64,000 nucleotides of DNA from Candidatus Bathyarchaeia archaeon (GTDB taxonomy: Archaea > Thermoproteota > Bathyarchaeia > Bathyarchaeales > Bathycorpusculaceae), in NCBI GenBank assembly GCA_038727135.1, contig JAVYWL010000003.1, forward strand, positions 1 to 64,000, in the 5' to 3' direction. How positions within the stretch are numbered: the stretch's first letter is position 1; every line of letters starts with the position of its first letter. Below are positions 1 to 64,000 of the stretch, piece by piece. The notes beneath the pieces were generated by a model. It was not told the origin of the DNA. It made no database searches and was given only the letters and a program-made list of their open reading frames with translations. Both the position numbers and the translations under genes were made by a program.

Positions 1-230
1 ATGTCATTATAGGTCTTGTTATCGGAGCGAAGTTCAACCAAAGTATCTGAGAGACGACAGCCACAAGCATGTATGTGAACAGAACAACCCAACGGTAAGA
101 AGACAAGGCTGCTTTCTTCATGTTTGTTCTGTTTTGCCACCTTTACATTGATATGTTTTGCTGTTTAGGAGGCTTTTACATAAATGCTAATAAACCTTCA
201 AGGCTGAATAATAACTCTGAAAGAAGGTTG

Positions 231-1469
231 GTGTTGATTGTGAAGGTTAGTGTTTTGGGTGGAGCTGGAACCATCGGAAGTATGGCTGTTAAAATTCTTG
301 CATCAAGTGGAATGTTCTCTGAAGTCATCATCGGGGATGTTGCCTATGAGAAGGCTAAGAAACTTGCTTCTGAAATAGGTGTAAAAGGAGTGTCAGCGGT
401 TAAGGTTGACGTTACAGACTCAGACAAGTTGCATAAAACGATTAAGAGTTCAGATGTGGTGTTGAGTTGTGTAGGCCCCTTCTACAAGTTTGCACCCATA
501 GTTCTAAGGGCTTCCATAAAGGCTGGGGTTAACCACGTGGATATATGCGATGATGTCGATGCGACAGAGGCTCTTTTAAAAATGGATAAGGAAGCAAAAA
601 TGGCTGGGATTTCGGCGCTCATAGGTATGGGCAGTTCTCCAGGTGTCGCAAACGTCTTAGTCAAGTTTTGCGCCGACACACTTCTAGATGAAGTCGAATC
701 CATAGACATATACCACGCTCATGGAGGAGAGGAAACTGAAGGGCCGGCTGTTGTTAAGCATAGGATTCATTCAATGATTATTCCTGTCCCGGTTTTCCTT
801 GATGGCGAATTTAAAACTGTTAAAGTTTTGGAGGAGAGCGGCAAAGCCTTAGAGGAGGATGTTGAGTTCGCAGAAGTTGGAACGTATAGGGTTTATGCTT
901 ATCCCCATCCGGAAACTATAACCCTTCCAAGGTATATTAAGGGTGTGCGCCGCGTTACAAACCTTGGTTTGGTTTTGCCTCCAGCTTATGCGGAGCTTAT
1001 CAAGGGGATTGTACGCCTAGGAATGACAAGTGAGGAGCCTATAGAAGTTAACGGAAAGAAAATTGCACCCATAGATTTTGCAGTAGCTTTCGCTTTGCAT
1101 CAGAGACCCAAACTTTTGAGGGAAGCCGGAATAACTGAGCCTATGGGATGCCTAAAAATAGTCGTTAAGGGCAAGAGGAAAGGCGAATCCAGCACTTACA
1201 TTTTCTCGATGTCTTCAAGGGGCATGGGCATGCGGGAAGGCACAGGTGTACCCGCAGCTCTTGGAACTATGCTCATGGCTATGGGAAAAATTAAACAAAA
1301 AGGCGTTTTTCCCCCAGAAGCCGCGGTTGACCCCATTGAGTTGTTTATGCTTGCTAAGGAGAAGATACGGATAGGCGGAACCGTCGGCTTACCCATTCGT
1401 GTTGAGCATGTTGATAAAAATGGAAAGGTTCACAGGCTAAGTCTAGAATCGCTGGTTAAGGCGCCTTGA
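231..1469 (+). CDS. saccharopine dehydrogenase-like NAD(P)-dependent oxidoreductase
   Basis: N-terminal Rossmann VLGGAGTIG, SCVGPFY, VDICDD, GMGSSPG and HPETITLP motifs; start probably GTG 231-240 rather than 120. Confidence 0.8.
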   Translation: MLIVKVSVLGGAGTIGSMAVKILASSGMFSEVIIGDVAYEKAKKLASEIGVKGVSAVKVDVTDSDKLHKTIKSSDVVLSCVGPFYKFAPIVLRASIKAGVNHVDICDDVDATEALLKMDKEAKMAGISALIGMGSSPGVANVLVKFCADTLLDEVESIDIYHAHGGEETEGPAVVKHRIHSMIIPVPVFLDGEFKTVKVLEESGKALEEDVEFAEVGTYRVYAYPHPETITLPRYIKGVRRVTNLGLVLPPAYAELIKGIVRLGMTSEEPIEVNGKKIAPIDFAVAFALHQRPKLLREAGITEPMGCLKIVVKGKRKGESSTYIFSMSSRGMGMREGTGVPAALGTMLMAMGKIKQKGVFPPEAAVDPIELFMLAKEKIRIGGTVGLPIRVEHVDKNGKVHRLSLESLVKAP

Positions 1470-3019
1470 ATGGGAAATACATACTAGCCCATGACACTGG
1501 CACGACAAGCAATAAGGCTGTGTTATTGCGGTTAGACGGCAAAATAATCGGATATGCGTCGGCAGAATATCCGGTGTACTATCCAAAAAGAGGTTGGGCT
1601 GAACAAAAGCCGTTAGACTGGTGGAACGCAGTAACCAAAACAACCAGAACCCTTCTGGAAAAGGCGGATGTCAAGCCTTTAGACGTTGCCGCCATCGTGT
1701 TCACAACGCAGATGTCAGGCACACTGCCAGTGGACAGCAACGGCGAGCCACTTATGCCCTGTATGATATGGCTTGATGAAAGAGCTAAAGAGCAAGCTGA
1801 AAAAATGAGTCGCGGAATCATAAAAATCGCCGGGTACGGGCTTACAACCCTCATAAGGTTTCTAACTATAACAGGCGGAATCTATGGGCATGTGGGAAAA
1901 GACCCCATATGTAAAATTTTGTGGGTCAAGGAGGAGCAGCCCAAAATCTACGCTGAAACCTACAAGTTCCTCGACTGCAAGGACTATTTGGTCTACAAGT
2001 GCACTGGAAACTTTGTAATAAGCAGAGATTATGCCAACATCTGGTGGATGATGGACACAAGAAAGGGAAAATTCGACTGGTCGGACATTATCCTCAAAAA
2101 ATATGGGATAGAAAGAGCCAAACTTCCGGAAATAAGGAAAGCAACAGACATAGCTGGAAAGCTTACCTCTGAAGCGGCTGCAGAAATGGGATTGCGCGAG
2201 GGCATACCAGTGGTTGTCGGAGCTGGTGACGTGGCATCAGCAGCCGTAGGTTCCGGCGCAGTTAGGGAGAGAAAAATCCACGCTTACATTGGAACAAGCG
2301 ACTGGCTCGGCTGCCACCTTTCAGAGAGAAAGAAGGACCTGTTTCACTACATTGGCTGTATTTGCAGTGCAAATCCTGACATGTACCTATGCGTGGCAGA
2401 ACAGGAAACAGCTGGAGCATGCCTAGACTGGCTTAAAAATGCAATGTTCAAGGAAAGCCGAGAAGACGTCTATGCCCTTTTCAACGAGATGACGGCGAAA
2501 GTTAAGCCGGGCTCAAATGGCTTAATGTTTACGCCTTGGCTTTTCGGCGAAAGGGCGCCTCTAGACGACCCAACTGTTAGAGGAGGCTTCTACAACCTAA
2601 GCCTCGAGCATACAAGGGAGCACATGGTGCGGGCGGTTCTTGAAGGAGTAGCTCTAAACATGAAGTGGGCTTTATTCTACATGGAAAAGCTTGCCGGGAA
2701 AGCTGACAGCATAAACATAGTAGGCGGAGGTGCCATATCCCACGTTTGGTGTCAAATCCTCGCAGATGCGCTGAACAGAAAGATAAATCGAGTCAGCGAT
2801 CCAAAAGAGGTTGGAGCGAGGGGAGCCGCAATAATAGCCATGATCGCCTTGGGCTATGTTAAAAGTTTCGAGGATGCGGAAACATTGGTGAAGATAGAAG
2901 CTGTTTATGAGCCTAACTCACGGAACGTCGCCGTCTACGAGAAAATCTTCAAAGAATTCAGGAGCATTTATAAAAACAATAGGAAAATGTTTCGAAGACT
3001 AAACTTGAAAACTGGATAG
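1466..3019 (+). CDS. FGGY-family carbohydrate kinase (xylulokinase-like)
   Basis: HDTGTT, GWAEQ, WLDERA, GAGD, GERAP, RAVLEG, VGGGA motifs; start overlaps upstream stop. Confidence 0.9.
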   Translation: MNGKYILAHDTGTTSNKAVLLRLDGKIIGYASAEYPVYYPKRGWAEQKPLDWWNAVTKTTRTLLEKADVKPLDVAAIVFTTQMSGTLPVDSNGEPLMPCMIWLDERAKEQAEKMSRGIIKIAGYGLTTLIRFLTITGGIYGHVGKDPICKILWVKEEQPKIYAETYKFLDCKDYLVYKCTGNFVISRDYANIWWMMDTRKGKFDWSDIILKKYGIERAKLPEIRKATDIAGKLTSEAAAEMGLREGIPVVVGAGDVASAAVGSGAVRERKIHAYIGTSDWLGCHLSERKKDLFHYIGCICSANPDMYLCVAEQETAGACLDWLKNAMFKESREDVYALFNEMTAKVKPGSNGLMFTPWLFGERAPLDDPTVRGGFYNLSLEHTREHMVRAVLEGVALNMKWALFYMEKLAGKADSINIVGGGAISHVWCQILADALNRKINRVSDPKEVGARGAAIIAMIALGYVKSFEDAETLVKIEAVYEPNSRNVAVYEKIFKEFRSIYKNNRKMFRRLNLKTG

Positions 3020-3061
3020 AGACATGCACATTTATTAGCCATAACAGCTCATGTAAAGCTG

Positions 3062-4381
3062 GTGAAAATCATGTCTGAAGAAGTTGAAGCCCTTCCACTG
3101 GCTTTGCCGGAGGGAATAGACCCAGAAAAATATGTTATAGCCACTTACTATGCGGCTATACCGCGGGACTGGCCCGTGGACAAGATTGCCATGGCAGTGG
3201 CCGTTGAACAAAGCACAGGGACGTGGATTCGTGTTCCAGGCGAAACCATAGAGTTACGAAAAAAGCACATAGCCAAAGTAATCGCCATAAACGAGGTTCC
3301 AGACTTTGAGTATGAGGTCCCAGCCGACGTAAAATTGAGGCGATACGTTGTTCAAATAGCCTATCCCTATGAGAATTTTATGAATGAAATTTCAATGCTT
3401 CTAACAACGGTCATTGGCAATATATCTATGGCTGGAAGATTAAAACTTGTGGAATTAACTTTTCCAAAAAGCTATCTTAAAATGTTTAGTGGACCAAAAT
3501 TCGGTGTTCAAGGCTTAAGGGAATACTTAAAGGTGGAGAAAAGGCCCCTCTTAAACAACATGATTAAGCCTTGCACTGGTTATCCGCCGGAGGTTGGCGC
3601 AAAACTAGCCTACGAGGCTTTAGTGGGCGGTGCAGACTTCGTTAAAGATGATGAACTTTTAGCCAACGCGCCCTTCAACACCGTGGAAGATAGAATAGTG
3701 AAATACATGGAGGTTGTTGACCGAGCCGCTCAAGAAACCGGTGAAAAGAAAATGTACACCATAAACGTGACGGCGGACGCGCCGAAAATCTTCGAGTTTG
3801 CAGAGAAAGTCATAGAGCTTGGAGCCAACGCCATAATGGTTAACCACCTAGTGACGGGCGTAGGTGTCTTGAAGGCTTTAGCCGAAGACCCAAGCGTAAA
3901 GGTTCCAATTTTAGGTCACATGGATTTCGCGGGAGCCATCTACGAAGATCCGGAGTCAGGTATGTCATCTCACTTAACCTTGGCGAAGCTTCCAAGACTT
4001 GCAGGCGCAGACATATTGGTTTACCCGGCACCTTATGGCAAGCAACCCTTTTTCCTAAAGGAGAAGTACTTGAAAGCCGGCAGAACCATGCTCTTCCCAA
4101 TGCACAACATTAAGCCAACACTGCCCATGCCATCTGGCGGAATAACACAGCTCCATGTGCCACAACTTATAGCAGATTTAGGCACAGACATAGCTATTGG
4201 AGCAGGTGGAGCCATTCACGCCCACCCGATGGGACCAAGAGCAGGCGCAAAAGCCTTCAGGCAGGCCATAGAAGCAACCATGAGCAAAATCCCACTGGAG
4301 CAGTATGCAGAACAACATCCGGAATTAAAAGCTGCTATAGAAGCATGGAAAGTTGGGCCTGTCTCGCTGTTGCTTGAATAG
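3062..4381 (+). CDS. RuBisCO-like protein (form IV RLP)
   Basis: EQSTGTW, GPKFG, FVKDDE, PSGG, GGAIHAHPMG present; KPK changed to KPC, HR to HM, and the His327 equivalent is absent. Confidence 0.9.
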   Translation: MKIMSEEVEALPLALPEGIDPEKYVIATYYAAIPRDWPVDKIAMAVAVEQSTGTWIRVPGETIELRKKHIAKVIAINEVPDFEYEVPADVKLRRYVVQIAYPYENFMNEISMLLTTVIGNISMAGRLKLVELTFPKSYLKMFSGPKFGVQGLREYLKVEKRPLLNNMIKPCTGYPPEVGAKLAYEALVGGADFVKDDELLANAPFNTVEDRIVKYMEVVDRAAQETGEKKMYTINVTADAPKIFEFAEKVIELGANAIMVNHLVTGVGVLKALAEDPSVKVPILGHMDFAGAIYEDPESGMSSHLTLAKLPRLAGADILVYPAPYGKQPFFLKEKYLKAGRTMLFPMHNIKPTLPMPSGGITQLHVPQLIADLGTDIAIGAGGAIHAHPMGPRAGAKAFRQAIEATMSKIPLEQYAEQHPELKAAIEAWKVGPVSLLLE

Positions 4382-4675
4382 AATAGACTTCAAATGTTGC
4401 GTTGCGTCAAGTTAACGCTGTATAGGCATTCATTGCAGGCGGGCGAATTTGCAAAGCAGTCCACATATTGGTTTTGGTGTAAAAGCATACAATTGAAATA
4501 CTCGAATCTCTAAGCGAATGTCCAAAAAATTTACAGACCTAAAGGAATCTTGCTCAAACGACAAAACAAGAAGCTGAAAGAATTAAAGCCTTAAAAAGAG
4601 GTCTTAAACTACTTAAACGCCTCGAAACCATGGTTTTTCCTTCTTGACCAACCACTATAAAATTTGCACTTGTCA

Positions 4676-5180
4676 CTAAGTTATTTCCGCTATCTGGAGA
4701 GGATAATATGGCCCACACTTTTCAATGTAGCCATCTAAACCAGCTTCTGAGTTAAATGCCGTGATGCTCGGATCCAGATAAGCGTATTCGTTTCTTGATA
4801 AATTATCAACCTTCCACTCATGTGCGGATGCATCATAATATTTAGCAACCCAAAGTTCTTCCCTTATTCTTTTTTCTGTTCGTTCTGGGTTGTAAATTAC
4901 CGTACTTGCTGGTAAAACCTTGATGTATATGGATCCTACCCCACCGCTCATATCGGATGTTGAAAATATAGTCTACCCAATGGGAACCGTTCCATGTTAC
5001 TTTTGGAAAAGAGAAGAATGTTTTATTCGTTTTACCATTCTCATAAAACGTTGTCAATGTATAAGCATTCTCCCACACCGTTCTAGCTAAAGAAAAACAG
5101 GCTTCAGAAGCGGATACCACTCTTGGTAATAAGCGGGAAAAAGATCACGCAGACGAGCACAACTAAAATTAGTCATTATA
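4676..5180 (-). pseudogene. fragmented hypothetical gene (three overlapping frames)
   Basis: Consecutive overlapping minus-strand ORFs 5087-5281, 4842-5120 and 4676-4951 that read as one aromatic-rich protein. Confidence 0.4.
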
Positions 5181-5261
5181 ATCTCCCTCCTTATCTGATT
5201 TTTGCATTTTAGCAAAAAGTATAAAGATTTTCTCTTTAGAATAGAAGACAACAGTGATAAT

Positions 5262-6574
5262 ATGAAGAGGACGTTTATCATTTTGCTGATGATTATATTC
5301 CTTTTGCGTTTTTCAACATTAGCAATGATTCGAGCTACGGCAGAAGAATTAACAATCAGGGTTCCAGCGGATTATCCCACAATTCAAGAAGCAATTATAG
5401 CAGCTGCTCCTGGAAGTACAATCTTGGTAAGTAGTGGAACATACTGTGAAAATTTAATTATAAATAAAACTTTAACGCTTATGGGCGAAGATAAGTTATC
5501 AACTATTATCGATGGTAATGCAATCGGGACAGTTGTTCATGTAAAAGCAAACATGGTTGCTGTCAAAGGGTTTACCCTTCGGAACGGTACACGAGGCGTA
5601 TATGTAGACCAATCTAACGGCTCCATAATTACCGATAATATAATAACATCTAATTGTTTTAGCGGTATTTCTTTGAACAGCTCTTCATTCAATCTTATTT
5701 ATAATAATTTAATCTTAATGAACGTGCATCAACCCCTGCTGGAGGGCTTGTGGTTGGTGACGGCGTTGAGCTACTACATTCAAATGGTAACATAATCAGC
5801 GGTAACAGGCTGATAGGGAATATTGTGCATGGTATAGAGTTAAATCATTCTAATGACAATCTTATTGCGAATAATACTTTTGAAGCTAGTGTTTGTAGCA
5901 TATTGTTAAATGATGCGCAAAACAACACCATTCATCATAACAACTTTATCTTAAGTTGGCATCATGTGGATATAATGGGCTATTCCATGTTAAATAGGTG
6001 GGATGATGGAAGCGTGGGAAATTATTGGGATGATTATTTGGGTTTAGATGACGGTAGTGGTGGCAGAGTTGCTGGCGACAGGGTTGGAGACACGGATTTA
6101 CCCCATCTTGGGGTAGATAATAACCCGCTCATTAATCCTTGGGGTTCAATCCCAATAACATGGGGAAATACAGAATACCCACTCACATTAGTAAGCAACT
6201 CCACCATATCAGCATTCCGATTTCTACAGCTTGATAAAAAGTTGATCTTCAACGTCACAGGTCCACCGAACACTGTTGGCTTCTGCAAAGTTACAATTCC
6301 GAAGGCACTTCTCCAAGGCAACCCCTGGAAAGTCTTGCTAAACAACACCGACATAACAGCACAAACAACCATAAGCGAAAACGAAACGCATACATCTATC
6401 TGCTTCACCTACAACCACAGTACTTACCACGTACAAATAATTGGAACATGGGTAATACCCGAGTTCTCACCTATTACAACGTTACCACTTTTTATACCCC
6501 TAACGGTAATAATCACTGTTTTAACAAGGAAAAAATGGCAAAACTACAAAGACATTCGTATTCGCTTCCGTTAG
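5262..6574 (+). pseudogene. NosD/pectin-lyase-like beta-helix surface protein with PEF-CTERM anchor, frameshifted near 5722
   Basis: Signal peptide, VPADYPTIQEAI, parallel beta-helix repeats, GNYWDDY, C-terminal VIPEF + TM + basic tail; split over ORFs 5202-5795 and 5750-6574. Confidence 0.8.
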
Positions 6575-6584
6575 TCGCTGCTAA
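6566..6584 (+). repeat. 19-bp boundary motif copy 1 (TTCCGTTAGTCGCTGCTAA)
   Basis: Near-identical copies at 11459-11477 and 26269-26287. Confidence 0.6.
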
Positions 6585-6748
6585 GAGAGAAGCGACGAGC
6601 AGTTGTCAATTCACTTAGACGTTATTAACGGAAAGTTGGCAAATGAAAAAGTCTAAAACTACACGCTACGATTATGGTTAAGAGAGGCAAAATCATAATT
6701 TGTTTAGACTTATGTAAAGAATGCTGATCAGTCTTCACATGTCTGCAG

Positions 6749-6780
6749 TAAATTTTAAATTAAATAAATTTTAAATTAAA
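6749..6780. repeat. perfect 16-bp tandem duplication TAAATTTTAAATTAAA x2 in putative promoter
   Basis: Read directly, about 45 bp upstream of the 6824 start. Confidence 0.8.
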
Positions 6781-6823
6781 TCAATACTTAATTAGAATCA
6801 TTGTTGGGAGTTGGACGAAAGTC

Positions 6824-8026
6824 TTGAAGTTTAAATGTTTGCTTTTAGTTGCGTTTTTGTTCCTTATTCGCCCGGCTTTTGCTGTAATTTATATTGATTA
6901 TGGTGTGGCTGATGTTAGGGTTTACGTTGTTATGTTGGATGGTGTTGATGCACATGGGGTTAACAATGTCAGTAGGGCTGTTAAGGGTGTTCTGGAGGCT
7001 GCCAACCAAAGCACTATCACGTGGCCGAGATTTCCTGGAGGCCCCTTGGTGCCGTATGGCAGGGCACTACTCAATGTGGAATGCCTCCTTGTTAATAGTT
7101 GGGATTGGTATAGGGATATTGTTGAGGTAGGATCAAACATTGTAATCGTCAACATTCACGGCGAAACAATCCCAATACCTAGGGGGTATTCGAAGGAGGG
7201 TTGGGTTGACAAAATAGCCGAAGCCATGATTTATAGAAACATAACGTGGGTGCATACAGTCGGATACCCATTCTACTATTATCAAAGCCAAAGCGGTGAA
7301 TGGGCAGAATGGGGAGAAGAAGGCTTTAAAAGGCTAATGGCCCACATGGGGAAGGAAAACGTGACGTGCCGACCCCCGGGCTATCCAGACGTAAAGATCT
7401 ATCTTAGCCTTGGTAATGAATTTGGAGATAATTGGGTTTATTTGTTGTCTCATGCCTTTTTTGCGGAGAGGGGTAATCCCTTAAACGGATCCATGTTTAG
7501 CGACTGCAGTTTAAGAGAGATATGGGGCGTACGGGATGGCTATCTAACCGGCGCAGTATTGAGGTTTAATAAACCTGATAACCCGAAAAGCTTCGGCTTC
7601 TACGTGCACATCGGCACGCGTAAGACATTTAATCCTGACGGCGGCGAAACGGACGGAGATTTTGTAAGAGCATATGTGGGGGCGGCAGCAGCGATATACA
7701 TGAATGCCTATAAACAAATTGTTGAACAGCAAATTTCAAGGGCAGAGGAGGCAATAAGAAGGGCTGAGAGTGAGGGGAGGACGAAAGGCCTCAGCGAAGC
7801 TAAACAGCTATTGGCAGGGGCCATTGAGCATTTCAACAGACTTGGCAGCATTAGTATCATTATGAGTGATTTTGTTGAACCAGCCATTAAAACCGCCACG
7901 AAGGCTGAAAAACCAAGTTTTGTGGAAACTTACGCCAAACACTTAACAATCCTCGGGATAATAGGTTTGCTGACCGCCTCCATGATCATAAAGAGGGTAA
8001 GAAATAAAATGAGGAACCTTCGATGA
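6824..8026 (+). CDS. membrane-anchored secreted protein of unknown function
   Basis: Signal peptide, NIHGETIPIP/WVHTVGYPFYY domain, helical bundle, C-terminal TM + basic tail. Confidence 0.75.
   Translation: MKFKCLLLVAFLFLIRPAFAVIYIDYGVADVRVYVVMLDGVDAHGVNNVSRAVKGVLEAANQSTITWPRFPGGPLVPYGRALLNVECLLVNSWDWYRDIVEVGSNIVIVNIHGETIPIPRGYSKEGWVDKIAEAMIYRNITWVHTVGYPFYYYQSQSGEWAEWGEEGFKRLMAHMGKENVTCRPPGYPDVKIYLSLGNEFGDNWVYLLSHAFFAERGNPLNGSMFSDCSLREIWGVRDGYLTGAVLRFNKPDNPKSFGFYVHIGTRKTFNPDGGETDGDFVRAYVGAAAAIYMNAYKQIVEQQISRAEEAIRRAESEGRTKGLSEAKQLLAGAIEHFNRLGSISIIMSDFVEPAIKTATKAEKPSFVETYAKHLTILGIIGLLTASMIIKRVRNKMRNLR
7610..7656 (+). repeat. 47-nt perfect direct repeat, copy 1
   Basis: ATCGGCACGCGTAAGACATTTAATCCTGACGGCGGCGAAACGGACGG, identical at 8863-8909. 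Confidence 0.95.
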
Positions 8027-11000
8027 GGAGGGTTAAAACAGTTATATTATTAAGCGTGATTCTCGCATCGCTACTATTCACAATCAATCATATCCCAACA
8101 ATTTGGGCGGAACAGGGAAGCGCGAAAGTCTATATAATATGTTTATCTGACGTGCCACATCATAACTATGGAGAAGGCTTCAGCCACGAGCCCAAAGTTA
8201 GGGTTAAGGAGGGCGCTGTCGACGCAATAAAATTCAAAGAAAGTTATAGCTTACCACAGGTACACCCACTGCAGGGTAAAAGCCCACCATACTATAGGAT
8301 CGAATACCAAGTCGTAAGCGACTGGAGCACGTACCGAACAGTAATAGAATATTGGAGCAAAGCCATAGTGATCAACACTCATGGCGAAATCCTCCCAATA
8401 CCTTCAGGATACGACCCCATGGCATGGGTTGGGAAAATCGCTGAAGCATGCCTAACACGCAGACTAACATGGGTTCATACCGGAGGGTACCCCTTCTACT
8501 ACATCTGGCAGCAAGGGGCAACAGCGCCCCAAACATGGCCTTCCGACGGAACCTACGGCTTCAAAAACTTCACAAAGCACATAAACCTCCCAAACGTGAC
8601 ATGCTGGCCTCCTGACCCGCAAGAATACAAAATTTACTTAGATAACCATGCCAAAGAAACTCTTGAGAGGGGATGGAAAGTAGAATCAGCCATATTTGCG
8701 GAGAGAGGAAGACCCCTAAAAGCCTCGGACTTTAAGAATTACACGATTCTTTGCATATGGGGCACGGAAGACGCTTATATGACTGGTGCTGTTATAGCCT
8801 TTGTTAAACCGAGTGAGAGAGCCCTTCCTAAAGATAGGCGTGGCTTTGGGGCTTATGTTCATATCGGCACGCGTAAGACATTTAATCCTGACGGCGGCGA
8901 AACGGACGGGGACTATGTTAGAGGGTATATTGGGGCTGCAGCTGCACTGTGGACTGAAACGGAGGCGTTTGAGTCCATCACGTATTATGAGGAATACACA
9001 GATCCCTGGTACGGGAGCTACTTCTATACCTTAAGTGGTTTCACGGTAACTCCCGTAATAACGTACTATTCCTACCTTGAAGGTTATTGTCATATAAACA
9101 TAGATTTTGGGATTTATGGATTTCTTAAATCTAACACTTCGGATTGGATAGATAAGGTTTCATTTGACCTTATTCCTCCATCTGACTGCTTTGTGATGAT
9201 GTGGACGAACAGGTCGAAGAACGGGTATAGAGAGGATAAGCCGACAATTAGTGTAGACTGGATAGAGGTTTCAAAGGTTGGGATAAGCACACTCTTGTTC
9301 TTTTTATCTCCTGATCCCGGCTCTAAGTTGGGACTTGCAGCAGAAGCCATCAGTGGCGTTATGCTGTTCTCAGACTGGCTAAAAATGCTTCCAACAGTAA
9401 AAGACTCTGAAAAGGGAATCGATAAGTGGGATCAAGAGGTTAGCTTCAAGTACGACCCTGTCGAGTATTACTATACGGATGATAGCCCCTACTACCACCA
9501 TTATAATGAGTTTGAATCAATAATACATATAGAGTGCAGAGTCAACATGGCAAATAGGCGTCAGTGGAGTATCGTTCCAATAGACTTCTTCGTTGGCATA
9601 ATTTCAAACGGAGCTTATAGAGCTTGGAAATGGTCTCGCATATACATCGCCATATTCAACTCTTACGAACGTGAGGATTATGTGGCTTCAATCTTCTTTG
9701 ATGACCTTAAAAATTTAGGTGACTGGAGTTTAGGAGACTCCAACAGCGCAGCCGGATACGATTATTGGGGTTGGTGGGATAAACAAGATACACTTCACTG
9801 TGCTGGGGTTGGGACGAATTCCATTAAGGGTGAGGTCCCGAATCTTGAGGTTGATATATTCCCATATTATGACAAGTGTATGAACGCCTACCTCACAAGG
9901 TCGATAGATTTACGGCCATATAAAAATGCTTGGCTTAGATGCGACTTGACCTACCTCTTTGTCATGGATGGAGACTATGTTGCAATAGAAGCCTACTACA
10001 ATAATGTATGGAATAATCTGGCCACATACTCAGGCATGGCTGGCCCAGGCATTCACCCAATAGAATTTCCCATACCCACCTCCACAACTCTAATAAGATT
10101 TAGGTTTTTCAGCAACGATGATGATAATATAGGTTGGGGGGCATTCCTTGACTATGTTGAAATAAGGGCTGAGCTTCCAAACGATGCAAACAGCATGACT
10201 GATGCGGGAGACACCTTCAGCTCAGCCACATATATTGGGCAAGGAATCTTCGCCGGTTACTTAAACTTTGACGAGGACTGGTATAGTTTCACCGTAACAG
10301 GCAATGACATAGGGAAGTATATCTATTTCACATTAAGTTCCCCATCAAACGCCCGTTTCGCGGCTGAACTTTATGATCCAAACAATCAGCGTAAGGCAGG
10401 GCCTTCAGAGGAAATAGTTTACCGCCTTTCCACAGCTGATCCCCTTGGAAATTGGAGGATAAGAATTTATCCAATAATGGGCTTTGGACAATACTCTTTT
10501 GAAATAAAAATTACAACGACTCCTCCTACTTCAGGAGGGGGTTGCCCGTTCCTATACGTGTGGGATGGTGGATGCTACGTTATTGAAAATAACATACTGC
10601 CTGCTTCGGAACAGAGCAACGGGTCAGATGCTGAGGACTACTATTTGCTGCAGCGAAAGCCTGTCCCAATCTACCAAGGTTTAGAAATGTCGCTTTATTC
10701 ATTCCTAATAGCTGAATTTGAGAAGGAACATTCATACATAGACCAACTAATGCTCATCGCCGTTGATCATGATCCAGAAGTCAACATAGCCCTCACAGAG
10801 GAGGGGGAAATTGTAACATATAAGAGTCCAACGCCGCCATTGTCATGCATCGACAATCACGGCGAAAGCAGGCTCAGCGAAGTTAGCCAAATGGATGGAG
10901 ACGTTTCAGACCCCTCAACATTCTTCTACGGCGAGAGAGGCGACTGGCTTATTTTAAACTTTGGAAAAGTAAACGCGTCAACAGCAAACCTAATAATAAG

Positions 11001-11436
11001 AAGCGACATGAAAAGCGCCGACGTATGCATAGAGATTCAAATTCCATTAGAAAATGGCTGGCAAACAATAAATGTGCATCATCCAAGAGATTACTGGTCC
11101 ACAGCAGCCATAAACCTAACAACATACATACCAAACGATAAAGACTTCCTCATAAGGCTTCTATGGACATCGCCACACAGACTTGACTATGTAGGATTAG
11201 ACACAACACCCCAACAAAATTACACAATACGAAAAGGAAAACCATTATTAGCCATCCACTCAACGGAAGGAAACATACTGCAAAAAATAATTCAAAGCGA
11301 CGACAAATACGCCGAACTAACACCAGGACAAAGCATTCTAATAATCTTCACCATACCAAATCCTAAGCCTGGAAAAATAACAGACTTCATATTTTACACA
11401 GAAGGACACTACCACAGCATCAAAACACCACCTTAA
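8023..11436 (+). CDS. large secreted multidomain protein (paralogous N-domain, jelly-roll, PPC-like domain, C-terminal GGGCPFLYVWDG domain)
   Basis: Signal peptide; NTHGEILPIP/WVHTGGYPFYY; NDANSMTDAGDTF...DEDWYSF PPC-like segment; ATGA overlap with upstream gene. Confidence 0.8.
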   Translation: MRRVKTVILLSVILASLLFTINHIPTIWAEQGSAKVYIICLSDVPHHNYGEGFSHEPKVRVKEGAVDAIKFKESYSLPQVHPLQGKSPPYYRIEYQVVSDWSTYRTVIEYWSKAIVINTHGEILPIPSGYDPMAWVGKIAEACLTRRLTWVHTGGYPFYYIWQQGATAPQTWPSDGTYGFKNFTKHINLPNVTCWPPDPQEYKIYLDNHAKETLERGWKVESAIFAERGRPLKASDFKNYTILCIWGTEDAYMTGAVIAFVKPSERALPKDRRGFGAYVHIGTRKTFNPDGGETDGDYVRGYIGAAAALWTETEAFESITYYEEYTDPWYGSYFYTLSGFTVTPVITYYSYLEGYCHINIDFGIYGFLKSNTSDWIDKVSFDLIPPSDCFVMMWTNRSKNGYREDKPTISVDWIEVSKVGISTLLFFLSPDPGSKLGLAAEAISGVMLFSDWLKMLPTVKDSEKGIDKWDQEVSFKYDPVEYYYTDDSPYYHHYNEFESIIHIECRVNMANRRQWSIVPIDFFVGIISNGAYRAWKWSRIYIAIFNSYEREDYVASIFFDDLKNLGDWSLGDSNSAAGYDYWGWWDKQDTLHCAGVGTNSIKGEVPNLEVDIFPYYDKCMNAYLTRSIDLRPYKNAWLRCDLTYLFVMDGDYVAIEAYYNNVWNNLATYSGMAGPGIHPIEFPIPTSTTLIRFRFFSNDDDNIGWGAFLDYVEIRAELPNDANSMTDAGDTFSSATYIGQGIFAGYLNFDEDWYSFTVTGNDIGKYIYFTLSSPSNARFAAELYDPNNQRKAGPSEEIVYRLSTADPLGNWRIRIYPIMGFGQYSFEIKITTTPPTSGGGCPFLYVWDGGCYVIENNILPASEQSNGSDAEDYYLLQRKPVPIYQGLEMSLYSFLIAEFEKEHSYIDQLMLIAVDHDPEVNIALTEEGEIVTYKSPTPPLSCIDNHGESRLSEVSQMDGDVSDPSTFFYGERGDWLILNFGKVNASTANLIIRSDMKSADVCIEIQIPLENGWQTINVHHPRDYWSTAAINLTTYIPNDKDFLIRLLWTSPHRLDYVGLDTTPQQNYTIRKGKPLLAIHSTEGNILQKIIQSDDKYAELTPGQSILIIFTIPNPKPGKITDFIFYTEGHYHSIKTPP
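8863..8909 (+). repeat. 47-nt perfect direct repeat, copy 2
   Basis: Identical to 7610-7656. Confidence 0.95.
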
Positions 11437-11458
11437 AATATTTGATTATCGGCTAAAT

Positions 11459-11477
11459 TTCTGTTAGTCGCTGTTAA
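11459..11477 (+). repeat. 19-bp boundary motif copy 2 (TTCTGTTAGTCGCTGTTAA)
   Basis: 17/19 identical to copy 1. Confidence 0.6.
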
Positions 11478-11590
11478 TATGAATGAATAATTTTGGTATA
11501 ATACGGTTGAGATTTCCAACGGCTAAACGCAAACATTTGAATAGCTAATCTCGTCGGTTTTTGATTCTGAGTCTTTGATATCTTTTTTCT

Positions 11591-12094
11591 TTGTTTGATT
11601 TTGACAAATTTTGTTCGGGTTTAAGTTTGGTTAAGTTCGGCAGTGTTTTAAAGTGCTTCGTTTTGTCTTTACTGGTTTTTCTGTTTTTCGTTTTAATGTC
11701 TGGTTTAGATTTTGTTGTGCATAGGGTTTTATATGGCTATGGTTTGATGTTTGATTATGATTGGGCTGTTTTTTATTGGAGTATCTATGCGAGTGTGTTC
11801 TTTGCTTTTGGAGTGATTGTGGGTTTTGTTTATTGGTTGGGTTCTAATAGGAGCTTTGTGGATGTTAAAGTGAGTTTTGGTTTGTTTTTGACCGTGTGTC
11901 TTTTATTCTTGGGTGGTTTGGCTGATGTTCTCTGGTTTGCTATTTGGGGCGGCGGTCTGCCTGGCGACGATGTTGTTTGGTGGTGGACGCTTTGGTATAG
12001 ATTTTTAGGTTTTTGGAATAGTTTTGCGCAGTTAGCTTTATTGTTTGGGGTTTTTGTGGTTGTAGTTTTGTTTTGGTTTTCTGTTTTGAGGTAG
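11591..12094 (+). CDS. multi-pass membrane protein of unknown function
   Basis: About 4 hydrophobic segments; DFVVHRVLYGYGLMFDYDW motif. Confidence 0.65.
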   Translation: MFDFDKFCSGLSLVKFGSVLKCFVLSLLVFLFFVLMSGLDFVVHRVLYGYGLMFDYDWAVFYWSIYASVFFAFGVIVGFVYWLGSNRSFVDVKVSFGLFLTVCLLFLGGLADVLWFAIWGGGLPGDDVVWWWTLWYRFLGFWNSFAQLALLFGVFVVVVLFWFSVLR

Positions 12095-12095
12095 A

Positions 12096-12740
12096 ATGTT
12101 GATTTTGGGTTTTTATTTTTGTTTCATAATGTTTTTGTTGTTCGGGTTCGTGTGCTATGGTTGGGTTTGGAGTTTGACTTGGAAGGAACTGTTGGATAAT
12201 GGTTGGTTTGTTAGGGTTGTTCTTGTTTTGTGGCTGGTTAGCGCTGTTTTTGTTGTATTTTTGCTGGGGCGCCTGGATTGGGTTGTTCATCATGAACTTT
12301 ACGATTTTGGTTTGCAGTTTAGCCTTGAATGGGCTTTGGGTTATTGGGCTACCGTAAGGATGATTTATGTCTTTTTGGCTACGCCTATTTTTCTAAGCGC
12401 CACTTATTTTGTTCTGGAGGTCTGGCGATTTGTTAAGGGAGGGCATGACCGTGTAATGTTGGCTAAGGCTCCAAGCCCCGCGGAGCCCGTGAAGGCTCAG
12501 CAAAAAGCGACAGTTGCGGAGCAGAACCACATGTTGATTAGTTGTCCTAAGTGCAAGCGAGTTTTTAGTAAACCTTTAGTGATGTTAGATTTTAGCGGGG
12601 GAAAGACAAAACTTGTGAACGTTTGCCCCTACTGTAATAATGTATTAGGCTGTGCTGAGGAAGAAGATGCTGACAAGAAAGAAGAGAAAAATAGTTTTGG
12701 GTTTATGGGTTTTGAAGGAAGGAAGGTGGAGCGGAAATAG
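12096..12740 (+). CDS. membrane protein with C-terminal zinc ribbon
   Basis: TM segments, DWVVHHELYDFGLQFSLEW motif, CPKC...CPYC; true start may be downstream. Confidence 0.7.
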   Translation: MLILGFYFCFIMFLLFGFVCYGWVWSLTWKELLDNGWFVRVVLVLWLVSAVFVVFLLGRLDWVVHHELYDFGLQFSLEWALGYWATVRMIYVFLATPIFLSATYFVLEVWRFVKGGHDRVMLAKAPSPAEPVKAQQKATVAEQNHMLISCPKCKRVFSKPLVMLDFSGGKTKLVNVCPYCNNVLGCAEEEDADKKEEKNSFGFMGFEGRKVERK

Positions 12741-12742
12741 GC

Positions 12743-13048
12743 TTACGACGGTTGCACGATCGCCCACAGAGTTACATACAATAAGGCTATTAGGCCAACT
12801 GTTATGAGGGTTGCTGCGGTGGGACAGTAGAGGGTTGCCTTGGCTGTTATCCACCATTGCAGGGAGCCTTCTGTAGCCCATCTTTGTTGCAGGGTCAAGT
12901 TTGGGTTTTGAAGGGTTTGTTGGTGGGCTTGGATTATACCGTCTATGTAAAACCATAGGGCTACGCCTATTGTAAGGAGAACCGCTCCTACAAGAAAGAT
13001 GACGGTGATTTTCCTGTTTTGCAGGAGGATAATTTTGGGATTTGACAT
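12743..13048 (-). CDS. small two-TM membrane protein
   Basis: Two hydrophobic helices flanking a Gln-rich loop. Confidence 0.6.
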   Translation of the reverse strand: MSNPKIILLQNRKITVIFLVGAVLLTIGVALWFYIDGIIQAHQQTLQNPNLTLQQRWATEGSLQWWITAKATLYCPTAATLITVGLIALLYVTLWAIVQPS

Positions 13049-13160
13049 TTTTCAGTCATGCCTATTTTATGTTGCAACATTTGAGATATTATTCCGTGTT
13101 AGATTAATACTTTTGTTTTGTTGCGTTTAAAAATTTAAGCGCTCAGCTAAAAGTCCTTTA

Positions 13161-13204
13161 CTTTTGTGTTGTTGTTAGAACCGAATTTTCCAACAAACAA
13201 CATT
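13161..13204. repeat. imperfect hairpin repeat left of VapBC
   Basis: CTTTTGTGTTGTTGTTAGAA...TTCCAACAAACAACATT; related copy at 14059-14105. Confidence 0.6.
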
Positions 13205-13251
13205 CAGACTAAAACCTTCAGAATACATATTATTTCATTAAAACTGCAATT

Positions 13252-13309
13252 TCCCACTTTGCATTGTGTGGGAATATTTAAATATGTGGGAATTATATAT
13301 TTGGTGGGA
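13252..13309. promoter_or_regulatory. putative antitoxin operator: GTGGGA x3 at 18-bp period plus one inverted copy
   Basis: GTGGGA at 13268, 13286, 13304; TCCCAC at 13252; TTTAAATA between the boxes. Confidence 0.55.
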
Positions 13310-13317
13310 TAAAGATT

Positions 13318-13569
13318 ATGGAAACCGTAAAGGTGGATGAGAAAGGCAGGATTATCATTCCTAAAAGCGTGAGGGAAAAGGCTGGAGTGAAGGAGGGAGG
13401 CTATGTTAAAATAAGGGCGGACGAGAAGGGCATCATAATAGAGCCTCTTGAGCCTGTAGCCGACAAATACTTTGGCGCCTTCAAGATAGCGAAATGGCCG
13501 GAAGACCTTGACGAATTTGTAACAGAGGTTATGAGGAAATGGTGGACCCGGACCCGGAGGGCTACGTAG
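13318..13569 (+). CDS. vapB: AbrB/MazE-type antitoxin (VapB)
   Basis: KVDEKGRIIIPKSVRE motif; upstream of and overlapping a PIN gene. Confidence 0.9.
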   Translation: METVKVDEKGRIIIPKSVREKAGVKEGGYVKIRADEKGIIIEPLEPVADKYFGAFKIAKWPEDLDEFVTEVMRKWWTRTRRAT

Positions 13570-13970
13570 ACGTAAACATTTTCGTTTATTGGCTTGGCAA
13601 CCATCCCACGCTGGGCAGAAAGTCATATGAATGGATAAGGAAAATTGAAGGGGCTTCGCGAGGGAAATATGTAACATCAGCTTTGACGTTATATCAAATA
13701 ATGGTAATAATAGCTGGCTTAACGGGGAAAAACCTGAAGGATCAAGATTTAGTCGAAGAGGTGGTAAACTCGATAGAAAGCCTATCCGGTTTGAGAATAA
13801 CGCCTCTAACAATGGAAGATGTAACGGAGGCAGCTAAACTGATGAAAGAATACAGCCTAGACTATGAGGACGCGATACATTTGGCCTCTGCATTAAGGAG
13901 TAAGGCGAAAGAAATAATATCAAACGACGAGGACTTCGACAGAACTCCATTAAAAAGGAGATTCAGCTAA
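13539..13970 (+). CDS. vapC: PIN-domain toxin (VapC)
   Basis: YVDVNIF, DYEDAIHLA, SNDEDFD. Confidence 0.9.
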   Translation: MVDPDPEGYVDVNIFVYWLGNHPTLGRKSYEWIRKIEGASRGKYVTSALTLYQIMVIIAGLTGKNLKDQDLVEEVVNSIESLSGLRITPLTMEDVTEAAKLMKEYSLDYEDAIHLASALRSKAKEIISNDEDFDRTPLKRRFS

Positions 13971-14058
13971 AAACAATTCAGAGTCTACCTTTCTTGCCAC
14001 CTCCCACCTTCATCCAGACAAGCGGAAACCAACGTGTTAAAGAAACTGACGTATTCTG

Positions 14059-14105
14059 CTTTTGGGTTGTTGTGGCGTAAAAATTTTCAACAATAACATT
14101 TGAAG
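14059..14105. repeat. imperfect hairpin repeat right of VapBC
   Basis: CTTTTGGGTTGTTGT...AATTTTCAACAATAACATTTGAAG. Confidence 0.6.
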
Positions 14106-14133
14106 CTAGTAAATGCACGAAGAAACCTCTTTG

Positions 14134-17100
14134 TCATTCTTTAATTGTTTCTTGTTCTGAGGATGATGGTTTTGGCTTTAATTTTTTCTTTATTCGTTCT
14201 AGGATGGCTTTTTTCTTTGCCCAGTCGTAGATTAGGTAGGTGGTGCAGGCGATTAGAGTGGTGGCTGATATTATTGAGCCTATGTAGAACCATTTTTGTG
14301 GTTCGTATTCTATTGTGATTTCTAAGAGGCCTGTCTGGTCTATCCAAAAACCATTTATAATTCCATAAAGGGGGATGCTTCTGATTTTTTTATCATTAAC
14401 ATAGCACATCCATAAGGGATCGTAAGGTTCGGCAAAAGAAAGCATAAAAGGCTCAGTTACATTTATGTAGACCTTCCAGAGAGTTGGATTAATTCTTGAG
14501 TAAGTATCTATAATGCTATCTTTGATTATTATTGTGGAAAGCTGGCTGATTTCTGATAAATCATTGATAACGGTTACTTTCTTTAGGATACTATTTTGAC
14601 TGTCATAATATTTGTGTGTGGGTACAAGCAAGATCTCGTCAATATACCCAGATCCGGAACTGCTTTCTATCTTTATCAAATTAGCGCCTTTTTTCAGCCA
14701 TACCGTATATCTGAACCATTGCAGTATGTTGGAGGTATAGTTTACTTTGATATCACTTGTTTCATTTAAATTGAGTTTAAAGTTCCCTTTGCCTCTAATT
14801 ATTAGCTCATATGAACCCTCTTTGGGGATATTAACTTGGGACGAAAAAGTGTTCGGAGACTCGTCCAGCTTTTGAATTTTAATCTCTTTGAGAATATAAA
14901 ATGAATCCACGTTGTAACTGTGCCTCCAAAATTGCAGTTGAATTAATGTGGGATTTTCAACGTAAAAAATGCCTTCCTCGTAGACGTTTGTGAGGTTAAA
15001 AGGTCTCAGTTCGTTAGGGACGAACCCAAATGGAATGTAGCTTTTGCCCCCTTCCAAAATTTTTAGATGAGGCAAAATGGCGTTTTCTGCTGTTAAGCAT
15101 GCGGAAATTTTGTACCAACCGGCCTCGGTGATGTTTATTGCCATTAAATTGTTGAAAAGCCAGCGTTTTTCTAAGCTTGCGTTATCTTTGAACGAGAAAC
15201 TTTTTTCGCTCTCCATTAGAGTATATCTAACTTTGTTTAGAGGCTTCGATGGGACTAGGGTATATATAATGTCGTCGTTTATTGGTTTATTTGCCTCGTA
15301 GAAAGTCAAATTTCTATTCTTGATAGCTTCTTCAAGTATTAGTCTCCTGTAAGAGTCTGAACCTGCAAGGGCGAATGTTCCAAAAGCCCACTCTTTATGC
15401 GGGTCAACCGACGGAGTGTATAATTGTATTCGTACCGCGTTGTTACCGCCTATTTCCAGGGTTATAAGTCTTTCAATATCTTCTTGATCCACCATTAGAT
15501 TGTTATTTCCATGTAAAAGTAACGCAAGCTCCGAATTCCCAATATTGTTAACATCTATTGGAATCACGTAATCGCAATTAATAAGCCAGCTTAATGGTTT
15601 AGATGTGAGAAGAATCACTCCCTCTAGTGACTTAAACGGTGCTTGTTGCGGTGTGGACAGTTCAACGAATAAATGCATTGGCAATGTTGTGACATTTTTA
15701 TTTCGCAATACATTACATATTAATTGTTCGTACTCGTCATAACGGTCAAGTTTCTGGTTAAAAAGATATCCGTGTATATTAAGCAAACTGGTAATTTTTT
15801 TCAAGGGAGTTTCTTGGTCAGATAGAATCAGCAAGTTTATCTCATCTATTAAGGGCTTATGATTAGTATATGGTAATCCTTTTATCACCAAATATTCAAA
15901 GCTTGGTCTCCAATAAAATGTTTCATTATCCAAGATGATATGTCTTCCTCCAATCTCTGGAAAGAGAACGAATTTCCCGTCCTCCTCATTTTTGTAAGCG
16001 AACAAGTTTAAGGATGACTCGTCTATAGGTTGAAGATATTCAAAACATCCTGAGTAAAATGAATGATTTATCAGCGAAACCATTATAATTATAGATAGAA
16101 AAAGAGAGATAAATGATGTTATCCTAATTTTTTTCCTTCGAATCCTCTCTGTTGCTACGTAAATAACTGCCGGCAACGATAAGGCATAGAAAAAAAGCAG
16201 ATAAAACTCCCATCTGTAAGGAGTTCTGAACATCCAAGCAATGTTTTGCGGTAAATAGGAAAATAGGAAATAGTTCAATCTGATTCCTATGAGGAAAAGA
16301 AATAAAAGCATAGAAGATAATATAAAAAGCATCCCTTTATTTCTTAGAATAATCAGACCTAAAAGAGATAAAATCACAATTATTATTTCAAGCACCCGGA
16401 AACAGTTCACTGAAACTCCATAAAGGGGTTTTAATGGATTATATTGCCACCAATGTTCTTCGAAAGTAATAAAGTTTAAAAAACTACATTTTGAGGAAAG
16501 TAAATCATAGTTTTCTTTGCTTAACGTGTATTGAACATGTCCAACATTCGCAAGCGATAAGATGGGCATAGAAATTAGGAGGAAAACTAGAAAACTCGCT
16601 GCCAGTTTGGCTAACTTGACTAACTTAACTTTAGCGCAAGATAGTTCACGCCTAAAAATAAACACAAACACGATCAAAAGTAGAAAAGGAAGAGCTTGAT
16701 AAACAATGTATCTGAAGTCAAAGCTAAAAGACAACGCTAGCACAACACCATATAAGACCACCAATCTGAATTCGCCATTTGAAAACAAATAGACGAGCGG
16801 AATCAATAAAAAGAGTGGAATGAAAATTGCACCAGCGAATAGTCCAAGATAATTTGCATACACTCTTGAAAACACCCAAATAAACGACCCGAGGGATGAC
16901 ATTAAAGTAAGGGTTTTCAGATTACTTATACCTAACCACTTTCTATAACAGTAGGAAAGGGTTATCGCCATAAGAATGAAGCCAAGCATAGATGTTAGAA
17001 AGTAAAATAAGGCATAAGAATGAAGCAATCCGAAAAGTACGTTTGAAATTATTCTTCTGTTCATGTCGAAATTGGAAGACGACGTGTACTCATTCCAAGT

Positions 17101-17253
17101 ATAGAAGATTGTTTTATAATAATCGCGTGACCAAACAAAGTCCCTGTAAAAATATATAGACGTAGGATTCTCTTCAATCATCATTTTCCAGGTTAGGATG
17201 AAAGCAATAAGAACCCCTAGGACTAAATAAACGTGAAACTCCTTTAATTTCAT
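14134..17253 (-). CDS. large polytopic membrane protein, GT-C-like glycosyltransferase with extracellular domain
   Basis: More than 10 TM segments, FRTPYRW motif, long extracellular region, C-terminal NGFW...EYEPQ + TM; lies in GT cluster. Confidence 0.65.
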   Translation of the reverse strand: MKLKEFHVYLVLGVLIAFILTWKMMIEENPTSIYFYRDFVWSRDYYKTIFYTWNEYTSSSNFDMNRRIISNVLFGLLHSYALFYFLTSMLGFILMAITLSYCYRKWLGISNLKTLTLMSSLGSFIWVFSRVYANYLGLFAGAIFIPLFLLIPLVYLFSNGEFRLVVLYGVVLALSFSFDFRYIVYQALPFLLLIVFVFIFRRELSCAKVKLVKLAKLAASFLVFLLISMPILSLANVGHVQYTLSKENYDLLSSKCSFLNFITFEEHWWQYNPLKPLYGVSVNCFRVLEIIIVILSLLGLIILRNKGMLFILSSMLLFLFLIGIRLNYFLFSYLPQNIAWMFRTPYRWEFYLLFFYALSLPAVIYVATERIRRKKIRITSFISLFLSIIIMVSLINHSFYSGCFEYLQPIDESSLNLFAYKNEEDGKFVLFPEIGGRHIILDNETFYWRPSFEYLVIKGLPYTNHKPLIDEINLLILSDQETPLKKITSLLNIHGYLFNQKLDRYDEYEQLICNVLRNKNVTTLPMHLFVELSTPQQAPFKSLEGVILLTSKPLSWLINCDYVIPIDVNNIGNSELALLLHGNNNLMVDQEDIERLITLEIGGNNAVRIQLYTPSVDPHKEWAFGTFALAGSDSYRRLILEEAIKNRNLTFYEANKPINDDIIYTLVPSKPLNKVRYTLMESEKSFSFKDNASLEKRWLFNNLMAINITEAGWYKISACLTAENAILPHLKILEGGKSYIPFGFVPNELRPFNLTNVYEEGIFYVENPTLIQLQFWRHSYNVDSFYILKEIKIQKLDESPNTFSSQVNIPKEGSYELIIRGKGNFKLNLNETSDIKVNYTSNILQWFRYTVWLKKGANLIKIESSSGSGYIDEILLVPTHKYYDSQNSILKKVTVINDLSEISQLSTIIIKDSIIDTYSRINPTLWKVYINVTEPFMLSFAEPYDPLWMCYVNDKKIRSIPLYGIINGFWIDQTGLLEITIEYEPQKWFYIGSIISATTLIACTTYLIYDWAKKKAILERIKKKLKPKPSSSEQETIKE

Positions 17254-18399
17254 TTATGTCACCAATGTAAAGATCTCCTTAATTTCATTAATGAAAATCT
17301 CTTCTAATGTGGTTTCTGGATGATAATAGGTCAACGTAACCAAACCTTCCTCAATCTCTTTTAGTTTCTGCATCGCAGTATTTGCGAGCTCATGGAAACT
17401 GCCAATTTCAACAAAAGTTACACCGTTCTTCCATTTCTCTAGCAAAGATGGCAGAGCATATGCAACAACGTGCAACCCAAAAACTTTAGCTTCCAGAATA
17501 ACATAAGGAAAGCTATCAGCATACGATGGATATAATAATATCTTTGATCTGCTCATTAAATCATATTTTTCGGCGTCAGACACGCCCCCTTTAAAAGTAA
17601 CTAAGACTTTATCTAATCTAAACTTCATTCTCTCGATTTCTTTTTTAATTCTTCCGAACTCTGGACCTCTTCCAATTATCACCACAGATACTTTTCTATG
17701 AGCCACTTTGTTGATGTAATCCAAAATTTTATCTAGATCGTAAACACCTTTTTCTCTCACAAATCTGGCTATATAAAGAAAATCAATATCCCTTTCATGC
17801 AAGCCTCTTTTCCTTACTCTATTAATGCTTTCAATTTCATTTAGCAGGAAGCTGTTGGTTGTAAGAAAATAATTTTTACTTAACCCAAAGAACTTAATAT
17901 CTAAATTGCTTAAAATAAAAATTTTATCAGCAAAATTTTTTGCAAAAGTTATTCCAATTTTTTCGTTGAATATCATTAAATCATCGGTAAATCTCCTTTT
18001 ATAAGCTGGAAAAGATCTATAAAAAGAGATAGGAAGTTGCTCATATACGATGAGTAGTATCCTTTTATTAAGTAGTATGCGTAAAATAGCTTTTAGTAAA
18101 CTTCCCAACAGCAAGTCATTTCCAAAGTGGGTAAATGGTATAATCACTAGATAGGAGCTATTTTTAGATTTTCTAAGGGTCTTTAAAAAAAAGTAAATAC
18201 TGATAAGCGGGTATAGAGTCAAGTTAAGTAGAATATATAAATACACGTTGTTGCCCGTTTGCAAAGATTTCTTTTTTAAAGTTAAGCAATAGCAATTATA
18301 GCCTTTCGCTTTCAAGAATTCCGCAAATTTTGTCAATCTGATCTCGCCTCCACTTTTTGTGAATTCATTATCCAAAAACGTTGAGAAGAAAACAAACAA
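17254..18399 (-). CDS. GT4 glycosyltransferase
   Basis: SGGE, YIARFVREKG, PSYADSFPYVILEA. Confidence 0.85.
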   Translation of the reverse strand: MFVFFSTFLDNEFTKSGGEIRLTKFAEFLKAKGYNCYCLTLKKKSLQTGNNVYLYILLNLTLYPLISIYFFLKTLRKSKNSSYLVIIPFTHFGNDLLLGSLLKAILRILLNKRILLIVYEQLPISFYRSFPAYKRRFTDDLMIFNEKIGITFAKNFADKIFILSNLDIKFFGLSKNYFLTTNSFLLNEIESINRVRKRGLHERDIDFLYIARFVREKGVYDLDKILDYINKVAHRKVSVVIIGRGPEFGRIKKEIERMKFRLDKVLVTFKGGVSDAEKYDLMSRSKILLYPSYADSFPYVILEAKVFGLHVVAYALPSLLEKWKNGVTFVEIGSFHELANTAMQKLKEIEEGLVTLTYYHPETTLEEIFINEIKEIFTLVT

Positions 18400-18400
18400 T

Positions 18401-19963
18401 CTATTTACCTCGCTTTCTAGCTATGAATAATAGGCTTCTTGGAAATAATTTGCGAAGAAATTTATCTGCAGTGTAAACCGCACGTAATATGGGTTTGTGA
18501 TTGATTTTAGAATACAGAAAATGCGGAAACGTGAAAATCTTCTCAACTCTTATTACATCGAATCCGTGCATCATTAACTCTCTCTTGAAAGCTCCCTCGG
18601 ACACCAAGTTAGCCAAGATGAAATATCGTCCCATTTTTTCGCCCGATAAAAGGTAAATGAGGGGTACGGTGAGAGAGCCTATCAAGTAAAATGGATTAAA
18701 TTTATTGGGCATCTCTACGATCAAGTATCCATTGTCTTCCAGCACACTGACGATGTTTCTTAATGCTTGCTTCCTGTTATTAACATATTTGAAACTTCTG
18801 AAGGCGAAAACCAAATCATATTTGTAAGGTAACTTGATTCTTTCAACATCCCCGCAAATTACATGTAAACCTTCAAATCTCTCCACTAAGGATTTGCAAG
18901 CCACTTCTGAAACATCTTGAGCCGTAACTTCAAATCCAGCTTTTGTGAATTCTTTAACCCACCTTCCACCGCCACTACCAATTTCAAGAACCTTTATCTT
19001 CCTACCATCAAATATGCTCTTTATAATACTCAAAACCGATTCTCTTTCAATGAAATCGACAAATTGATTGCCTAGAGTACCATAATACATCTTCTTCTCA
19101 TAAAATAATGCGTCTTTCTCAAACTCTGCCTTGGCATCTATTGTTAACCTCTGAATCTTCGGATCAAGCGATCCCGAAAGCATACCTAGACGAAATGTCA
19201 CGAATTCTACACTCTTAAGGAGCAGAAGCATTAAAGCCTTAGTTTTAGAATACTTAAAAGCATTAGATAATAACTTTAGCCTATGGCTAAACGATAATTG
19301 TCTTTTTACAAAAACTTCATTCTTGTGCTTATTTTTGTAATAAACAAAAAATTTTCCATGCTTAAATTTCTTGAGAGGTCTGAATGCAGGTTCGCTTAAA
19401 AAGAACTTGGATTTAACCCTACATACCTTGAGCCCAAACTTTGCTGCATTTAAATAGAAGTCATACTCATCAGGGCCTTCATTTTTTTCATCGAATAAAA
19501 CCTTGTCAAAGATCCGTTTCCGATAAGCTCTTGGCGACTCAATGACGTCAACTCCCTCATAGATTTTCTTCTCAATATTTTTACATTTAGTCATGAAGTC
19601 TTTGCCTAGATATTCTTCAGGAATTACAATAGCATCGCATCTTTCTTCAACAAAACATTTTACAATTTCTTCAACCAATAATTGTTCAAAAATATAGTCA
19701 GCATCAGCTAGAATAACATATTCGCCCTTACTTTTTAAAATCCCAATGTTTCTTGCAGATGGTTTGTTAAAGCATCCTTCTATGACATTGACTCCATACT
19801 TTTTGGCAATGGAAACAGTCTCGTCGGTAGAGCCCCCGTCAACCACTATGATCTCAATGTTTGGATACGTCTGAGCCTTAATTGACTGCAAACACTTATC
19901 AAGAAACCTTGCAGAATTCAACGTTGGAATAACGATAGAAACTAACGGACTAAACTCCCTCAC
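18401..19963 (-). CDS. GT2 glycosyltransferase fused to class I SAM-dependent methyltransferase
   Basis: VSIVIPTLN, VVDGGSTD, DAD; C-terminal VLEIGSGGG motif I. Confidence 0.85.
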   Translation of the reverse strand: MREFSPLVSIVIPTLNSARFLDKCLQSIKAQTYPNIEIIVVDGGSTDETVSIAKKYGVNVIEGCFNKPSARNIGILKSKGEYVILADADYIFEQLLVEEIVKCFVEERCDAIVIPEEYLGKDFMTKCKNIEKKIYEGVDVIESPRAYRKRIFDKVLFDEKNEGPDEYDFYLNAAKFGLKVCRVKSKFFLSEPAFRPLKKFKHGKFFVYYKNKHKNEVFVKRQLSFSHRLKLLSNAFKYSKTKALMLLLLKSVEFVTFRLGMLSGSLDPKIQRLTIDAKAEFEKDALFYEKKMYYGTLGNQFVDFIERESVLSIIKSIFDGRKIKVLEIGSGGGRWVKEFTKAGFEVTAQDVSEVACKSLVERFEGLHVICGDVERIKLPYKYDLVFAFRSFKYVNNRKQALRNIVSVLEDNGYLIVEMPNKFNPFYLIGSLTVPLIYLLSGEKMGRYFILANLVSEGAFKRELMMHGFDVIRVEKIFTFPHFLYSKINHKPILRAVYTADKFLRKLFPRSLLFIARKRGK

Positions 19964-20032
19964 TAGCCAATAACCTCAGTATTTTTATGAATTCTTCCGC
20001 TGTTTTGTCCCAGCTATATTGCAAATTTTCAT
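19950..20032 (-). pseudogene. deletion scar of a GT4 gene (start fused to last codons)
   Basis: ATG AAA ATT TGC overlapping the upstream stop, joined out of frame to QYSWDKTAEEFIKIL, which matches the C-terminus of GT4 20838-21944. Confidence 0.7.
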
Positions 20033-20860
20033 TTATCCACAATACCAGCTAAACAACCCAATTCTGCTGAGAAATATTCCAAGATTTTTAAAACAACTAC
20101 TCCTAATGCAAGCAACGGCTTAGAAGAAAATCTTTTATTTTTGAGGAAGATTGAAAATCTATGAAGAGCGCTCATTTGCTTACTAGCATATTCGCCGAAT
20201 TTTTCTTTGTATTTTTGAGCGCTTTTTCCATAGTAGAACTTCTTCTCCAGCCAATTCCAAAGAGAGAAATTCTCTTCATGATGCAAAATTTCAGCGTTTA
20301 TTCTTGCCTTAACATTATAGCCCATTTTTTATCTTCTGTGGTAGAGTAGATTCTTCAAAGGCAACTATGTCTCCGTCGAAACCGTTAACCTTCTCACATA
20401 AATCTTTCCTGAAAAATCTTGCTGACTCTATTTCCGTCCCAGCGTAAAAGCTTCTCTCGAAATCTCTGACTTTTACCCAAAACGAATTACCAACAGACCT
20501 TTCAGGAATGATTACTCCCCCTAGCTTTTCATAATTTTCCATCAAGCTAACACATTCCTCAATTACTTTTCTAGTCAACTCCATATCAGAGTCAATAAAG
20601 CAAACGTATTTGCCCCTAGCCTTCTTAAGATTAAAGTTTTTTGCCCCAGCCCGCTCAGCATTTAACTGAAAAACTCTTGCTCCATACTTCTCGGCAATTT
20701 CCACTGTTTTATCCTTTGAATAGTTATCCACCACAATAACCTCAATATTTGGATATGTTTGCTCCATGACGGACCTCAAACAAGCATCGATGGTTTTCTC
20801 TGAATTATACGTTGGAATAATTACAGAAACTAGAGGCTTATCTCTTTTCATCAAAAACAC
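20029..20860 (-). pseudogene. GT2 glycosyltransferase, frameshifted at an A6 run (20325-20330)
   Basis: VSVIIPTYN, VVDNYSKD, DSD in ORF 20315-20860; C-terminus continues in ORF 20029-20325. Confidence 0.8.
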
Positions 20861-21944
20861 GTTCCAGTATTTTAATGAATTGCTCTGCCGTTTTGTCCCA
20901 ACTGAATTGTTTGGAGTATTCCAGTGCGTTTTTGCTTAGCCTCTCTCTCAATCCATCATCTGTTAACACAGTAATGATATTTTCTGCCAAATCTTTAATG
21001 TCGCCATTCTTAGCCAACAAGCCTGTTTCGCCATTTTTAACGCTGTCCCTTAAGCCAGCCACATCATAAGCCACACAAGGCGTTCCCAAGGCATTAGCCT
21101 CGATCACATTTAAGCCCCAACCCTCACGGACGCTTGGATTAACCAATACCCAGGCCCGCCTAACCAACTCACGCCTGCTCTCATTATCTAAGCAACTAAA
21201 GAACTTGACGCCGTCAAAAGTCACACGCTCTAAAGCCTTCCTAAAATAGCCATCCCCAACAATCCACAATTCGGCTTCTGGCATTCTCTCCTTAACAATC
21301 CGGAAAGCCTTCAAAGCATGATCTGGACGTTTAGCCCTCTTCAGACGCCCAACATAAACAACAACAGGATAACGTTCCTTCTTTGGAACTTCGCTTAAAG
21401 GCTTAAAGTTTAACCCTTCAGGAACAACAAAAACACGTTTATAACCCAATTCTAGCAAATTCTGCTTGGTGCTTTCAGAAACGGTGACTGTTGGAACATC
21501 AACATACTGCTTTAACCACCTATTCTCAAGAAAATAGTAGCCAACATAGTTTACTGGGAAAGGAGTCTCATAAAACCAGTACTCCCTAGCCAACTGATGA
21601 ATTAAGGCAACAACCATCTCACCATTATTAACAAACTTAGGAGCAAAAAAGGGCCTAGTATTAATCTCATCAATGACAACATCGTATCTCTCTTTTGAAA
21701 AGAATTTCTTATAATATTCCTTTGCCTTCCAATAAACGCTGAATCTGCCGCCGGCCCTGACAACTCGAACACCTTCTAAGGTTTCTTCACGTTTGCAATC
21801 ATTAAATTCAGAAGTGAATAAGGTAACCTCATGCCCCCATTCGACCCAACGTTTAGCCACTTCCCTTGTGAAAACCTCTGCCCCGCCAGCCTCAGGATTA
21901 AGCCAGCAACGCCAATTAAAAACCAGAATCTTAAGTGAATCCAC
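20838..21944 (-). CDS. GT4 glycosyltransferase
   Basis: NPEAGGAE, YVGRL, PSVREGWGLNVIEA, FSWDKTA. Confidence 0.9.
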   Translation of the reverse strand: MDSLKILVFNWRCWLNPEAGGAEVFTREVAKRWVEWGHEVTLFTSEFNDCKREETLEGVRVVRAGGRFSVYWKAKEYYKKFFSKERYDVVIDEINTRPFFAPKFVNNGEMVVALIHQLAREYWFYETPFPVNYVGYYFLENRWLKQYVDVPTVTVSESTKQNLLELGYKRVFVVPEGLNFKPLSEVPKKERYPVVVYVGRLKRAKRPDHALKAFRIVKERMPEAELWIVGDGYFRKALERVTFDGVKFFSCLDNESRRELVRRAWVLVNPSVREGWGLNVIEANALGTPCVAYDVAGLRDSVKNGETGLLAKNGDIKDLAENIITVLTDDGLRERLSKNALEYSKQFSWDKTAEQFIKILERVFDEKR

Positions 21945-22668
21945 GTTGATACCATTTTATAATTCTAAGTCTATAAGCAATGCCGAGTAAATCCAAAAGC
22001 ATACGCCAAATTTCTTTAAAACTAAAGCGATTCTTAAGCGTAACTTTCACGGGCAACTCTACGACCCTTAAACCATGAAGCTTCACCAGAACCAACAACT
22101 CGACATCAAACGCAAAACGCTTAACGCTCAAACGCCTAAAAATGTCTCTAAAAGCCTCGCGTCTAACAGCCTTAATACCACACTGCGTATCACAAACTTT
22201 CAAACCTACCAATACTCTAACTAAAACATTAAAGCTGCGGCTAAGCAATTTACGCACAAAACTAGCATCCACAACACTATCTTTATGCCACTTAGAACCA
22301 ATAACCATATCAGCATTCTTTAAAGCCTCAATATAACGATTAACAACGTTAAAACTAACTTCAGAATCGCTGTCGATAAAAATAATAAACTTACCTCTGC
22401 TGTTCAAAAATCCTGTCTTGACCGCGAAGCCCTTACCCATATTACGCTCATAACCAACAACCCGCACATGCGAATTACGGCTAGCATAACGCATAGCCCT
22501 CAAGCGTGTATCGTCATCACTGCCATCATCAACAACCACGATCTCATAGTCAAGACCATTACTATTAACAACCCTATCCAAATGTTCTAATGAATACTCA
22601 ATAACGGCGCCCTCGTTAAAGGCAGGTAAAACAAAAGAAAGCTGCGGATTAATAGTTTTTTCCGCCAC
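21931..22668 (-). CDS. GT2 polyprenyl-phosphate glycosyltransferase (DPM/DPG synthase-like)
   Basis: PAFNE, VVDDGSDD, NMGKG, DSD, DTQCG, FAFDVELL. Confidence 0.9.
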   Translation of the reverse strand: MAEKTINPQLSFVLPAFNEGAVIEYSLEHLDRVVNSNGLDYEIVVVDDGSDDDTRLRAMRYASRNSHVRVVGYERNMGKGFAVKTGFLNSRGKFIIFIDSDSEVSFNVVNRYIEALKNADMVIGSKWHKDSVVDASFVRKLLSRSFNVLVRVLVGLKVCDTQCGIKAVRREAFRDIFRRLSVKRFAFDVELLVLVKLHGLRVVELPVKVTLKNRFSFKEIWRMLLDLLGIAYRLRIIKWYQRGFT

Positions 22669-22897
22669 GGTGTGATTCCCATATATAGTAGGCTAGTTGA
22701 ACTAGGACGCCAGCCACCAACAGGAAATAGGCTATAACAGCTAGGCTGTCTGCCGTTTCATCCATGCCGAAAACAAGCAAAACAGCACAAGCAATTAAAA
22801 GCCCTTGAAAACCTAAAATTGGCAAAGCTCCGGGATTCCCTCTAATAAAACTTTTAAACCAAATGAAGAAATGTTTAAGCTTCAACTTTAAATTCAT
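22649..22897 (-). CDS. small two-TM membrane protein
   Basis: Two hydrophobic helices; overlaps both neighbours in the operon. Confidence 0.6.
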   Translation of the reverse strand: MNLKLKLKHFFIWFKSFIRGNPGALPILGFQGLLIACAVLLVFGMDETADSLAVIAYFLLVAGVLVQLAYYIWESHRGGKNY

Positions 22898-24374
22898 AGA
22901 CGGCTATTCTCCCGCTGCGATAAGCCTCTTTAAAAGTTGATGGCAAGCTTGCCCATCCGTGCCAGCCTTCCCCTGAAACCCACCAAATCAGGTAAGCGCG
23001 CCTATAACTGTCCTGTGAAAAAGCTAAAGCAGCATTTTCAGGTGAAGAGTATCCGTAACGGGCAATTTTAACACCATTAGCATACAACAAAGCCCAACCA
23101 ATGAAGGCATCGTGAACCAGCAAGACACCGTTGCTCTCCACATTGTTTTCAACCCAGCTTAACGCCTTAATCACGTCTTCACAGTCGCTTAAAGGCACAC
23201 TGTTCTGCAACATAGAAGAAGGAACATAAGAAGGGTAAAGGCTGAAAAATGGAAAAGCCGCTTCAGCGGGCAGAAAAATAAAACTAAAACTTAACAAGAC
23301 TATAAAACCAGCCAAAAACGCCTTAAATAGGCTAGAGTTTAGTTTTTCAAAACCTTCAACTGCAAAAAAGGCTAATGGAAAGGCGAACAATAGAATCCAT
23401 CGATAACTTAACGGTGCTAATGGAAAGAGGAACGGTAACGATGCGCCAATTAAACACCAATAAGCCCATGCTTTAAGCTCTAATCCTCTAAATCCTCGAA
23501 TTCCAAAAACGATAAAGGGCAAAATCGGAAAGTAGCAGAAAAAAAAGAAGCCCACAGCGTATGCTATTCCATTAGCAGTCGTCGAGTAGCCCATAAGGTT
23601 AAGCCACTCTGACCGCCCGCTCGCAACAACCTCGTCAGCGTAGGCGGGTAAAACCACAAAGTCAGCGTAAACGGTTAACAAGAAAAGCGCAATTGCAGGC
23701 ACACAAGCAACAAGAATACGCTTAACAAAAGAGCAGTCTCGCTTTATCAGCCTTTCCAAAGCTACGGCAAAAATTATCATGAACATTATTACACCCACAA
23801 GCTGATGCGTCAAGACCACAAGCATCGCAGAAAATGCCAAAATGCTCACCCACTCCCATTTAAAATCGGATAAGCACTTTCGCAATATTATAAGGAAAAT
23901 AAAGAGGAAGATGAGACCTAGCTCGCTTCGAAGCATGTCCCAAGAAATCCTCAAGCCAACAAAGTATAGCGTGGCAAGTAAAGAAGCATAAAAGCCTTTC
24001 CTCGCAGACCATGCCAAACCCTTTGTCGCGTATTGGAATATAGCGAACCCAAGTAATCCATGCAATACTGGAGACAAAACCTTCAGCGAAACAACCAACG
24101 GAACACCAGCTAAGGTTAAACCTGAAAGTAGAAGGTACAACATTGGAGCTGTGCCGAAAAATTCCCAGAAGCTAACGCCACAACGCGTCCATTTCCACGT
24201 TGCTGGAACATAATAGCTTATCGTGTCGAAACCAACAATATATGGGCCCATGATAAGTTCGGGGATAGCCCGCACAATTAGCGGTATAAAAAAGGCAATC
24301 GCCGAACAACCCTTAAAGGTGACACAGCTTATGTGAATCGACGGGAACTTCAGAAAATGTGCCATAACCATCAA
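22875..24374 (-). CDS. polytopic membrane protein, GT-C-like
   Basis: About 11 TM segments, GFDTISYY after the first TM, YRW motif. Confidence 0.65.
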   Translation of the reverse strand: MMVMAHFLKFPSIHISCVTFKGCSAIAFFIPLIVRAIPELIMGPYIVGFDTISYYVPATWKWTRCGVSFWEFFGTAPMLYLLLSGLTLAGVPLVVSLKVLSPVLHGLLGFAIFQYATKGLAWSARKGFYASLLATLYFVGLRISWDMLRSELGLIFLFIFLIILRKCLSDFKWEWVSILAFSAMLVVLTHQLVGVIMFMIIFAVALERLIKRDCSFVKRILVACVPAIALFLLTVYADFVVLPAYADEVVASGRSEWLNLMGYSTTANGIAYAVGFFFFCYFPILPFIVFGIRGFRGLELKAWAYWCLIGASLPFLFPLAPLSYRWILLFAFPLAFFAVEGFEKLNSSLFKAFLAGFIVLLSFSFIFLPAEAAFPFFSLYPSYVPSSMLQNSVPLSDCEDVIKALSWVENNVESNGVLLVHDAFIGWALLYANGVKIARYGYSSPENAALAFSQDSYRRAYLIWWVSGEGWHGWASLPSTFKEAYRSGRIAVYEFKVEA

Positions 24375-25624
24375 AGATCTAAAACTTGCGCCTTCACAAC
24401 GCCTGTTTTCTCAGTTTTAACCCACTTATATGGTCTGCGTAAAAGAATAAGCAACGCTGCATAAAGCGCGATAAAAGCCTGCATGCTCCAGTAAAAGTAT
24501 ATGAAAGGAAGCCACAAAAGGTTAGTTAACTTTCTAGGTTTAGAAACATAAGCTAATGCAAAACCGCAAATCACAAGCGTAAGGCTTGTGCCAACGGCGG
24601 AAAGATATATCAATAACTGAAGTAAGGCATCAAGATTAAGAGCGGTGAACGAGGTATAAATCGCTAAAAGATAACAAATTAGAGAGGCAATAAGCACGAA
24701 TGGCCCAAGAAAAGTGAGTTCGGCATCAAGGGTTTTTTTAGTGGGTTTGGCTATTAGCCTTCCATATTTGAAGGCTACTTGCATTGTCCCCCTGAACCAT
24801 CTTGTTCTCTGTTTGAAAAGTTGCCACACTTGGGATGGTGTTTCCTGCCAAGAACGCACGTCAAAGGCATACCTAATCTTATAACCATTCTCGACAAGCC
24901 TCGCCGACAACTCCATATCCTCAGACAAAGTTTCCTCGTTAAAACCGCCCAGCTTCGCTAAAACATCACGTCTTATAAACTGGCAGGTTCCCTTCAAATG
25001 GACGAACAAGCCTAAAACGTCCTTTCCCCTTAAATAAGCTTCACACCACGCAGTCTCCTCATGGGAAACAAGCTTTGTCAACATGTTCTCATCAGCGTTT
25101 ATGCTGCAAAGCCTGCCTTGCACAGCTGCCACTGAAGGATCATTAAAATACGCAACAGCCTTTTTCAGCACGTCACGTTCAGGAACATTATCCGCATCAA
25201 AAACTGCCACAATTTCCCCTCTTGCATGCTTAAAGGCAAAATTTAAAGCAGACGGCTTTCCGTTTGACACGGGTTTATGGAGGAGTTTCACCCGTTCAGT
25301 ATGCCGCCCAGCATATTTCTCACATATTTCAACGGTTTTGTCGGTAGAGCCATCCTCAATGACTAAGATTTCCACTTTATCAGTCGGATAATCGAGCTTC
25401 AACAGAGCTTCAAGAAGTCTCCCCACGACCTTCTCTTCATTCTTAACAGGGACGATAATTGATACTTTAGGCAACCCCTTATCATCACCCAGAGCTACTT
25501 CCTTCTTTTTCCTTCGTGGGCCCATTAAATGTCGAACGCCCACGGCCAAAATTGGTATCTGATAAAAAGTCCAAGCATAAACAGCTAGAATAACAAATGC
25601 AACTAAGGCATAGAATAGGTTCAA
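24371..25624 (-). CDS. processive GT2 (cellulose-synthase-like) glycosyltransferase
   Basis: DGSTD, GKPSALN, DAD, SED, QRTRW, flanking TM helices. Confidence 0.9.
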   Translation of the reverse strand: MNLFYALVAFVILAVYAWTFYQIPILAVGVRHLMGPRRKKKEVALGDDKGLPKVSIIVPVKNEEKVVGRLLEALLKLDYPTDKVEILVIEDGSTDKTVEICEKYAGRHTERVKLLHKPVSNGKPSALNFAFKHARGEIVAVFDADNVPERDVLKKAVAYFNDPSVAAVQGRLCSINADENMLTKLVSHEETAWCEAYLRGKDVLGLFVHLKGTCQFIRRDVLAKLGGFNEETLSEDMELSARLVENGYKIRYAFDVRSWQETPSQVWQLFKQRTRWFRGTMQVAFKYGRLIAKPTKKTLDAELTFLGPFVLIASLICYLLAIYTSFTALNLDALLQLLIYLSAVGTSLTLVICGFALAYVSKPRKLTNLLWLPFIYFYWSMQAFIALYAALLILLRRPYKWVKTEKTGVVKAQVLDL

Positions 25625-25677
25625 TTATCACCCTCAATAATTACAATTACGCGAGCTATGTACACTCCTACAGTTTC

Positions 25678-26157
25678 TTATCGTTTCCAAGTCAAACTTT
25701 GAAAGACCTTATCCGTAACTGTTAAAAACCTCATGAAACCCTCATCTTGAGCCCATTTCGCCGCTTCCTTATTCCCCCAACCCTCAGCAATCTTACTCAA
25801 CCTTCTAGCAATAGGCTTACCAATCTGACCCATGAACCATCGCAACGGACTCGCTAACAAAGCTTTAATTTTAACAATAACTTTTGCCAATGCATAGACC
25901 AGCCGCATACTCTTTGGTCGCCTAACATACTTCATAGTTAAATCAAAAATGGCTCTCTCGACTCGCGAAAGCTTAAACCAAACCCCACGCCTCAAAGCCT
26001 CCCTCTTAACCTTAACCAAAAAAGAAGCATACAAATTAACACTTGCCCCATCCATGCGTCGTGAGCTAGGGATAGGCAACTTAGAATTGAATCGCAACCT
26101 CAAATAAAACCTGCCAACACAACCGCCATTCAACATATCTTTACTCAACTCCTTCAT
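25678..26157 (-). CDS. basic hypothetical protein
   Basis: Arg/Lys-rich ORF heading the GT cluster; start uncertain (possibly 26055). Confidence 0.6.
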   Translation of the reverse strand: MKELSKDMLNGGCVGRFYLRLRFNSKLPIPSSRRMDGASVNLYASFLVKVKREALRRGVWFKLSRVERAIFDLTMKYVRRPKSMRLVYALAKVIVKIKALLASPLRWFMGQIGKPIARRLSKIAEGWGNKEAAKWAQDEGFMRFLTVTDKVFQSLTWKR

Positions 26158-26268
26158 TTACAAAGCACATATTCAGAATCAGATTTTAATTCCAACGTCT
26201 ATCACTATTTATAATTTATGATTTCAGACGGGCTCAACGCCAAATCTTTTAGATTTATTTTTAAAATG

Positions 26269-26287
26269 TTCTGTTAGTTGCAGTTAA
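26269..26287 (+). repeat. 19-bp boundary motif copy 3 (TTCTGTTAGTTGCAGTTAA)
   Basis: 17/19 identical to copy 2. Confidence 0.55.
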
Positions 26288-26483
26288 TGGTTATTTGTTA
26301 CCAAGCTAATCAAATAAATTGGTTACGTTGCTTTTCAGATGTTTATGCTATTTCCCCCGAAGCGTTTAGGTCAAAATCCTGTGGGCCACGCTATTATCGA
26401 AAATTGGATATATTTCTAGTTTAGAGATTTCGCTATTGCACGGGGAAGCTTTTACGTTGATTTACTGGACTTGATAGTCAAGC

Positions 26484-27209
26484 TTAAAGTATTATTTTTA
26501 TCCGTTGATGTTCTTCGGAGACTATTTTTACGCGTGTCATTTTGTCCCAATCTGGTTCTATTGGAGATTCCCATGATCTCTGTATATGCATGTATATTTC
26601 TGCCTCGGCTTGCATTTCTTTTGCTTTTATCTCTAAATGTTTGATCATCCAGGTTTTAAGTTCTGGGTCTGACCATACTGCTCTACAGAGCTCTTTTCCA
26701 TAGCCCTTAGGCATTTCAATTACAACATCAAAGAAAAAGTCATCGAAGATTTTGGCGAAAAGCATGTCGGCTGGCTCGCTTTTCCCTCCAATCACTATTC
26801 TGCCGAGGGTTTCATTTGCAATTCGAGTTATAATTTGCTTGATTGCTTCTCCAAGCCCATACTCTGTGAAGTGTTTCCACTTCTTCAGGGTTAGTGGAGC
26901 CTTTTTACTCCATAGGCTTATTACTTGTTCAGCTTCTTTCCAAATTTTTCCTGAAGCTAAAGCTGCTACTAAGCCACTTGTGGTAATTTCATAAACTTTT
27001 GCCGTTACACCCTTCTCATTTTTGACCTCCGCAGTTTGCCTTATGAGATATAGTTCACTTAACTGTTTAACTGATTTATGAACCGTTGAGTAAGTTAAAC
27101 CTGTGCCCTTCATTATATTATATATGTTAGCCTCTCCATTTTTAGCCAGGTATATAAGCACATCAACTTGCCTTCTCGTAAGGGTTATGTTTCCTAGTTT
27201 TATTTTCAT
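26484..27209 (-). CDS. winged-helix transcriptional regulator (element repressor)
   Basis: N-terminal wHTH: IYNIMKGTGLTYSTVHKSVKQL...YEITTSG. Confidence 0.75.
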   Translation of the reverse strand: MKIKLGNITLTRRQVDVLIYLAKNGEANIYNIMKGTGLTYSTVHKSVKQLSELYLIRQTAEVKNEKGVTAKVYEITTSGLVAALASGKIWKEAEQVISLWSKKAPLTLKKWKHFTEYGLGEAIKQIITRIANETLGRIVIGGKSEPADMLFAKIFDDFFFDVVIEMPKGYGKELCRAVWSDPELKTWMIKHLEIKAKEMQAEAEIYMHIQRSWESPIEPDWDKMTRVKIVSEEHQRIKIIL

Positions 27210-27210
27210 A

Positions 27211-27234
27211 TAGTATCACTTTTTAATGATACTA
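27211..27234. promoter_or_regulatory. inverted-repeat operator between divergent element genes
   Basis: TAGTATCA-N8-TGATACTA perfect 8-bp inverted repeat; TATATAAG near 27251. Confidence 0.65.
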
Positions 27235-27283
27235 ACATTACATAATGATATATATAAGCCTTGTGATTACAGTTAAAACTTGG

Positions 27284-27505
27284 ATGGCTATGGCTGAAAG
27301 ATTTATTGACATAGTAACCGCCTACAAAAGTGGAGGGAGAAACTCGCTCATAGTGACGATACCAAGAAGACTCGTGGTTGAGGCTAACATCGAGAAAGGC
27401 CAAAAATTTCTGGTGAAAGTTGACAGAAAGGGAAGACTCATCTATGAGCCATTAAACCCGCAAGAGGGGCCAATTACAAGTAAGGGCCTTTCGGAGGGTG
27501 AATGA
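27284..27505 (+). CDS. AbrB/SpoVT-type DNA-binding protein
   Basis: NSLIVTIPRRL...IEKGQKFLV motif; start set at the ATG downstream of the TATA box. Confidence 0.75.
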   Translation: MAMAERFIDIVTAYKSGGRNSLIVTIPRRLVVEANIEKGQKFLVKVDRKGRLIYEPLNPQEGPITSKGLSEGE

Positions 27506-27920
27506 TGTGGGTAAGATTACTGAGGTTGTTGTTACGAAGGGAAAAACTGTTAAAACTGCAGACAGAGAAGAATGGTTGAAGCTCGAGTTCAGTGTCAAGG
27601 CAGAAATTGATGACGATGTTGAACTAGCAGAGGCTAAATCTCACATTGAAGGTTTAATTGACGGCTGGCTCTCAAACCTACTGGTGGCTAAGCCCCAAGA
27701 ACAAAAGAAGGCAAAACCAGGATCTGAAATATTCTCTGAAGACTTAAGGCAACTACTAACGTTTGAAGAGAAAGGGGGATTCCTTATAATTAAGCCACGC
27801 CAGTTTTTGGGCTCTGAGAACTTCGCTAAAATCGCCGATGTCGTCCGCGGAGCGGGCGGTGAATATATCTCAAACGGGAAGCAATCCCACTTTCGAATAC
27901 CACTTAAAATAAGTTACTAA
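27498..27920 (+). CDS. hypothetical element protein
   Basis: 140-aa ORF overlapping the AbrB gene, GGAGG upstream. Confidence 0.7.
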   Translation: MNDVGKITEVVVTKGKTVKTADREEWLKLEFSVKAEIDDDVELAEAKSHIEGLIDGWLSNLLVAKPQEQKKAKPGSEIFSEDLRQLLTFEEKGGFLIIKPRQFLGSENFAKIADVVRGAGGEYISNGKQSHFRIPLKISY

Positions 27921-28083
27921 TGGAGAACCTTGGCAAATGAAAGATGGCGAAAATATCCCAAAAACTCTCATCACCCTTAAGTGGTAATAGGAAACACCAT
28001 AGATGACTAAAGGCAACCTTAGCATTAGCAACCAGCATAATTGGCTTAGAGTGCCAAGAAAGCAGAATCAGGAGCCACTTTAA

Positions 28084-30651
28084 ATGGCTGAATCCTTGAA
28101 AGCCGCTGCCAGACAATATTGGCTTGAAGGCTGCAACATTGTTTTGCTAAGAGGCAAGGAGCCCCTTCATAAGTGGCAGAGGTGGCAAACTGAAAGGCAA
28201 AATGAATTGGCTTTTGAGGCTTTGCCATGGAATGAGGCTGACAGTTTCGCAGTAATCTGCGGGCAGCAACTCCACAATGAACTATATATTGGCGCCATAG
28301 ACTACGACGTTAAAAACTTGCCACCAGACGTTGTTGAAAAGGGTAGGGAAGTTTTGAAGCATCTTCCGATAACGCTGATTGAGCAAACTCCAAGCGGAGG
28401 ACAGCACTGGATATATCTAAGCCACACAAAGTCCAAAAGTGTAAACGCATACCATAACATCTGCGGTTTAGAGCTTCTTGGCGAAGGCAAACTCTGCATA
28501 ATGGCTCCTTCCACTGGCTATAGAAGGCTTAACGATAACTCGCCAACCATAGTCCAGGATTTGGAAGCTATTTTCTATGAAGCCCTCGAGAAGGCGGGAA
28601 TTGGAACCGAAAAGCCGGCGAGAGTCTGGTTTGACAACGAGGATTTAGCTAAACAGCCTTATAGGGGTAAGGATCCTCCATGCATTCAAGCGCTGTTAAG
28701 AGGTATTAGCGAGGGATTGCGCAACGAGTATGGGATTAGGCTTGCATCCTACTTTATAAACTTCAAGCAGTATAGCCCAAAAACTGTTAGGGAAGATATT
28801 TTAAAAAGCTGGAATAAGCTGAACAATCCGGAGCTTCCGTCTAGAGAGCTTGACGCTATCGTTAAGTCCGCTGTTCAAGGCAAGTATGTTTATGGTTGCA
28901 CGGATCCAATCTTGAAGAGCCAATGCAACAGTGAAAAATGTCCTTTAGCGCCCAAGAATGCTGTTAAACTGTTAACTCCCGAAGAGCGTGAAAGGGCTGA
29001 AAAACTTTTAGTTGACCCTAAACTGCTTGACTACGTTGTTAAGTTTGGAAGGCGAAGGCTTATCGGGGAAGACAACGTGCTTTTAACGAACTTTATAATA
29101 CTTTGTAGCGGGCAGACCAAATATCCCGTAAGCGGAATCCTCTCAGGTTTTAGTGGTAGCGGTAAAAATGAGAGTATTAGAGCTGTTAAGCCGCTGATTC
29201 CACCAGAGTGGCTTTTCGAGTTTACCACAAGCACCCCCGAAGCCGTAAAATACATTCCAGAAGAGTTCGCTGGAACACTGATCATTTATGAGATTGCAGG
29301 CTTAGAGTCTAAGACTGGAACTCTTGGATTGAGAAGCGTCGGTGAAGGCGAATCTATTGAAACCATCTATCCTATACGGGATGAAGAAACTGGCAAGATG
29401 ATCTTGGGAAGGGCCAAAACAAACGCCAGAAACTTTCTGACAACAGAGTCGGATATAGGCGTCCACCCAGACCTTTATCGCAGGGTTTTAAAGTTAAGCT
29501 TGAATCACTCTGACGTCCTTACTAGGCGGGTGATAGCCAAAAAGCTTAGGGATGCTATGCTTCCTGAAAGCCTACGCAAAAAACTAAACATAGATAACGA
29601 TTTGCCCTTCTCCGAGAAGGATTTTCAGAACGCCTTAAGGCTTCTAGACTGGAAGGTTGAGGTTATCCTATTCCCTCCAGCAAGCCTACTAGAGCTTGAA
29701 AGACTCGCACAAAAGAAGGAGCAGAAAGTAGCCCTGAGAAGCCAAATAGAGAGAATACTGAACTTCATACGCGTATTAGCCATCTTACACCAGAGGCAGC
29801 GGCTGTTAATCGAAGACTTAGATGGAGGCTCTAAATATGTTGTTGCAGATGTTGAAGACTTCGAAAGGGCCATTAAAATTTTGGCGCCAACAATCCTTGA
29901 AACCGTCAGCCGAGTTGAACGAAGACAGGCTGAGGCACTAGAAATCATCGAGAACAGCTCTGAAGAGTATTGGGATAAAAACAAACTGGCAGAGAAATTA
30001 GGAGTTTCCACGATTACGGCTGCCCGAATATTAAAAACCCTAGCCAACCTAGGGTATCTTAAGGAAATTCAAACTACTCGACCATACTCATATCAGCCTA
30101 TCCAAGATAGGGAGAAGCCTAAAAATCTGATCCTTCTTGAAAAGATAAGCGAATATAAAGCCTTTTACCAAAAGGAGCTCGAGTACTTCCTAAAACATGT
30201 CTTATCATCCTGTCACAAACTGGTAGTGAGCGGTGTATTCACAGAAAAACCTGAAACAAGCTCCCTTCAAGAAAGTAAACAAAAAACAACCATTTACAAA
30301 TTAGAGGAGCAAAACGCAACACAATTCAGTATAATAAAACAAGAAACGATGCCTAAAACCGAAACAGAGCTTAGTTTAGCCAATTTTGGAAACGAACCTT
30401 TCTACACTCCTCGGAGAAAAGTTGATAAGGTGCCATCAGAGCAGTTTGCTGACTTCTTATCCAAAAACTGCCATAAACAGCTTGTAAAAACGGAAAGGAC
30501 AAGAGAAAACAGGCCGGATGAGAATTGGGTAATGGATCGAAAAGGTAGCGTAGTCCACCTTAAAACTGGCGAAATTTGGTTTGAGTGCCCCTATTGTTTA
30601 GAGGAGGCCGCATATTCTTTGCTTCAGAACACGACCTCCAATTACACTTAG
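28084..30651 (+). CDS. primase-polymerase / PriCT-PriL-like / P-loop helicase / wHTH replication protein
   Basis: IDYD and TPSGGQH prim-pol motifs; PPC...YGC...C...CP cysteines; Walker A GFSGSGKN; C-terminal wHTH; probably extends to 30701 via a frameshift. Confidence 0.85.
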   Translation: MAESLKAAARQYWLEGCNIVLLRGKEPLHKWQRWQTERQNELAFEALPWNEADSFAVICGQQLHNELYIGAIDYDVKNLPPDVVEKGREVLKHLPITLIEQTPSGGQHWIYLSHTKSKSVNAYHNICGLELLGEGKLCIMAPSTGYRRLNDNSPTIVQDLEAIFYEALEKAGIGTEKPARVWFDNEDLAKQPYRGKDPPCIQALLRGISEGLRNEYGIRLASYFINFKQYSPKTVREDILKSWNKLNNPELPSRELDAIVKSAVQGKYVYGCTDPILKSQCNSEKCPLAPKNAVKLLTPEERERAEKLLVDPKLLDYVVKFGRRRLIGEDNVLLTNFIILCSGQTKYPVSGILSGFSGSGKNESIRAVKPLIPPEWLFEFTTSTPEAVKYIPEEFAGTLIIYEIAGLESKTGTLGLRSVGEGESIETIYPIRDEETGKMILGRAKTNARNFLTTESDIGVHPDLYRRVLKLSLNHSDVLTRRVIAKKLRDAMLPESLRKKLNIDNDLPFSEKDFQNALRLLDWKVEVILFPPASLLELERLAQKKEQKVALRSQIERILNFIRVLAILHQRQRLLIEDLDGGSKYVVADVEDFERAIKILAPTILETVSRVERRQAEALEIIENSSEEYWDKNKLAEKLGVSTITAARILKTLANLGYLKEIQTTRPYSYQPIQDREKPKNLILLEKISEYKAFYQKELEYFLKHVLSSCHKLVVSGVFTEKPETSSLQESKQKTTIYKLEEQNATQFSIIKQETMPKTETELSLANFGNEPFYTPRRKVDKVPSEQFADFLSKNCHKQLVKTERTRENRPDENWVMDRKGSVVHLKTGEIWFECPYCLEEAAYSLLQNTTSNYT

Positions 30652-30701
30652 AAAGGCTGCACAACGTTCATCAAAAACCTGATGAAGAGGCCCTGGATTA
30701 A

Positions 30702-31889
30702 ATGCACTGTCCCCAATGTGGCTCTCAAAAGCTTTTCAGGGACGGACTCCGTTATTTAGCAGACGGAACAAGCGTCCAGCGTTGGCTTTGCAGGGATTGT
30801 GGATACCGCTTCTCAGACCCAAACCGTAAAAAGCGGAGACAATGGAAGAATCCTCCATTCAGCTTAAATCCGCCAAACAGCTTAGACTATAATTGCCAAG
30901 GGAACAATGAGCCTTCATGGGGAGATTCCACCGCCCTTGGCCGGGCGGTGCAAACCTTGGCCACAGTGGAAAAGCAAAACGAAAAGCAGGACGCGGGAGC
31001 CACAGTTGAATATAACGCAACAAGCGAAATCATTAACTTCATGCTTTGGCTGAAAAGGCGAGGATACTCGGAGTTGACAGTGAAGTCGCGAGGAAAACAT
31101 CTAAGACGGCTTGTCAAACTTGGGGCAGACCTGCGTAATCCAGAAACTGTTAAAGAGGTTTTAGCTAAGCAAAGGTGGAGTCCTGGATACAAAGAACTGT
31201 TTGCTGAAACTTTCAGCAGTTATTTAAGCATGAAAGGCGGAAAGTGGGAGCCACCAAGATACAAACGCGTCCAAAAATTGCCTTTTATACCGTTGGAAAA
31301 AGAGTTAGACCAGCTTATTGCCTGTTTTCCGCCTAAGATGGCTTGCCTGCTTCAACTGTTGAAGGAGACGGGTTGCAGAATAGGCGAAGCCGTAAGGCTT
31401 TCATGGAAAGACGTTGACTTTGAAAGTGGAACTGTACGGATAACGCCTGAAAAAGGAAGCAATCCCAGGGTTTTCCACATAAGTAGTAACCTTCGAGCCA
31501 TGCTCAGGAGAATTCGGCCGCAAACAGCAGGTGAAAGAATATTTCCATCTCAATCGGCTGTTGAGGCCTACTTTTATCGCAGGCGGAAGCAGGTTGCAAA
31601 CAAGCTCTGCAACCCTAGACTATTACAGATTAGCTTTCACACCTTCCGCCACTGGAAAGCAACCATGGAATACGCCAGAACAAAGGATATTCTTCATGTA
31701 ATGCGCTTGCTCGGCCACAAAAACATTCACAACACGCTTATCTACACTCAGCTCGTCAATTTCAAAGAAGAGGAATACGTATGCAGGGCTGTAAAAGACT
31801 CTATTGAAGCGATATCGCTTATTGAGGCGGGTTTCGAATACGTGTGCACGGCTCCAGATGGCGTTATGCTATTTAGAAAACGAAAATGA
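30702..31889 (+). CDS. tyrosine recombinase/integrase with N-terminal zinc ribbon
   Basis: TGCRIGE, PEKGS, HTFRH, LGHK, TLIY catalytic set; CPQC...CRDC. Confidence 0.95.
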   Translation: MHCPQCGSQKLFRDGLRYLADGTSVQRWLCRDCGYRFSDPNRKKRRQWKNPPFSLNPPNSLDYNCQGNNEPSWGDSTALGRAVQTLATVEKQNEKQDAGATVEYNATSEIINFMLWLKRRGYSELTVKSRGKHLRRLVKLGADLRNPETVKEVLAKQRWSPGYKELFAETFSSYLSMKGGKWEPPRYKRVQKLPFIPLEKELDQLIACFPPKMACLLQLLKETGCRIGEAVRLSWKDVDFESGTVRITPEKGSNPRVFHISSNLRAMLRRIRPQTAGERIFPSQSAVEAYFYRRRKQVANKLCNPRLLQISFHTFRHWKATMEYARTKDILHVMRLLGHKNIHNTLIYTQLVNFKEEEYVCRAVKDSIEAISLIEAGFEYVCTAPDGVMLFRKRK

Positions 31890-31942
31890 TGTGACAGAGG
31901 TGTTTGGAAACATGTCAATGCATACAGGGGATTCCTATATAG

Positions 31943-32027
31943 TGCAGGGGGTGGGATTTGAACCCACGAACCCCTACGGGACAGGCTCCTGAAGCCTGCG
32001 CCTTTGACCAGGCTCGGCAACCCCTGC
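31943..32027 (-). tRNA. tRNA-Leu(CAG)
   Basis: Cloverleaf GCAGGGG/CCCCTGC; anticodon stem CAGGC/GCCTG with loop TTCAGGA; long variable arm; GTTCAAATC. Confidence 0.95.
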
Positions 32028-32101
32028 TCGCTACTAGAGGCTTTTTCATGAAAAGGTTTAAGAGTTGCGTTTTAATTAATGGTTTTCGGGAGGTTATCGG
32101 A

Positions 32102-32263
32102 ATGCCGACTCACGGTTCGCTTTCAAAGGCTGGTAAGGTGCGTTCTCAGACGCCTAAGATTCAGCCTTTGGATAAGAAGAGGCCTGTGCCTAGGTTTAGG
32201 AATAGGCGGAATTATGAGAAGCGGGTTGTGCTTCAGCGGAAGCCTGGGCAGAACTGGGTTTAG
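32102..32263 (+). CDS. rps30e: 30S ribosomal protein S30e
   Basis: [20 protein letters not shown]. Confidence 0.95.
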
Positions 32264-32303
32264 TGGTTAAACCTTTTATTTGGTTTTGGCTTTAGTTTAG
32301 GCT

Positions 32304-33872
32304 ATGTGTTGTGTGGATATTGCCATTTTGAATGCTAATGTTGTTACTTTGGATGCTGGGAAGCCTAGGGCTGAGGCCTTAGCCATTCGGGATGGAAGAA
32401 TTGTGGCTGTTGGTTCCGGTGAGGAAGTTCGTAAGTACGCTGGCAGTGGGACAAAAGTTATAGACCTTGAGGGCAAGACTGTTGTTCCTGGTTTTGTTGA
32501 CTGTCATGTGCATATGACTGGTTTTGGACAGCATTTGCAGACTTTGGACTTGCGGAATGTTAGTTCCATAGAGGAGATGAAGCTGAGAATCCGTGAATAT
32601 GCGGATAAATATCCGGAAAAGAGATGGATTCTTGGCGGGAGATGGGACCATGAGCGTTTCAGCGAGAAGCGTTTTCCCACGCGTTGGGATTTGGATGAGG
32701 CTGTTAGGGACAAGCCCGTCTTTCTTATAAGGGTTTGTGGACACATTGGCGTTGTGAACACTAAGGCTTTGGAGTTGGCTGGCATAAGAAAGGAGACGGT
32801 TGTTAATGGTGGTGCGGTGGACTTGGACGCTGTTAGTGGCGAGCCAAATGGAGTTTTGAGGGAGAATGCCCTAAACCTTGTTTGGAGGGTTGTTCCAAAG
32901 CCGAGCATGGCGGAGCTTGAAGAGGCTTGTATACAGGCTTGTCGAAGGGCCGTTGAGAATGGCTTGACTGGAGTTCACTGGATTGTTGATTCAGCTGATG
33001 AGATACGTGTTATTCAGAAGCTTTATAATGAGGGGAGGCTGCCGCTGCGGGTTTATTTGGGGATTCCAGTAAAGCTTCTTGACGAGGTTTTGAGGCTTGG
33101 TTTGGTTACAGGCTTTGGGAATGATATGATTCGTCTCGGTTTTGTTAAGCTGTTTGCTGATGGTTCTCTTGGGGCGCGGACAGCCGCACTGAAGGAGCCT
33201 TATGCTGACAAACCGGAAACAAGTGGCATGCTTATTTATTCTCAGCGTAGGCTTAACAGGCTTGTTTTGAAGGCGCATAGGGCTGGTTGGCAATTGGCCG
33301 TCCACGCCATAGGCGACAAAGCTATAGAATCCGTTTTGGAGGCGTTTTCTAAGGCTTTGAGGAGGTTTCCTCGGAAGGACCATAGGCATAGGATTGAGCA
33401 TTGCTCGGTGGTTAATCCGAGGCTTATTAGGCGGATGAAGAGGCTTGGTTTAATTGCTTCTGTTCAGCCTCATTTTGTTGTTTCTGATTTTTGGGTTGTG
33501 GATCGTGTTGGCGTTGAAAGAGCCCGTTGGGTTTACCCATTCAAGACGCTTTTGAGGACGGGTGTTGTTGTGGCTTCTGGCTCTGACTGTCCAGTTGAGC
33601 CTATAAGTCCGCTTCTTGGGGTTTGGGCTGCCGTCGCCAGAAAAAGCTTTTGCGAGGAGAGCCTAACTGTGGAGGAAGCCCTTAAAACTTACACTTTGAA
33701 TGCTGCTTATGCCTCTTTTGAAGAGGCGGAAAAGGGGACCATTAGTGTTGGGAAGTTTGCGGATTTAACTGTGCTTTCGGATGACCCGTTTAAGGTGGCG
33801 CCTGATGAAATTAGAAGCATAAGCGTTGAAATGACCATTGTTGGTGGCAAAATTGTCTATTCTCGTTGCTAG
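32304..33872 (+). CDS. amidohydrolase 3 family (YtcJ-like)
   Basis: PGFVDCHVH, KLFADGSLG, HAIGD, RIEH, GSDCP. Confidence 0.9.
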   Translation: MCCVDIAILNANVVTLDAGKPRAEALAIRDGRIVAVGSGEEVRKYAGSGTKVIDLEGKTVVPGFVDCHVHMTGFGQHLQTLDLRNVSSIEEMKLRIREYADKYPEKRWILGGRWDHERFSEKRFPTRWDLDEAVRDKPVFLIRVCGHIGVVNTKALELAGIRKETVVNGGAVDLDAVSGEPNGVLRENALNLVWRVVPKPSMAELEEACIQACRRAVENGLTGVHWIVDSADEIRVIQKLYNEGRLPLRVYLGIPVKLLDEVLRLGLVTGFGNDMIRLGFVKLFADGSLGARTAALKEPYADKPETSGMLIYSQRRLNRLVLKAHRAGWQLAVHAIGDKAIESVLEAFSKALRRFPRKDHRHRIEHCSVVNPRLIRRMKRLGLIASVQPHFVVSDFWVVDRVGVERARWVYPFKTLLRTGVVVASGSDCPVEPISPLLGVWAAVARKSFCEESLTVEEALKTYTLNAAYASFEEAEKGTISVGKFADLTVLSDDPFKVAPDEIRSISVEMTIVGGKIVYSRC

Positions 33873-33936
33873 CTGTTTATGGTTTTAGTTTAGTTTATTT
33901 GCCTCTTTTTCACCCATTTTAAATGGTTGCAGTTGA

Positions 33937-35538
33937 ATGAGCAGTGGAAACGAAAGCGCCTTTCGGGAAATAGTTGAAAGTCTTATGCGGATTCCTTCGC
34001 CTAGCCCTGATGATGTTAACCGTGTTAAGGTTAGGGTTGCAGCTAAATACCGTCTCGGCAAGATTCCTTCAAATCCTGAAATAATTGCCTTTCTGCGGGG
34101 GGATGAGGAGAGGCGTAAGCTTTTGCCTGTTCTAAGACGAAAGGCGACTCGGACGATTTCTGGTGTGACTGTTGTGGCTGTTATGACTCAGCCTTATCCA
34201 TGTCCCCAACCAGAGCCTTGTGCCTACTGTCCGGGCGGTCCGCCTTTTGGTGTTCCTCAGAGCTATACTGGTTTTGAGCCCGCCGCCATGAGGGGTTTGC
34301 AGAGCGCCTTTGATCCTTATTTGCAGGTTAGGAGTCGCATTGAACAGTTGGAGGCTATTGGGCATGCGGTGGATAAGGTTGAGCTTATAATTATGGGTGG
34401 GACTTTTCCAGCTACGCCAGAAGACTATCAGACATGGTTTGTTAAGCGTTGTTTAGACGCCATAAGTGGTGTAGATGCGCAGAGCCTTGAGGAGGCTAAG
34501 CGGTTGGCTGAAACGAGTCGCATTAGGAATGTTGGGATTACTGTGGAGACCCGTCCGGACTGGGCTAAGGAGAGGCATGTGGACAGAATGTTGGACATGG
34601 GTGTCACACGCGTCGAGCTGGGAGTCCAAAATCCGGATGATGAGATTTATCGGCTTGTTGGTAGGAGGCACACGGTTAGGGATGTGGTTGAGGCTACCCG
34701 CATATTGAAGGATTCTGGGTTAAAGATTGTTTATCACATGATGCCCGGCTTGCCCGGCTCCAGCATGGAGAAAGACTTGACTGTTTTTCGTGAAATTTTC
34801 TCTAATCCAGATTATAAGCCGGACATGATTAAGATTTATCCATGTCTTGTTTTGAAAGGGACAAAAGCTTATGACTGGTTTGTGCGGGGCGATTATAAGC
34901 CCTACACAACTGAGGAGGCAGCCAACCTAATAGTGGAAGTTAAGAAGATGATTCCGCCTTGGGTTCGCATAATGAGGGTTCAACGCGACATACCAGCACC
35001 ATTAATAGTGGCTGGCGTTAAAATGAGCAACCTCCGCCAGCTTGTCCAACAAAAACTGAAGGAGCAAGGCTTACAATGCCGGTGCATAAGGTGCCGCGAG
35101 GTTGGACACCGCCTTTTAGCAGACGGCATAAAACCAAACCCGGAAAAAGTAGAGATTCTTACAACGCGTTATGAGGCGTCTGAAGGCGAAGAAATCTTTA
35201 TTTCAGCAGAAGACAAGGAAAACGACGTCTTGATAGGCTATTTGCGTTTGAGGATTCCCTCAGAAAGGGCGCACAGACCAGAAATAAGGGCGGAGCCATG
35301 CAGCATAATCCGCGAACTCCACGTCTACGGACCAGTAGTGCCAATAGGCAAAAAATTGCCAAAAGCATGGCAACACAAAGGCTATGGAAGCGTTTTGCTG
35401 GCTGAGGCGGAACGCATAACCCGCCAAGAATACGGTTTCAAGAAAATTCTGGTCATAAGCGCCTTAGGAACAAAACAATACTACAAAAGGTTCGGATACA
35501 AATACGAAGGACCATACATGTCAAAAATGCTGTATTAA
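33937..35538 (+). CDS. elp3: Elp3 radical SAM / acetyltransferase tRNA U34 modification enzyme
   Basis: CPQPEPCAYCPGG, QSYTG, ETRPD, RELHVYG, QHKGYG. Confidence 0.95.
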   Translation: MSSGNESAFREIVESLMRIPSPSPDDVNRVKVRVAAKYRLGKIPSNPEIIAFLRGDEERRKLLPVLRRKATRTISGVTVVAVMTQPYPCPQPEPCAYCPGGPPFGVPQSYTGFEPAAMRGLQSAFDPYLQVRSRIEQLEAIGHAVDKVELIIMGGTFPATPEDYQTWFVKRCLDAISGVDAQSLEEAKRLAETSRIRNVGITVETRPDWAKERHVDRMLDMGVTRVELGVQNPDDEIYRLVGRRHTVRDVVEATRILKDSGLKIVYHMMPGLPGSSMEKDLTVFREIFSNPDYKPDMIKIYPCLVLKGTKAYDWFVRGDYKPYTTEEAANLIVEVKKMIPPWVRIMRVQRDIPAPLIVAGVKMSNLRQLVQQKLKEQGLQCRCIRCREVGHRLLADGIKPNPEKVEILTTRYEASEGEEIFISAEDKENDVLIGYLRLRIPSERAHRPEIRAEPCSIIRELHVYGPVVPIGKKLPKAWQHKGYGSVLLAEAERITRQEYGFKKILVISALGTKQYYKRFGYKYEGPYMSKMLY

Positions 35539-35595
35539 TTATTTTCCTAGCTCCGACGTTTAGATCGCACTTTCCTGCAAGTGTTTGAACATCCT

Positions 35596-35988
35596 TTACA
35601 AATTTATTCCACGATAATCTCGTGGTCGTCCACGCCTCAGTTCTTTTATGCTTAACCATATTTTCCAAGCCAGAAGAAAATAACCTAATCCAGCACGGCC
35701 AAAAATGTTTTCAATGATTTGTTTTAACACTTGAAAGATTTTATCGAGTGGAATTAATGGCGCAGGTGTTGAAATTCCGTAAGCTACTCCGGAATAAAAG
35801 TCTAGATTCACCGTGCAAGTGACAAACATTTCCATACTCCCGTCTTTATAATAGATTTTCTTCACGTTTCCTACAATCTCAATTTTTTCGATTTCCTTTG
35901 AATCATTATTAGCTAAAACAGGGGATATTTGACACAAGAGAAGCGTACAGACTATGACTATTATCAGGGTTGTTTTCTTCATTTTCAC
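35596..35988 (-). CDS. small secreted/membrane hypothetical protein
   Basis: Signal peptide-like N-terminus, amphipathic/hydrophobic C-terminus, AT-rich. Confidence 0.55.
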   Translation of the reverse strand: MKMKKTTLIIVIVCTLLLCQISPVLANNDSKEIEKIEIVGNVKKIYYKDGSMEMFVTCTVNLDFYSGVAYGISTPAPLIPLDKIFQVLKQIIENIFGRAGLGYFLLAWKIWLSIKELRRGRPRDYRGINL

Positions 35989-36102
35989 CGATCTTTAAAC
36001 CGTGTATTGCAAGCATTTAAGTTCATGGACGGTTACAAAATTTTCATTTCCGTATAAAAAAGCATATTAGCTTTCTTAAGCTTCAGATGTTGGAGAAGAG
36101 AA

Positions 36103-37452
36103 ATGAATGAAGCAGAAAAATTTTCTGGTTATAGAGGTGAGGTGTTAGAAGCTATTAGACGGGCTGGTGCTGAGGTTGGCGATTTTGTTCGCATTGTTAA
36201 GGCTGGTCAAGTGTATGAGGGTATTCTTATTCCGCGTTCTGAGTATGGCGATGACCGGCATATTGTGATTAAGTTGCGGAGTGGCTACAACATTGGTGTT
36301 CGCCTAACCCCAGACGCCAAAGTTGAGAAGGTTGGAAGGGGCGAGAAGCCGGCTTTTGTTGCTCCGCCCTTGCCAGAGCAGAATCCAGCCTTGCCAAAAG
36401 TCTCTATTATTAGTACTGGCGGCACCATTGCCAGTCGTGTGGATTATCGTACTGGTGCTGTCCGTCCCGCTTTGTCTGCCAGCGACCTATACAGTGTCGT
36501 GCCAGAATTAGCCGACATAGCCCGCATAGACGCGCAGATACTCTTTAGTCTTTACAGCGAAAACATTACGCCAGCCCACTGGGCGGAGATGGCTAAAACA
36601 GTTGCGGAAAAAATCGCTGAAGGCGTGAACGGCGTTGTCATAGCCCATGGAACAGACACTATGGGCTATTCGGCTGCAGCCCTAAGCTTCGCATTGCAAA
36701 ACCTTCCAGTCCCAGTGATTTTTGTTGGTTCTCAGCGTTCAGCAGACCGCCCCAGCTCAGACGCAGCCACAAACCTGACTGGTGCGGTTTTAGCCGCTGC
36801 CAAGGCGCCCTTCGCAGAAGTAGCCGTAGCCATGCACGAGACAATTTCTGACACAGTCATAGTGCTTCACCGCGGCACTAAGGTGCGCAAGTGTCACACA
36901 AGTCGCCGTGACGCCTTCAAATCAGTAAATGCTCAGCCGTTAGCAAAGGTTGAGGAAAACCGTGTTGTTATGCTCACGGAAGATTATCGGAGGCGGGACC
37001 CATCGCGGAAGCCCGTTGTAAAGCCGAACTTCAGCGACAAAGTAGCCCTAATCAAGTTTTATCCCGGCATGGACCCAGCCATAATAGACTGGCATGTAGA
37101 TAAGGGCTACAAGGCAATAGTCCTTGAAGGCACTGGCTTGGGGCACGTTTCAAACCGCCTCTTCCAACCAATAAAGCGGGCTGTTAATAAGGGCGTACTG
37201 GTGGCTATGGCTTCCCAGTGCATCTGGGGACGAGTAAACATGAACGTCTATGATACTGGCAGAGACTTGCTGGCTCTTGGCGTAATACCGCTGGAGGACA
37301 TGCTGGCGGAAACAGCCACCGTCAAACTCATGTGGATATTCGGACAGACCGACGACCCAGAAGAGGCAAAAAAGCTCCTAAAAACAAACATCGCCGGAGA
37401 ATTCTCCCAACGAACACTCCACGAAGAAATGCGGGAGGAAACCAGACAGTGA
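36103..37452 (+). CDS. gatD: Glu-tRNA(Gln) amidotransferase subunit D
   Basis: SGYNIG N-domain, TGGTIAS, HGTDT, SQRSADRPSSD. Confidence 0.97.
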   Translation: MNEAEKFSGYRGEVLEAIRRAGAEVGDFVRIVKAGQVYEGILIPRSEYGDDRHIVIKLRSGYNIGVRLTPDAKVEKVGRGEKPAFVAPPLPEQNPALPKVSIISTGGTIASRVDYRTGAVRPALSASDLYSVVPELADIARIDAQILFSLYSENITPAHWAEMAKTVAEKIAEGVNGVVIAHGTDTMGYSAAALSFALQNLPVPVIFVGSQRSADRPSSDAATNLTGAVLAAAKAPFAEVAVAMHETISDTVIVLHRGTKVRKCHTSRRDAFKSVNAQPLAKVEENRVVMLTEDYRRRDPSRKPVVKPNFSDKVALIKFYPGMDPAIIDWHVDKGYKAIVLEGTGLGHVSNRLFQPIKRAVNKGVLVAMASQCIWGRVNMNVYDTGRDLLALGVIPLEDMLAETATVKLMWIFGQTDDPEEAKKLLKTNIAGEFSQRTLHEEMREETRQ

Positions 37453-39353
37453 CAGACGAAATAGACTATGGGCGAATAGGCTTAAAAGTGGGCTTGGAAG
37501 TCCACCAGCAACTAGAAACGCAGACGAAGCTTTTCTGCAGCTGCAAACCAGAACTCTTCAAAGAAGAACCAGAAATCACCTTCCTAAGGCGCTTGAGACC
37601 AACCCAAAGCGAACTCGGACAAATAGACCCAGCCGCCTACTTCGAATTCCAAAAAGGAGTAAAAATCCTATACGAGGCTGACAGGCACACTGCCTGCCTA
37701 GTAGAAATGGATGAGGAGCCACCCCACCCGCTGAACATGGAGGCTGTTGAAATAGCCCTAACAGTGGCTTTAATGATGAACGCCACGCCAGTAGACGAAA
37801 TCCACGTCATGCGCAAGACAGTCATAGACGGCTCCAACACGACGGGTTTCCAACGCACATGTATCATAGCCCTAAACGGCTCAATAAAAGTTGGCCAAAA
37901 AACAGTCCCAATACAGCACATAAGCCTAGAGGAGGACGCAGCCAGAAAAACAGGCGAGGAAGGCACAACCATGCGCTACCGCATAGACCGACTGGGCATA
38001 CCACTGATCGAAATCGCCACAGCGCCGGTCATAAACACGCCAAAGGAGGCTGGCGAAGTAGCCCTAGCCATAGGCAAGATTCTCCGAGCCACCCAACGAG
38101 TAAAACGTGGATTGGGCACAATACGCCAAGACCTAAACATATCAATAAACGGCGGAGCCCTAACAGAAATAAAGGGCGTCCAAGAACTCGAACTGATCCC
38201 GCTGGTTGTCGAATACGAGGTGCAAAGGCAACTAAACCTGATGAAAATAAGCGAAGAACTTAGAAAAGCGGGAGCCAGCCCGGAAGCCCTAAAAGAAGAA
38301 TTTTTCAATGTAACGGAGGTTTTCCGCCAAACAGCCTGCAAGGTAATCCGAAAAGCCCTAGAAAAGGGACATGTAGTTTTAGCCGTAAAACTGCCAAGGT
38401 TTGGAGGTTTCCTAAAGCGCGAGCTTATGCCCGGCATACGCCTAGGCACAGAAATGGCTGACCGCGCAAGGTTCTGGGGACGAGTCGGCGGAATATTCCA
38501 CACCGACGAGCTCCCAGCTTACGGCATAACAAATCAAGAAGTTGAAGCCTTGAAAAAGGCGGTGGACGCCCAAGAACAAGACGCAGTGGTATTTGTAGCT
38601 GACACGCTGGAAAATGCTGAAGACGCTTTAAGGGCTGTTTTGGAAAGAGCAAAAGAAGCCATAAAAGGCGTGCCAGAAGAAACCAGAGCCGCAAACCCGG
38701 ATGGAACAACCCGTTACATGCGCCCAAGACCAGGGGCCGCCCGCATGTACCCAGAAACTGACATTCCACCCATACAAGTGACGGAAGAACTCATAAACTG
38801 CATCCGCCAGCGCCTACCAGAACTCCCAGAGCAAAGGCTTGAGAGGCTTATGCGTGAATACGTACTAAACCAGAAGCTAGCCAAACAGCTCATGGATTCA
38901 GAATACACAGAACTCTTCGAAACCATAGCCAAAGAAAGCAAAGTCTCACCAACAACAGTGGCTGTCTTCCTAACAGAGACTATGAAAGCCCTAAAACGCG
39001 ACGGCCTACCAGTCGAAAAAGTTTCAGAAGCAAAAATAAGAGAAGTCTTCAAAGCCCTTGGAGCCGGGGAAATCACGAAAGAGGCTCTTCCAGACATAGT
39101 TGCTTGGCTTTCAAAAAATGAGGAGAAAACTGTGAAGGAAGCTATTGAAAGCCTAGGATTAAAGACTATGCCGAAAGAAGAGCTGGAAAAAATAATAGAC
39201 GACACCATAGCAAAAAACAAGGATTTAATCGAAAAGAGCGGGGCAAAAGCCTTCGGCATAATCATGGGGATTGTCATGAAAGAAGTTAGGGGTAAAGCCA
39301 ACGCCGAAATCGTCAGCGAGCTAATCAAGCAGAAGTTGGCAAGAAGGGCTTAG
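37449..39353 (+). CDS. gatE: Glu-tRNA(Gln) amidotransferase subunit E
   Basis: GLKVGLEVHQQL, DGSNTTGFQRT, RMYPETD; GTGA overlap with gatD. Confidence 0.97.
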   Translation: MTDEIDYGRIGLKVGLEVHQQLETQTKLFCSCKPELFKEEPEITFLRRLRPTQSELGQIDPAAYFEFQKGVKILYEADRHTACLVEMDEEPPHPLNMEAVEIALTVALMMNATPVDEIHVMRKTVIDGSNTTGFQRTCIIALNGSIKVGQKTVPIQHISLEEDAARKTGEEGTTMRYRIDRLGIPLIEIATAPVINTPKEAGEVALAIGKILRATQRVKRGLGTIRQDLNISINGGALTEIKGVQELELIPLVVEYEVQRQLNLMKISEELRKAGASPEALKEEFFNVTEVFRQTACKVIRKALEKGHVVLAVKLPRFGGFLKRELMPGIRLGTEMADRARFWGRVGGIFHTDELPAYGITNQEVEALKKAVDAQEQDAVVFVADTLENAEDALRAVLERAKEAIKGVPEETRAANPDGTTRYMRPRPGAARMYPETDIPPIQVTEELINCIRQRLPELPEQRLERLMREYVLNQKLAKQLMDSEYTELFETIAKESKVSPTTVAVFLTETMKALKRDGLPVEKVSEAKIREVFKALGAGEITKEALPDIVAWLSKNEEKTVKEAIESLGLKTMPKEELEKIIDDTIAKNKDLIEKSGAKAFGIIMGIVMKEVRGKANAEIVSELIKQKLARRA

Positions 39354-39356
39354 GCT

Positions 39357-40058
39357 TTATCTGTACTTTTCCAGTGGAATTACTTTCTCTTGCACAGGCT
39401 TTAGGGTTTCACCACAGTACGGGCAGATTTTAAACTCTGGAAGTATGGGTTTGCCACATGCGAAACAAACCTTCGGATAATGAAGTTTCTCCTCAAAGCT
39501 CTTAATCTCCCTTTTCAGGTGGCTTAACTCAGCCTTAATTTTTTCCAAGCCCTCCTTTAGGGGCTGAATTTCCTTAACTTCGGCGCGAATGTTGTAGATT
39601 ACATCCTTAACGTGGGATAAGATTTCGTTATTCATTTCAACGGTCTCGTTCATGGCGTCTAACAACTCGCTTTTCTGTTCTAAAAGTTGGGATTCAACCG
39701 TGCTCTGTTTTTTTGCGTCAGAGAGCACCTTGTTTAGGAAGGCTTCAACGGGGTTTTGGAAGGCTATGGCGCATGTTATGCCCCACAATATGAAGGTGGC
39801 TGTGGCGCTTATGAGGAAGTATATGGGCGGCGTTATAACCTCAAGCTTTTCTTTGGCTACCGGATAGAGCTGTAGGAGAACTATGGGTTTGTTGAAGAAT
39901 AGGGCGTTTGCGGCGTCGATTAGGTGGGCTGCTGCTATAGCTGTTAGTGTGCTGAAAATCCAGACGCCCATTCCCTTTTTTGTCAAGGCGTTTGCCTCTT
40001 CATTTGAATAGTGCATCTTAATATTTAATATGATATTTCCGCCTCCGAAATATATCAA
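39357..40058 (-). CDS. two-TM coiled-coil protein with C-terminal zinc ribbon
   Basis: TM helices, heptad region, CFAC...CPYC; start uncertain. Confidence 0.7.
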   Translation of the reverse strand: MIYFGGGNIILNIKMHYSNEEANALTKKGMGVWIFSTLTAIAAAHLIDAANALFFNKPIVLLQLYPVAKEKLEVITPPIYFLISATATFILWGITCAIAFQNPVEAFLNKVLSDAKKQSTVESQLLEQKSELLDAMNETVEMNNEILSHVKDVIYNIRAEVKEIQPLKEGLEKIKAELSHLKREIKSFEEKLHYPKVCFACGKPILPEFKICPYCGETLKPVQEKVIPLEKYR

Positions 40059-40101
40059 AACACGTAAATTCTAAAAGGAGAACACCACCAATCATATAGG
40101 T

Positions 40102-40617
40102 GTGATAGGTTTGAGTGGGAAGGCGGCGGCGAAACCACCGGAGGGAGAATTTTCATTCCGCGTTAAGGTCGGCGACTACGAGGTTGAAGTGAAGGGTTTA
40201 AAGGACGACGTATTGGAGACTATTCGCGAATTGCCAAACCTCATGCCGGAAGTCAGCAGAGCCTTCGAAAACCTAAAGCCAAAAAACGCAGCCACAGTCA
40301 TTGTTAAGACTCCTGTTTCAACGGTTAAGGAGGAACCCCCAATGGAGAAGTACCCAAAAATTCCAAAGGTGGAGAACTGTAGCGAAGCCATTCTAAAAAT
40401 TCTTGAAAGCGACTGGGGTAAGTGGCGTCCAAGAACTCTAGCAGAGCTTAAGGCTGCTTTGACAGCCAACAACCTACATTTTCCGGGGCGAACTTTGGCT
40501 GGGGACCTTTTGGGTCTTGTGCAGAAGGGCGTTGTTAGGCGTTGGAAAACTGATAAGGGTTATGTTTACATCCTAGCCGAAAGGGAGGTTTTAGCCCAAA
40601 AGGAGGAAACAGCGTGA
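40102..40617 (+). CDS. beta-hairpin + winged-helix protein (type A1)
   Basis: FRVKVGDYEVEVKG N-terminus; PRTLAEL...LVQKGVVRR wHTH. Confidence 0.8.
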   Translation: MIGLSGKAAAKPPEGEFSFRVKVGDYEVEVKGLKDDVLETIRELPNLMPEVSRAFENLKPKNAATVIVKTPVSTVKEEPPMEKYPKIPKVENCSEAILKILESDWGKWRPRTLAELKAALTANNLHFPGRTLAGDLLGLVQKGVVRRWKTDKGYVYILAEREVLAQKEETA

Positions 40618-41087
40618 AAAGAGTTGAAGTTCACATTAAGACATCTTTCGGCGAGATAGTTGTTGAGGGAGAAAACCCCCAAGAAGTTTTAAGCCTACTG
40701 GAGGCTTTTCCAAAGGATTTTGTGGAAAACATTTCAAACATGGTTTCCAGCAAACTTGTCCCATCAGCGGCGGTCCAACTGAGAGGCATAATAGAGTTTA
40801 CCACTGAAGGTCCTGTGCTTGTCGCGCGTGAGAGGCTTACCCATTATGAGGCTATCGGGCTTATACTATACGCCTCTGAAAGTAGGCAAAACACGGCCAC
40901 ACAAATCCAGAAGCTTCTAGAGTCCAGCGGAATAAAATGCATGGTTCCAGCCCGCCTCAATGAGATGGTTAAGCGTGGTCAAGTGTTTAAGCCAGACCCG
41001 AAGAGGCCGGAGTTTAAGTTGACTGTTCAAGGCGAGAGATGGATTGAGGATGAGGTTTTAGCCAAGCTTAGAGGGAAGATGGCTTGA
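40614..41087 (+). CDS. beta-hairpin + winged-helix protein (type B1)
   Basis: VHIKTSFGEIVVEG; ARLNEMVKRG...FKLTVQG. Confidence 0.8.
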   Translation: MKRVEVHIKTSFGEIVVEGENPQEVLSLLEAFPKDFVENISNMVSSKLVPSAAVQLRGIIEFTTEGPVLVARERLTHYEAIGLILYASESRQNTATQIQKLLESSGIKCMVPARLNEMVKRGQVFKPDPKRPEFKLTVQGERWIEDEVLAKLRGKMA

Positions 41088-41596
41088 TAAGCCACCAGAA
41101 GCAGATAGCGGTTCATGTGAAGTATGGTGATGCTGAATACACTTTCTCTGGCAGTGTTGAAGAGGTTTGGGCTGCCCTAAACAAGTTTTTCAGCGAGTTT
41201 ATCCCAGCCTTCCAAATAGCGAAGGCTCTGGTTTTGAGTGTTGACTTGCAAAGGCTTGCTGAAGACTGTAAGGGTTTGATTGGCTTTGCCGATAACCTGC
41301 CGCACTTGTTGGTTTCTAAGGAAAAGTTGACAGACAATGAGACTTTGGCACTGCACCTCTTAGCCGCCCATCTGGGGTTTAGGCTTGGCATGCTGAAAAC
41401 GGATGTTCTAACAAGGGAGGAACTTCAAGCCAAGCTGGGCAAGAATCCGAAGATAACCAGCACACGCCTCGGCGAGCTTGTTAAGGCTGAAATAGCCGAG
41501 AAAACAGGTGAGGGCAGCTATCGCATAACAAGCTTTGGTATTGTGCAGATGCAGAGGGAATGGCTCCCAAGAATTAAGGCTAAGTTAGGCTTGTAG
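41084..41596 (+). CDS. beta-hairpin + winged-helix protein (type B2)
   Basis: VHVKYGDAEYTFSG; TRLGELVK...YRITSFG. Confidence 0.8.
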   Translation: MISHQKQIAVHVKYGDAEYTFSGSVEEVWAALNKFFSEFIPAFQIAKALVLSVDLQRLAEDCKGLIGFADNLPHLLVSKEKLTDNETLALHLLAAHLGFRLGMLKTDVLTREELQAKLGKNPKITSTRLGELVKAEIAEKTGEGSYRITSFGIVQMQREWLPRIKAKLGL

Positions 41597-42205
41597 GAGT
41601 TTTTCTTCATCCTTAACTATTTCGTCTGAGCATAGGTATGCGACTAGTTTTTGGCTTATAACTGGTGTTCCATTCTTCAGCGGGTAAGCGTATGGCAGAT
41701 AAACCTCAGCATACTCGTTCAGCCTCAAAGTTAAGCCCTTTTTAACGGGTATTTTTTCCAGTGGTTTTCCTTCGCTTGCAAGCTTTGCCACATAAACGGC
41801 TCCGTCAATGGAGAATTGGGCTTTTCCGATGTTTCGAACAGTGGCTTTTGGAAAATGCTTTGTTAAGAGTTTGCCTGTTCTACCTTTCGGCGGGTAGTCG
41901 CCCAAAATTCCGCCGATGATAATGGTCGTTTTTCCAATAAAGTCTTCTGGTTTTAGTGGAAGTTTGGCTTTTGGGTCTAGAATTATGACTTCTTCTGGAT
42001 TGAAGATTTCTGCGGCGCTTTTCTCTTCAACGGTACCGAGCCTTGAAAGTTTTGCTTTGTCGCTTTCTTTTTTGACATTGGTGAAGATTAAGCGATTTTT
42101 TCCAACGATTTCAGAAGCATGCATATACTCATAGAGGAGCCACTTGCCAATTTCTTGTTCCAAGTGTTCAATCACGAAGATTGGCTTAATGGTGCATTTT
42201 TGCAT
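41585..42205 (-). CDS. Sfm1/DUF431-like SPOUT methyltransferase
   Basis: FVIEHLE...WLLYEY, LDP, GGILGDYPPKGRT, QFSIDGAV. Confidence 0.8.
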   Translation of the reverse strand: MQKCTIKPIFVIEHLEQEIGKWLLYEYMHASEIVGKNRLIFTNVKKESDKAKLSRLGTVEEKSAAEIFNPEEVIILDPKAKLPLKPEDFIGKTTIIIGGILGDYPPKGRTGKLLTKHFPKATVRNIGKAQFSIDGAVYVAKLASEGKPLEKIPVKKGLTLRLNEYAEVYLPYAYPLKNGTPVISQKLVAYLCSDEIVKDEEKLLQA

Positions 42206-42309
42206 GGCAAGTCACATTTGGCTCTTGTTGTATTTATGGCGGTTTTTGGTTTTCAAGCGTTTCCTTTTTATGTACCAGCATGCACTATGGTGAATGTCGA
42301 GGGTGAGTC

Positions 42310-43206
42310 TTGACGGCTTCAAGGAAGCTCTATTATTTTCTTTTCGCTGTTGCCATACTTGTTTTGCTTTGGATTTTAACCCTTCCAGCCATACTGCCAG
42401 AAGATATACGCAAGGCGTACTTAACCTACTTCAACATTATCAGGGCGATAACAATTGTTGTTTTTGGAGCCTTAGCCCTTGAACTGGTGGCTTCGGTCAT
42501 AACTCGTAGGCTTAAACATTTGGGCAGAGAAGTATACCTCATTAGGAACGTTATCCTCGTCGTCGGTTATGTGGTTATTGGGCTTATGATTTTGGCGGTT
42601 TTTGAGGTGACGGGCATAACTGCAGTTGCAGGCGCCACCGTCTCCGGTCTCATAATTGGTTTGGGCTTACAGCCCATACTGGCGAACTTGTTTGCAGGCT
42701 TAATCATTCTTGGAACAGGCTTCCTCAGACCAGGAACAGAGGTGAAGATTTCTGGCGGTTTGCCACTGTCCGCTGTGGCTTTCCCAGCCTATAAAATGTT
42801 TAGCAGGGACGAGTTTATGCCAACATTGAGGGGAGTTGTGATGGAGGTGGGACTTCTCCACACTAAAATCTTGTCTGACGGCGGAGAAATTGTGAAAATC
42901 CCCAACAATTTGGCTTTCTCCAACAGCGTTGTCATGGAGGAGAAGGAAGAGCCAAAAACAGTCCGCGTGCGATACGAGTTTCCAGTGGAATACGACCCAG
43001 ACAATGTGCTGGCTAAACTCCAGAAGGCTTTAGGCAAAAGCTTCCAAGATTTTAGGGTTTACGTCGAAGAGCAAAGCGACAAAAACTACTACATCGTCCT
43101 AGTAGTGGCAAAAACCCCACCAAACGTGAAAGTGAGAGAGTTCCGGTCAGAAATCCTGAAACAAATAATAAAGGTTCACAGAGAGCTGAACAAAGAGCAA
43201 AAGTAA
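42310..43206 (+). CDS. MscS mechanosensitive channel family protein
   Basis: IIGLGLQPILANLFAG, IPN motif. Confidence 0.85.
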   Translation: MTASRKLYYFLFAVAILVLLWILTLPAILPEDIRKAYLTYFNIIRAITIVVFGALALELVASVITRRLKHLGREVYLIRNVILVVGYVVIGLMILAVFEVTGITAVAGATVSGLIIGLGLQPILANLFAGLIILGTGFLRPGTEVKISGGLPLSAVAFPAYKMFSRDEFMPTLRGVVMEVGLLHTKILSDGGEIVKIPNNLAFSNSVVMEEKEEPKTVRVRYEFPVEYDPDNVLAKLQKALGKSFQDFRVYVEEQSDKNYYIVLVVAKTPPNVKVREFRSEILKQIIKVHRELNKEQK

Positions 43207-43516
43207 TCATAAGTGTTCCGCCGCCATTTTTTGGAAATATACAATTTAGGAAGCTTTCAATTGTTAAATTGATAGCCCCTCTATAGATTTTTGGCTTATT
43301 GATTGATAGCTATTCTTCCATGAAAGGTTTTGCACTATAGTAAGACGCGCCCGCTCCCATGAGGAATATGATGAAAGCTATTATTAATACGAATCACTGG
43401 TTCTAAAAACAGCTAACAGTATCGCGAAAGTCATTAGGAAAAGGGCGAGTATCATTATGGGCACTTTGCGGGTGCGGATATAAGCGTTCCAAACCAAGCG
43501 CACGCACCATTAAAAC

Positions 43517-43921
43517 TTATGGTGGTGGTCTTTTTTGTGCGTATCGGTATCTTCGGGGTTTTCCGTCTCTTGTTAGGATGCCGTCTTTAACTAGGTCTAT
43601 TAGGGCGTGGGCTACCGCCGTCCGGTCGTAGTGGAACCCGCGTTTTGCCATTTCGCTATGGACTTCGCTTAGGGTTTTTGGTGTGGCGAACCAGCCTTCT
43701 TCCCATAGTTTTTGTATGACTCCTTTGCATGTTTCTGCTCTTGGGGGTGGTGGTTGGCGTTCTGTTAGGGCTAGTGGCGCCTGTTTCAGTTTTTCTGTTA
43801 CCGTTGATAGTATGCGGTCCACTGCTGCTTGTAGTTGTTCTTCTTGGCATTCTATTTCGAATTCTATGTCACCTACTCGCATTTTTACTCGTATGGGTGG
43901 TTTTTGTGGTGGTTGTGTCAA
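43517..43921 (-). CDS. beta-hairpin + winged-helix protein (type A2)
   Basis: RVKMRVGDIEFEIE; PKTLSEV...LVKDGILTR; TTG start after GGTGA. Confidence 0.8.
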   Translation of the reverse strand: MTQPPQKPPIRVKMRVGDIEFEIECQEEQLQAAVDRILSTVTEKLKQAPLALTERQPPPPRAETCKGVIQKLWEEGWFATPKTLSEVHSEMAKRGFHYDRTAVAHALIDLVKDGILTRDGKPRRYRYAQKRPPP

Positions 43922-44071
43922 TTTTTCACCTTGTTGAATATTGAATTGTGCATCTTGTTCATGCACAACACTTATATATCCCTGCCGCCAACAACTGCAT
44001 GTTGGTGAATCTTGGTGATTGAACAATACACTATAACAGCAACACCAAAATATAATTTTCCACAATCAACC

Positions 44072-45109
44072 ATGGACTTAACGCTACCCCAACGCTTCAT
44101 AGAACTAAGCCTCCACTCACTAAAACACATGCAAAACCAAACCTTTCAACTAAACCAACAAACAATTCAACAAACCGCCAACAACCCAAGCCAAGAACCC
44201 CTATACGCCATTCTAAACAACAGCCTAAAACCCATACCACTAACACCAAGGACAGAGGAAACAACAATAGCCGCGGTGGACACATCAAGCATCAAGCTGG
44301 GCGAAACAAGCACAGGAATAATAACAGCCATCCGCGGAACATGCATATGGAAAAGGGGCAAAAGCTACGCTTATCTGCGCATAGGACCCTTCATATTCCA
44401 CATAACAGAAGAAAATCTAAAAGATGTTTATAGGGCGTTGCAAGCCGCCTATTTCCCAGAGCAAGGCGAAAGCCAAGGCACACCAAACATTATGCAGACA
44501 CCAGTGCGGATGGCAAACCTACTGGAAAAGTGGCTCCAACAAACCCTAACAAAAACCGTCAGTAATGGGCTAATACTTTTTGACGGCTCTTTGACGGCGG
44601 GAACACCAGACACACCGACAAGCCAGCTGAAGGAAATCCTAAACAATGCCAGGGCGGCGGGCAACACTGTTTTGGCTTTTTCAAAAATGACCACTTTAAG
44701 GTTTAATGGCTACCTAATAACTGACACGCTAATAACCCAAAAACCTCCATGCATAATCGCCATCCCAAACATCAAGCCTAAACCGCCAACAGTTCTGCTG
44801 GGCGAAGTTTATGTAGCGAAATTAACACGAGGGAACTGCACCTTTAGGCTTGACATAGATAAGGAAACACCACCAGAAAAACGAGTGGAGGCTGTTGAAA
44901 GGCTCATTGGAAACGACTTGGTGACGCAGAGCTATCCGGAAACCCTACGTTTAGCGCATATCCTCTGCACTTTTACGGCAAACGAGGTCATAGCCATGCA
45001 ACACTTTATCCAGCACCGTTACCGCCTGAAAATCATCGAGCGTCCAGACATGCACCGGCTTTTGTTCGGACCCTTTGGGAAGGGGGAAAGCCACAGTGAG
45101 GCTTTATAA
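44072..45109 (+). CDS. nurA: NurA-family nuclease
   Basis: AAVDTSS, LFDGSL, AFSK, FRLD, YPETLRLAH; start uncertain. Confidence 0.8.
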   Translation: MDLTLPQRFIELSLHSLKHMQNQTFQLNQQTIQQTANNPSQEPLYAILNNSLKPIPLTPRTEETTIAAVDTSSIKLGETSTGIITAIRGTCIWKRGKSYAYLRIGPFIFHITEENLKDVYRALQAAYFPEQGESQGTPNIMQTPVRMANLLEKWLQQTLTKTVSNGLILFDGSLTAGTPDTPTSQLKEILNNARAAGNTVLAFSKMTTLRFNGYLITDTLITQKPPCIIAIPNIKPKPPTVLLGEVYVAKLTRGNCTFRLDIDKETPPEKRVEAVERLIGNDLVTQSYPETLRLAHILCTFTANEVIAMQHFIQHRYRLKIIERPDMHRLLFGPFGKGESHSEAL

Positions 45110-46574
45110 AAAAGAGGGCAACATAGTCCAAATCCTAAGCTTCCCGAATGAAACCGCAGAAAAAGGCGATTACCTACTAATTGAAGATGCCGAATCCCAA
45201 AAAGCCCTAATAGTCCAAGTAATAGATATACAATTCGCAAACATACCAGGCGTCTTGGAAGAGCTTTTACGCAGTCTCCCAGACGGCGGCGAAATAATCC
45301 AAGGCGAAGATGTTGATCCGCTGGAAATAGCGCCCCACATAACCTACATACAAGATTCTAAGCTTTTAATCTGCAAGATTCGCGCAACGGTTGAGGGCGG
45401 CGAAAGCCTAAGCCCAAGCAGTTCCTGGCTTCCATCCCGGTCGCAGTCCACCATCAAAAGGCTTCCAATTTCAACTTTGCTAAAGCTGGCAAGGGTGGAC
45501 GGAAAACTCCCAATAGTTTTAGGCACCACAAAAGAGGCTTCGCTTCTAACCGTGGATGCTTCAGCCTTGGATGGACGCCTAAACATAATAACTGGCAAAA
45601 AGGAGACAGGCAAGTCGCACCTTTCAAAGTTATTAATAACAGCGCTGCTTCACTACGGCGCCACGGTCGTCGTCTTAGACCTGAACGGCGAGTATGCGGG
45701 TTTGGGCATGACTTCAGATGGGAAAAGAAACGCCTACTACCATAAGGTTCATGTTTTGACGCCTTCCCAAAACTTTAAGGTTGCCCTAAAACAGCTCCAT
45801 CTCAACGAGCTAATGAATATTCTTATTCACGCATTGCACCTGCCTGGAACATCAGCCCGCGAGTTTCGCCGGATATGGCAGTCTTTAAGGGAGCGGAACG
45901 CCCTAACCCTCAACGAGCTTGGGGAAGCCATCCGCAACTGGCACTGCAACCAGAACGTACGTGACGCGCTTTTTTCACGCTATTATGCTATGGTTAATTC
46001 CGGCTTTTTCACAGACAACATGGCAGAAGCCACACTTTTGGAGGAGTGCTTGTCAAAGGCAAAAGATGAAGGCGGAGCCATAATAATCAATCTTCGGGAC
46101 ACATCCACCATTGATAGGCAAATAGTTGTGGAGTATCTTCTCGGAAAACTTGTCGAGCTATTATCAAGTTGGAGGCTTAGGGCTGTTTTCCTATTCGCCG
46201 AGGAAGCCCACCTATATCTGCGGGAAACCTACTGGGACGACATTGTAACTCGGATGCGCCACTACGGCATATTCACAACCTTCATAACAAACCAGCCCGA
46301 CACAATACGGGAAAACATTTACCGCCAAGCAGACAACATATTCCTCTTCAACTTCACCAACGAACACGACCTAGAAACAGTCTCCCGCGCGGCACGAGTA
46401 GACGCGGAAACAGTAAAATCCATAGCCATGGACCTGCCGCCCCATCACTGCCTAGTGCTCGGCAAAATTGTAAAAGACTTCCCAATAGTCGTTAAAGTCC
46501 GAGCCTTAGACGTAAAAACTATGGGGGAAACCCGCCTATTCTTCACAGACGCAAAAATCAAGAACACGAATTAA
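45096..46574 (+). CDS. herA: HerA-like ATPase/helicase
   Basis: HAS-barrel-like N-terminus, GKKETGKS, LDLNGEY, EEAH, RMRHYG, ITNQP. Confidence 0.85.
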   Translation: MRLYKKEGNIVQILSFPNETAEKGDYLLIEDAESQKALIVQVIDIQFANIPGVLEELLRSLPDGGEIIQGEDVDPLEIAPHITYIQDSKLLICKIRATVEGGESLSPSSSWLPSRSQSTIKRLPISTLLKLARVDGKLPIVLGTTKEASLLTVDASALDGRLNIITGKKETGKSHLSKLLITALLHYGATVVVLDLNGEYAGLGMTSDGKRNAYYHKVHVLTPSQNFKVALKQLHLNELMNILIHALHLPGTSAREFRRIWQSLRERNALTLNELGEAIRNWHCNQNVRDALFSRYYAMVNSGFFTDNMAEATLLEECLSKAKDEGGAIIINLRDTSTIDRQIVVEYLLGKLVELLSSWRLRAVFLFAEEAHLYLRETYWDDIVTRMRHYGIFTTFITNQPDTIRENIYRQADNIFLFNFTNEHDLETVSRAARVDAETVKSIAMDLPPHHCLVLGKIVKDFPIVVKVRALDVKTMGETRLFFTDAKIKNTN

Positions 46575-47007
46575 GCTTTTCAAGCCTTGGCATGTTCCGC
46601 TGGAGGAAAGCTCTCAAAGTCTTTGTCAAATCGTATTTTTCCGCCTCAGCCAAAGGAACCCAGCGGAGTTCTGCGGCGTCGTCCGCCGCCCGCATTTCTC
46701 CACCCTTAAGCTTCACAAAATAGTCTATTATGACGAAGTGGTATTTCACCTCGCCATTTTCGTCTCGGACAATATTGTCAACAACATCAATAAGCTCCGG
46801 ATCAGCCACAACTAGCCCTGTCTCCTCCTTAACCTCGCGGATAACGGCGTCTTCCGCCCTCTCACCAAGCTCCACCAAACCGCCAGGAACACTCCACTTA
46901 CCCCTACCAGGCTCGCCCTTACGCTTTTCCAACAAAATTTTCCCGTCACAGATTATTATGGCTCCTACGCCGACCACCGGTTGGCTTGGATAAAAGCGCC
47001 GAACCAC
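46558..47007 (-). CDS. Nudix hydrolase
   Basis: GGLVELGERAEDAVIREVKEETG Nudix box. Confidence 0.95.
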   Translation of the reverse strand: MVRRFYPSQPVVGVGAIIICDGKILLEKRKGEPGRGKWSVPGGLVELGERAEDAVIREVKEETGLVVADPELIDVVDNIVRDENGEVKYHFVIIDYFVKLKGGEMRAADDAAELRWVPLAEAEKYDLTKTLRAFLQRNMPRLEKLNSCS

Positions 47008-47053
47008 GCCAAAACCCTTTCACGCATTATTCCCTTTTAATTCTTAAACTTTC

Positions 47054-48487
47054 CTATACAACAGGCGTGTAAGGATGCCAAACCCTTCTAGGCTCCTCGC
47101 CTATTAAGGCTAGCTCTTTATCCTTTGTTACCGCTACAAAAAGAGCCATTGTGGTAGTAATGAGGGAAGGAAGCCCAGCACATTGTGTGATACTTGCAAG
47201 ATTCATTGTCTTTGAATTTAATTCGAATTTATATGTAATAGGATCACTTTTTGTTATATGCAATATTCCCCCAGAAACATATCCTCTAACTGCCCGCGTT
47301 ATTAAACTTCCATTTCCATAATTTAAAAAGCCATCGCTATCATATTTCCCAACAAAGTCTATTATTGCAGTACTAACATTGACTGTTATAGTAAAACTAT
47401 TGACCGTAACATTTACTGGCAGTTCACCACTCCAGTTGCGAATACTTACTTCATCGTCAGCTCTATCAGCGTTGTAAAGTAAATGTGCAGCATTTAATCT
47501 ATAAAATAAAATCCTAGTTTCGCTTGCTGATATGCTAGTGATCTGGGATTCGATGCTATACAATGATATGCCTACGCTATCAGTGTACGCTATTCCATTG
47601 CATGTGTATTGTACGGTCACCCACTTTGCATTATCGTGACTTGCCAACCCAGTTGAGGCATAGGCTGTGCCAAGAAGCAACGCAACCAAAAGCACAGCGA
47701 TTATTATTTTTGTTGTTTGTCCTAAACCGGCTGGTTTGACTGGTGCGGGTGTAAAAACTATGTAGGTTGGGAAGGCGGTTTGCCTTGCAAGCTTAAATTG
47801 GGTGAGCTTTTCTTTGCTGGCTACCAGCGGCAGCAATGCGATGCCTGCTATGAAGCCTCCCGCGTGGGCGAAGACCGCTGTGCTTCCACTTAGCCTGAAG
47901 TAGCCGTAAATCACTTGGGTTGCAAACCAGAAGAGGAGGTAGTAGGCAGCCTTCAACCTAAAAAACATTGGGAAGTATAGGAAGAACCACCCCATAACCA
48001 GCGATGTGCCGGGAAAAAGGATTAAGTATGCGCCTAAAACTCCGCTTATGGCTCCCGAGGCGCCTATGGCTGGAATCACGTAGGCTGTTGCTCCGCCTAG
48101 GAAGCTGAAGGCTGTGTGGAATATGGAGGCAACTATGCCAGAAACCATGTATAGGGCTAGGAAACGCCATCTTCCAAGGGCTTCTTCAACGGCTCTTCCA
48201 AAAATGTAGAGGAAGTACATGTTGAATAGGATGTGGAAAAAGTCTGCATGCAGAAACATTGAGGAGAAAATCCTATACCATTGGGTTGGCATCGGCGTAA
48301 GCGCTGGAACGAAGCCTCCAGCGCTTACCCAGTAGTCGCTTACTTCTAGAAAAATTTTCTCATAGGATGTTATGGCGTAAACCGCAATGTTAATCACTAT
48401 TATGGCAAGCGTAGCCACCGGTCTCTTTTTAAACTGGGATAGGTCTCCCATTGGTATGCCAAGGCTTCTTTTTAAAGCATCTGCCAA
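47054..48487 (-). CDS. rhomboid intramembrane protease with C-terminal extracellular domain
   Basis: HILFNM, GASG, AHAGG; extra domain flanked by TM helices. Confidence 0.9.
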   Translation of the reverse strand: MADALKRSLGIPMGDLSQFKKRPVATLAIIVINIAVYAITSYEKIFLEVSDYWVSAGGFVPALTPMPTQWYRIFSSMFLHADFFHILFNMYFLYIFGRAVEEALGRWRFLALYMVSGIVASIFHTAFSFLGGATAYVIPAIGASGAISGVLGAYLILFPGTSLVMGWFFLYFPMFFRLKAAYYLLFWFATQVIYGYFRLSGSTAVFAHAGGFIAGIALLPLVASKEKLTQFKLARQTAFPTYIVFTPAPVKPAGLGQTTKIIIAVLLVALLLGTAYASTGLASHDNAKWVTVQYTCNGIAYTDSVGISLYSIESQITSISASETRILFYRLNAAHLLYNADRADDEVSIRNWSGELPVNVTVNSFTITVNVSTAIIDFVGKYDSDGFLNYGNGSLITRAVRGYVSGGILHITKSDPITYKFELNSKTMNLASITQCAGLPSLITTTMALFVAVTKDKELALIGEEPRRVWHPYTPVV

Positions 48488-48554
48488 TTCGCAACTGCCT
48501 CTGCGCTAAATATTCACACATAGCCTATATAATTTGTATGCTAGGCGTGTTTGA

Positions 48555-49826
48555 CTATTCATATCTTAGGGCTTCCACAGGCTTAAGTCTGGAGGCTCTC
48601 CATGCTGGGTAAAGTCCGAAGAGAACGCTAACTAGTAAGCCGAAGGCTATGGCGCCGAAAAGTACCGTGGGCGTTAAAACTGGCGATATTGTTATTCCGT
48701 TGGCAAATGTCGCTTGGCCTCCTTGGCGTATGCCTCCGCCGACACCGCCTCCAGCACTGAAAACTCTCACTGCGACCTGGGCTATGCCCCATCCAGCTCC
48801 TACACCAATGACTGCGCCAAGCAAACCTATTATGGCTGCTTCTCCCAGGAATATTAGGAGCACTTGCCGGTTTTTCATTCCCAAGGCTTTTAGGATGCCT
48901 ATCTCCCTTGTGCGCTCCATTATTGAGACAATCATTATGTTCATTATGCCTATTCCAGCCACCAGCAACGATATGGCTGCAATTCCACCGAGAAAGATCT
49001 CCATGGTGGAGAAAACGTTGGATATTACGTTGAGGATAGCCGTCGAAGAGGTTACCGTGACTTGACCGCTGAAAGCGTCTCTTATAGCTTTTACAGCACT
49101 GTCAATAGTTTCTTTATCATAATTTTTTAGCTGCACAACTATCATTTCGCATTCTTCTGTTCCAAAGAAAGTTTGAGCCTGCGTTATTGGTATGTATATG
49201 CTTGTGTCTGATGGACCGCCAAAACTGAACCCTCCAATTTCTCTGAGGACAGCCACAACATTGCCCGTGTAAGTTTCGTTTTTGAATGGACGTGCAGTCG
49301 CGTTAGTCCAAATGATTTCAACACTGTCACCAGTTTTGCAGAAGAGTGTTCCGTTCCCCCACGGGTCACTGACGCGTTTTCCGACAACAACAGCGTCAAT
49401 TTCTGGATTTTGTGGAATTGTTCCCTCATCAGTTGTGAATAGGCTGCTGTAAATTTCAGCATATTTAGCATAATCAACGCCAACTATTGTGACCCGGCTT
49501 GTTTGTTCTCCAGCTTTTATGTAGCCGGTTCTAAGGATAACGGCAAGCGAAACATTGACGTTTTCACCGCCTACATCCTCTATTGTCTTTGTATCGTTTA
49601 TTAGAAGTTTGAATCCCGATTCGCTTCTTGCCGTGACTATTAGGGTGTTTGTTGCAAGATTTTTCTGGAGTTGGGTGGATATTGCCACCTGCAAGCCTTG
49701 GGTTATTGATAGCAACGCCACTATTGCGGCTATTCCTATGACGACGCCTAGGGTTGTTAAGCCAGCTCTGAGTTTGCGCAGTTTTATGGCGCTAAAAGCG
49801 TATGAGAATATGTCTGTTGGCTTCAC
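48555..49826 (-). CDS. MacB/FtsX-family ABC permease
   Basis: LGVVIGI, ERTREIGILKALG, PVEALRYE. Confidence 0.92.
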   Translation of the reverse strand: MKPTDIFSYAFSAIKLRKLRAGLTTLGVVIGIAAIVALLSITQGLQVAISTQLQKNLATNTLIVTARSESGFKLLINDTKTIEDVGGENVNVSLAVILRTGYIKAGEQTSRVTIVGVDYAKYAEIYSSLFTTDEGTIPQNPEIDAVVVGKRVSDPWGNGTLFCKTGDSVEIIWTNATARPFKNETYTGNVVAVLREIGGFSFGGPSDTSIYIPITQAQTFFGTEECEMIVVQLKNYDKETIDSAVKAIRDAFSGQVTVTSSTAILNVISNVFSTMEIFLGGIAAISLLVAGIGIMNIMIVSIMERTREIGILKALGMKNRQVLLIFLGEAAIIGLLGAVIGVGAGWGIAQVAVRVFSAGGGVGGGIRQGGQATFANGITISPVLTPTVLFGAIAFGLLVSVLFGLYPAWRASRLKPVEALRYE

Positions 49827-50512
49827 GCCCTATTCACCTTTTCATCCACTATGAGGCCGTCAAGCATTTGCACCGTTCTTTTCGCCTCCGCAGCCAAACG
49901 CTGGTCGTGGGTAACCATTATTACTGTTACGCCTAAATCCCTGTTCAATCCCTTTATGAGCTGAATTATTTCGTAAGCGTTTTTCGAATCTATGTTTCCA
50001 GTGGGCTCGTCCATGAGGAGAAAGCGTGGATTATTAGCCAAAGCTCTGGCTATCGCCACCCGTTGTTGTTCGCCTCCGCTTAGCTCTGCTGGCCTGTGCT
50101 CCATTCTGTCAGCCAATCCCACAAGTTTAAGAAGTTCTTCGGCTCTTTTCCGTCTAGCTTCCTTTCTTAATCCGGCAATAGCCATGGGAAGTTCCACATT
50201 CTGCCTAGCTGTGAACCTTGGAATCAAATTGAAAAATTGGAAGACAAAGCCTATTTTACGCCTTAAATCTGCCAGCTGCCCATCATTAAGGGTTGAAACG
50301 TCCACGCCTTCGATGAGAACTTTTCCGTCGGTTGGCTTGTCCAAAGCCCCTATAAGATTTAGGAGGGTTGATTTGCCACTTCCAGAGGGACCAAGAACAG
50401 ATAGGAATTCTCCTTCCTCAACTTTTAGGTTTACTCCTCTTAGGGCTTCCACTGGAACTTTGCCCAGCATATACACTTTCCTAAGGTTTACAGCCTCAAC
50501 AACCACAGTCAT
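49823..50512 (-). CDS. LolD/MacB-type ABC ATP-binding protein
   Basis: GPSGSGKS, LSGGEQQR, DEPTGN. Confidence 0.95.
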   Translation of the reverse strand: MTVVVEAVNLRKVYMLGKVPVEALRGVNLKVEEGEFLSVLGPSGSGKSTLLNLIGALDKPTDGKVLIEGVDVSTLNDGQLADLRRKIGFVFQFFNLIPRFTARQNVELPMAIAGLRKEARRKRAEELLKLVGLADRMEHRPAELSGGEQQRVAIARALANNPRFLLMDEPTGNIDSKNAYEIIQLIKGLNRDLGVTVIMVTHDQRLAAEAKRTVQMLDGLIVDEKVNRA

Positions 50513-50529
50513 GGCTCTATTCCCTTATT

Positions 50530-51486
50530 TCACCTTGTTAGGTATCGCCACGCCAGCACCACTCCTAGAATGGATAGGACCGCTGCAAAAACGCCAAGAT
50601 AAGCGAAGTCCACTATTAGCTTAGAGGCGTCGAGTGGCAGTATGGTAAGCTGCCTAATGGCGTCTGTTAGGTATGTTAGCGGGTTTACGCTGGCTATGGC
50701 TTGCATCCAGTCCGGCATAAGCCTCGTTGGGAAGAAAGTGTTGCTGGCAAACATTAAAGGCATTGTTATTAGGCTTACAAACTGCATTGGACGTTCCATC
50801 CTGGTGGATCTTATGGAAAAAGCCAAGAAAACCGCTGAAAGCCCAACACCGAGGAGAAATATGGCTGCATAAACGCCTAAAATGTTGAGGATTGTGAAGG
50901 TACCGCTTAATTGTAGTCCCAGCAGATAGGCTAACGCCAAAATTACTGTGGCTTGAAACATCGCTCTAAAAGTTGCGTTGAAAATTTTTGCAAATATTAT
51001 GGCCGCCCTCGAGACTGGTGTGCTTATCACTTTGTCTAGAAAGCCTAGACGACGGTCCCAGACGATGGACATGCCGCTAAACATGGTCGTAGTCATAACA
51101 ATCATTGAAACCATGCCTACAGCCATAAAGCTGAAGTAGTCTGCAACGCCAAAAGTGTCCCGCATTATTTGTGACCCCATGTCAGCGAACATCTGCGAAA
51201 GCACTGTGCCATTAAGAACTACCGGTGTTGACGAAGGAGGAATGACAGCGCTGCCTGGAATGGGTATTGGTCCTTGCAGGTTTATGTTGTTGGCTGAGAA
51301 GAGTCCGCCTATATTCATGGACTTGCCCAGCAATCCCATCCATATAAGAGGTTGAAGCACAAACATTACAAGCATTACTGGGTCTTTGAGCCACTTTTTG
51401 AGTTCCCGGTAGGTTAAAGCCCACAATCCTCTCATAAGGTTTGGCTTGCACTCGTTGGTAACCGTTGGAGAAGCAGCCTCGCTCAT
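50530..51486 (-). CDS. ABC-2 type exporter permease
   Basis: About 6 TM, DRRLGFL...TPVSR, NPLTY. Confidence 0.9.
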   Translation of the reverse strand: MSEAASPTVTNECKPNLMRGLWALTYRELKKWLKDPVMLVMFVLQPLIWMGLLGKSMNIGGLFSANNINLQGPIPIPGSAVIPPSSTPVVLNGTVLSQMFADMGSQIMRDTFGVADYFSFMAVGMVSMIVMTTTMFSGMSIVWDRRLGFLDKVISTPVSRAAIIFAKIFNATFRAMFQATVILALAYLLGLQLSGTFTILNILGVYAAIFLLGVGLSAVFLAFSIRSTRMERPMQFVSLITMPLMFASNTFFPTRLMPDWMQAIASVNPLTYLTDAIRQLTILPLDASKLIVDFAYLGVFAAVLSILGVVLAWRYLTR

Positions 51487-52487
51487 GTTTTCCTAGCCCT
51501 CCTCAAGTGGAGTCTTTGAGCCATAATCTCCATGCGGGACTCTTCCGTGTCGCGCATGGCTCTGCCAGTAAACTCCAGATAAACCTCGTTTAGGGTTGGC
51601 TCTGTAAGCGAAAGCCTCGTCACCGTGTAGCCCTTCTTCCTCAAAGCCTCAATTATTAGGGGAGCTGTTGCCTCGCCGTTTTCAGCCTTAATCCTATAGG
51701 CGCCGTTCTCGCTTCTAACCTCCTTAACATTTTCGACACTTTCGATTATGCTGGTTACGTCTGCATTCTCCTTTATGCTTATGGTGATTATGTCCCCGCC
51801 TAGGCTGTCCTTAAGCTCGCTCGGCGATCCGGTCACAACTATTTTTCCGTGGTCTATTATGGCTATGCGGTCGCAGAGGGCGTCAGCCTCCTCCAAATAA
51901 TGCGTGGTCATGAAAAGCGTCATGCCATACTCCTTCTTCAAACGGCGGATGTACTCCCAAGTGGCGGCTCGCGTCTGCACATCCAAGCCTAAGGTCGGCT
52001 CGTCCAAAAAGAGCACTTTAGGACGGTTAATAAGCCCGCATGCAAGCTCCAGTCTTCTGCGCATACCGCCAGAGTAGGTTTCAACTCGCTTATCCTTAAA
52101 CTCCGTCAGCTCCACAAGCTCCAGCAGTTCCAAGGCACGTTTTTTGGCAGTTTCCCGGGGAATCCCGTACAAGTCTGCACAGAGCATAATATTCTCGTAG
52201 CCGGTTAAGTCCTCATCCGCCGTATACTCTTGAGGAACAACGCCAATCACTTTTCGAACCTCGTTGGCTTGTTTAACAATGTCGTAGCCAAGCACTGAAG
52301 CAGTGCCTTCTGTCGGCTTCAGCACGGTTATCAGCATGTTTATCGTGGTGGTTTTTCCGGCGCCATTTGGACCCAGAAAGCCGAAGATTTCGCCGTCTCG
52401 GACGCTGAAGGTTACGTGGTCCACAGCCACTAGGCTCTTGTTAAAAACTTTCGTCAAGTTTTCAGCCCTAATCACTTCTTCCGTCAA
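51483..52487 (-). CDS. DrrA-like ABC ATP-binding protein
   Basis: GPNGAGKTT, YSGGMRRR, DEPTLGLD. Confidence 0.95.
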   Translation of the reverse strand: MTEEVIRAENLTKVFNKSLVAVDHVTFSVRDGEIFGFLGPNGAGKTTTINMLITVLKPTEGTASVLGYDIVKQANEVRKVIGVVPQEYTADEDLTGYENIMLCADLYGIPRETAKKRALELLELVELTEFKDKRVETYSGGMRRRLELACGLINRPKVLFLDEPTLGLDVQTRAATWEYIRRLKKEYGMTLFMTTHYLEEADALCDRIAIIDHGKIVVTGSPSELKDSLGGDIITISIKENADVTSIIESVENVKEVRSENGAYRIKAENGEATAPLIIEALRKKGYTVTRLSLTEPTLNEVYLEFTGRAMRDTEESRMEIMAQRLHLRRARKT

Positions 52488-53068
52488 GCCTTTTCGCCCC
52501 GCAGTTTCTTTTCTATATCTTCAAGCCTCTGGGCGGTTTCATTCAAAACCTTCAAGGTTTCTTTTATGGCTTGCTCCGAAAATCGTTCTTCTAGACTCAT
52601 GCCGAGGCTAAAGAAAGCCTTAAACAAACGTCTGAAAGCCTCCCGAACCTCTTCAGCCTCCTCCGGCGGTATGCGAAGCCAAAGAGAGCCCAACAATGGT
52701 GGAACAAAGAACTTTCTGCCCATACGGAAATGGGCTCGCACTTTCCGCTGTTCATCCAGAAGCTTCTTGCCCTTATCGGTGAGTATGTAACGCTTTACTC
52801 CAGCTTCTTCTGTTGGCACTTCGCGGATGTAGCCATTATCCTGAAGCCAAGCCAAAAGCGGGTAAATAGAGCCTGGGCTTGGCTTCCAACAGCCATTGGT
52901 TCGCTTCTCAATCTCGTTCATAATTTCGGAGCCAGACATTGGCTTCTCGTTCAAAAGCTCCAGGACTTGATAGCGCAGAAAACCCTTTGGCACAGCAGCC
53001 ATATGCCTCAACCAATGCCTGAAAGGTGGAAGAGGCGGAGGCGGCGGAAAGCGATCATCATCAAACAT
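52484..53068 (-). CDS. PadR-family transcriptional regulator
   Basis: WKPSPGSIYPLL, YILTDKG. Confidence 0.92.
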   Translation of the reverse strand: MFDDDRFPPPPPLPPFRHWLRHMAAVPKGFLRYQVLELLNEKPMSGSEIMNEIEKRTNGCWKPSPGSIYPLLAWLQDNGYIREVPTEEAGVKRYILTDKGKKLLDEQRKVRAHFRMGRKFFVPPLLGSLWLRIPPEEAEEVREAFRRLFKAFFSLGMSLEERFSEQAIKETLKVLNETAQRLEDIEKKLRGEKA

Positions 53069-53069
53069 T

Positions 53070-53096
53070 ATATCACCATCGATATCAAATTCGATA
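53070..53096. promoter_or_regulatory. putative PadR operator, two overlapping TATC-N6-GATA boxes
   Basis: ATATCACCATCGATAT and TATCAAATTCGATA directly upstream of the PadR start. Confidence 0.55.
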
Positions 53097-53151
53097 AAAA
53101 CATAACATTCAAATATTTAAGGATTATGCTACTTGAAGCTTTCGTAAAATG

Positions 53152-53170
53152 TAAGTATACGGTATACTTA
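53152..53170. promoter_or_regulatory. putative antitoxin operator
   Basis: TAAGTATAC-G-GTATACTTA perfect 9-bp inverted repeat upstream of the AbrB gene. Confidence 0.65.
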
Positions 53171-53203
53171 TATACTTGTATTCCAAAACATTCCTTGGGT
53201 GTT

Positions 53204-53437
53204 ATGCCGAAAACAAAGGTGACGAGCAAGTTTCAAGTAACCATTCCCAAAGAAGTTCGTGAGAAAGTTAAGATTAAACCAGGAGAAATCGTCAGTATAG
53301 AAAGCCTAAGCGAGGAGGAAATCATAATAAGGAGATTTCGTAGGCTTAAAGAACCATTAAAAGTTTTGATAGGCAAGAAAGTTTCAGACCGCCACATCCC
53401 AATAGAGGAGCTTGAAGAGAAGGCCGAGGCGAGGTAA
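53204..53437 (+). CDS. vapB: AbrB/MazE-type antitoxin
   Basis: KVTSKFQVTIPKEVRE. Confidence 0.9.
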   Translation: MPKTKVTSKFQVTIPKEVREKVKIKPGEIVSIESLSEEEIIIRRFRRLKEPLKVLIGKKVSDRHIPIEELEEKAEAR

Positions 53438-53441
53438 GGCT

Positions 53442-53852
53442 TTGGCAATTTACTTCATCGATAGCAACATCTTTTTCTATGCAAAAATTTTAGACAGGGA
53501 ATACGGAGACGCCTGCGCTAAAATTTTGAGGAAAATGGAGAGGGGCGAAATTAAGGCGGTTACTTCAACTTTAGTTATAGTTGAGTTGGCAAACGCCCTA
53601 AGAAAATACGGATTGAGTAGAGAGGTGAGGGCTGTTGTTGACGCGGTTTTCTCTTTAGACATTCAAGTTTTTGAGGTTGACCTATTAGATGTCAGAATTG
53701 CCGCACAGATTTTTGACGAGTTTAAAATAAGCCCATACGACTGCGTTCATGTAGCGGTTATGAAAAAGGCGGGTATCGAAGAAATCATTTCTGCAGATAA
53801 AGATTTTGACAAAATTAATTGGATAAGACGGCTAGACCCGAAAACTCTTTAA
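53442..53852 (+). CDS. vapC: PIN-domain toxin
   Basis: FIDSNIF, PYDCVHVA, SADKDFD. Confidence 0.9.
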   Translation: MAIYFIDSNIFFYAKILDREYGDACAKILRKMERGEIKAVTSTLVIVELANALRKYGLSREVRAVVDAVFSLDIQVFEVDLLDVRIAAQIFDEFKISPYDCVHVAVMKKAGIEEIISADKDFDKINWIRRLDPKTL

Positions 53853-53853
53853 A

Positions 53854-54528
53854 TCACTCTATTAATGTTCCAACTTGTTTTCCTCCAACCGCCAACGTGA
53901 GGTTTTCTGGCTTAAATCCATTTAAGACGTGGACCTTTATTCGCTTAACCTTTAGAATTCTTATGGCTTCCGGGTCTAGGATTTGGTGGATTCCAGCCTT
54001 ATGCCTATCTTCGGCTAAAACTTTTGGCAGTTCTTCAAAACTTATCCTATCAAGTTTTACAGCGTCCGGATGTCTTCTCGGGTCTTTTGTGTACACGCCT
54101 TCTTGGTCTGTGGCTTTTATGAGCATGTCCGCCTTTATGCTTTCAGCCACTAGGGCGGCGACAGTGTCGGTTGTCATGCCTGGTTTTAAGCCGCCTAAAA
54201 CTGCAATCTTCCCCTTTTCTAGGCATTGAACAGCCTCTTCAACGCTTGTTGGGATTTTTTCGCATGCCAGCCCGCCCAGCATTTTGGCGAAAAGTTGGGC
54301 GTAAATTCTTGAAACGCTAATCGCCAAATCATCCTGGTCTTTTTCCGCCAAGCCAAGTTCTTTGGCTATTTTTATGAATTCTCTTGCTAGGGCTCCTCCG
54401 CCCACAACAACTGCTAGCGTGTGCCCTTCACCCTTCAGCTTCTTCAAAATTTTGGCGTATTCGCTGATAAGTTGGATGTTCACTGGCGTGGCGACAACAG
54501 AACCGCCAAGGCGGATTACTATTCGCAT
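53854..54528 (-). CDS. pyrH: uridylate kinase
   Basis: LGGSV, VVGGG, PGMTTD, GVYTKDP, LDP. Confidence 0.92.
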   Translation of the reverse strand: MRIVIRLGGSVVATPVNIQLISEYAKILKKLKGEGHTLAVVVGGGALAREFIKIAKELGLAEKDQDDLAISVSRIYAQLFAKMLGGLACEKIPTSVEEAVQCLEKGKIAVLGGLKPGMTTDTVAALVAESIKADMLIKATDQEGVYTKDPRRHPDAVKLDRISFEELPKVLAEDRHKAGIHQILDPEAIRILKVKRIKVHVLNGFKPENLTLAVGGKQVGTLIE

Positions 54529-54571
54529 CGTGTTCAGCTTTCCTTTAAATTAGGGAGAAAGCACTTAAACC

Positions 54572-55402
54572 TTAAAAGAATTTGTCCAATCCCTGTTTGG
54601 GTTTGGCTGCTCGCACTTCTATTTTTTCGCCGAAGATTAGGCGCATGCCGTCTGTAGCTGCCACTGTCGGTGTTCCAGTTTTCCCCTCAATTATTTTTGC
54701 CTCTCGGGCTGGTCCTTGGAATATCATTTGCATTCCAAGATGCGTCAAAACGGCTTGTTCTGGGCGGGCTTCTTCGACGATTTTTATGGCGTCTTCTGTT
54801 GTCATGTGGCCTTTCCACGGCTTGCCTGCTGGGCGCATAACACATAGCATCAAGAGCCTAACGCCTCTGTAGTATTTGCCTATGCCTTCAAAGTATTCTG
54901 TGTCGCTTGTGTAGGCAAAATCTCCAAACTCTTTTGTCTCGAAGCGGAAGCCAACAGCATCTGGGTCTGTGTGCCGTGCCTCTGCAGCTGAAACTGTCAC
55001 GTCCGCCACTTGGAAACGTGTGTTCGGAACGGCTTCGATTACTTGCTCCAGCATTTGTTGGTGATATTTTGAAATTGATGGTTCGCAGACGTCGCTCCCT
55101 TTCAGGACGCTTTTTGATGCTGCGAGGACTCCACGCTTTTTCGTCATGCCTCTGGTCATAGCCTCAATCATCACTTCGGCATCAGTGTAGTGGTCGGGGT
55201 GGCAGTGGGAAACGAAGATGGCGTTCAGTTTCTGCGGGTCTAAACCTTCACTTATAGAGTAAACAAGCGCTCCTGGACCGGGGTCTAAATGCAGGTTTAG
55301 GTTTTCACCTATTATGCGGATTCCGGCTGTCCGCCTTTTTTGGGTTATTGTTGTGAATCTTCCGCCGCCGGTTCCGAGGAATATTATTTCGTATTGAGCC
55401 AT
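54572..55402 (-). CDS. metallo-beta-lactamase fold hydrolase
   Basis: FLGTGGGR, DPGPG, SHCHPDH, SDT. Confidence 0.88.
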   Translation of the reverse strand: MAQYEIIFLGTGGGRFTTITQKRRTAGIRIIGENLNLHLDPGPGALVYSISEGLDPQKLNAIFVSHCHPDHYTDAEVMIEAMTRGMTKKRGVLAASKSVLKGSDVCEPSISKYHQQMLEQVIEAVPNTRFQVADVTVSAAEARHTDPDAVGFRFETKEFGDFAYTSDTEYFEGIGKYYRGVRLLMLCVMRPAGKPWKGHMTTEDAIKIVEEARPEQAVLTHLGMQMIFQGPAREAKIIEGKTGTPTVAATDGMRLIFGEKIEVRAAKPKQGLDKFF

Positions 55403-55494
55403 GTATATGCCTATGTTTTTCTCGAAATTTTTGCTTTGTCCCCTTGTCTTGTTGTGTATGGCGTTTTTGGGAGAGAAAATGCTTTTAATGTGAG

Positions 55495-56511
55495 TTGAAA
55501 TATGCGAGAAGAGGCTTGACCGCTTTGCTCGAGGGGTTGGGGCTGGTTGGCAATGCGCTTGTTCTTTTAGCTTCTCTAGTAGTCCTCGACAAGGCAAGTG
55601 ATTGGGCAATAACAAACAGTGTTAAAATCGCAGATATAACTGGTTTTGGGAAGACAACGATAGGCTTTATACTTGTGGCTTTCTCCACATCCCTCCCAGA
55701 GTTTTGTGTCTCCATATTTGCGGCGATAGGCGGCGAAAGCATAGGCGTGGCAATAGGCAATGTTTTAGGCTCAAACATTGTGAATATATGCCTAATCCTT
55801 GGCGTTTGCTTCCTCATAGTGTCTTTGAAAAGTTCAGAAGCCGTGAAAATGGCGCCAGCCATGGCTAAGGAGGAGGTTGGAACCCTATATTTTGGACTTT
55901 TTGTGGCTTCCGTTGTCCCATTAACGCTCCTTTACATTGGATTTGCAAGCAGAGTTATAGGCGTAATTCTCCTCGCAATTTTCATATTCTATGTTTATCA
56001 GCTTTCAAAGGTCAGACAGATAAGGGATGAAGGCTCCTTAGGTGAGGAGCGTCGAAAACTTCCGGCGTACACGTTTTTTGCGCTCTTGGGCATCGCACTG
56101 GTTGTTGCAAGTTCATACTTTATAGTGGTCTCTGCAACCTTCATCGCTAATAGTCTTGGAATTCCTGAGGTCGTTATAGGCGCCACAATAGTGGCTTTTG
56201 GAACAAGCCTTCCAGAGTTGGCGACAAGCGTCGACGCCGTTAAGAAGGGGCATATGGACCTAGCTTTAGGCAACATTGTTGGAAGCTGCTTCATAAATAT
56301 AACATGCATTTTAGGCGTGGCTTTAATTGGCGCAAGTTTAGTGGTTGATATGGCGGCTTTCTCCCAACTTGTCATGTTCTCGCTTATAACAAACCTCTTG
56401 TTGTGGTATTTTCTTTCCAGCGAACGTATAAGCTGGAGGGAAGGCATGATACTTCTCATAATGTACGTCATATTCTTAGTTACAAGCTACGGCGGAGGCT
56501 ACAGAACATAA
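55495..56511 (+). CDS. Na+/Ca2+ exchanger family (YrbG-like) antiporter
   Basis: Two TSLPE...GNxxGS alpha repeats. Confidence 0.92.
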   Translation: MKYARRGLTALLEGLGLVGNALVLLASLVVLDKASDWAITNSVKIADITGFGKTTIGFILVAFSTSLPEFCVSIFAAIGGESIGVAIGNVLGSNIVNICLILGVCFLIVSLKSSEAVKMAPAMAKEEVGTLYFGLFVASVVPLTLLYIGFASRVIGVILLAIFIFYVYQLSKVRQIRDEGSLGEERRKLPAYTFFALLGIALVVASSYFIVVSATFIANSLGIPEVVIGATIVAFGTSLPELATSVDAVKKGHMDLALGNIVGSCFINITCILGVALIGASLVVDMAAFSQLVMFSLITNLLLWYFLSSERISWREGMILLIMYVIFLVTSYGGGYRT

Positions 56512-56524
56512 TAGAGGTGAAAAT

Positions 56525-57046
56525 ATTCTAGTCTTTGAGAAAATTGGCGTTAAAAACTTTTCAAAAGTTCCGGAGCCTTGCAGATTTTGTCTTTACTGGC
56601 AGACGAGCGGCGAATTAGGGTCCGAAAAGCCTAAAAACGAGTTGGAAAAGGCTAAGCTGAAGTGGCTTGAAGATTTAAAGAAAGCCTTTGGTAACAGTGC
56701 TAAGATTGCATGTGTTGACGGCACTCCAATAGGCTTCATGCAGTATGCACCAGCAAAATATTTTCAAAGAATAAGCGACTACACATCTGGTCCTCCAAGC
56801 GGAGACGCCATATTTATCGCATGCCTCTACATACCGAGTAAAGACCACCGAAGAAAAGGCTACGGAACAATTATGCTTGAAAACCTCTTAAAGGAAACTA
56901 GGGAAAGGGGTTTCACGGCTGTGGAGACCTTTGCGCGTGTGGATTCCGACAACAACCCATCTGGTTCCTTGGCTTTTTACCTAAAACACGGCTTTAAAGT
57001 GGTTCGCCAGAAGGATGATTTTCCCCTTGTACGCCTAAAACTTTGA
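56525..57046 (+). CDS. GNAT acetyltransferase with N-terminal CxxCxYW motif
   Basis: RRKGYG motif A, FYLKHGF; frame is open upstream of 56642 through PEPCRFCLYW. Confidence 0.75.
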   Translation: MLVFEKIGVKNFSKVPEPCRFCLYWQTSGELGSEKPKNELEKAKLKWLEDLKKAFGNSAKIACVDGTPIGFMQYAPAKYFQRISDYTSGPPSGDAIFIACLYIPSKDHRRKGYGTIMLENLLKETRERGFTAVETFARVDSDNNPSGSLAFYLKHGFKVVRQKDDFPLVRLKL

Positions 57047-57112
57047 AAAGGGTCAAACGAAAACATAAAGTGCTTAAATAATTGGTTCCAGACCAGTAAA
57101 GTCGAGGATCGT

Positions 57113-58108
57113 ATGGGAAAAGCCAAGGTTAAGGCTCTGGCACTTTTTTCTGGCGGTTTAGACAGCAGCCTAGCCATAAAACTGATTCAAGAGCAGGGCA
57201 TAACCGTCGAAGCCATAACTTTTCTGACACCCTTCTACTCGGCTAGGGCTGGCGGTTTCAGCCTTGAAAGGGCTGCCCAACAGTTGGGCGTGCCGTTGAA
57301 AATTGTGCGTTTAGGCTTGGAATATTTGCGGGTTGTCCGCAAGCCCAAGCATGGTTATGGGCGGCACATGAACCCATGCATAGACTGCCACATATACATG
57401 CTGAAAAAGGCTAAAAGGTACGCCAAACAGATAGGAGCAGACTTCATAGTTACTGGCGAGGTTTTGGATGAGCGCCCCATGTCCCAACACATGAAAGCCC
57501 TAAAAATTGTGGAGGAAGAATCCAGCCTAAAAGGTAGGCTTCTAAGACCACTATCAGCCAAGCTTTTGCCGCCAACAATGGTTGAAAAGATGGGGCTTGT
57601 GGACAGAAGCAAACTGCTAGACATTCGTGGGAGGTCTCGAAAGAGGCAACTAGCCCTAGCAAAGGCTTACGGCATAACAGAGTACCAGTCCCCCGGCGGC
57701 GGATGCCTCCTAACCTACAAAGAGTTTTCGGCTAAGCTCCGCGACTTGCTCCAGCACAAAAAGAGAATTTCAATGGCGGATTTGGAGCTGCTGAAGGTTG
57801 GACGCCACTTCCGACTTGGCAAAAACAAGATAATCGTGGGAAGAAACAAGGAAGAAAACGAGAAGCTCTTGAAGCTTAAAGGCAGAAACGACTATTTTTT
57901 TGAGGCTGTTGGCACTGGAAGTCCCATCACGCTTCTGCAAGGACCAAAAACAAGGCAAGCCGTAGAAAAAGCCGCCCAACTAACAGCCTACTACTCAGAT
58001 CAAAAAACAGACAAAGTCCGCGTGAGGTACGGCAGAACAAAACCAGAAAAAGGCATAATGGTGGAAAGACCAAACAAGGAAGAAGTGGAACAACTGCGAA
58101 TAAAATAA
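57113..58108 (+). CDS. PP-loop tRNA sulfurtransferase-like protein (ThiI/MnmA-related) with C-terminal RNA-binding domain
   Basis: FSGGLDS, NPCIDC, TGEV...RPMSQ, GGCLLT, GRHFR. Confidence 0.8.
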   Translation: MGKAKVKALALFSGGLDSSLAIKLIQEQGITVEAITFLTPFYSARAGGFSLERAAQQLGVPLKIVRLGLEYLRVVRKPKHGYGRHMNPCIDCHIYMLKKAKRYAKQIGADFIVTGEVLDERPMSQHMKALKIVEEESSLKGRLLRPLSAKLLPPTMVEKMGLVDRSKLLDIRGRSRKRQLALAKAYGITEYQSPGGGCLLTYKEFSAKLRDLLQHKKRISMADLELLKVGRHFRLGKNKIIVGRNKEENEKLLKLKGRNDYFFEAVGTGSPITLLQGPKTRQAVEKAAQLTAYYSDQKTDKVRVRYGRTKPEKGIMVERPNKEEVEQLRIK

Positions 58109-58117
58109 ACCTTCTAT

Positions 58118-58595
58118 TTATTGCGACTCTGTTCCTTCTACAATAGCGTTACATATTGTGTTGAAATCTTCTTCGGTTATGTTTATTATGGAAACTTGGA
58201 GATATTGATTCCATGTTCTTCCCTTGTCTGCTATAAAAACAATGTTGTCTATTAAGTTGGGTTTAATCCACTTAGCTTTGTTGCCCTCCTTTTCTGTGGA
58301 GAACGATATTCTCGGGGGGTTTACTTTCATGTAAAATCTTGAACCTAATTCGATAGGGAAACAAGTACTTGCTCCGCCCTTTTGTCCATCCAAGCTCTTC
58401 TTCACTGTAAAAATATTCGCCCACAAACTCTATTACTGCCACAAATTTTCCGCCATGCGTATAAACAACAGCTTTGTCCCCGCTTTTAAGAAATTTGTTC
58501 AAGGTAACAAAATATCGCGCATCCATTCCCCAAACGCCGTATTTTTTACATATTTCCCAATTTTTAGCTGATGTAGATACGCACCAATACCTCAT
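58118..58595 (-). pseudogene. EVE-domain protein, frameshifted at a C6 run
   Basis: MRYWCV...NWEIC...VWG...GDKAVVY EVE signature; C-terminal ITEEDFNTI in the second frame. Confidence 0.75.
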
Positions 58596-58743
58596 GGTGT
58601 ATTACCTTTTTTTACCTAAAGACTATGCAATACGCAAACTAAAAATTTTGAGTAGAATCTCGGATTATCTATCTCAAACATTGAAAAATTCTAGAGGGGA
58701 CTATCAATTTTGCAGTTCGTCGCCAGCAGCAAAATTGACATTT

Positions 58744-59664
58744 TTATAGGCGTTTCTCGAAGACTATGGCTTTTGTTTCCGGCATTTTGAAGCCAAGCTT
58801 CTCTAAGGCGTATGTTATGGGCTTATGGTTGCACGTGAAACCGTAAACTTTCTTTATGCCTTTTGCTTGGCAGTATCCTAAAAGAAACTTTGCCATATCC
58901 AAAGCTGCCTCAAAGTCTCCGTCAATGTAGCATGTTTGGATGGAGTGTTCACGCCATTCTCTGGAAACGGCATCATCCACTAAAATCAAACCCTCAACAG
59001 CTCCATATTCGCAGCTATAAGTTATGGCTTTTCCCTGCTCAATGAAGCGTTCCAAGCCACGCCTATCCAAAGAATACCATTGATAAAGAACAGTGTATAA
59101 GCCCGCAGCCAGCCTATAAACTTCTGAAGACTGCAAATAAAGCCAAACATCATCGAGTTGGCTTAGGCTCGCCCAGCAAGAAGAGGCAGAGCCACCCCCA
59201 CCAGAAACTTTTTCAAGAGTCATTTCAACAAATTCTGCAACAGGCTTGAAGCCCATCTTCTGAACGGCAGTCAAAGCTGCCACATTATCAGACTCGGTAA
59301 CAAGCCTAGCCACCCCAACGCCCATGCGCTTGGCATATTCGAGACACTTCTCAGTTATGGCTGTTGCAACACCCATACGCCTATACTTTGGCGCTGTTCT
59401 GGCACCGCTAAGCCAAGCCTCACCCGGCTTGTCAATGGTTATGTGTTGTATGCCAATGGGTGCATCGTTCAAAGTGGCTACGAAAACCTTGCCGTTGGGC
59501 TCTCTAAGCCACTTGTCCCAGACGTACGGGATATAGTCACCCCAGCTCCAAGTGTGGCGGCAAAACTCGAAAACTGCCTCTCGATCAGCCTCGCAAGCTT
59601 CACGGACATGGATGGGCAGCTTTGCTTTGGCGCTGTTCATTGCAGTTCCGCAGCCAACATGCAT
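58744..59664 (-). CDS. GNAT acetyltransferase (tandem domain)
   Basis: YRRMGVA motif A, NVAA...KMGF. Confidence 0.85.
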   Translation of the reverse strand: MHVGCGTAMNSAKAKLPIHVREACEADREAVFEFCRHTWSWGDYIPYVWDKWLREPNGKVFVATLNDAPIGIQHITIDKPGEAWLSGARTAPKYRRMGVATAITEKCLEYAKRMGVGVARLVTESDNVAALTAVQKMGFKPVAEFVEMTLEKVSGGGGSASSCWASLSQLDDVWLYLQSSEVYRLAAGLYTVLYQWYSLDRRGLERFIEQGKAITYSCEYGAVEGLILVDDAVSREWREHSIQTCYIDGDFEAALDMAKFLLGYCQAKGIKKVYGFTCNHKPITYALEKLGFKMPETKAIVFEKRL

Positions 59665-59699
59665 AGCTTATTAACAAAACAAGAGCTATTTAACATTGA

Positions 59700-60599
59700 A
59701 TGTCGGCTGAAACCGCAGTTAAAGTCTTCAAAAGCTTGGAAAGCCAAGACCTCCGCATACTCCAAGTCATAGAAGCCGCCATGACAAAACATGAATTTGT
59801 CCCAAAAGAAATAATCATAAAATACTCAAAATTCAACGAGGAAGAAGCCACCTTTAGGCTGGATAGACTGCACAAGTTTCGCCTAATCCGCCAAACAAAA
59901 CAACCCTACCAAGGCTATACGCTAAACTATGCGGGCTACGACTGCCTAGCCATAAACGCCTTCGTAAAAGCCGGAATCCTAGAAGCCTTCGGCAAACCAT
60001 TAGGCGTTGGAAAAGAGGCAGACGTCTACGACGCTTTAACACCAGAAGGCGAACGCATAGCCATAAAATTCCACCGCCTAGGAAGAATAAGCTTCCGACA
60101 AACCCGAATAAAACGAGGATGGACAACGGAAGACGTCAACTGGCTGTTGCGCTCAAGAAAAGCCGCAGAAAAAGAATACCAAGCCCTAAAGCTTGTTTAC
60201 CCAAAAGGCGTAGCTGTGCCAAAACCCATAAGCCAAAACCGCCACGCCATAGCCATGGGCGCCATACAAGGAGCAGAACTAGCAGAATACCACGAAATCC
60301 CAAAACCAGAAAAAGTGCTAAAAGAAATCCTCGACAACATTAGAAAAGCCTACCTAAAAGCCGGAGTAATCCACGCAGACCTAAGCGAATATAACATAAT
60401 CCTAAAACCAGACAACCACATCCTAATAATAGACTGGCCCCAATACGTAACAAAGGAGCACCCAAACGCCCAGCAACTACTAAGGCGAGACATTGAAAAC
60501 ATAACAAACTTCTTCAAGCGAAAACACTTACTGCTCGAAGTAGACGCGGACAAAGCATTAGCCTACGTAACCGGCGAAACACGGAAACCTACTTTTTAA
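59700..60599 (+). CDS. rio2: RIO2-family serine/threonine kinase
   Basis: N-terminal wHTH, GVGKEADVY, KFHRLGRISF, HADLSEYN, IDWPQ. Confidence 0.95.
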   Translation: MSAETAVKVFKSLESQDLRILQVIEAAMTKHEFVPKEIIIKYSKFNEEEATFRLDRLHKFRLIRQTKQPYQGYTLNYAGYDCLAINAFVKAGILEAFGKPLGVGKEADVYDALTPEGERIAIKFHRLGRISFRQTRIKRGWTTEDVNWLLRSRKAAEKEYQALKLVYPKGVAVPKPISQNRHAIAMGAIQGAELAEYHEIPKPEKVLKEILDNIRKAYLKAGVIHADLSEYNIILKPDNHILIIDWPQYVTKEHPNAQQLLRRDIENITNFFKRKHLLLEVDADKALAYVTGETRKPTF

Positions 60600-60828
60600 G
60601 CGCATCCAAAACAATGTAGAGAATGTTATTACCCCTAAGCAAAACACTCCCATAATTGGCTATTGGCTGCTCGTCCCTACACTCGGTGGCCCCTTCCAAG
60701 AGAATATTCATGTGCCCATCACATTTAATCATCTTACCCTTATACTCACAGCCATTCTTCAAAACAACAGCAATATTGGCATTCAACTGCTTAACCAAGA
60801 CATTCAAAGGCTTCTTGCTAGGCTCCAT
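60589..60828 (-). CDS. Sm-like (Lsm) protein
   Basis: LKNG...G...DGHMNILL, LLRGNNI. Confidence 0.92.
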   Translation of the reverse strand: MEPSKKPLNVLVKQLNANIAVVLKNGCEYKGKMIKCDGHMNILLEGATECRDEQPIANYGSVLLRGNNILYIVLDALKK

Positions 60829-60926
60829 AACAGCACCCTACATCAAACTATAATCCACATTAACGCAACATATAAAAGTTTATCCTCAAAAGATCCGCTT
60901 TTAAAGTGTTTCGTTCCCCATTATCC

Positions 60927-61346
60927 CTAAGTAAGGTTTTCCCATTCATGAATAATAAGGTAAGCTCCTACAATGTGAGTAATCACCAGCAATACCGTTA
61001 AGGTAACAAGATTTTGAAAGCGTGTCAAAGAGTAAACTAAAAATATTGTGTTAAGGACCGACAGCATCAAACCCAGCCCTGCTGCAAATTTAATTCCAAA
61101 AATAAGGAGCAAAGCTGTTGCAAACTCAAGTGTTGTAACAAATAAAAGATGAGGAGAAAAAATAACAGCCAAAAGGATAGCGTTTAAGAAATAGATTCCA
61201 GCGGAAACTAGCAGTAAAGGAGTCATGTGAAGATGAAAAAGCCTTCTACCACAATGAGGACAATAATTATATTTTTTAGGAACAACTTCCCCGCAGTTGT
61301 GACAAACAGTATACTCCTCATCTTCCTTTTCGCTCATCTCAAACAT
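60927..61346 (-). CDS. zinc-ribbon membrane protein
   Basis: CHNC...CPHC followed by about 4 TM helices. Confidence 0.7.
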   Translation of the reverse strand: MFEMSEKEDEEYTVCHNCGEVVPKKYNYCPHCGRRLFHLHMTPLLLVSAGIYFLNAILLAVIFSPHLLFVTTLEFATALLLIFGIKFAAGLGLMLSVLNTIFLVYSLTRFQNLVTLTVLLVITHIVGAYLIIHEWENLT

Positions 61347-61473
61347 TAAACCTCTAACTAAGTGTTAAACGGTTCTTTAAACTTATAAACTCAAATATTT
61401 TATACCATAAAAACAAGAGACCTTTTCCAAAAATTAAAATCCTTAAACACTTAGCCTTATAGCGGAGAAAACC

Positions 61474-63012
61474 ATGCATAAAGTGCAAATAGACGGAGAA
61501 ACCCTAACCATCGAAGACATCGTAAAAGTTGCCTATAACAAGGCTAAAGTTGTCATCCCAGAAAAAGTTAAAGCCCGTGTGAAGACGTGTCGAGAATTCT
61601 TGGAGAAACTTTTAGAAAAAGGTGAAGTAATTTACGGCGTGAACACTGGTTTTGGAGCACTAAGCGACGCAAAAATTTCCGAGCAAGAGCTTAAACAGCT
61701 TCAAACAAACCTTATTAGAAGTCATGCTGCCGGCGTTGGAAAACCCCTAAGCACAGAAGTTGTTAGGGCTACCATGCTTTTGAGGGCAAACACACTAGCG
61801 AAGGGATATTCTGGCATACGCTTGGAAACTCTAGAAACTTTGGTGGAGATGCTTAACCGAGGCGTCCACCCGATAATACCGGAGAAGGGCTCAGTGGGCG
61901 CAAGCGGAGACTTGGCACCACTATCTCACATAGTTCTTGTGCTCATGGGCGAAGGCGAAGCCGAATACAAAGGCAAAATAATGAGTGGAAAAGAGGCAAT
62001 GGAAAAAGCTGGAATAAAGCCCATTCAGCTGGAAGCCAAGGAGGGCATAGCCCTAAACAACGGAACACAACTAATGACAGCCATAGCCGCCCTGACAGTG
62101 CACAGAGCGGAAAACCTGATAAAAACAGCGGAAATAGCCGCCGCCATGTCAATGGAGGCACTCCTAGGCGTTTCAGACGCCCTAGACGAAAAAATCCACA
62201 ACGTTAGACCCCACAAGGGACAAGCAACAACAGCCAAAAACATGAGATGGCTAATCTCAGGAAGCAAACTCATCCAAACCGGCAAAGAGGCAATAGCGAA
62301 AATTGGGCGCCCCCACGACCCCTACAGCCTAAGATGCACACCACAAGTTTTAGGTGCCGCCAGAGACGCCATAGAATATGCAAGAAAAATAGTTGAAGCG
62401 GAAATAAACTCGGCAACAGACAACCCCCTAATATTTCCAGAAACCGGCGAATGCCTTTCAGGAGGAAACTTCCACGGACAACCAATAGCACTGGCAATGG
62501 ACACCCTCGGAATAGCCCTAACAATAATCGGCAACATCTCAGAAAGGCGAATCTTCCGCCTCCTAGACGAAAAACTAAACAACGGCTTACCATCTTTCCT
62601 AGCATCACCACAAGCAAAGAGGGGCTTAAACAGTGGCTTAATGACAGCCCAATATACGGCGGCAGCCTTAGCCTCAGAAAACAAGGTTTTAGCGCATCCG
62701 GCATGCGTAGACTCGATACCAACATCAGCAAACTTCGAAGACTTCGTAAGCATGGGAACAACAGCAGCCCAAAAAGCCATGCAAATACTGGAAAATACGG
62801 AATACATAATAGCCATAGAACTCCTCTGCGCAGCCCAAGCAATAGAATACCGCGAACCAGAAAAACTCGGAAAAGGAACCAAAAAAGCCTACAAAAAAAT
62901 AAGGAAAACAGTGCCGCCACTAATAGAGGACAGACCCCTAAACCAAGACATAGAAAAACTAAAAACAATAGTCAAGAAAGGAACATTAGCTAAAGAATTA
63001 TCTACATCATAG
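61474..63012 (+). CDS. hutH: histidine ammonia-lyase
   Basis: YGVNTGFG, LIRSH, GASGDL (MIO), YSLRC, GGNFHG. Confidence 0.92.
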   Translation: MHKVQIDGETLTIEDIVKVAYNKAKVVIPEKVKARVKTCREFLEKLLEKGEVIYGVNTGFGALSDAKISEQELKQLQTNLIRSHAAGVGKPLSTEVVRATMLLRANTLAKGYSGIRLETLETLVEMLNRGVHPIIPEKGSVGASGDLAPLSHIVLVLMGEGEAEYKGKIMSGKEAMEKAGIKPIQLEAKEGIALNNGTQLMTAIAALTVHRAENLIKTAEIAAAMSMEALLGVSDALDEKIHNVRPHKGQATTAKNMRWLISGSKLIQTGKEAIAKIGRPHDPYSLRCTPQVLGAARDAIEYARKIVEAEINSATDNPLIFPETGECLSGGNFHGQPIALAMDTLGIALTIIGNISERRIFRLLDEKLNNGLPSFLASPQAKRGLNSGLMTAQYTAAALASENKVLAHPACVDSIPTSANFEDFVSMGTTAAQKAMQILENTEYIIAIELLCAAQAIEYREPEKLGKGTKKAYKKIRKTVPPLIEDRPLNQDIEKLKTIVKKGTLAKELSTS

Positions 63013-63017
63013 ATTAA

Positions 63018-63199
63018 TGGTCGGGCGGGCAGGATTTGAACCTGCGACACTCCGGTTTCTGCACCCGCATGTACGCTTGGTAGGCTGGGTGACGCCCACC
63101 AGAACGGCAAACGCCGTCTATGGTAGGCGTCTACAGCATCTCCGTCTGCCGAACCATGCCGGCAGACTCGGAAGCTCTACCAAGCTGAGCTACCGCCCG
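63018..63199 (-). tRNA. tRNA-Tyr(GTA) with two introns (30/31 and 37/38) and encoded CCA
   Basis: Exons 63199-63169, 63137-63131 and 63056-63018 join to a 77-nt cloverleaf with C1:G72 and A73; bulge-helix-bulge-type junctions. Confidence 0.9.
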
Positions 63200-63252
63200 C
63201 CTTCAAGTTTTAAATGAGAATAAAATACTGATTTATATGTTTCGTGGTTCAG

Positions 63253-63375
63253 CTACCACTTAGATTTTTTAGAGACTTTAAGCCAAAGCGCACCCCAAAT
63301 TATGGCAAAGGCTATGGTTGTCCAGAAAATAAACAACAACATTTTAACGGCTTCTGATGCCATCTCCTCAAACAT
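63253..63375 (-). CDS. 40-aa single-TM small protein
   Basis: MFEEMASEAVKMLLFIFWTTIAFAIIWGALWLKVSKKSKW; purine-rich upstream; below the ORF track cutoff. Confidence 0.5.
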   Translation of the reverse strand: MFEEMASEAVKMLLFIFWTTIAFAIIWGALWLKVSKKSKW

Positions 63376-63560
63376 CTCAAACCCTTCTCCGATTAAAATG
63401 CAACGTTTAAAAGTTTAAAAGCCAAGTTTCCACGCATGAAATAAACCCTCAAACAGCCATATTTTGAAGGAGGATATATGCCAACACTAACAGTAAGCCA
63501 TTTATAAAAAGTCAAACTAAAACTAAACCAGCCAGAAGGGAGAAAGGGAGAAGGCTTCCA

Positions 63561-64000
63561 TCACCTCTTCCTTCCAAAACTATACGACTCAAAATTGCGG
63601 CTTTTTCCCCTCAAATCATAACCATAATACCAGGCAGTCCAACCCCTATAGAAGGCTTCCTCACTAGCTTTCCTCCTTCGCCTAATCCTACGATAAACCA
63701 AAACACACAACAAAATGATAAACGAAATCAAAATAACCAACAAAACTAAATAAAGCCACTCAACCCACCGCGCACCATAATGAGCCGTAGCCGTGTGGGG
63801 ACCATCCATAAAAACAACTATCTGATAAACACCAGCAGGCCTAGAAACACCATCAACATCCCAATGGCTAAAATCATAACCTCTAACAGGCGGAGCGGAC
63901 AAAGAAACATTAACACAAGCATCATACCAACCCTCCCCAGGAATCACAGCAATACCAGCAGGAGAAGTCTTCACAGATAAAAAGTACTGGAGAGTGTAAT
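63561..64000 (-). CDS. C-terminal part of a membrane-anchored surface protein (partial)
   Basis: Frame open to the window edge; GEGWYD...YDFSHWDVDG...MDGPHTATAHY beta repeat, TM and basic tail. Confidence 0.75.
   Translation of the reverse strand, partial: YTLQYFLSVKTSPAGIAVIPGEGWYDACVNVSLSAPPVRGYDFSHWDVDGVSRPAGVYQIVVFMDGPHTATAHYGARWVEWLYLVLLVILISFIILLCVLVYRRIRRRRKASEEAFYRGWTAWYYGYDLRGKSRNFESYSFGRKR

Follow-up and report, generated by a model that had tools for sequence, protein, structure and literature searches.

NurA and HerA form a core archaeal DNA end-resection machine, which in thermophiles is encoded in a herA-mre11-rad50-nurA operon. To our knowledge, how NurA-HerA is recruited to DNA and regulated is largely unknown beyond a few thermophile models, especially where Mre11-Rad50 is not co-encoded. 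Kite proteins (MukE/ScpB/Nse/JetB) consist of tandem winged-helix domains and bind the kleisin of SMC complexes, and the BlaI/MecI repressors have an N-terminal winged helix followed by a C-terminal dimerisation domain, with the sensor protease BlaR1/MecR1 as partner. The gamma subdomain of the DNA motor FtsK is reported to bind KOPS sequences and to direct the motor (PMC2680272).

Here we report on a 64,000-nucleotide stretch from a Candidatus Bathyarchaeia archaeon (assembly GCA_038727135.1, contig JAVYWL010000003.1, positions 1 to 64,000; hereafter the window), which carries four small winged-helix genes near a nurA-herA pair. We estimate a probability of about 0.6 that the family to which they belong is functionally dedicated to the NurA nuclease/HerA ATPase module. 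The relevant features are as follows.

39357-40058, minus strand: coiled-coil/zinc-ribbon gene, divergent from A1; Pfam zinc-ribbon matches all below cut-offs
40102-40617, plus strand: A1, 171 aa, A1 orthologous group; acidic N-terminal domain (hairpin, two helices) joined through a low-confidence linker to a basic winged helix
40614-41087, plus strand: B1, 157 aa, B1 orthologous group; most highly conserved of the four
41084-41596, plus strand: B2, 170 aa, B2/B3 clade (alignment of 53 clade members and tree)
43517-43921, minus strand: A2, 134 aa, A2 orthologous group, TTG start
43922-44011: divergent A2/nurA control region, 90 bp, with a palindrome, a TATA-like box and a second palindrome
44012-45109, plus strand: predicted NurA-family nuclease of a divergent subtype, 365 aa
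45075-46574, plus strand: predicted HerA-like ATPase of the FtsK/HerA superfamily, 499 aa

Four paralogs of an undescribed two-domain family

The four reading frames and the two 4-bp overlaps given in a preliminary description of this DNA are present in the sequence. The A1 stop overlaps the B1 start (GTGA at 40614-40617) and the B1 stop overlaps the B2 start (TTGA at 41084-41087), each overlap being preceded by a Shine-Dalgarno-like purine run, and the 3' end of B2 overlaps by 12 bp a convergent SFM1-like methyltransferase gene. The A2 frame is open as far as 44065, and the TTG at 43921 is the start favoured by alignment with 10 orthologs. The pairing proposed earlier also holds, with A1 matching A2 (BLASTP E 3e-11, 23% identity over 153 columns) and B1 matching B2 (E 3e-6, 30% identity over 84 columns). 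The relationship between the A and B types is below BLASTP detection (E 22). A profile of the A1 family (34 sequences) aligned to that of the B1 family (47 sequences) with 96% probability (E 4.8e-9, 134 columns), and since this alignment covers both domains, all four proteins are, as judged from their sequences, paralogs that are homologous along their whole length.

Exactly these four members were found in this Bathyarchaeia genome, whereas a tree of 142 members resolved five orthologous groups (A1, A2, B1, B2, B3). The quartet of two A and two B proteins originally described is correct for this genome, but the ancestral set was larger. A1 has 519 homologs, of which the named ones are all annotated as 'hypothetical protein' of Bathyarchaeia, and is present in 105 of 201 genomes of the class. 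For B1, 3625 homologs (clusters) were found at E<=1e-3, and a single-sequence query detected it in 78/301 genomes of the phylum. A search of genome contigs yielded 474 relatives of A2. None of the four matched a Pfam or NCBIfam family above cut-off; A1, B1 and B2 matched nothing in Pfam (MarR, PadR and Penicillinase_R included), and the best Pfam match of A2, to Penicillinase_R, scored 16.0 bits against a cut-off of 22.6. PADLOC returned no match for A1, B1, B2, A2 or NurA. The family is an old and undescribed one of small two-domain proteins, in keeping with its initial portrayal as uncharacterised and located among core genes.

AlphaFold2 models of A1 and B1 agree with the predicted N-terminal beta-hairpin-helix and C-terminal winged helix-turn-helix. 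In B1 (mean pLDDT 88.8), strands 4-10 and 13-19 and helices 22-31 and 36-47 precede a winged helix at ~77-136 and a C-terminal helix at 138-156. In A1 (mean pLDDT 76.6), strands 17-23 and 26-32 and helices 34-42 and 44-56 are separated from a winged helix at 93-158 by a linker with pLDDT <50 at 62-79 and with no predicted helix or strand at 57-92. Both winged helices are modelled with pLDDT >90 and have a three-helix core with a helix-turn-helix, followed by a beta-hairpin wing. The N-terminal domains of all four paralogs are acidic and the winged helices basic (pI 5.0 and 9.2, respectively, in A1). The A2 winged helix is near-invariant across 11 orthologs (HYDRTAVAH...QKRPP), and the B clades have an (A/S)RLxE(L/M) helix-3 motif in common, their recognition helices not having diverged.

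Fold searches with Foldseek and VIA-align matched A1 and B1 to winged-helix proteins only, and every match covers the winged helix alone, leaving the N-terminal hairpin domain with no structure match. VIA-align superposed B1 residues ~70-157 on MarR/PadR/AspA-type winged helices (Z about 10, range 9-10.7; rmsd 2-3 A over ~80 residues), and the A-family profile matched the BlaI-like protein 2g9w (E 9.3e-4). We rejected identity with BlaI/MecI repressors, as the domain order is reversed in the paralogs and their neighbourhood contains no sensor-protease gene. Foldseek with full-length B1 gave weak matches to MukE, Nse1/3 and JetB (E ~0.01, TM ~0.3).

The neighbouring nurA and herA genes

The window's NurA falls below the Pfam NurA cut-off (E 0.0038, 17.2 bits against 21), and 23 of its 29 aligned relatives match this model (best E 1.1e-10). 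Its profile could be aligned with Sulfolobus NurA (2ygk, E 0.043), the alignment taking in the DGSL and GYP..L..AH motifs; D90, E172, D191 and H316, which we take to be the catalytic residues, are invariant or nearly so. The Pfam domain, recognised via relatives, and the motifs identify the product of 44012-45109 as a predicted NurA nuclease. The overlapping downstream gene encodes a protein with a Pfam DUF87 match of 60.6 bits (cut-off 23.2) and weak PDB matches to TdpA and Sulfolobus HerA; of 301 genomes of the phylum, 100 have an ortholog (E<=1e-20). Its DUF87 domain and its pairing with NurA place it, by prediction, in the FtsK-HerA superfamily as a HerA, and it represents a divergent subtype since it scores far below the cut-offs of the NCBIfam equivalog models for canonical HerA. 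In PADLOC, HerA gave generic HerA and mad8 matches only. An anti-phage defence system containing HerA was considered and rejected: the accessory proteins have no PADLOC match, and the cluster is widespread and lies beside gatDE. The best match of a Sulfolobus Rad50 model in this genome is on another contig, in three pieces within one 703-aa open frame (E 5.2e-23, far below the model's cut-off).

The other neighbours are as first described: gatD and gatE, both Pfam-confirmed, lie beside the cluster, the coiled-coil/zinc-ribbon gene is divergent from A1, and the nurA-like and herA-like genes are divergent from A2. The methyltransferase gene and an MscS-type channel gene stand between B2 and A2. 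Sparse, strand-consistent RNA reads cover A1-B1-B2 and nurA-herA (44 reads from one hot-spring metatranscriptome). Elsewhere in the window, a low-GC stretch lies at ~14-20 kb.

Association with NurA-HerA across lineages

NurA-HerA is a persistent neighbour of the family whichever of the two is used for sampling, and in several gene orders. The NurA-HerA pair was present, nearly always directly adjoining, in 31 of 40 loci (<=15 kb each) hand-picked from A1 and B1 hit tables to span lineages, and family members adjoined HerA in 13 of 16 loci chosen via HerA hits, two of the remaining three being interrupted by contig ends; the loci were author-chosen and many are kin, so these counts are not independent samples. 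We observed the order B-B-(B)-A-NurA-HerA on a single strand (L013-15, L024-25, L042), B-B-NurA-HerA (L037-40, L043, L046, L048) and B-B / A2 / NurA-HerA (L053-L064), and in several lineages the family genes tightly overlap nurA-herA. Some of the linked loci belong to other lineages of the phylum, one of them labelled Ca. Caldarchaeum. Conserved co-occurrence of the paralogs had been put forward as a check, and at least two different paralogs occur in 42 of the 44 loci holding both NurA-HerA and a family member. The window's NurA and HerA both lack orthologs in five genomes; in all four of these whose loci were examined, a Pfam-canonical NurA (E 1e-14 to 1e-23) and a DUF87 ATPase adjoin the family genes.

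Nine of the 40 loci chosen via A1 or B1 have no NurA-HerA nearby, including the window's own A1-B1-B2 operon type, which lies beside gatDE. In some genomes the B genes are ~40 kb or more, or one contig, away from nurA-herA (L030/L068, L049/L065), and one HerA-chosen locus (L057) has no A2 within the 838 bp available beyond nurA. In one natural protein, a DUF87 ATPase is followed by a coiled coil and then by a C-terminus of B1 type. Its B1 part matches the window's B1 with BLASTP E 1e-18 and its ATPase is distant from the window's HerA (3e-6); of the 150 best representatives, one cluster alone shows this fusion.

A2 and the A2/nurA spacer

A2 is probably a local transcription regulator, a role missed in the preliminary description and suggested by two hallmarks, its divergence from nurA and a conserved palindrome in the spacer. 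In the 90-bp spacer, TGTGCAT-N7-ATGCACA forms a perfect palindrome at 43947-43967. It is followed by a TATA-like box (TTATATAT) at ~43971-43978, and CCAACA-N6-TGTTGG at ~43988-44005 is a second palindrome. When the window is aligned with 79 Bathyarchaeia loci, this block proves to be conserved. Among the 68 Bathyarchaeia loci with enough upstream sequence, 67 have A2 divergent from nurA, and the modal spacer length is 90-91 bp. The first palindrome has a single site in the window, which is also its only one in the genome, and a reversed control pattern is found twice per strand in the genome at <=1 mismatch, so that the weight of the palindrome comes only from its position and conservation. 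Related TATA and TGTTG(C/T)GCA elements are found in the A2/nurA spacer of distant lineages. Upstream of A1-B1-B2, a promoter-like block is strongly conserved, and no palindrome or A2-type element was seen there in an alignment read by eye.

Proposed role and alternative explanations

Since the family is encoded beside NurA-HerA in many archaeal lineages, its members are candidate regulators or loading factors of NurA-HerA. In our proposed scheme, A2, probably dimeric, would bind the conserved palindrome of the divergent promoter and thereby control its own gene and nurA-herA. A1, B1 and B2, presumably made together from their overlapping frames, would be DNA-binding accessory factors whose task is to direct the HerA-NurA machine to DNA, load it there or restrain it, acting in trans by analogy with the winged-helix gamma domain of the related FtsK motor. 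The N-terminal hairpin domains would mediate assembly among the paralogs, and A1, B1 and B2 may form a hetero-oligomer. In the lineage of the window, the ancestral cluster would have been split by insertion of the methyltransferase and MscS-type channel genes between B2 and A2. A more specific and, in our judgement, unlikely version holds that A and B paralogs assemble through their hairpins into a hetero-oligomeric adaptor that recruits the HerA hexamer and the NurA dimer to DNA ends or specific sites and sets their orientation there, as a trans-acting counterpart of FtsK gamma and a stand-in for end recognition by Mre11-Rad50 in these lineages.

Most winged-helix proteins encoded next to an operon are simple transcription factors, which counts against the proposed scheme. 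All four proteins could be ordinary MarR/PadR-type factors, acting as homodimers on their own operators and regulating nurA-herA, themselves and perhaps other genes, with no enzyme contact and no hetero-complex. The resemblance of the winged helix to MarR/PadR/BlaI-type regulators and the placement of A2, divergent from its likely target across a spacer with a conserved palindrome, fit this explanation, as does the frequent position of regulators as first genes of the operon they control. However, retention of two to five paralogs as separate orthologous groups beside the same two-gene target across classes is unusual for regulators, and neither the common helix-3 motif of the B clades nor the tight gene overlap with nurA-herA is what it would predict. 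The promoter-like block upstream of A1-B1-B2, conserved yet with no visible palindrome or A2-type element, also speaks against it, and on balance we regard this explanation as somewhat doubtful.

The function options raised earlier fared unequally, with comparative genomics favouring a NurA-HerA loader and giving little support to a generic chromatin complex or a membrane tether. A lineage-specific DNA-organising complex (for chromatin, segregation or another purpose) that is independent of NurA-HerA and shares its neighbourhood through inherited gene order would account for the separation of A1-B1-B2 from nurA-herA in the window and its close relatives, for the gatDE adjacency seen again in distant loci, and for the B1 matches to tandem-winged-helix SMC partners. 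We nonetheless consider it very improbable: adjacency to NurA-HerA has been kept through several rearrangements and also through a switch in NurA-HerA subtype, contrary to the expectation from passive synteny, none of the examined loci has an SMC or kleisin gene next to the family, and the kite-type matches are weak, the N-terminal domain not being a winged helix by secondary structure. A membrane-tethered DNA-binding complex with the product of 39357-40058 is scarcely plausible. This protein has two hydrophobic stretches, read by eye as putative transmembrane segments, and a DZR_2 match (6e-5) below the Pfam cut-off, and its divergent arrangement is conserved in 7 of 11 short loci of the window's family-level group and in many Bathyarchaeia-labelled loci. 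Yet the gene was found next to the family in none of loci L013-L052 and so cannot be a core partner; it is a peripheral, lineage-restricted neighbour outside the conserved core.

If dedicated to NurA-HerA, the family would supply this machine with many conserved candidate partners or regulators (for B1 alone, 3625 clusters), both in the Bathyarchaeia, which are uncultured archaea of very high abundance, and in Ca. Caldarchaeum. The A2/nurA palindrome is a concrete predicted operator, testable with recombinant proteins. The hairpin domain has no recognised relative. With several paralogs per genome, a motor of FtsK-HerA type may prove to have a hetero-oligomeric adaptor; such an adaptor, if real, would define a new loader class for these motors, conserved in Bathyarchaeia, in Caldarchaeales and in further lineages of the phylum.

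Comparison with known systems

The C-terminal 80-90 residues of the family have the winged-helix fold of MarR/PadR/AspA/BlaI-type proteins, and PadR and AspA also have a trailing helix after the winged helix, as in the B type. The paralogs differ in that no Pfam or NCBIfam model of the MarR/PadR/BlaI families reaches its cut-off, in the C-terminal position of their winged helix, after an unmatched hairpin-plus-two-helix domain, and in their occurrence as sets of two to five members tied to NurA-HerA. Kite proteins, too, are small and contain winged helices, and they serve a DNA-handling ATPase as oligomeric accessory subunits, a role comparable to the one proposed here for the paralogs. The N-terminal domain of the paralogs is strand-strand-helix-helix rather than a second winged helix, and no kleisin or SMC neighbour was seen in the loci examined.

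The locus has the same overlapping NurA nuclease and HerA ATPase gene pair as the archaeal end-resection module, but in contrast to the herA-mre11-rad50-nurA operon its conserved neighbours are winged-helix paralogs, not Mre11-Rad50. The terms 'helix-turn-helix', 'Bathyarchae' and 'Thaumarchae' do not occur in a 2026 review of NurA, and the passages of it that were consulted name no winged-helix partner (PMC13748450). FtsK gamma is a winged helix serving a motor of the FtsK-HerA superfamily, and its likeness to the paralogs, which carry an additional N-terminal domain and are encoded as separate proteins, is one of analogy. The ATPase-B1 fusion recalls this arrangement, with a B1-type winged helix placed C-terminal to a DUF87 ATPase, after a coiled coil.

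A family of winged-helix proteins

The four small paralogous proteins A1, B1, B2 and A2 form a real quartet and belong to a larger family, so far undescribed, that is defined by its proximity to the nuclease NurA and the ATPase HerA. In the window the genes of this region are arranged as follows:

36103-37452, plus strand: gatD
up to 39353, plus strand: gatE
39357-40058, minus strand: coiled-coil/zinc-ribbon gene
40102-40617, plus strand: A1
40614-41087, plus strand: B1
41084-41596, plus strand: B2
41585-42205, minus strand: SFM1-like (arginine) methyltransferase gene
42310-43206, plus strand: MscS-type channel gene
43517-43921, minus strand: A2 (start TTG at 43921)
44012-45109, plus strand: NurA-like gene
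45075-46574, plus strand: HerA-like gene
46558-47007, minus strand: Nudix gene

The coupling by 4-bp start/stop overlaps reported in the preliminary description was found at both the A1/B1 and B1/B2 junctions, each with a purine-rich run upstream, and the TTG start of A2 is backed by an alignment of 10 orthologs. The 3' ends of B2 and the convergent methyltransferase gene share 12 bp (41585-41596). The cluster does lie next to gatDE, with the zinc-ribbon gene between gatE and A1. Separately, GC content falls to 0.335-0.37 at 14001-20000, versus ~0.45 elsewhere; this stretch may be the "island" mentioned in the preliminary description.

Pairing of A1 with A2 and of B1 with B2, proposed earlier, is borne out by BLASTP (E-values of 3e-11 and 3e-6, respectively). 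Kinship between the A and B types was not detected by BLASTP; profile-profile comparison of clean alignments of the A1 (34 rows) and B1 (47 rows) families matched them with 96% probability (E 4.8e-9, 134 columns), spanning both the N-terminal and C-terminal parts. The AlphaFold2 models of B1 and A1 (mean pLDDT of 88.8 and 76.6) follow a common plan of beta-hairpin, two helices, linker and winged helix, in line with the domains previously read from the sequence. The A1 linker has a pLDDT below 50 at 62-79, and that of B1 is shorter and includes a G-P strand that is conserved; a trailing helix is found in B1 in addition. All four proteins combine an acidic N-terminal part (pI 4.9-6.0) with a basic winged helix (pI 9.2-9.8), and profiles of both families recovered exactly these four members in the 1.55-Mb genome. 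The BLASTP and profile comparisons, the models and this count thus confirm the proposed quartet of related proteins.

The suggested structure search explained the winged helix only: Foldseek and VIA-align matches to the A1 and B1 models covered this domain alone and were of the MarR, PadR, AspA, Sso10a, Fur-DBD and BlaI types (VIA Z ~10). None of the four proteins reached the cut-off of a Pfam or NCBIfam model or had a match in PADLOC, and PDB sequence-profile searches gave marginal winged-helix matches and none for the N-terminal domain. In the ESM Atlas, whole B1 retrieved unnamed Bathyarchaeota clusters and nothing else, and no usable match came from a search with the first 58 residues of B1. 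A complex prediction for B2 and B1, with an alignment for each and without controls, scored 0.02 and 0.01, where the mark is 0.32, and carries no weight for or against binding.

We found 519 homologous clusters for A1 and 3625 for B1, all named ones being "hypothetical protein"; close homologs bear the label Bathyarchaeia, as does the genome of the window. The distribution searches covered genomes within the phylum, where single-sequence queries detected A1 in 105 of 201 sampled class genomes and B1 in 78 of 301 phylum genomes. Profile searches added members in family-level groups that these queries had missed, one of which is Candidatus Caldarchaeum according to the source labels of an identical protein. 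A tree of 142 members showed five clades: A1, A2 and B1 stand by themselves, and B2 and B3 (a further orthologous group) share a B2/B3 clade that has subgroups.

Association with NurA-HerA

The window's HerA matches DUF87 well above the cut-off. Its NurA falls below the Pfam cut-off; 23 of 29 aligned relatives match, and in a profile alignment with Sulfolobus NurA the DGSL and GYP..L..AH motifs line up. We analyzed 40 loci of up to 15 kb around A1/B1 matches, picked to span family-level groups. Since loci were hand-picked and many of the genomes are kin, the neighbourhood counts are descriptive rather than statistics: a NurA-HerA pair was present in 31 of the 40 loci, nearly always directly adjoining family genes, and, reciprocally, family members were found next door in 13 of 16 loci picked through HerA, typically in the order HerA-NurA / A2 / B-B. 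Two of the three HerA-picked misses were cut by contig ends, and the third (L057) lacks A2 in the available 838 bp. Gene order changes between loci while the association persists, with B-B-(B)-A1-NurA-HerA on a single strand in L013, L014, L015, L024, L025 and L042, B-B-NurA-HerA in L037-L040, L043, L046 and L048, and a compact B-A1 / A2 / NurA-HerA in L020, L021 and L052. At least two different paralogs occur in 42 of 44 loci that carry both NurA-HerA and a family member.

Five family-bearing genomes have no ortholog of the window's divergent NurA or HerA. That the family can exist without NurA-HerA was rejected for the four of these genomes examined, in which the family genes adjoin a DUF87 ATPase and a NurA of the Pfam-canonical kind (E 1e-14 to 1e-23). 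The link thus holds across two NurA-HerA subtypes. Among the nine A1/B1-picked loci without the pair, two belong to genomes in which it sits elsewhere with A2 (L030/L068 and L049/L065), one (L051) to a genome with HerA on another contig, L017 has a NurA match far off on the same contig, L045 is a 4.7-kb contig and L044 holds a fusion protein only; no pair was found for L023, L029 and L035.

Other arrangements were also observed. In L015 (949-6236), two NurA-HerA pairs, one of each subtype, stand in tandem, the window-type pair adjoining the family genes. Up to five tandem open reading frames of ~85-109 aa that encode a winged helix only (L018:5023-6428; also L019, L022 and L027) lie between nurA and a B1-A1 pair in three other Bathyarchaeia family-level groups, where they hold the place that A2 has in the window; they have weak MarR/TrmB/IclR-type matches and weak matches to the B profile. 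A second recurrent neighbourhood is gatD-gatE, which adjoins family genes in distant lineages too (e.g., L014, L015, L017-19, L022, L027, L029, L030, L049-51, L053, L055 and L066). The window's genome (G000) encodes a second DUF87 ATPase, of 626 aa, between metabolic genes (G000:C1:12610-16369; L149:5611-9370), and next to it a 635-aa protein for which Pfam gave nothing. The best match in this genome to the Sulfolobus Rad50 model, far below the cut-off (best E 5.2e-23), is split into three pieces within a single open frame of 703 aa (C1:281168-283246).

Of 80 Bathyarchaeia loci gathered through A2, 68 had enough upstream DNA, and nurA was divergent from A2 in 67 of these; B1 was inside the downstream flank of A2 in 38 of 59 loci. 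Some loci have a methyltransferase gene between A2 and B2, with or without an MscS-type gene, and many related loci lack both there. Judged from this variation, the split layout of the window reflects genes inserted locally into a cluster that is contiguous apart from them.

Putative regulation and expression

In the window, A2 and nurA are separated by a 90-bp spacer; the modal length of this spacer is 90-91 bp. A perfect palindrome, TGTGCAT-N7-ATGCACA (43947-43967), adjoins a TATA-like box there, and between this box and the start of nurA is a second palindrome. When the window is aligned with 79 loci, the palindrome/TATA block ranks among the best conserved, and variant loci keep the palindromic arms. 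The palindrome is a single site in the window and in the genome; this uniqueness alone carries no weight, since a reversed control pattern gave two sites per strand at up to 1 mismatch. In distant lineages repeats of the TGTTG(C/T)GCA type come immediately after a TATA-like box in the same spacer, with 13 of the 31 strict-pattern sites in 761,831 bases (56 loci) lying within 50 bp of A2 or nurA starts. Across 11 orthologs the winged helix of A2 hardly varies, which fits a conserved predicted operator. A2 thus looks like a local regulator.

Upstream of A1-B1-B2, in the stretch 40060-40101, a block, ACGCGTAAATTCTAAAAGGAG, lies ~25-35 nt before the A1 start and is strongly conserved across 49 distinct sequences. 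This block probably serves as promoter for an A1-B1-B2 transcript with a short leader or none. On reading the alignment we found no palindrome and no A2-type element there, only this promoter-like block.

Of four raw-read RNA runs, three had no reads at all and are thus no test. The fourth, a hot-spring metatranscriptome, yielded 44 reads (90-100% identity, orientation as expected of stranded libraries) in blocks over the zinc-ribbon gene, A1-B1-B2, the methyltransferase gene and nurA-herA, and none over A2 or the channel gene. Transcription of these genes in a close relative is thus supported, though thinly.

Possible roles of the family

Our combined findings suggest, with a probability of about 0.6, that the family serves NurA-HerA, with A2 acting as a divergent transcription regulator of this module and the co-expressed A1, B1 and B2 as DNA-binding accessory factors. 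The main alternative, which is less probable, is that all four are plain regulators. Against this, A1, B1 and B2 are kept as separate orthologous groups, and their reading frames overlap one another and, in some lineages, also those of nurA-herA. Furthermore, B1 is very highly conserved (76-100% identity and 155-163 aa in the best 120 of 3625 clusters), and a common (A/S)RLxE(L/M) motif is present in helix 3 of all B clades. These features point towards A1, B1 and B2 as adaptors or accessory subunits and away from a role as independent regulators.

The preliminary description recognized no named system with this layout, and we likewise found no description of winged-helix partners of this kind in searches of the literature on HerA and NurA that left aside Iyer et al. 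(2004) and the arCOG annotations. None appeared in passages of PMC7554672, PMC13748450, PMC4158269 and PMC2643942.

A lead on the role of A1, B1 and B2 may come from L044 (6773-8173, minus strand), which encodes a natural 466-aa fusion in which a DUF87 ATPase is followed by a coiled coil and then by a C-terminal part of the B1 type (35% identity to B1, E 1e-18). The surrounding genes have housekeeping roles (ProRS, pyruvate:ferredoxin oxidoreductase), and the ATPase part has only distant kinship with the window's HerA. That such fusions are common was rejected: the fusion is one cluster among the 150 best representatives, where only the query has a clear B1 part and the C-terminal winged helices of a few others resemble it weakly. 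The order of parts in the fusion is that of FtsK, in which motor, linker and winged helix follow one another, and FtsK provides a precedent for a motor-linked winged helix (PMC2680272).
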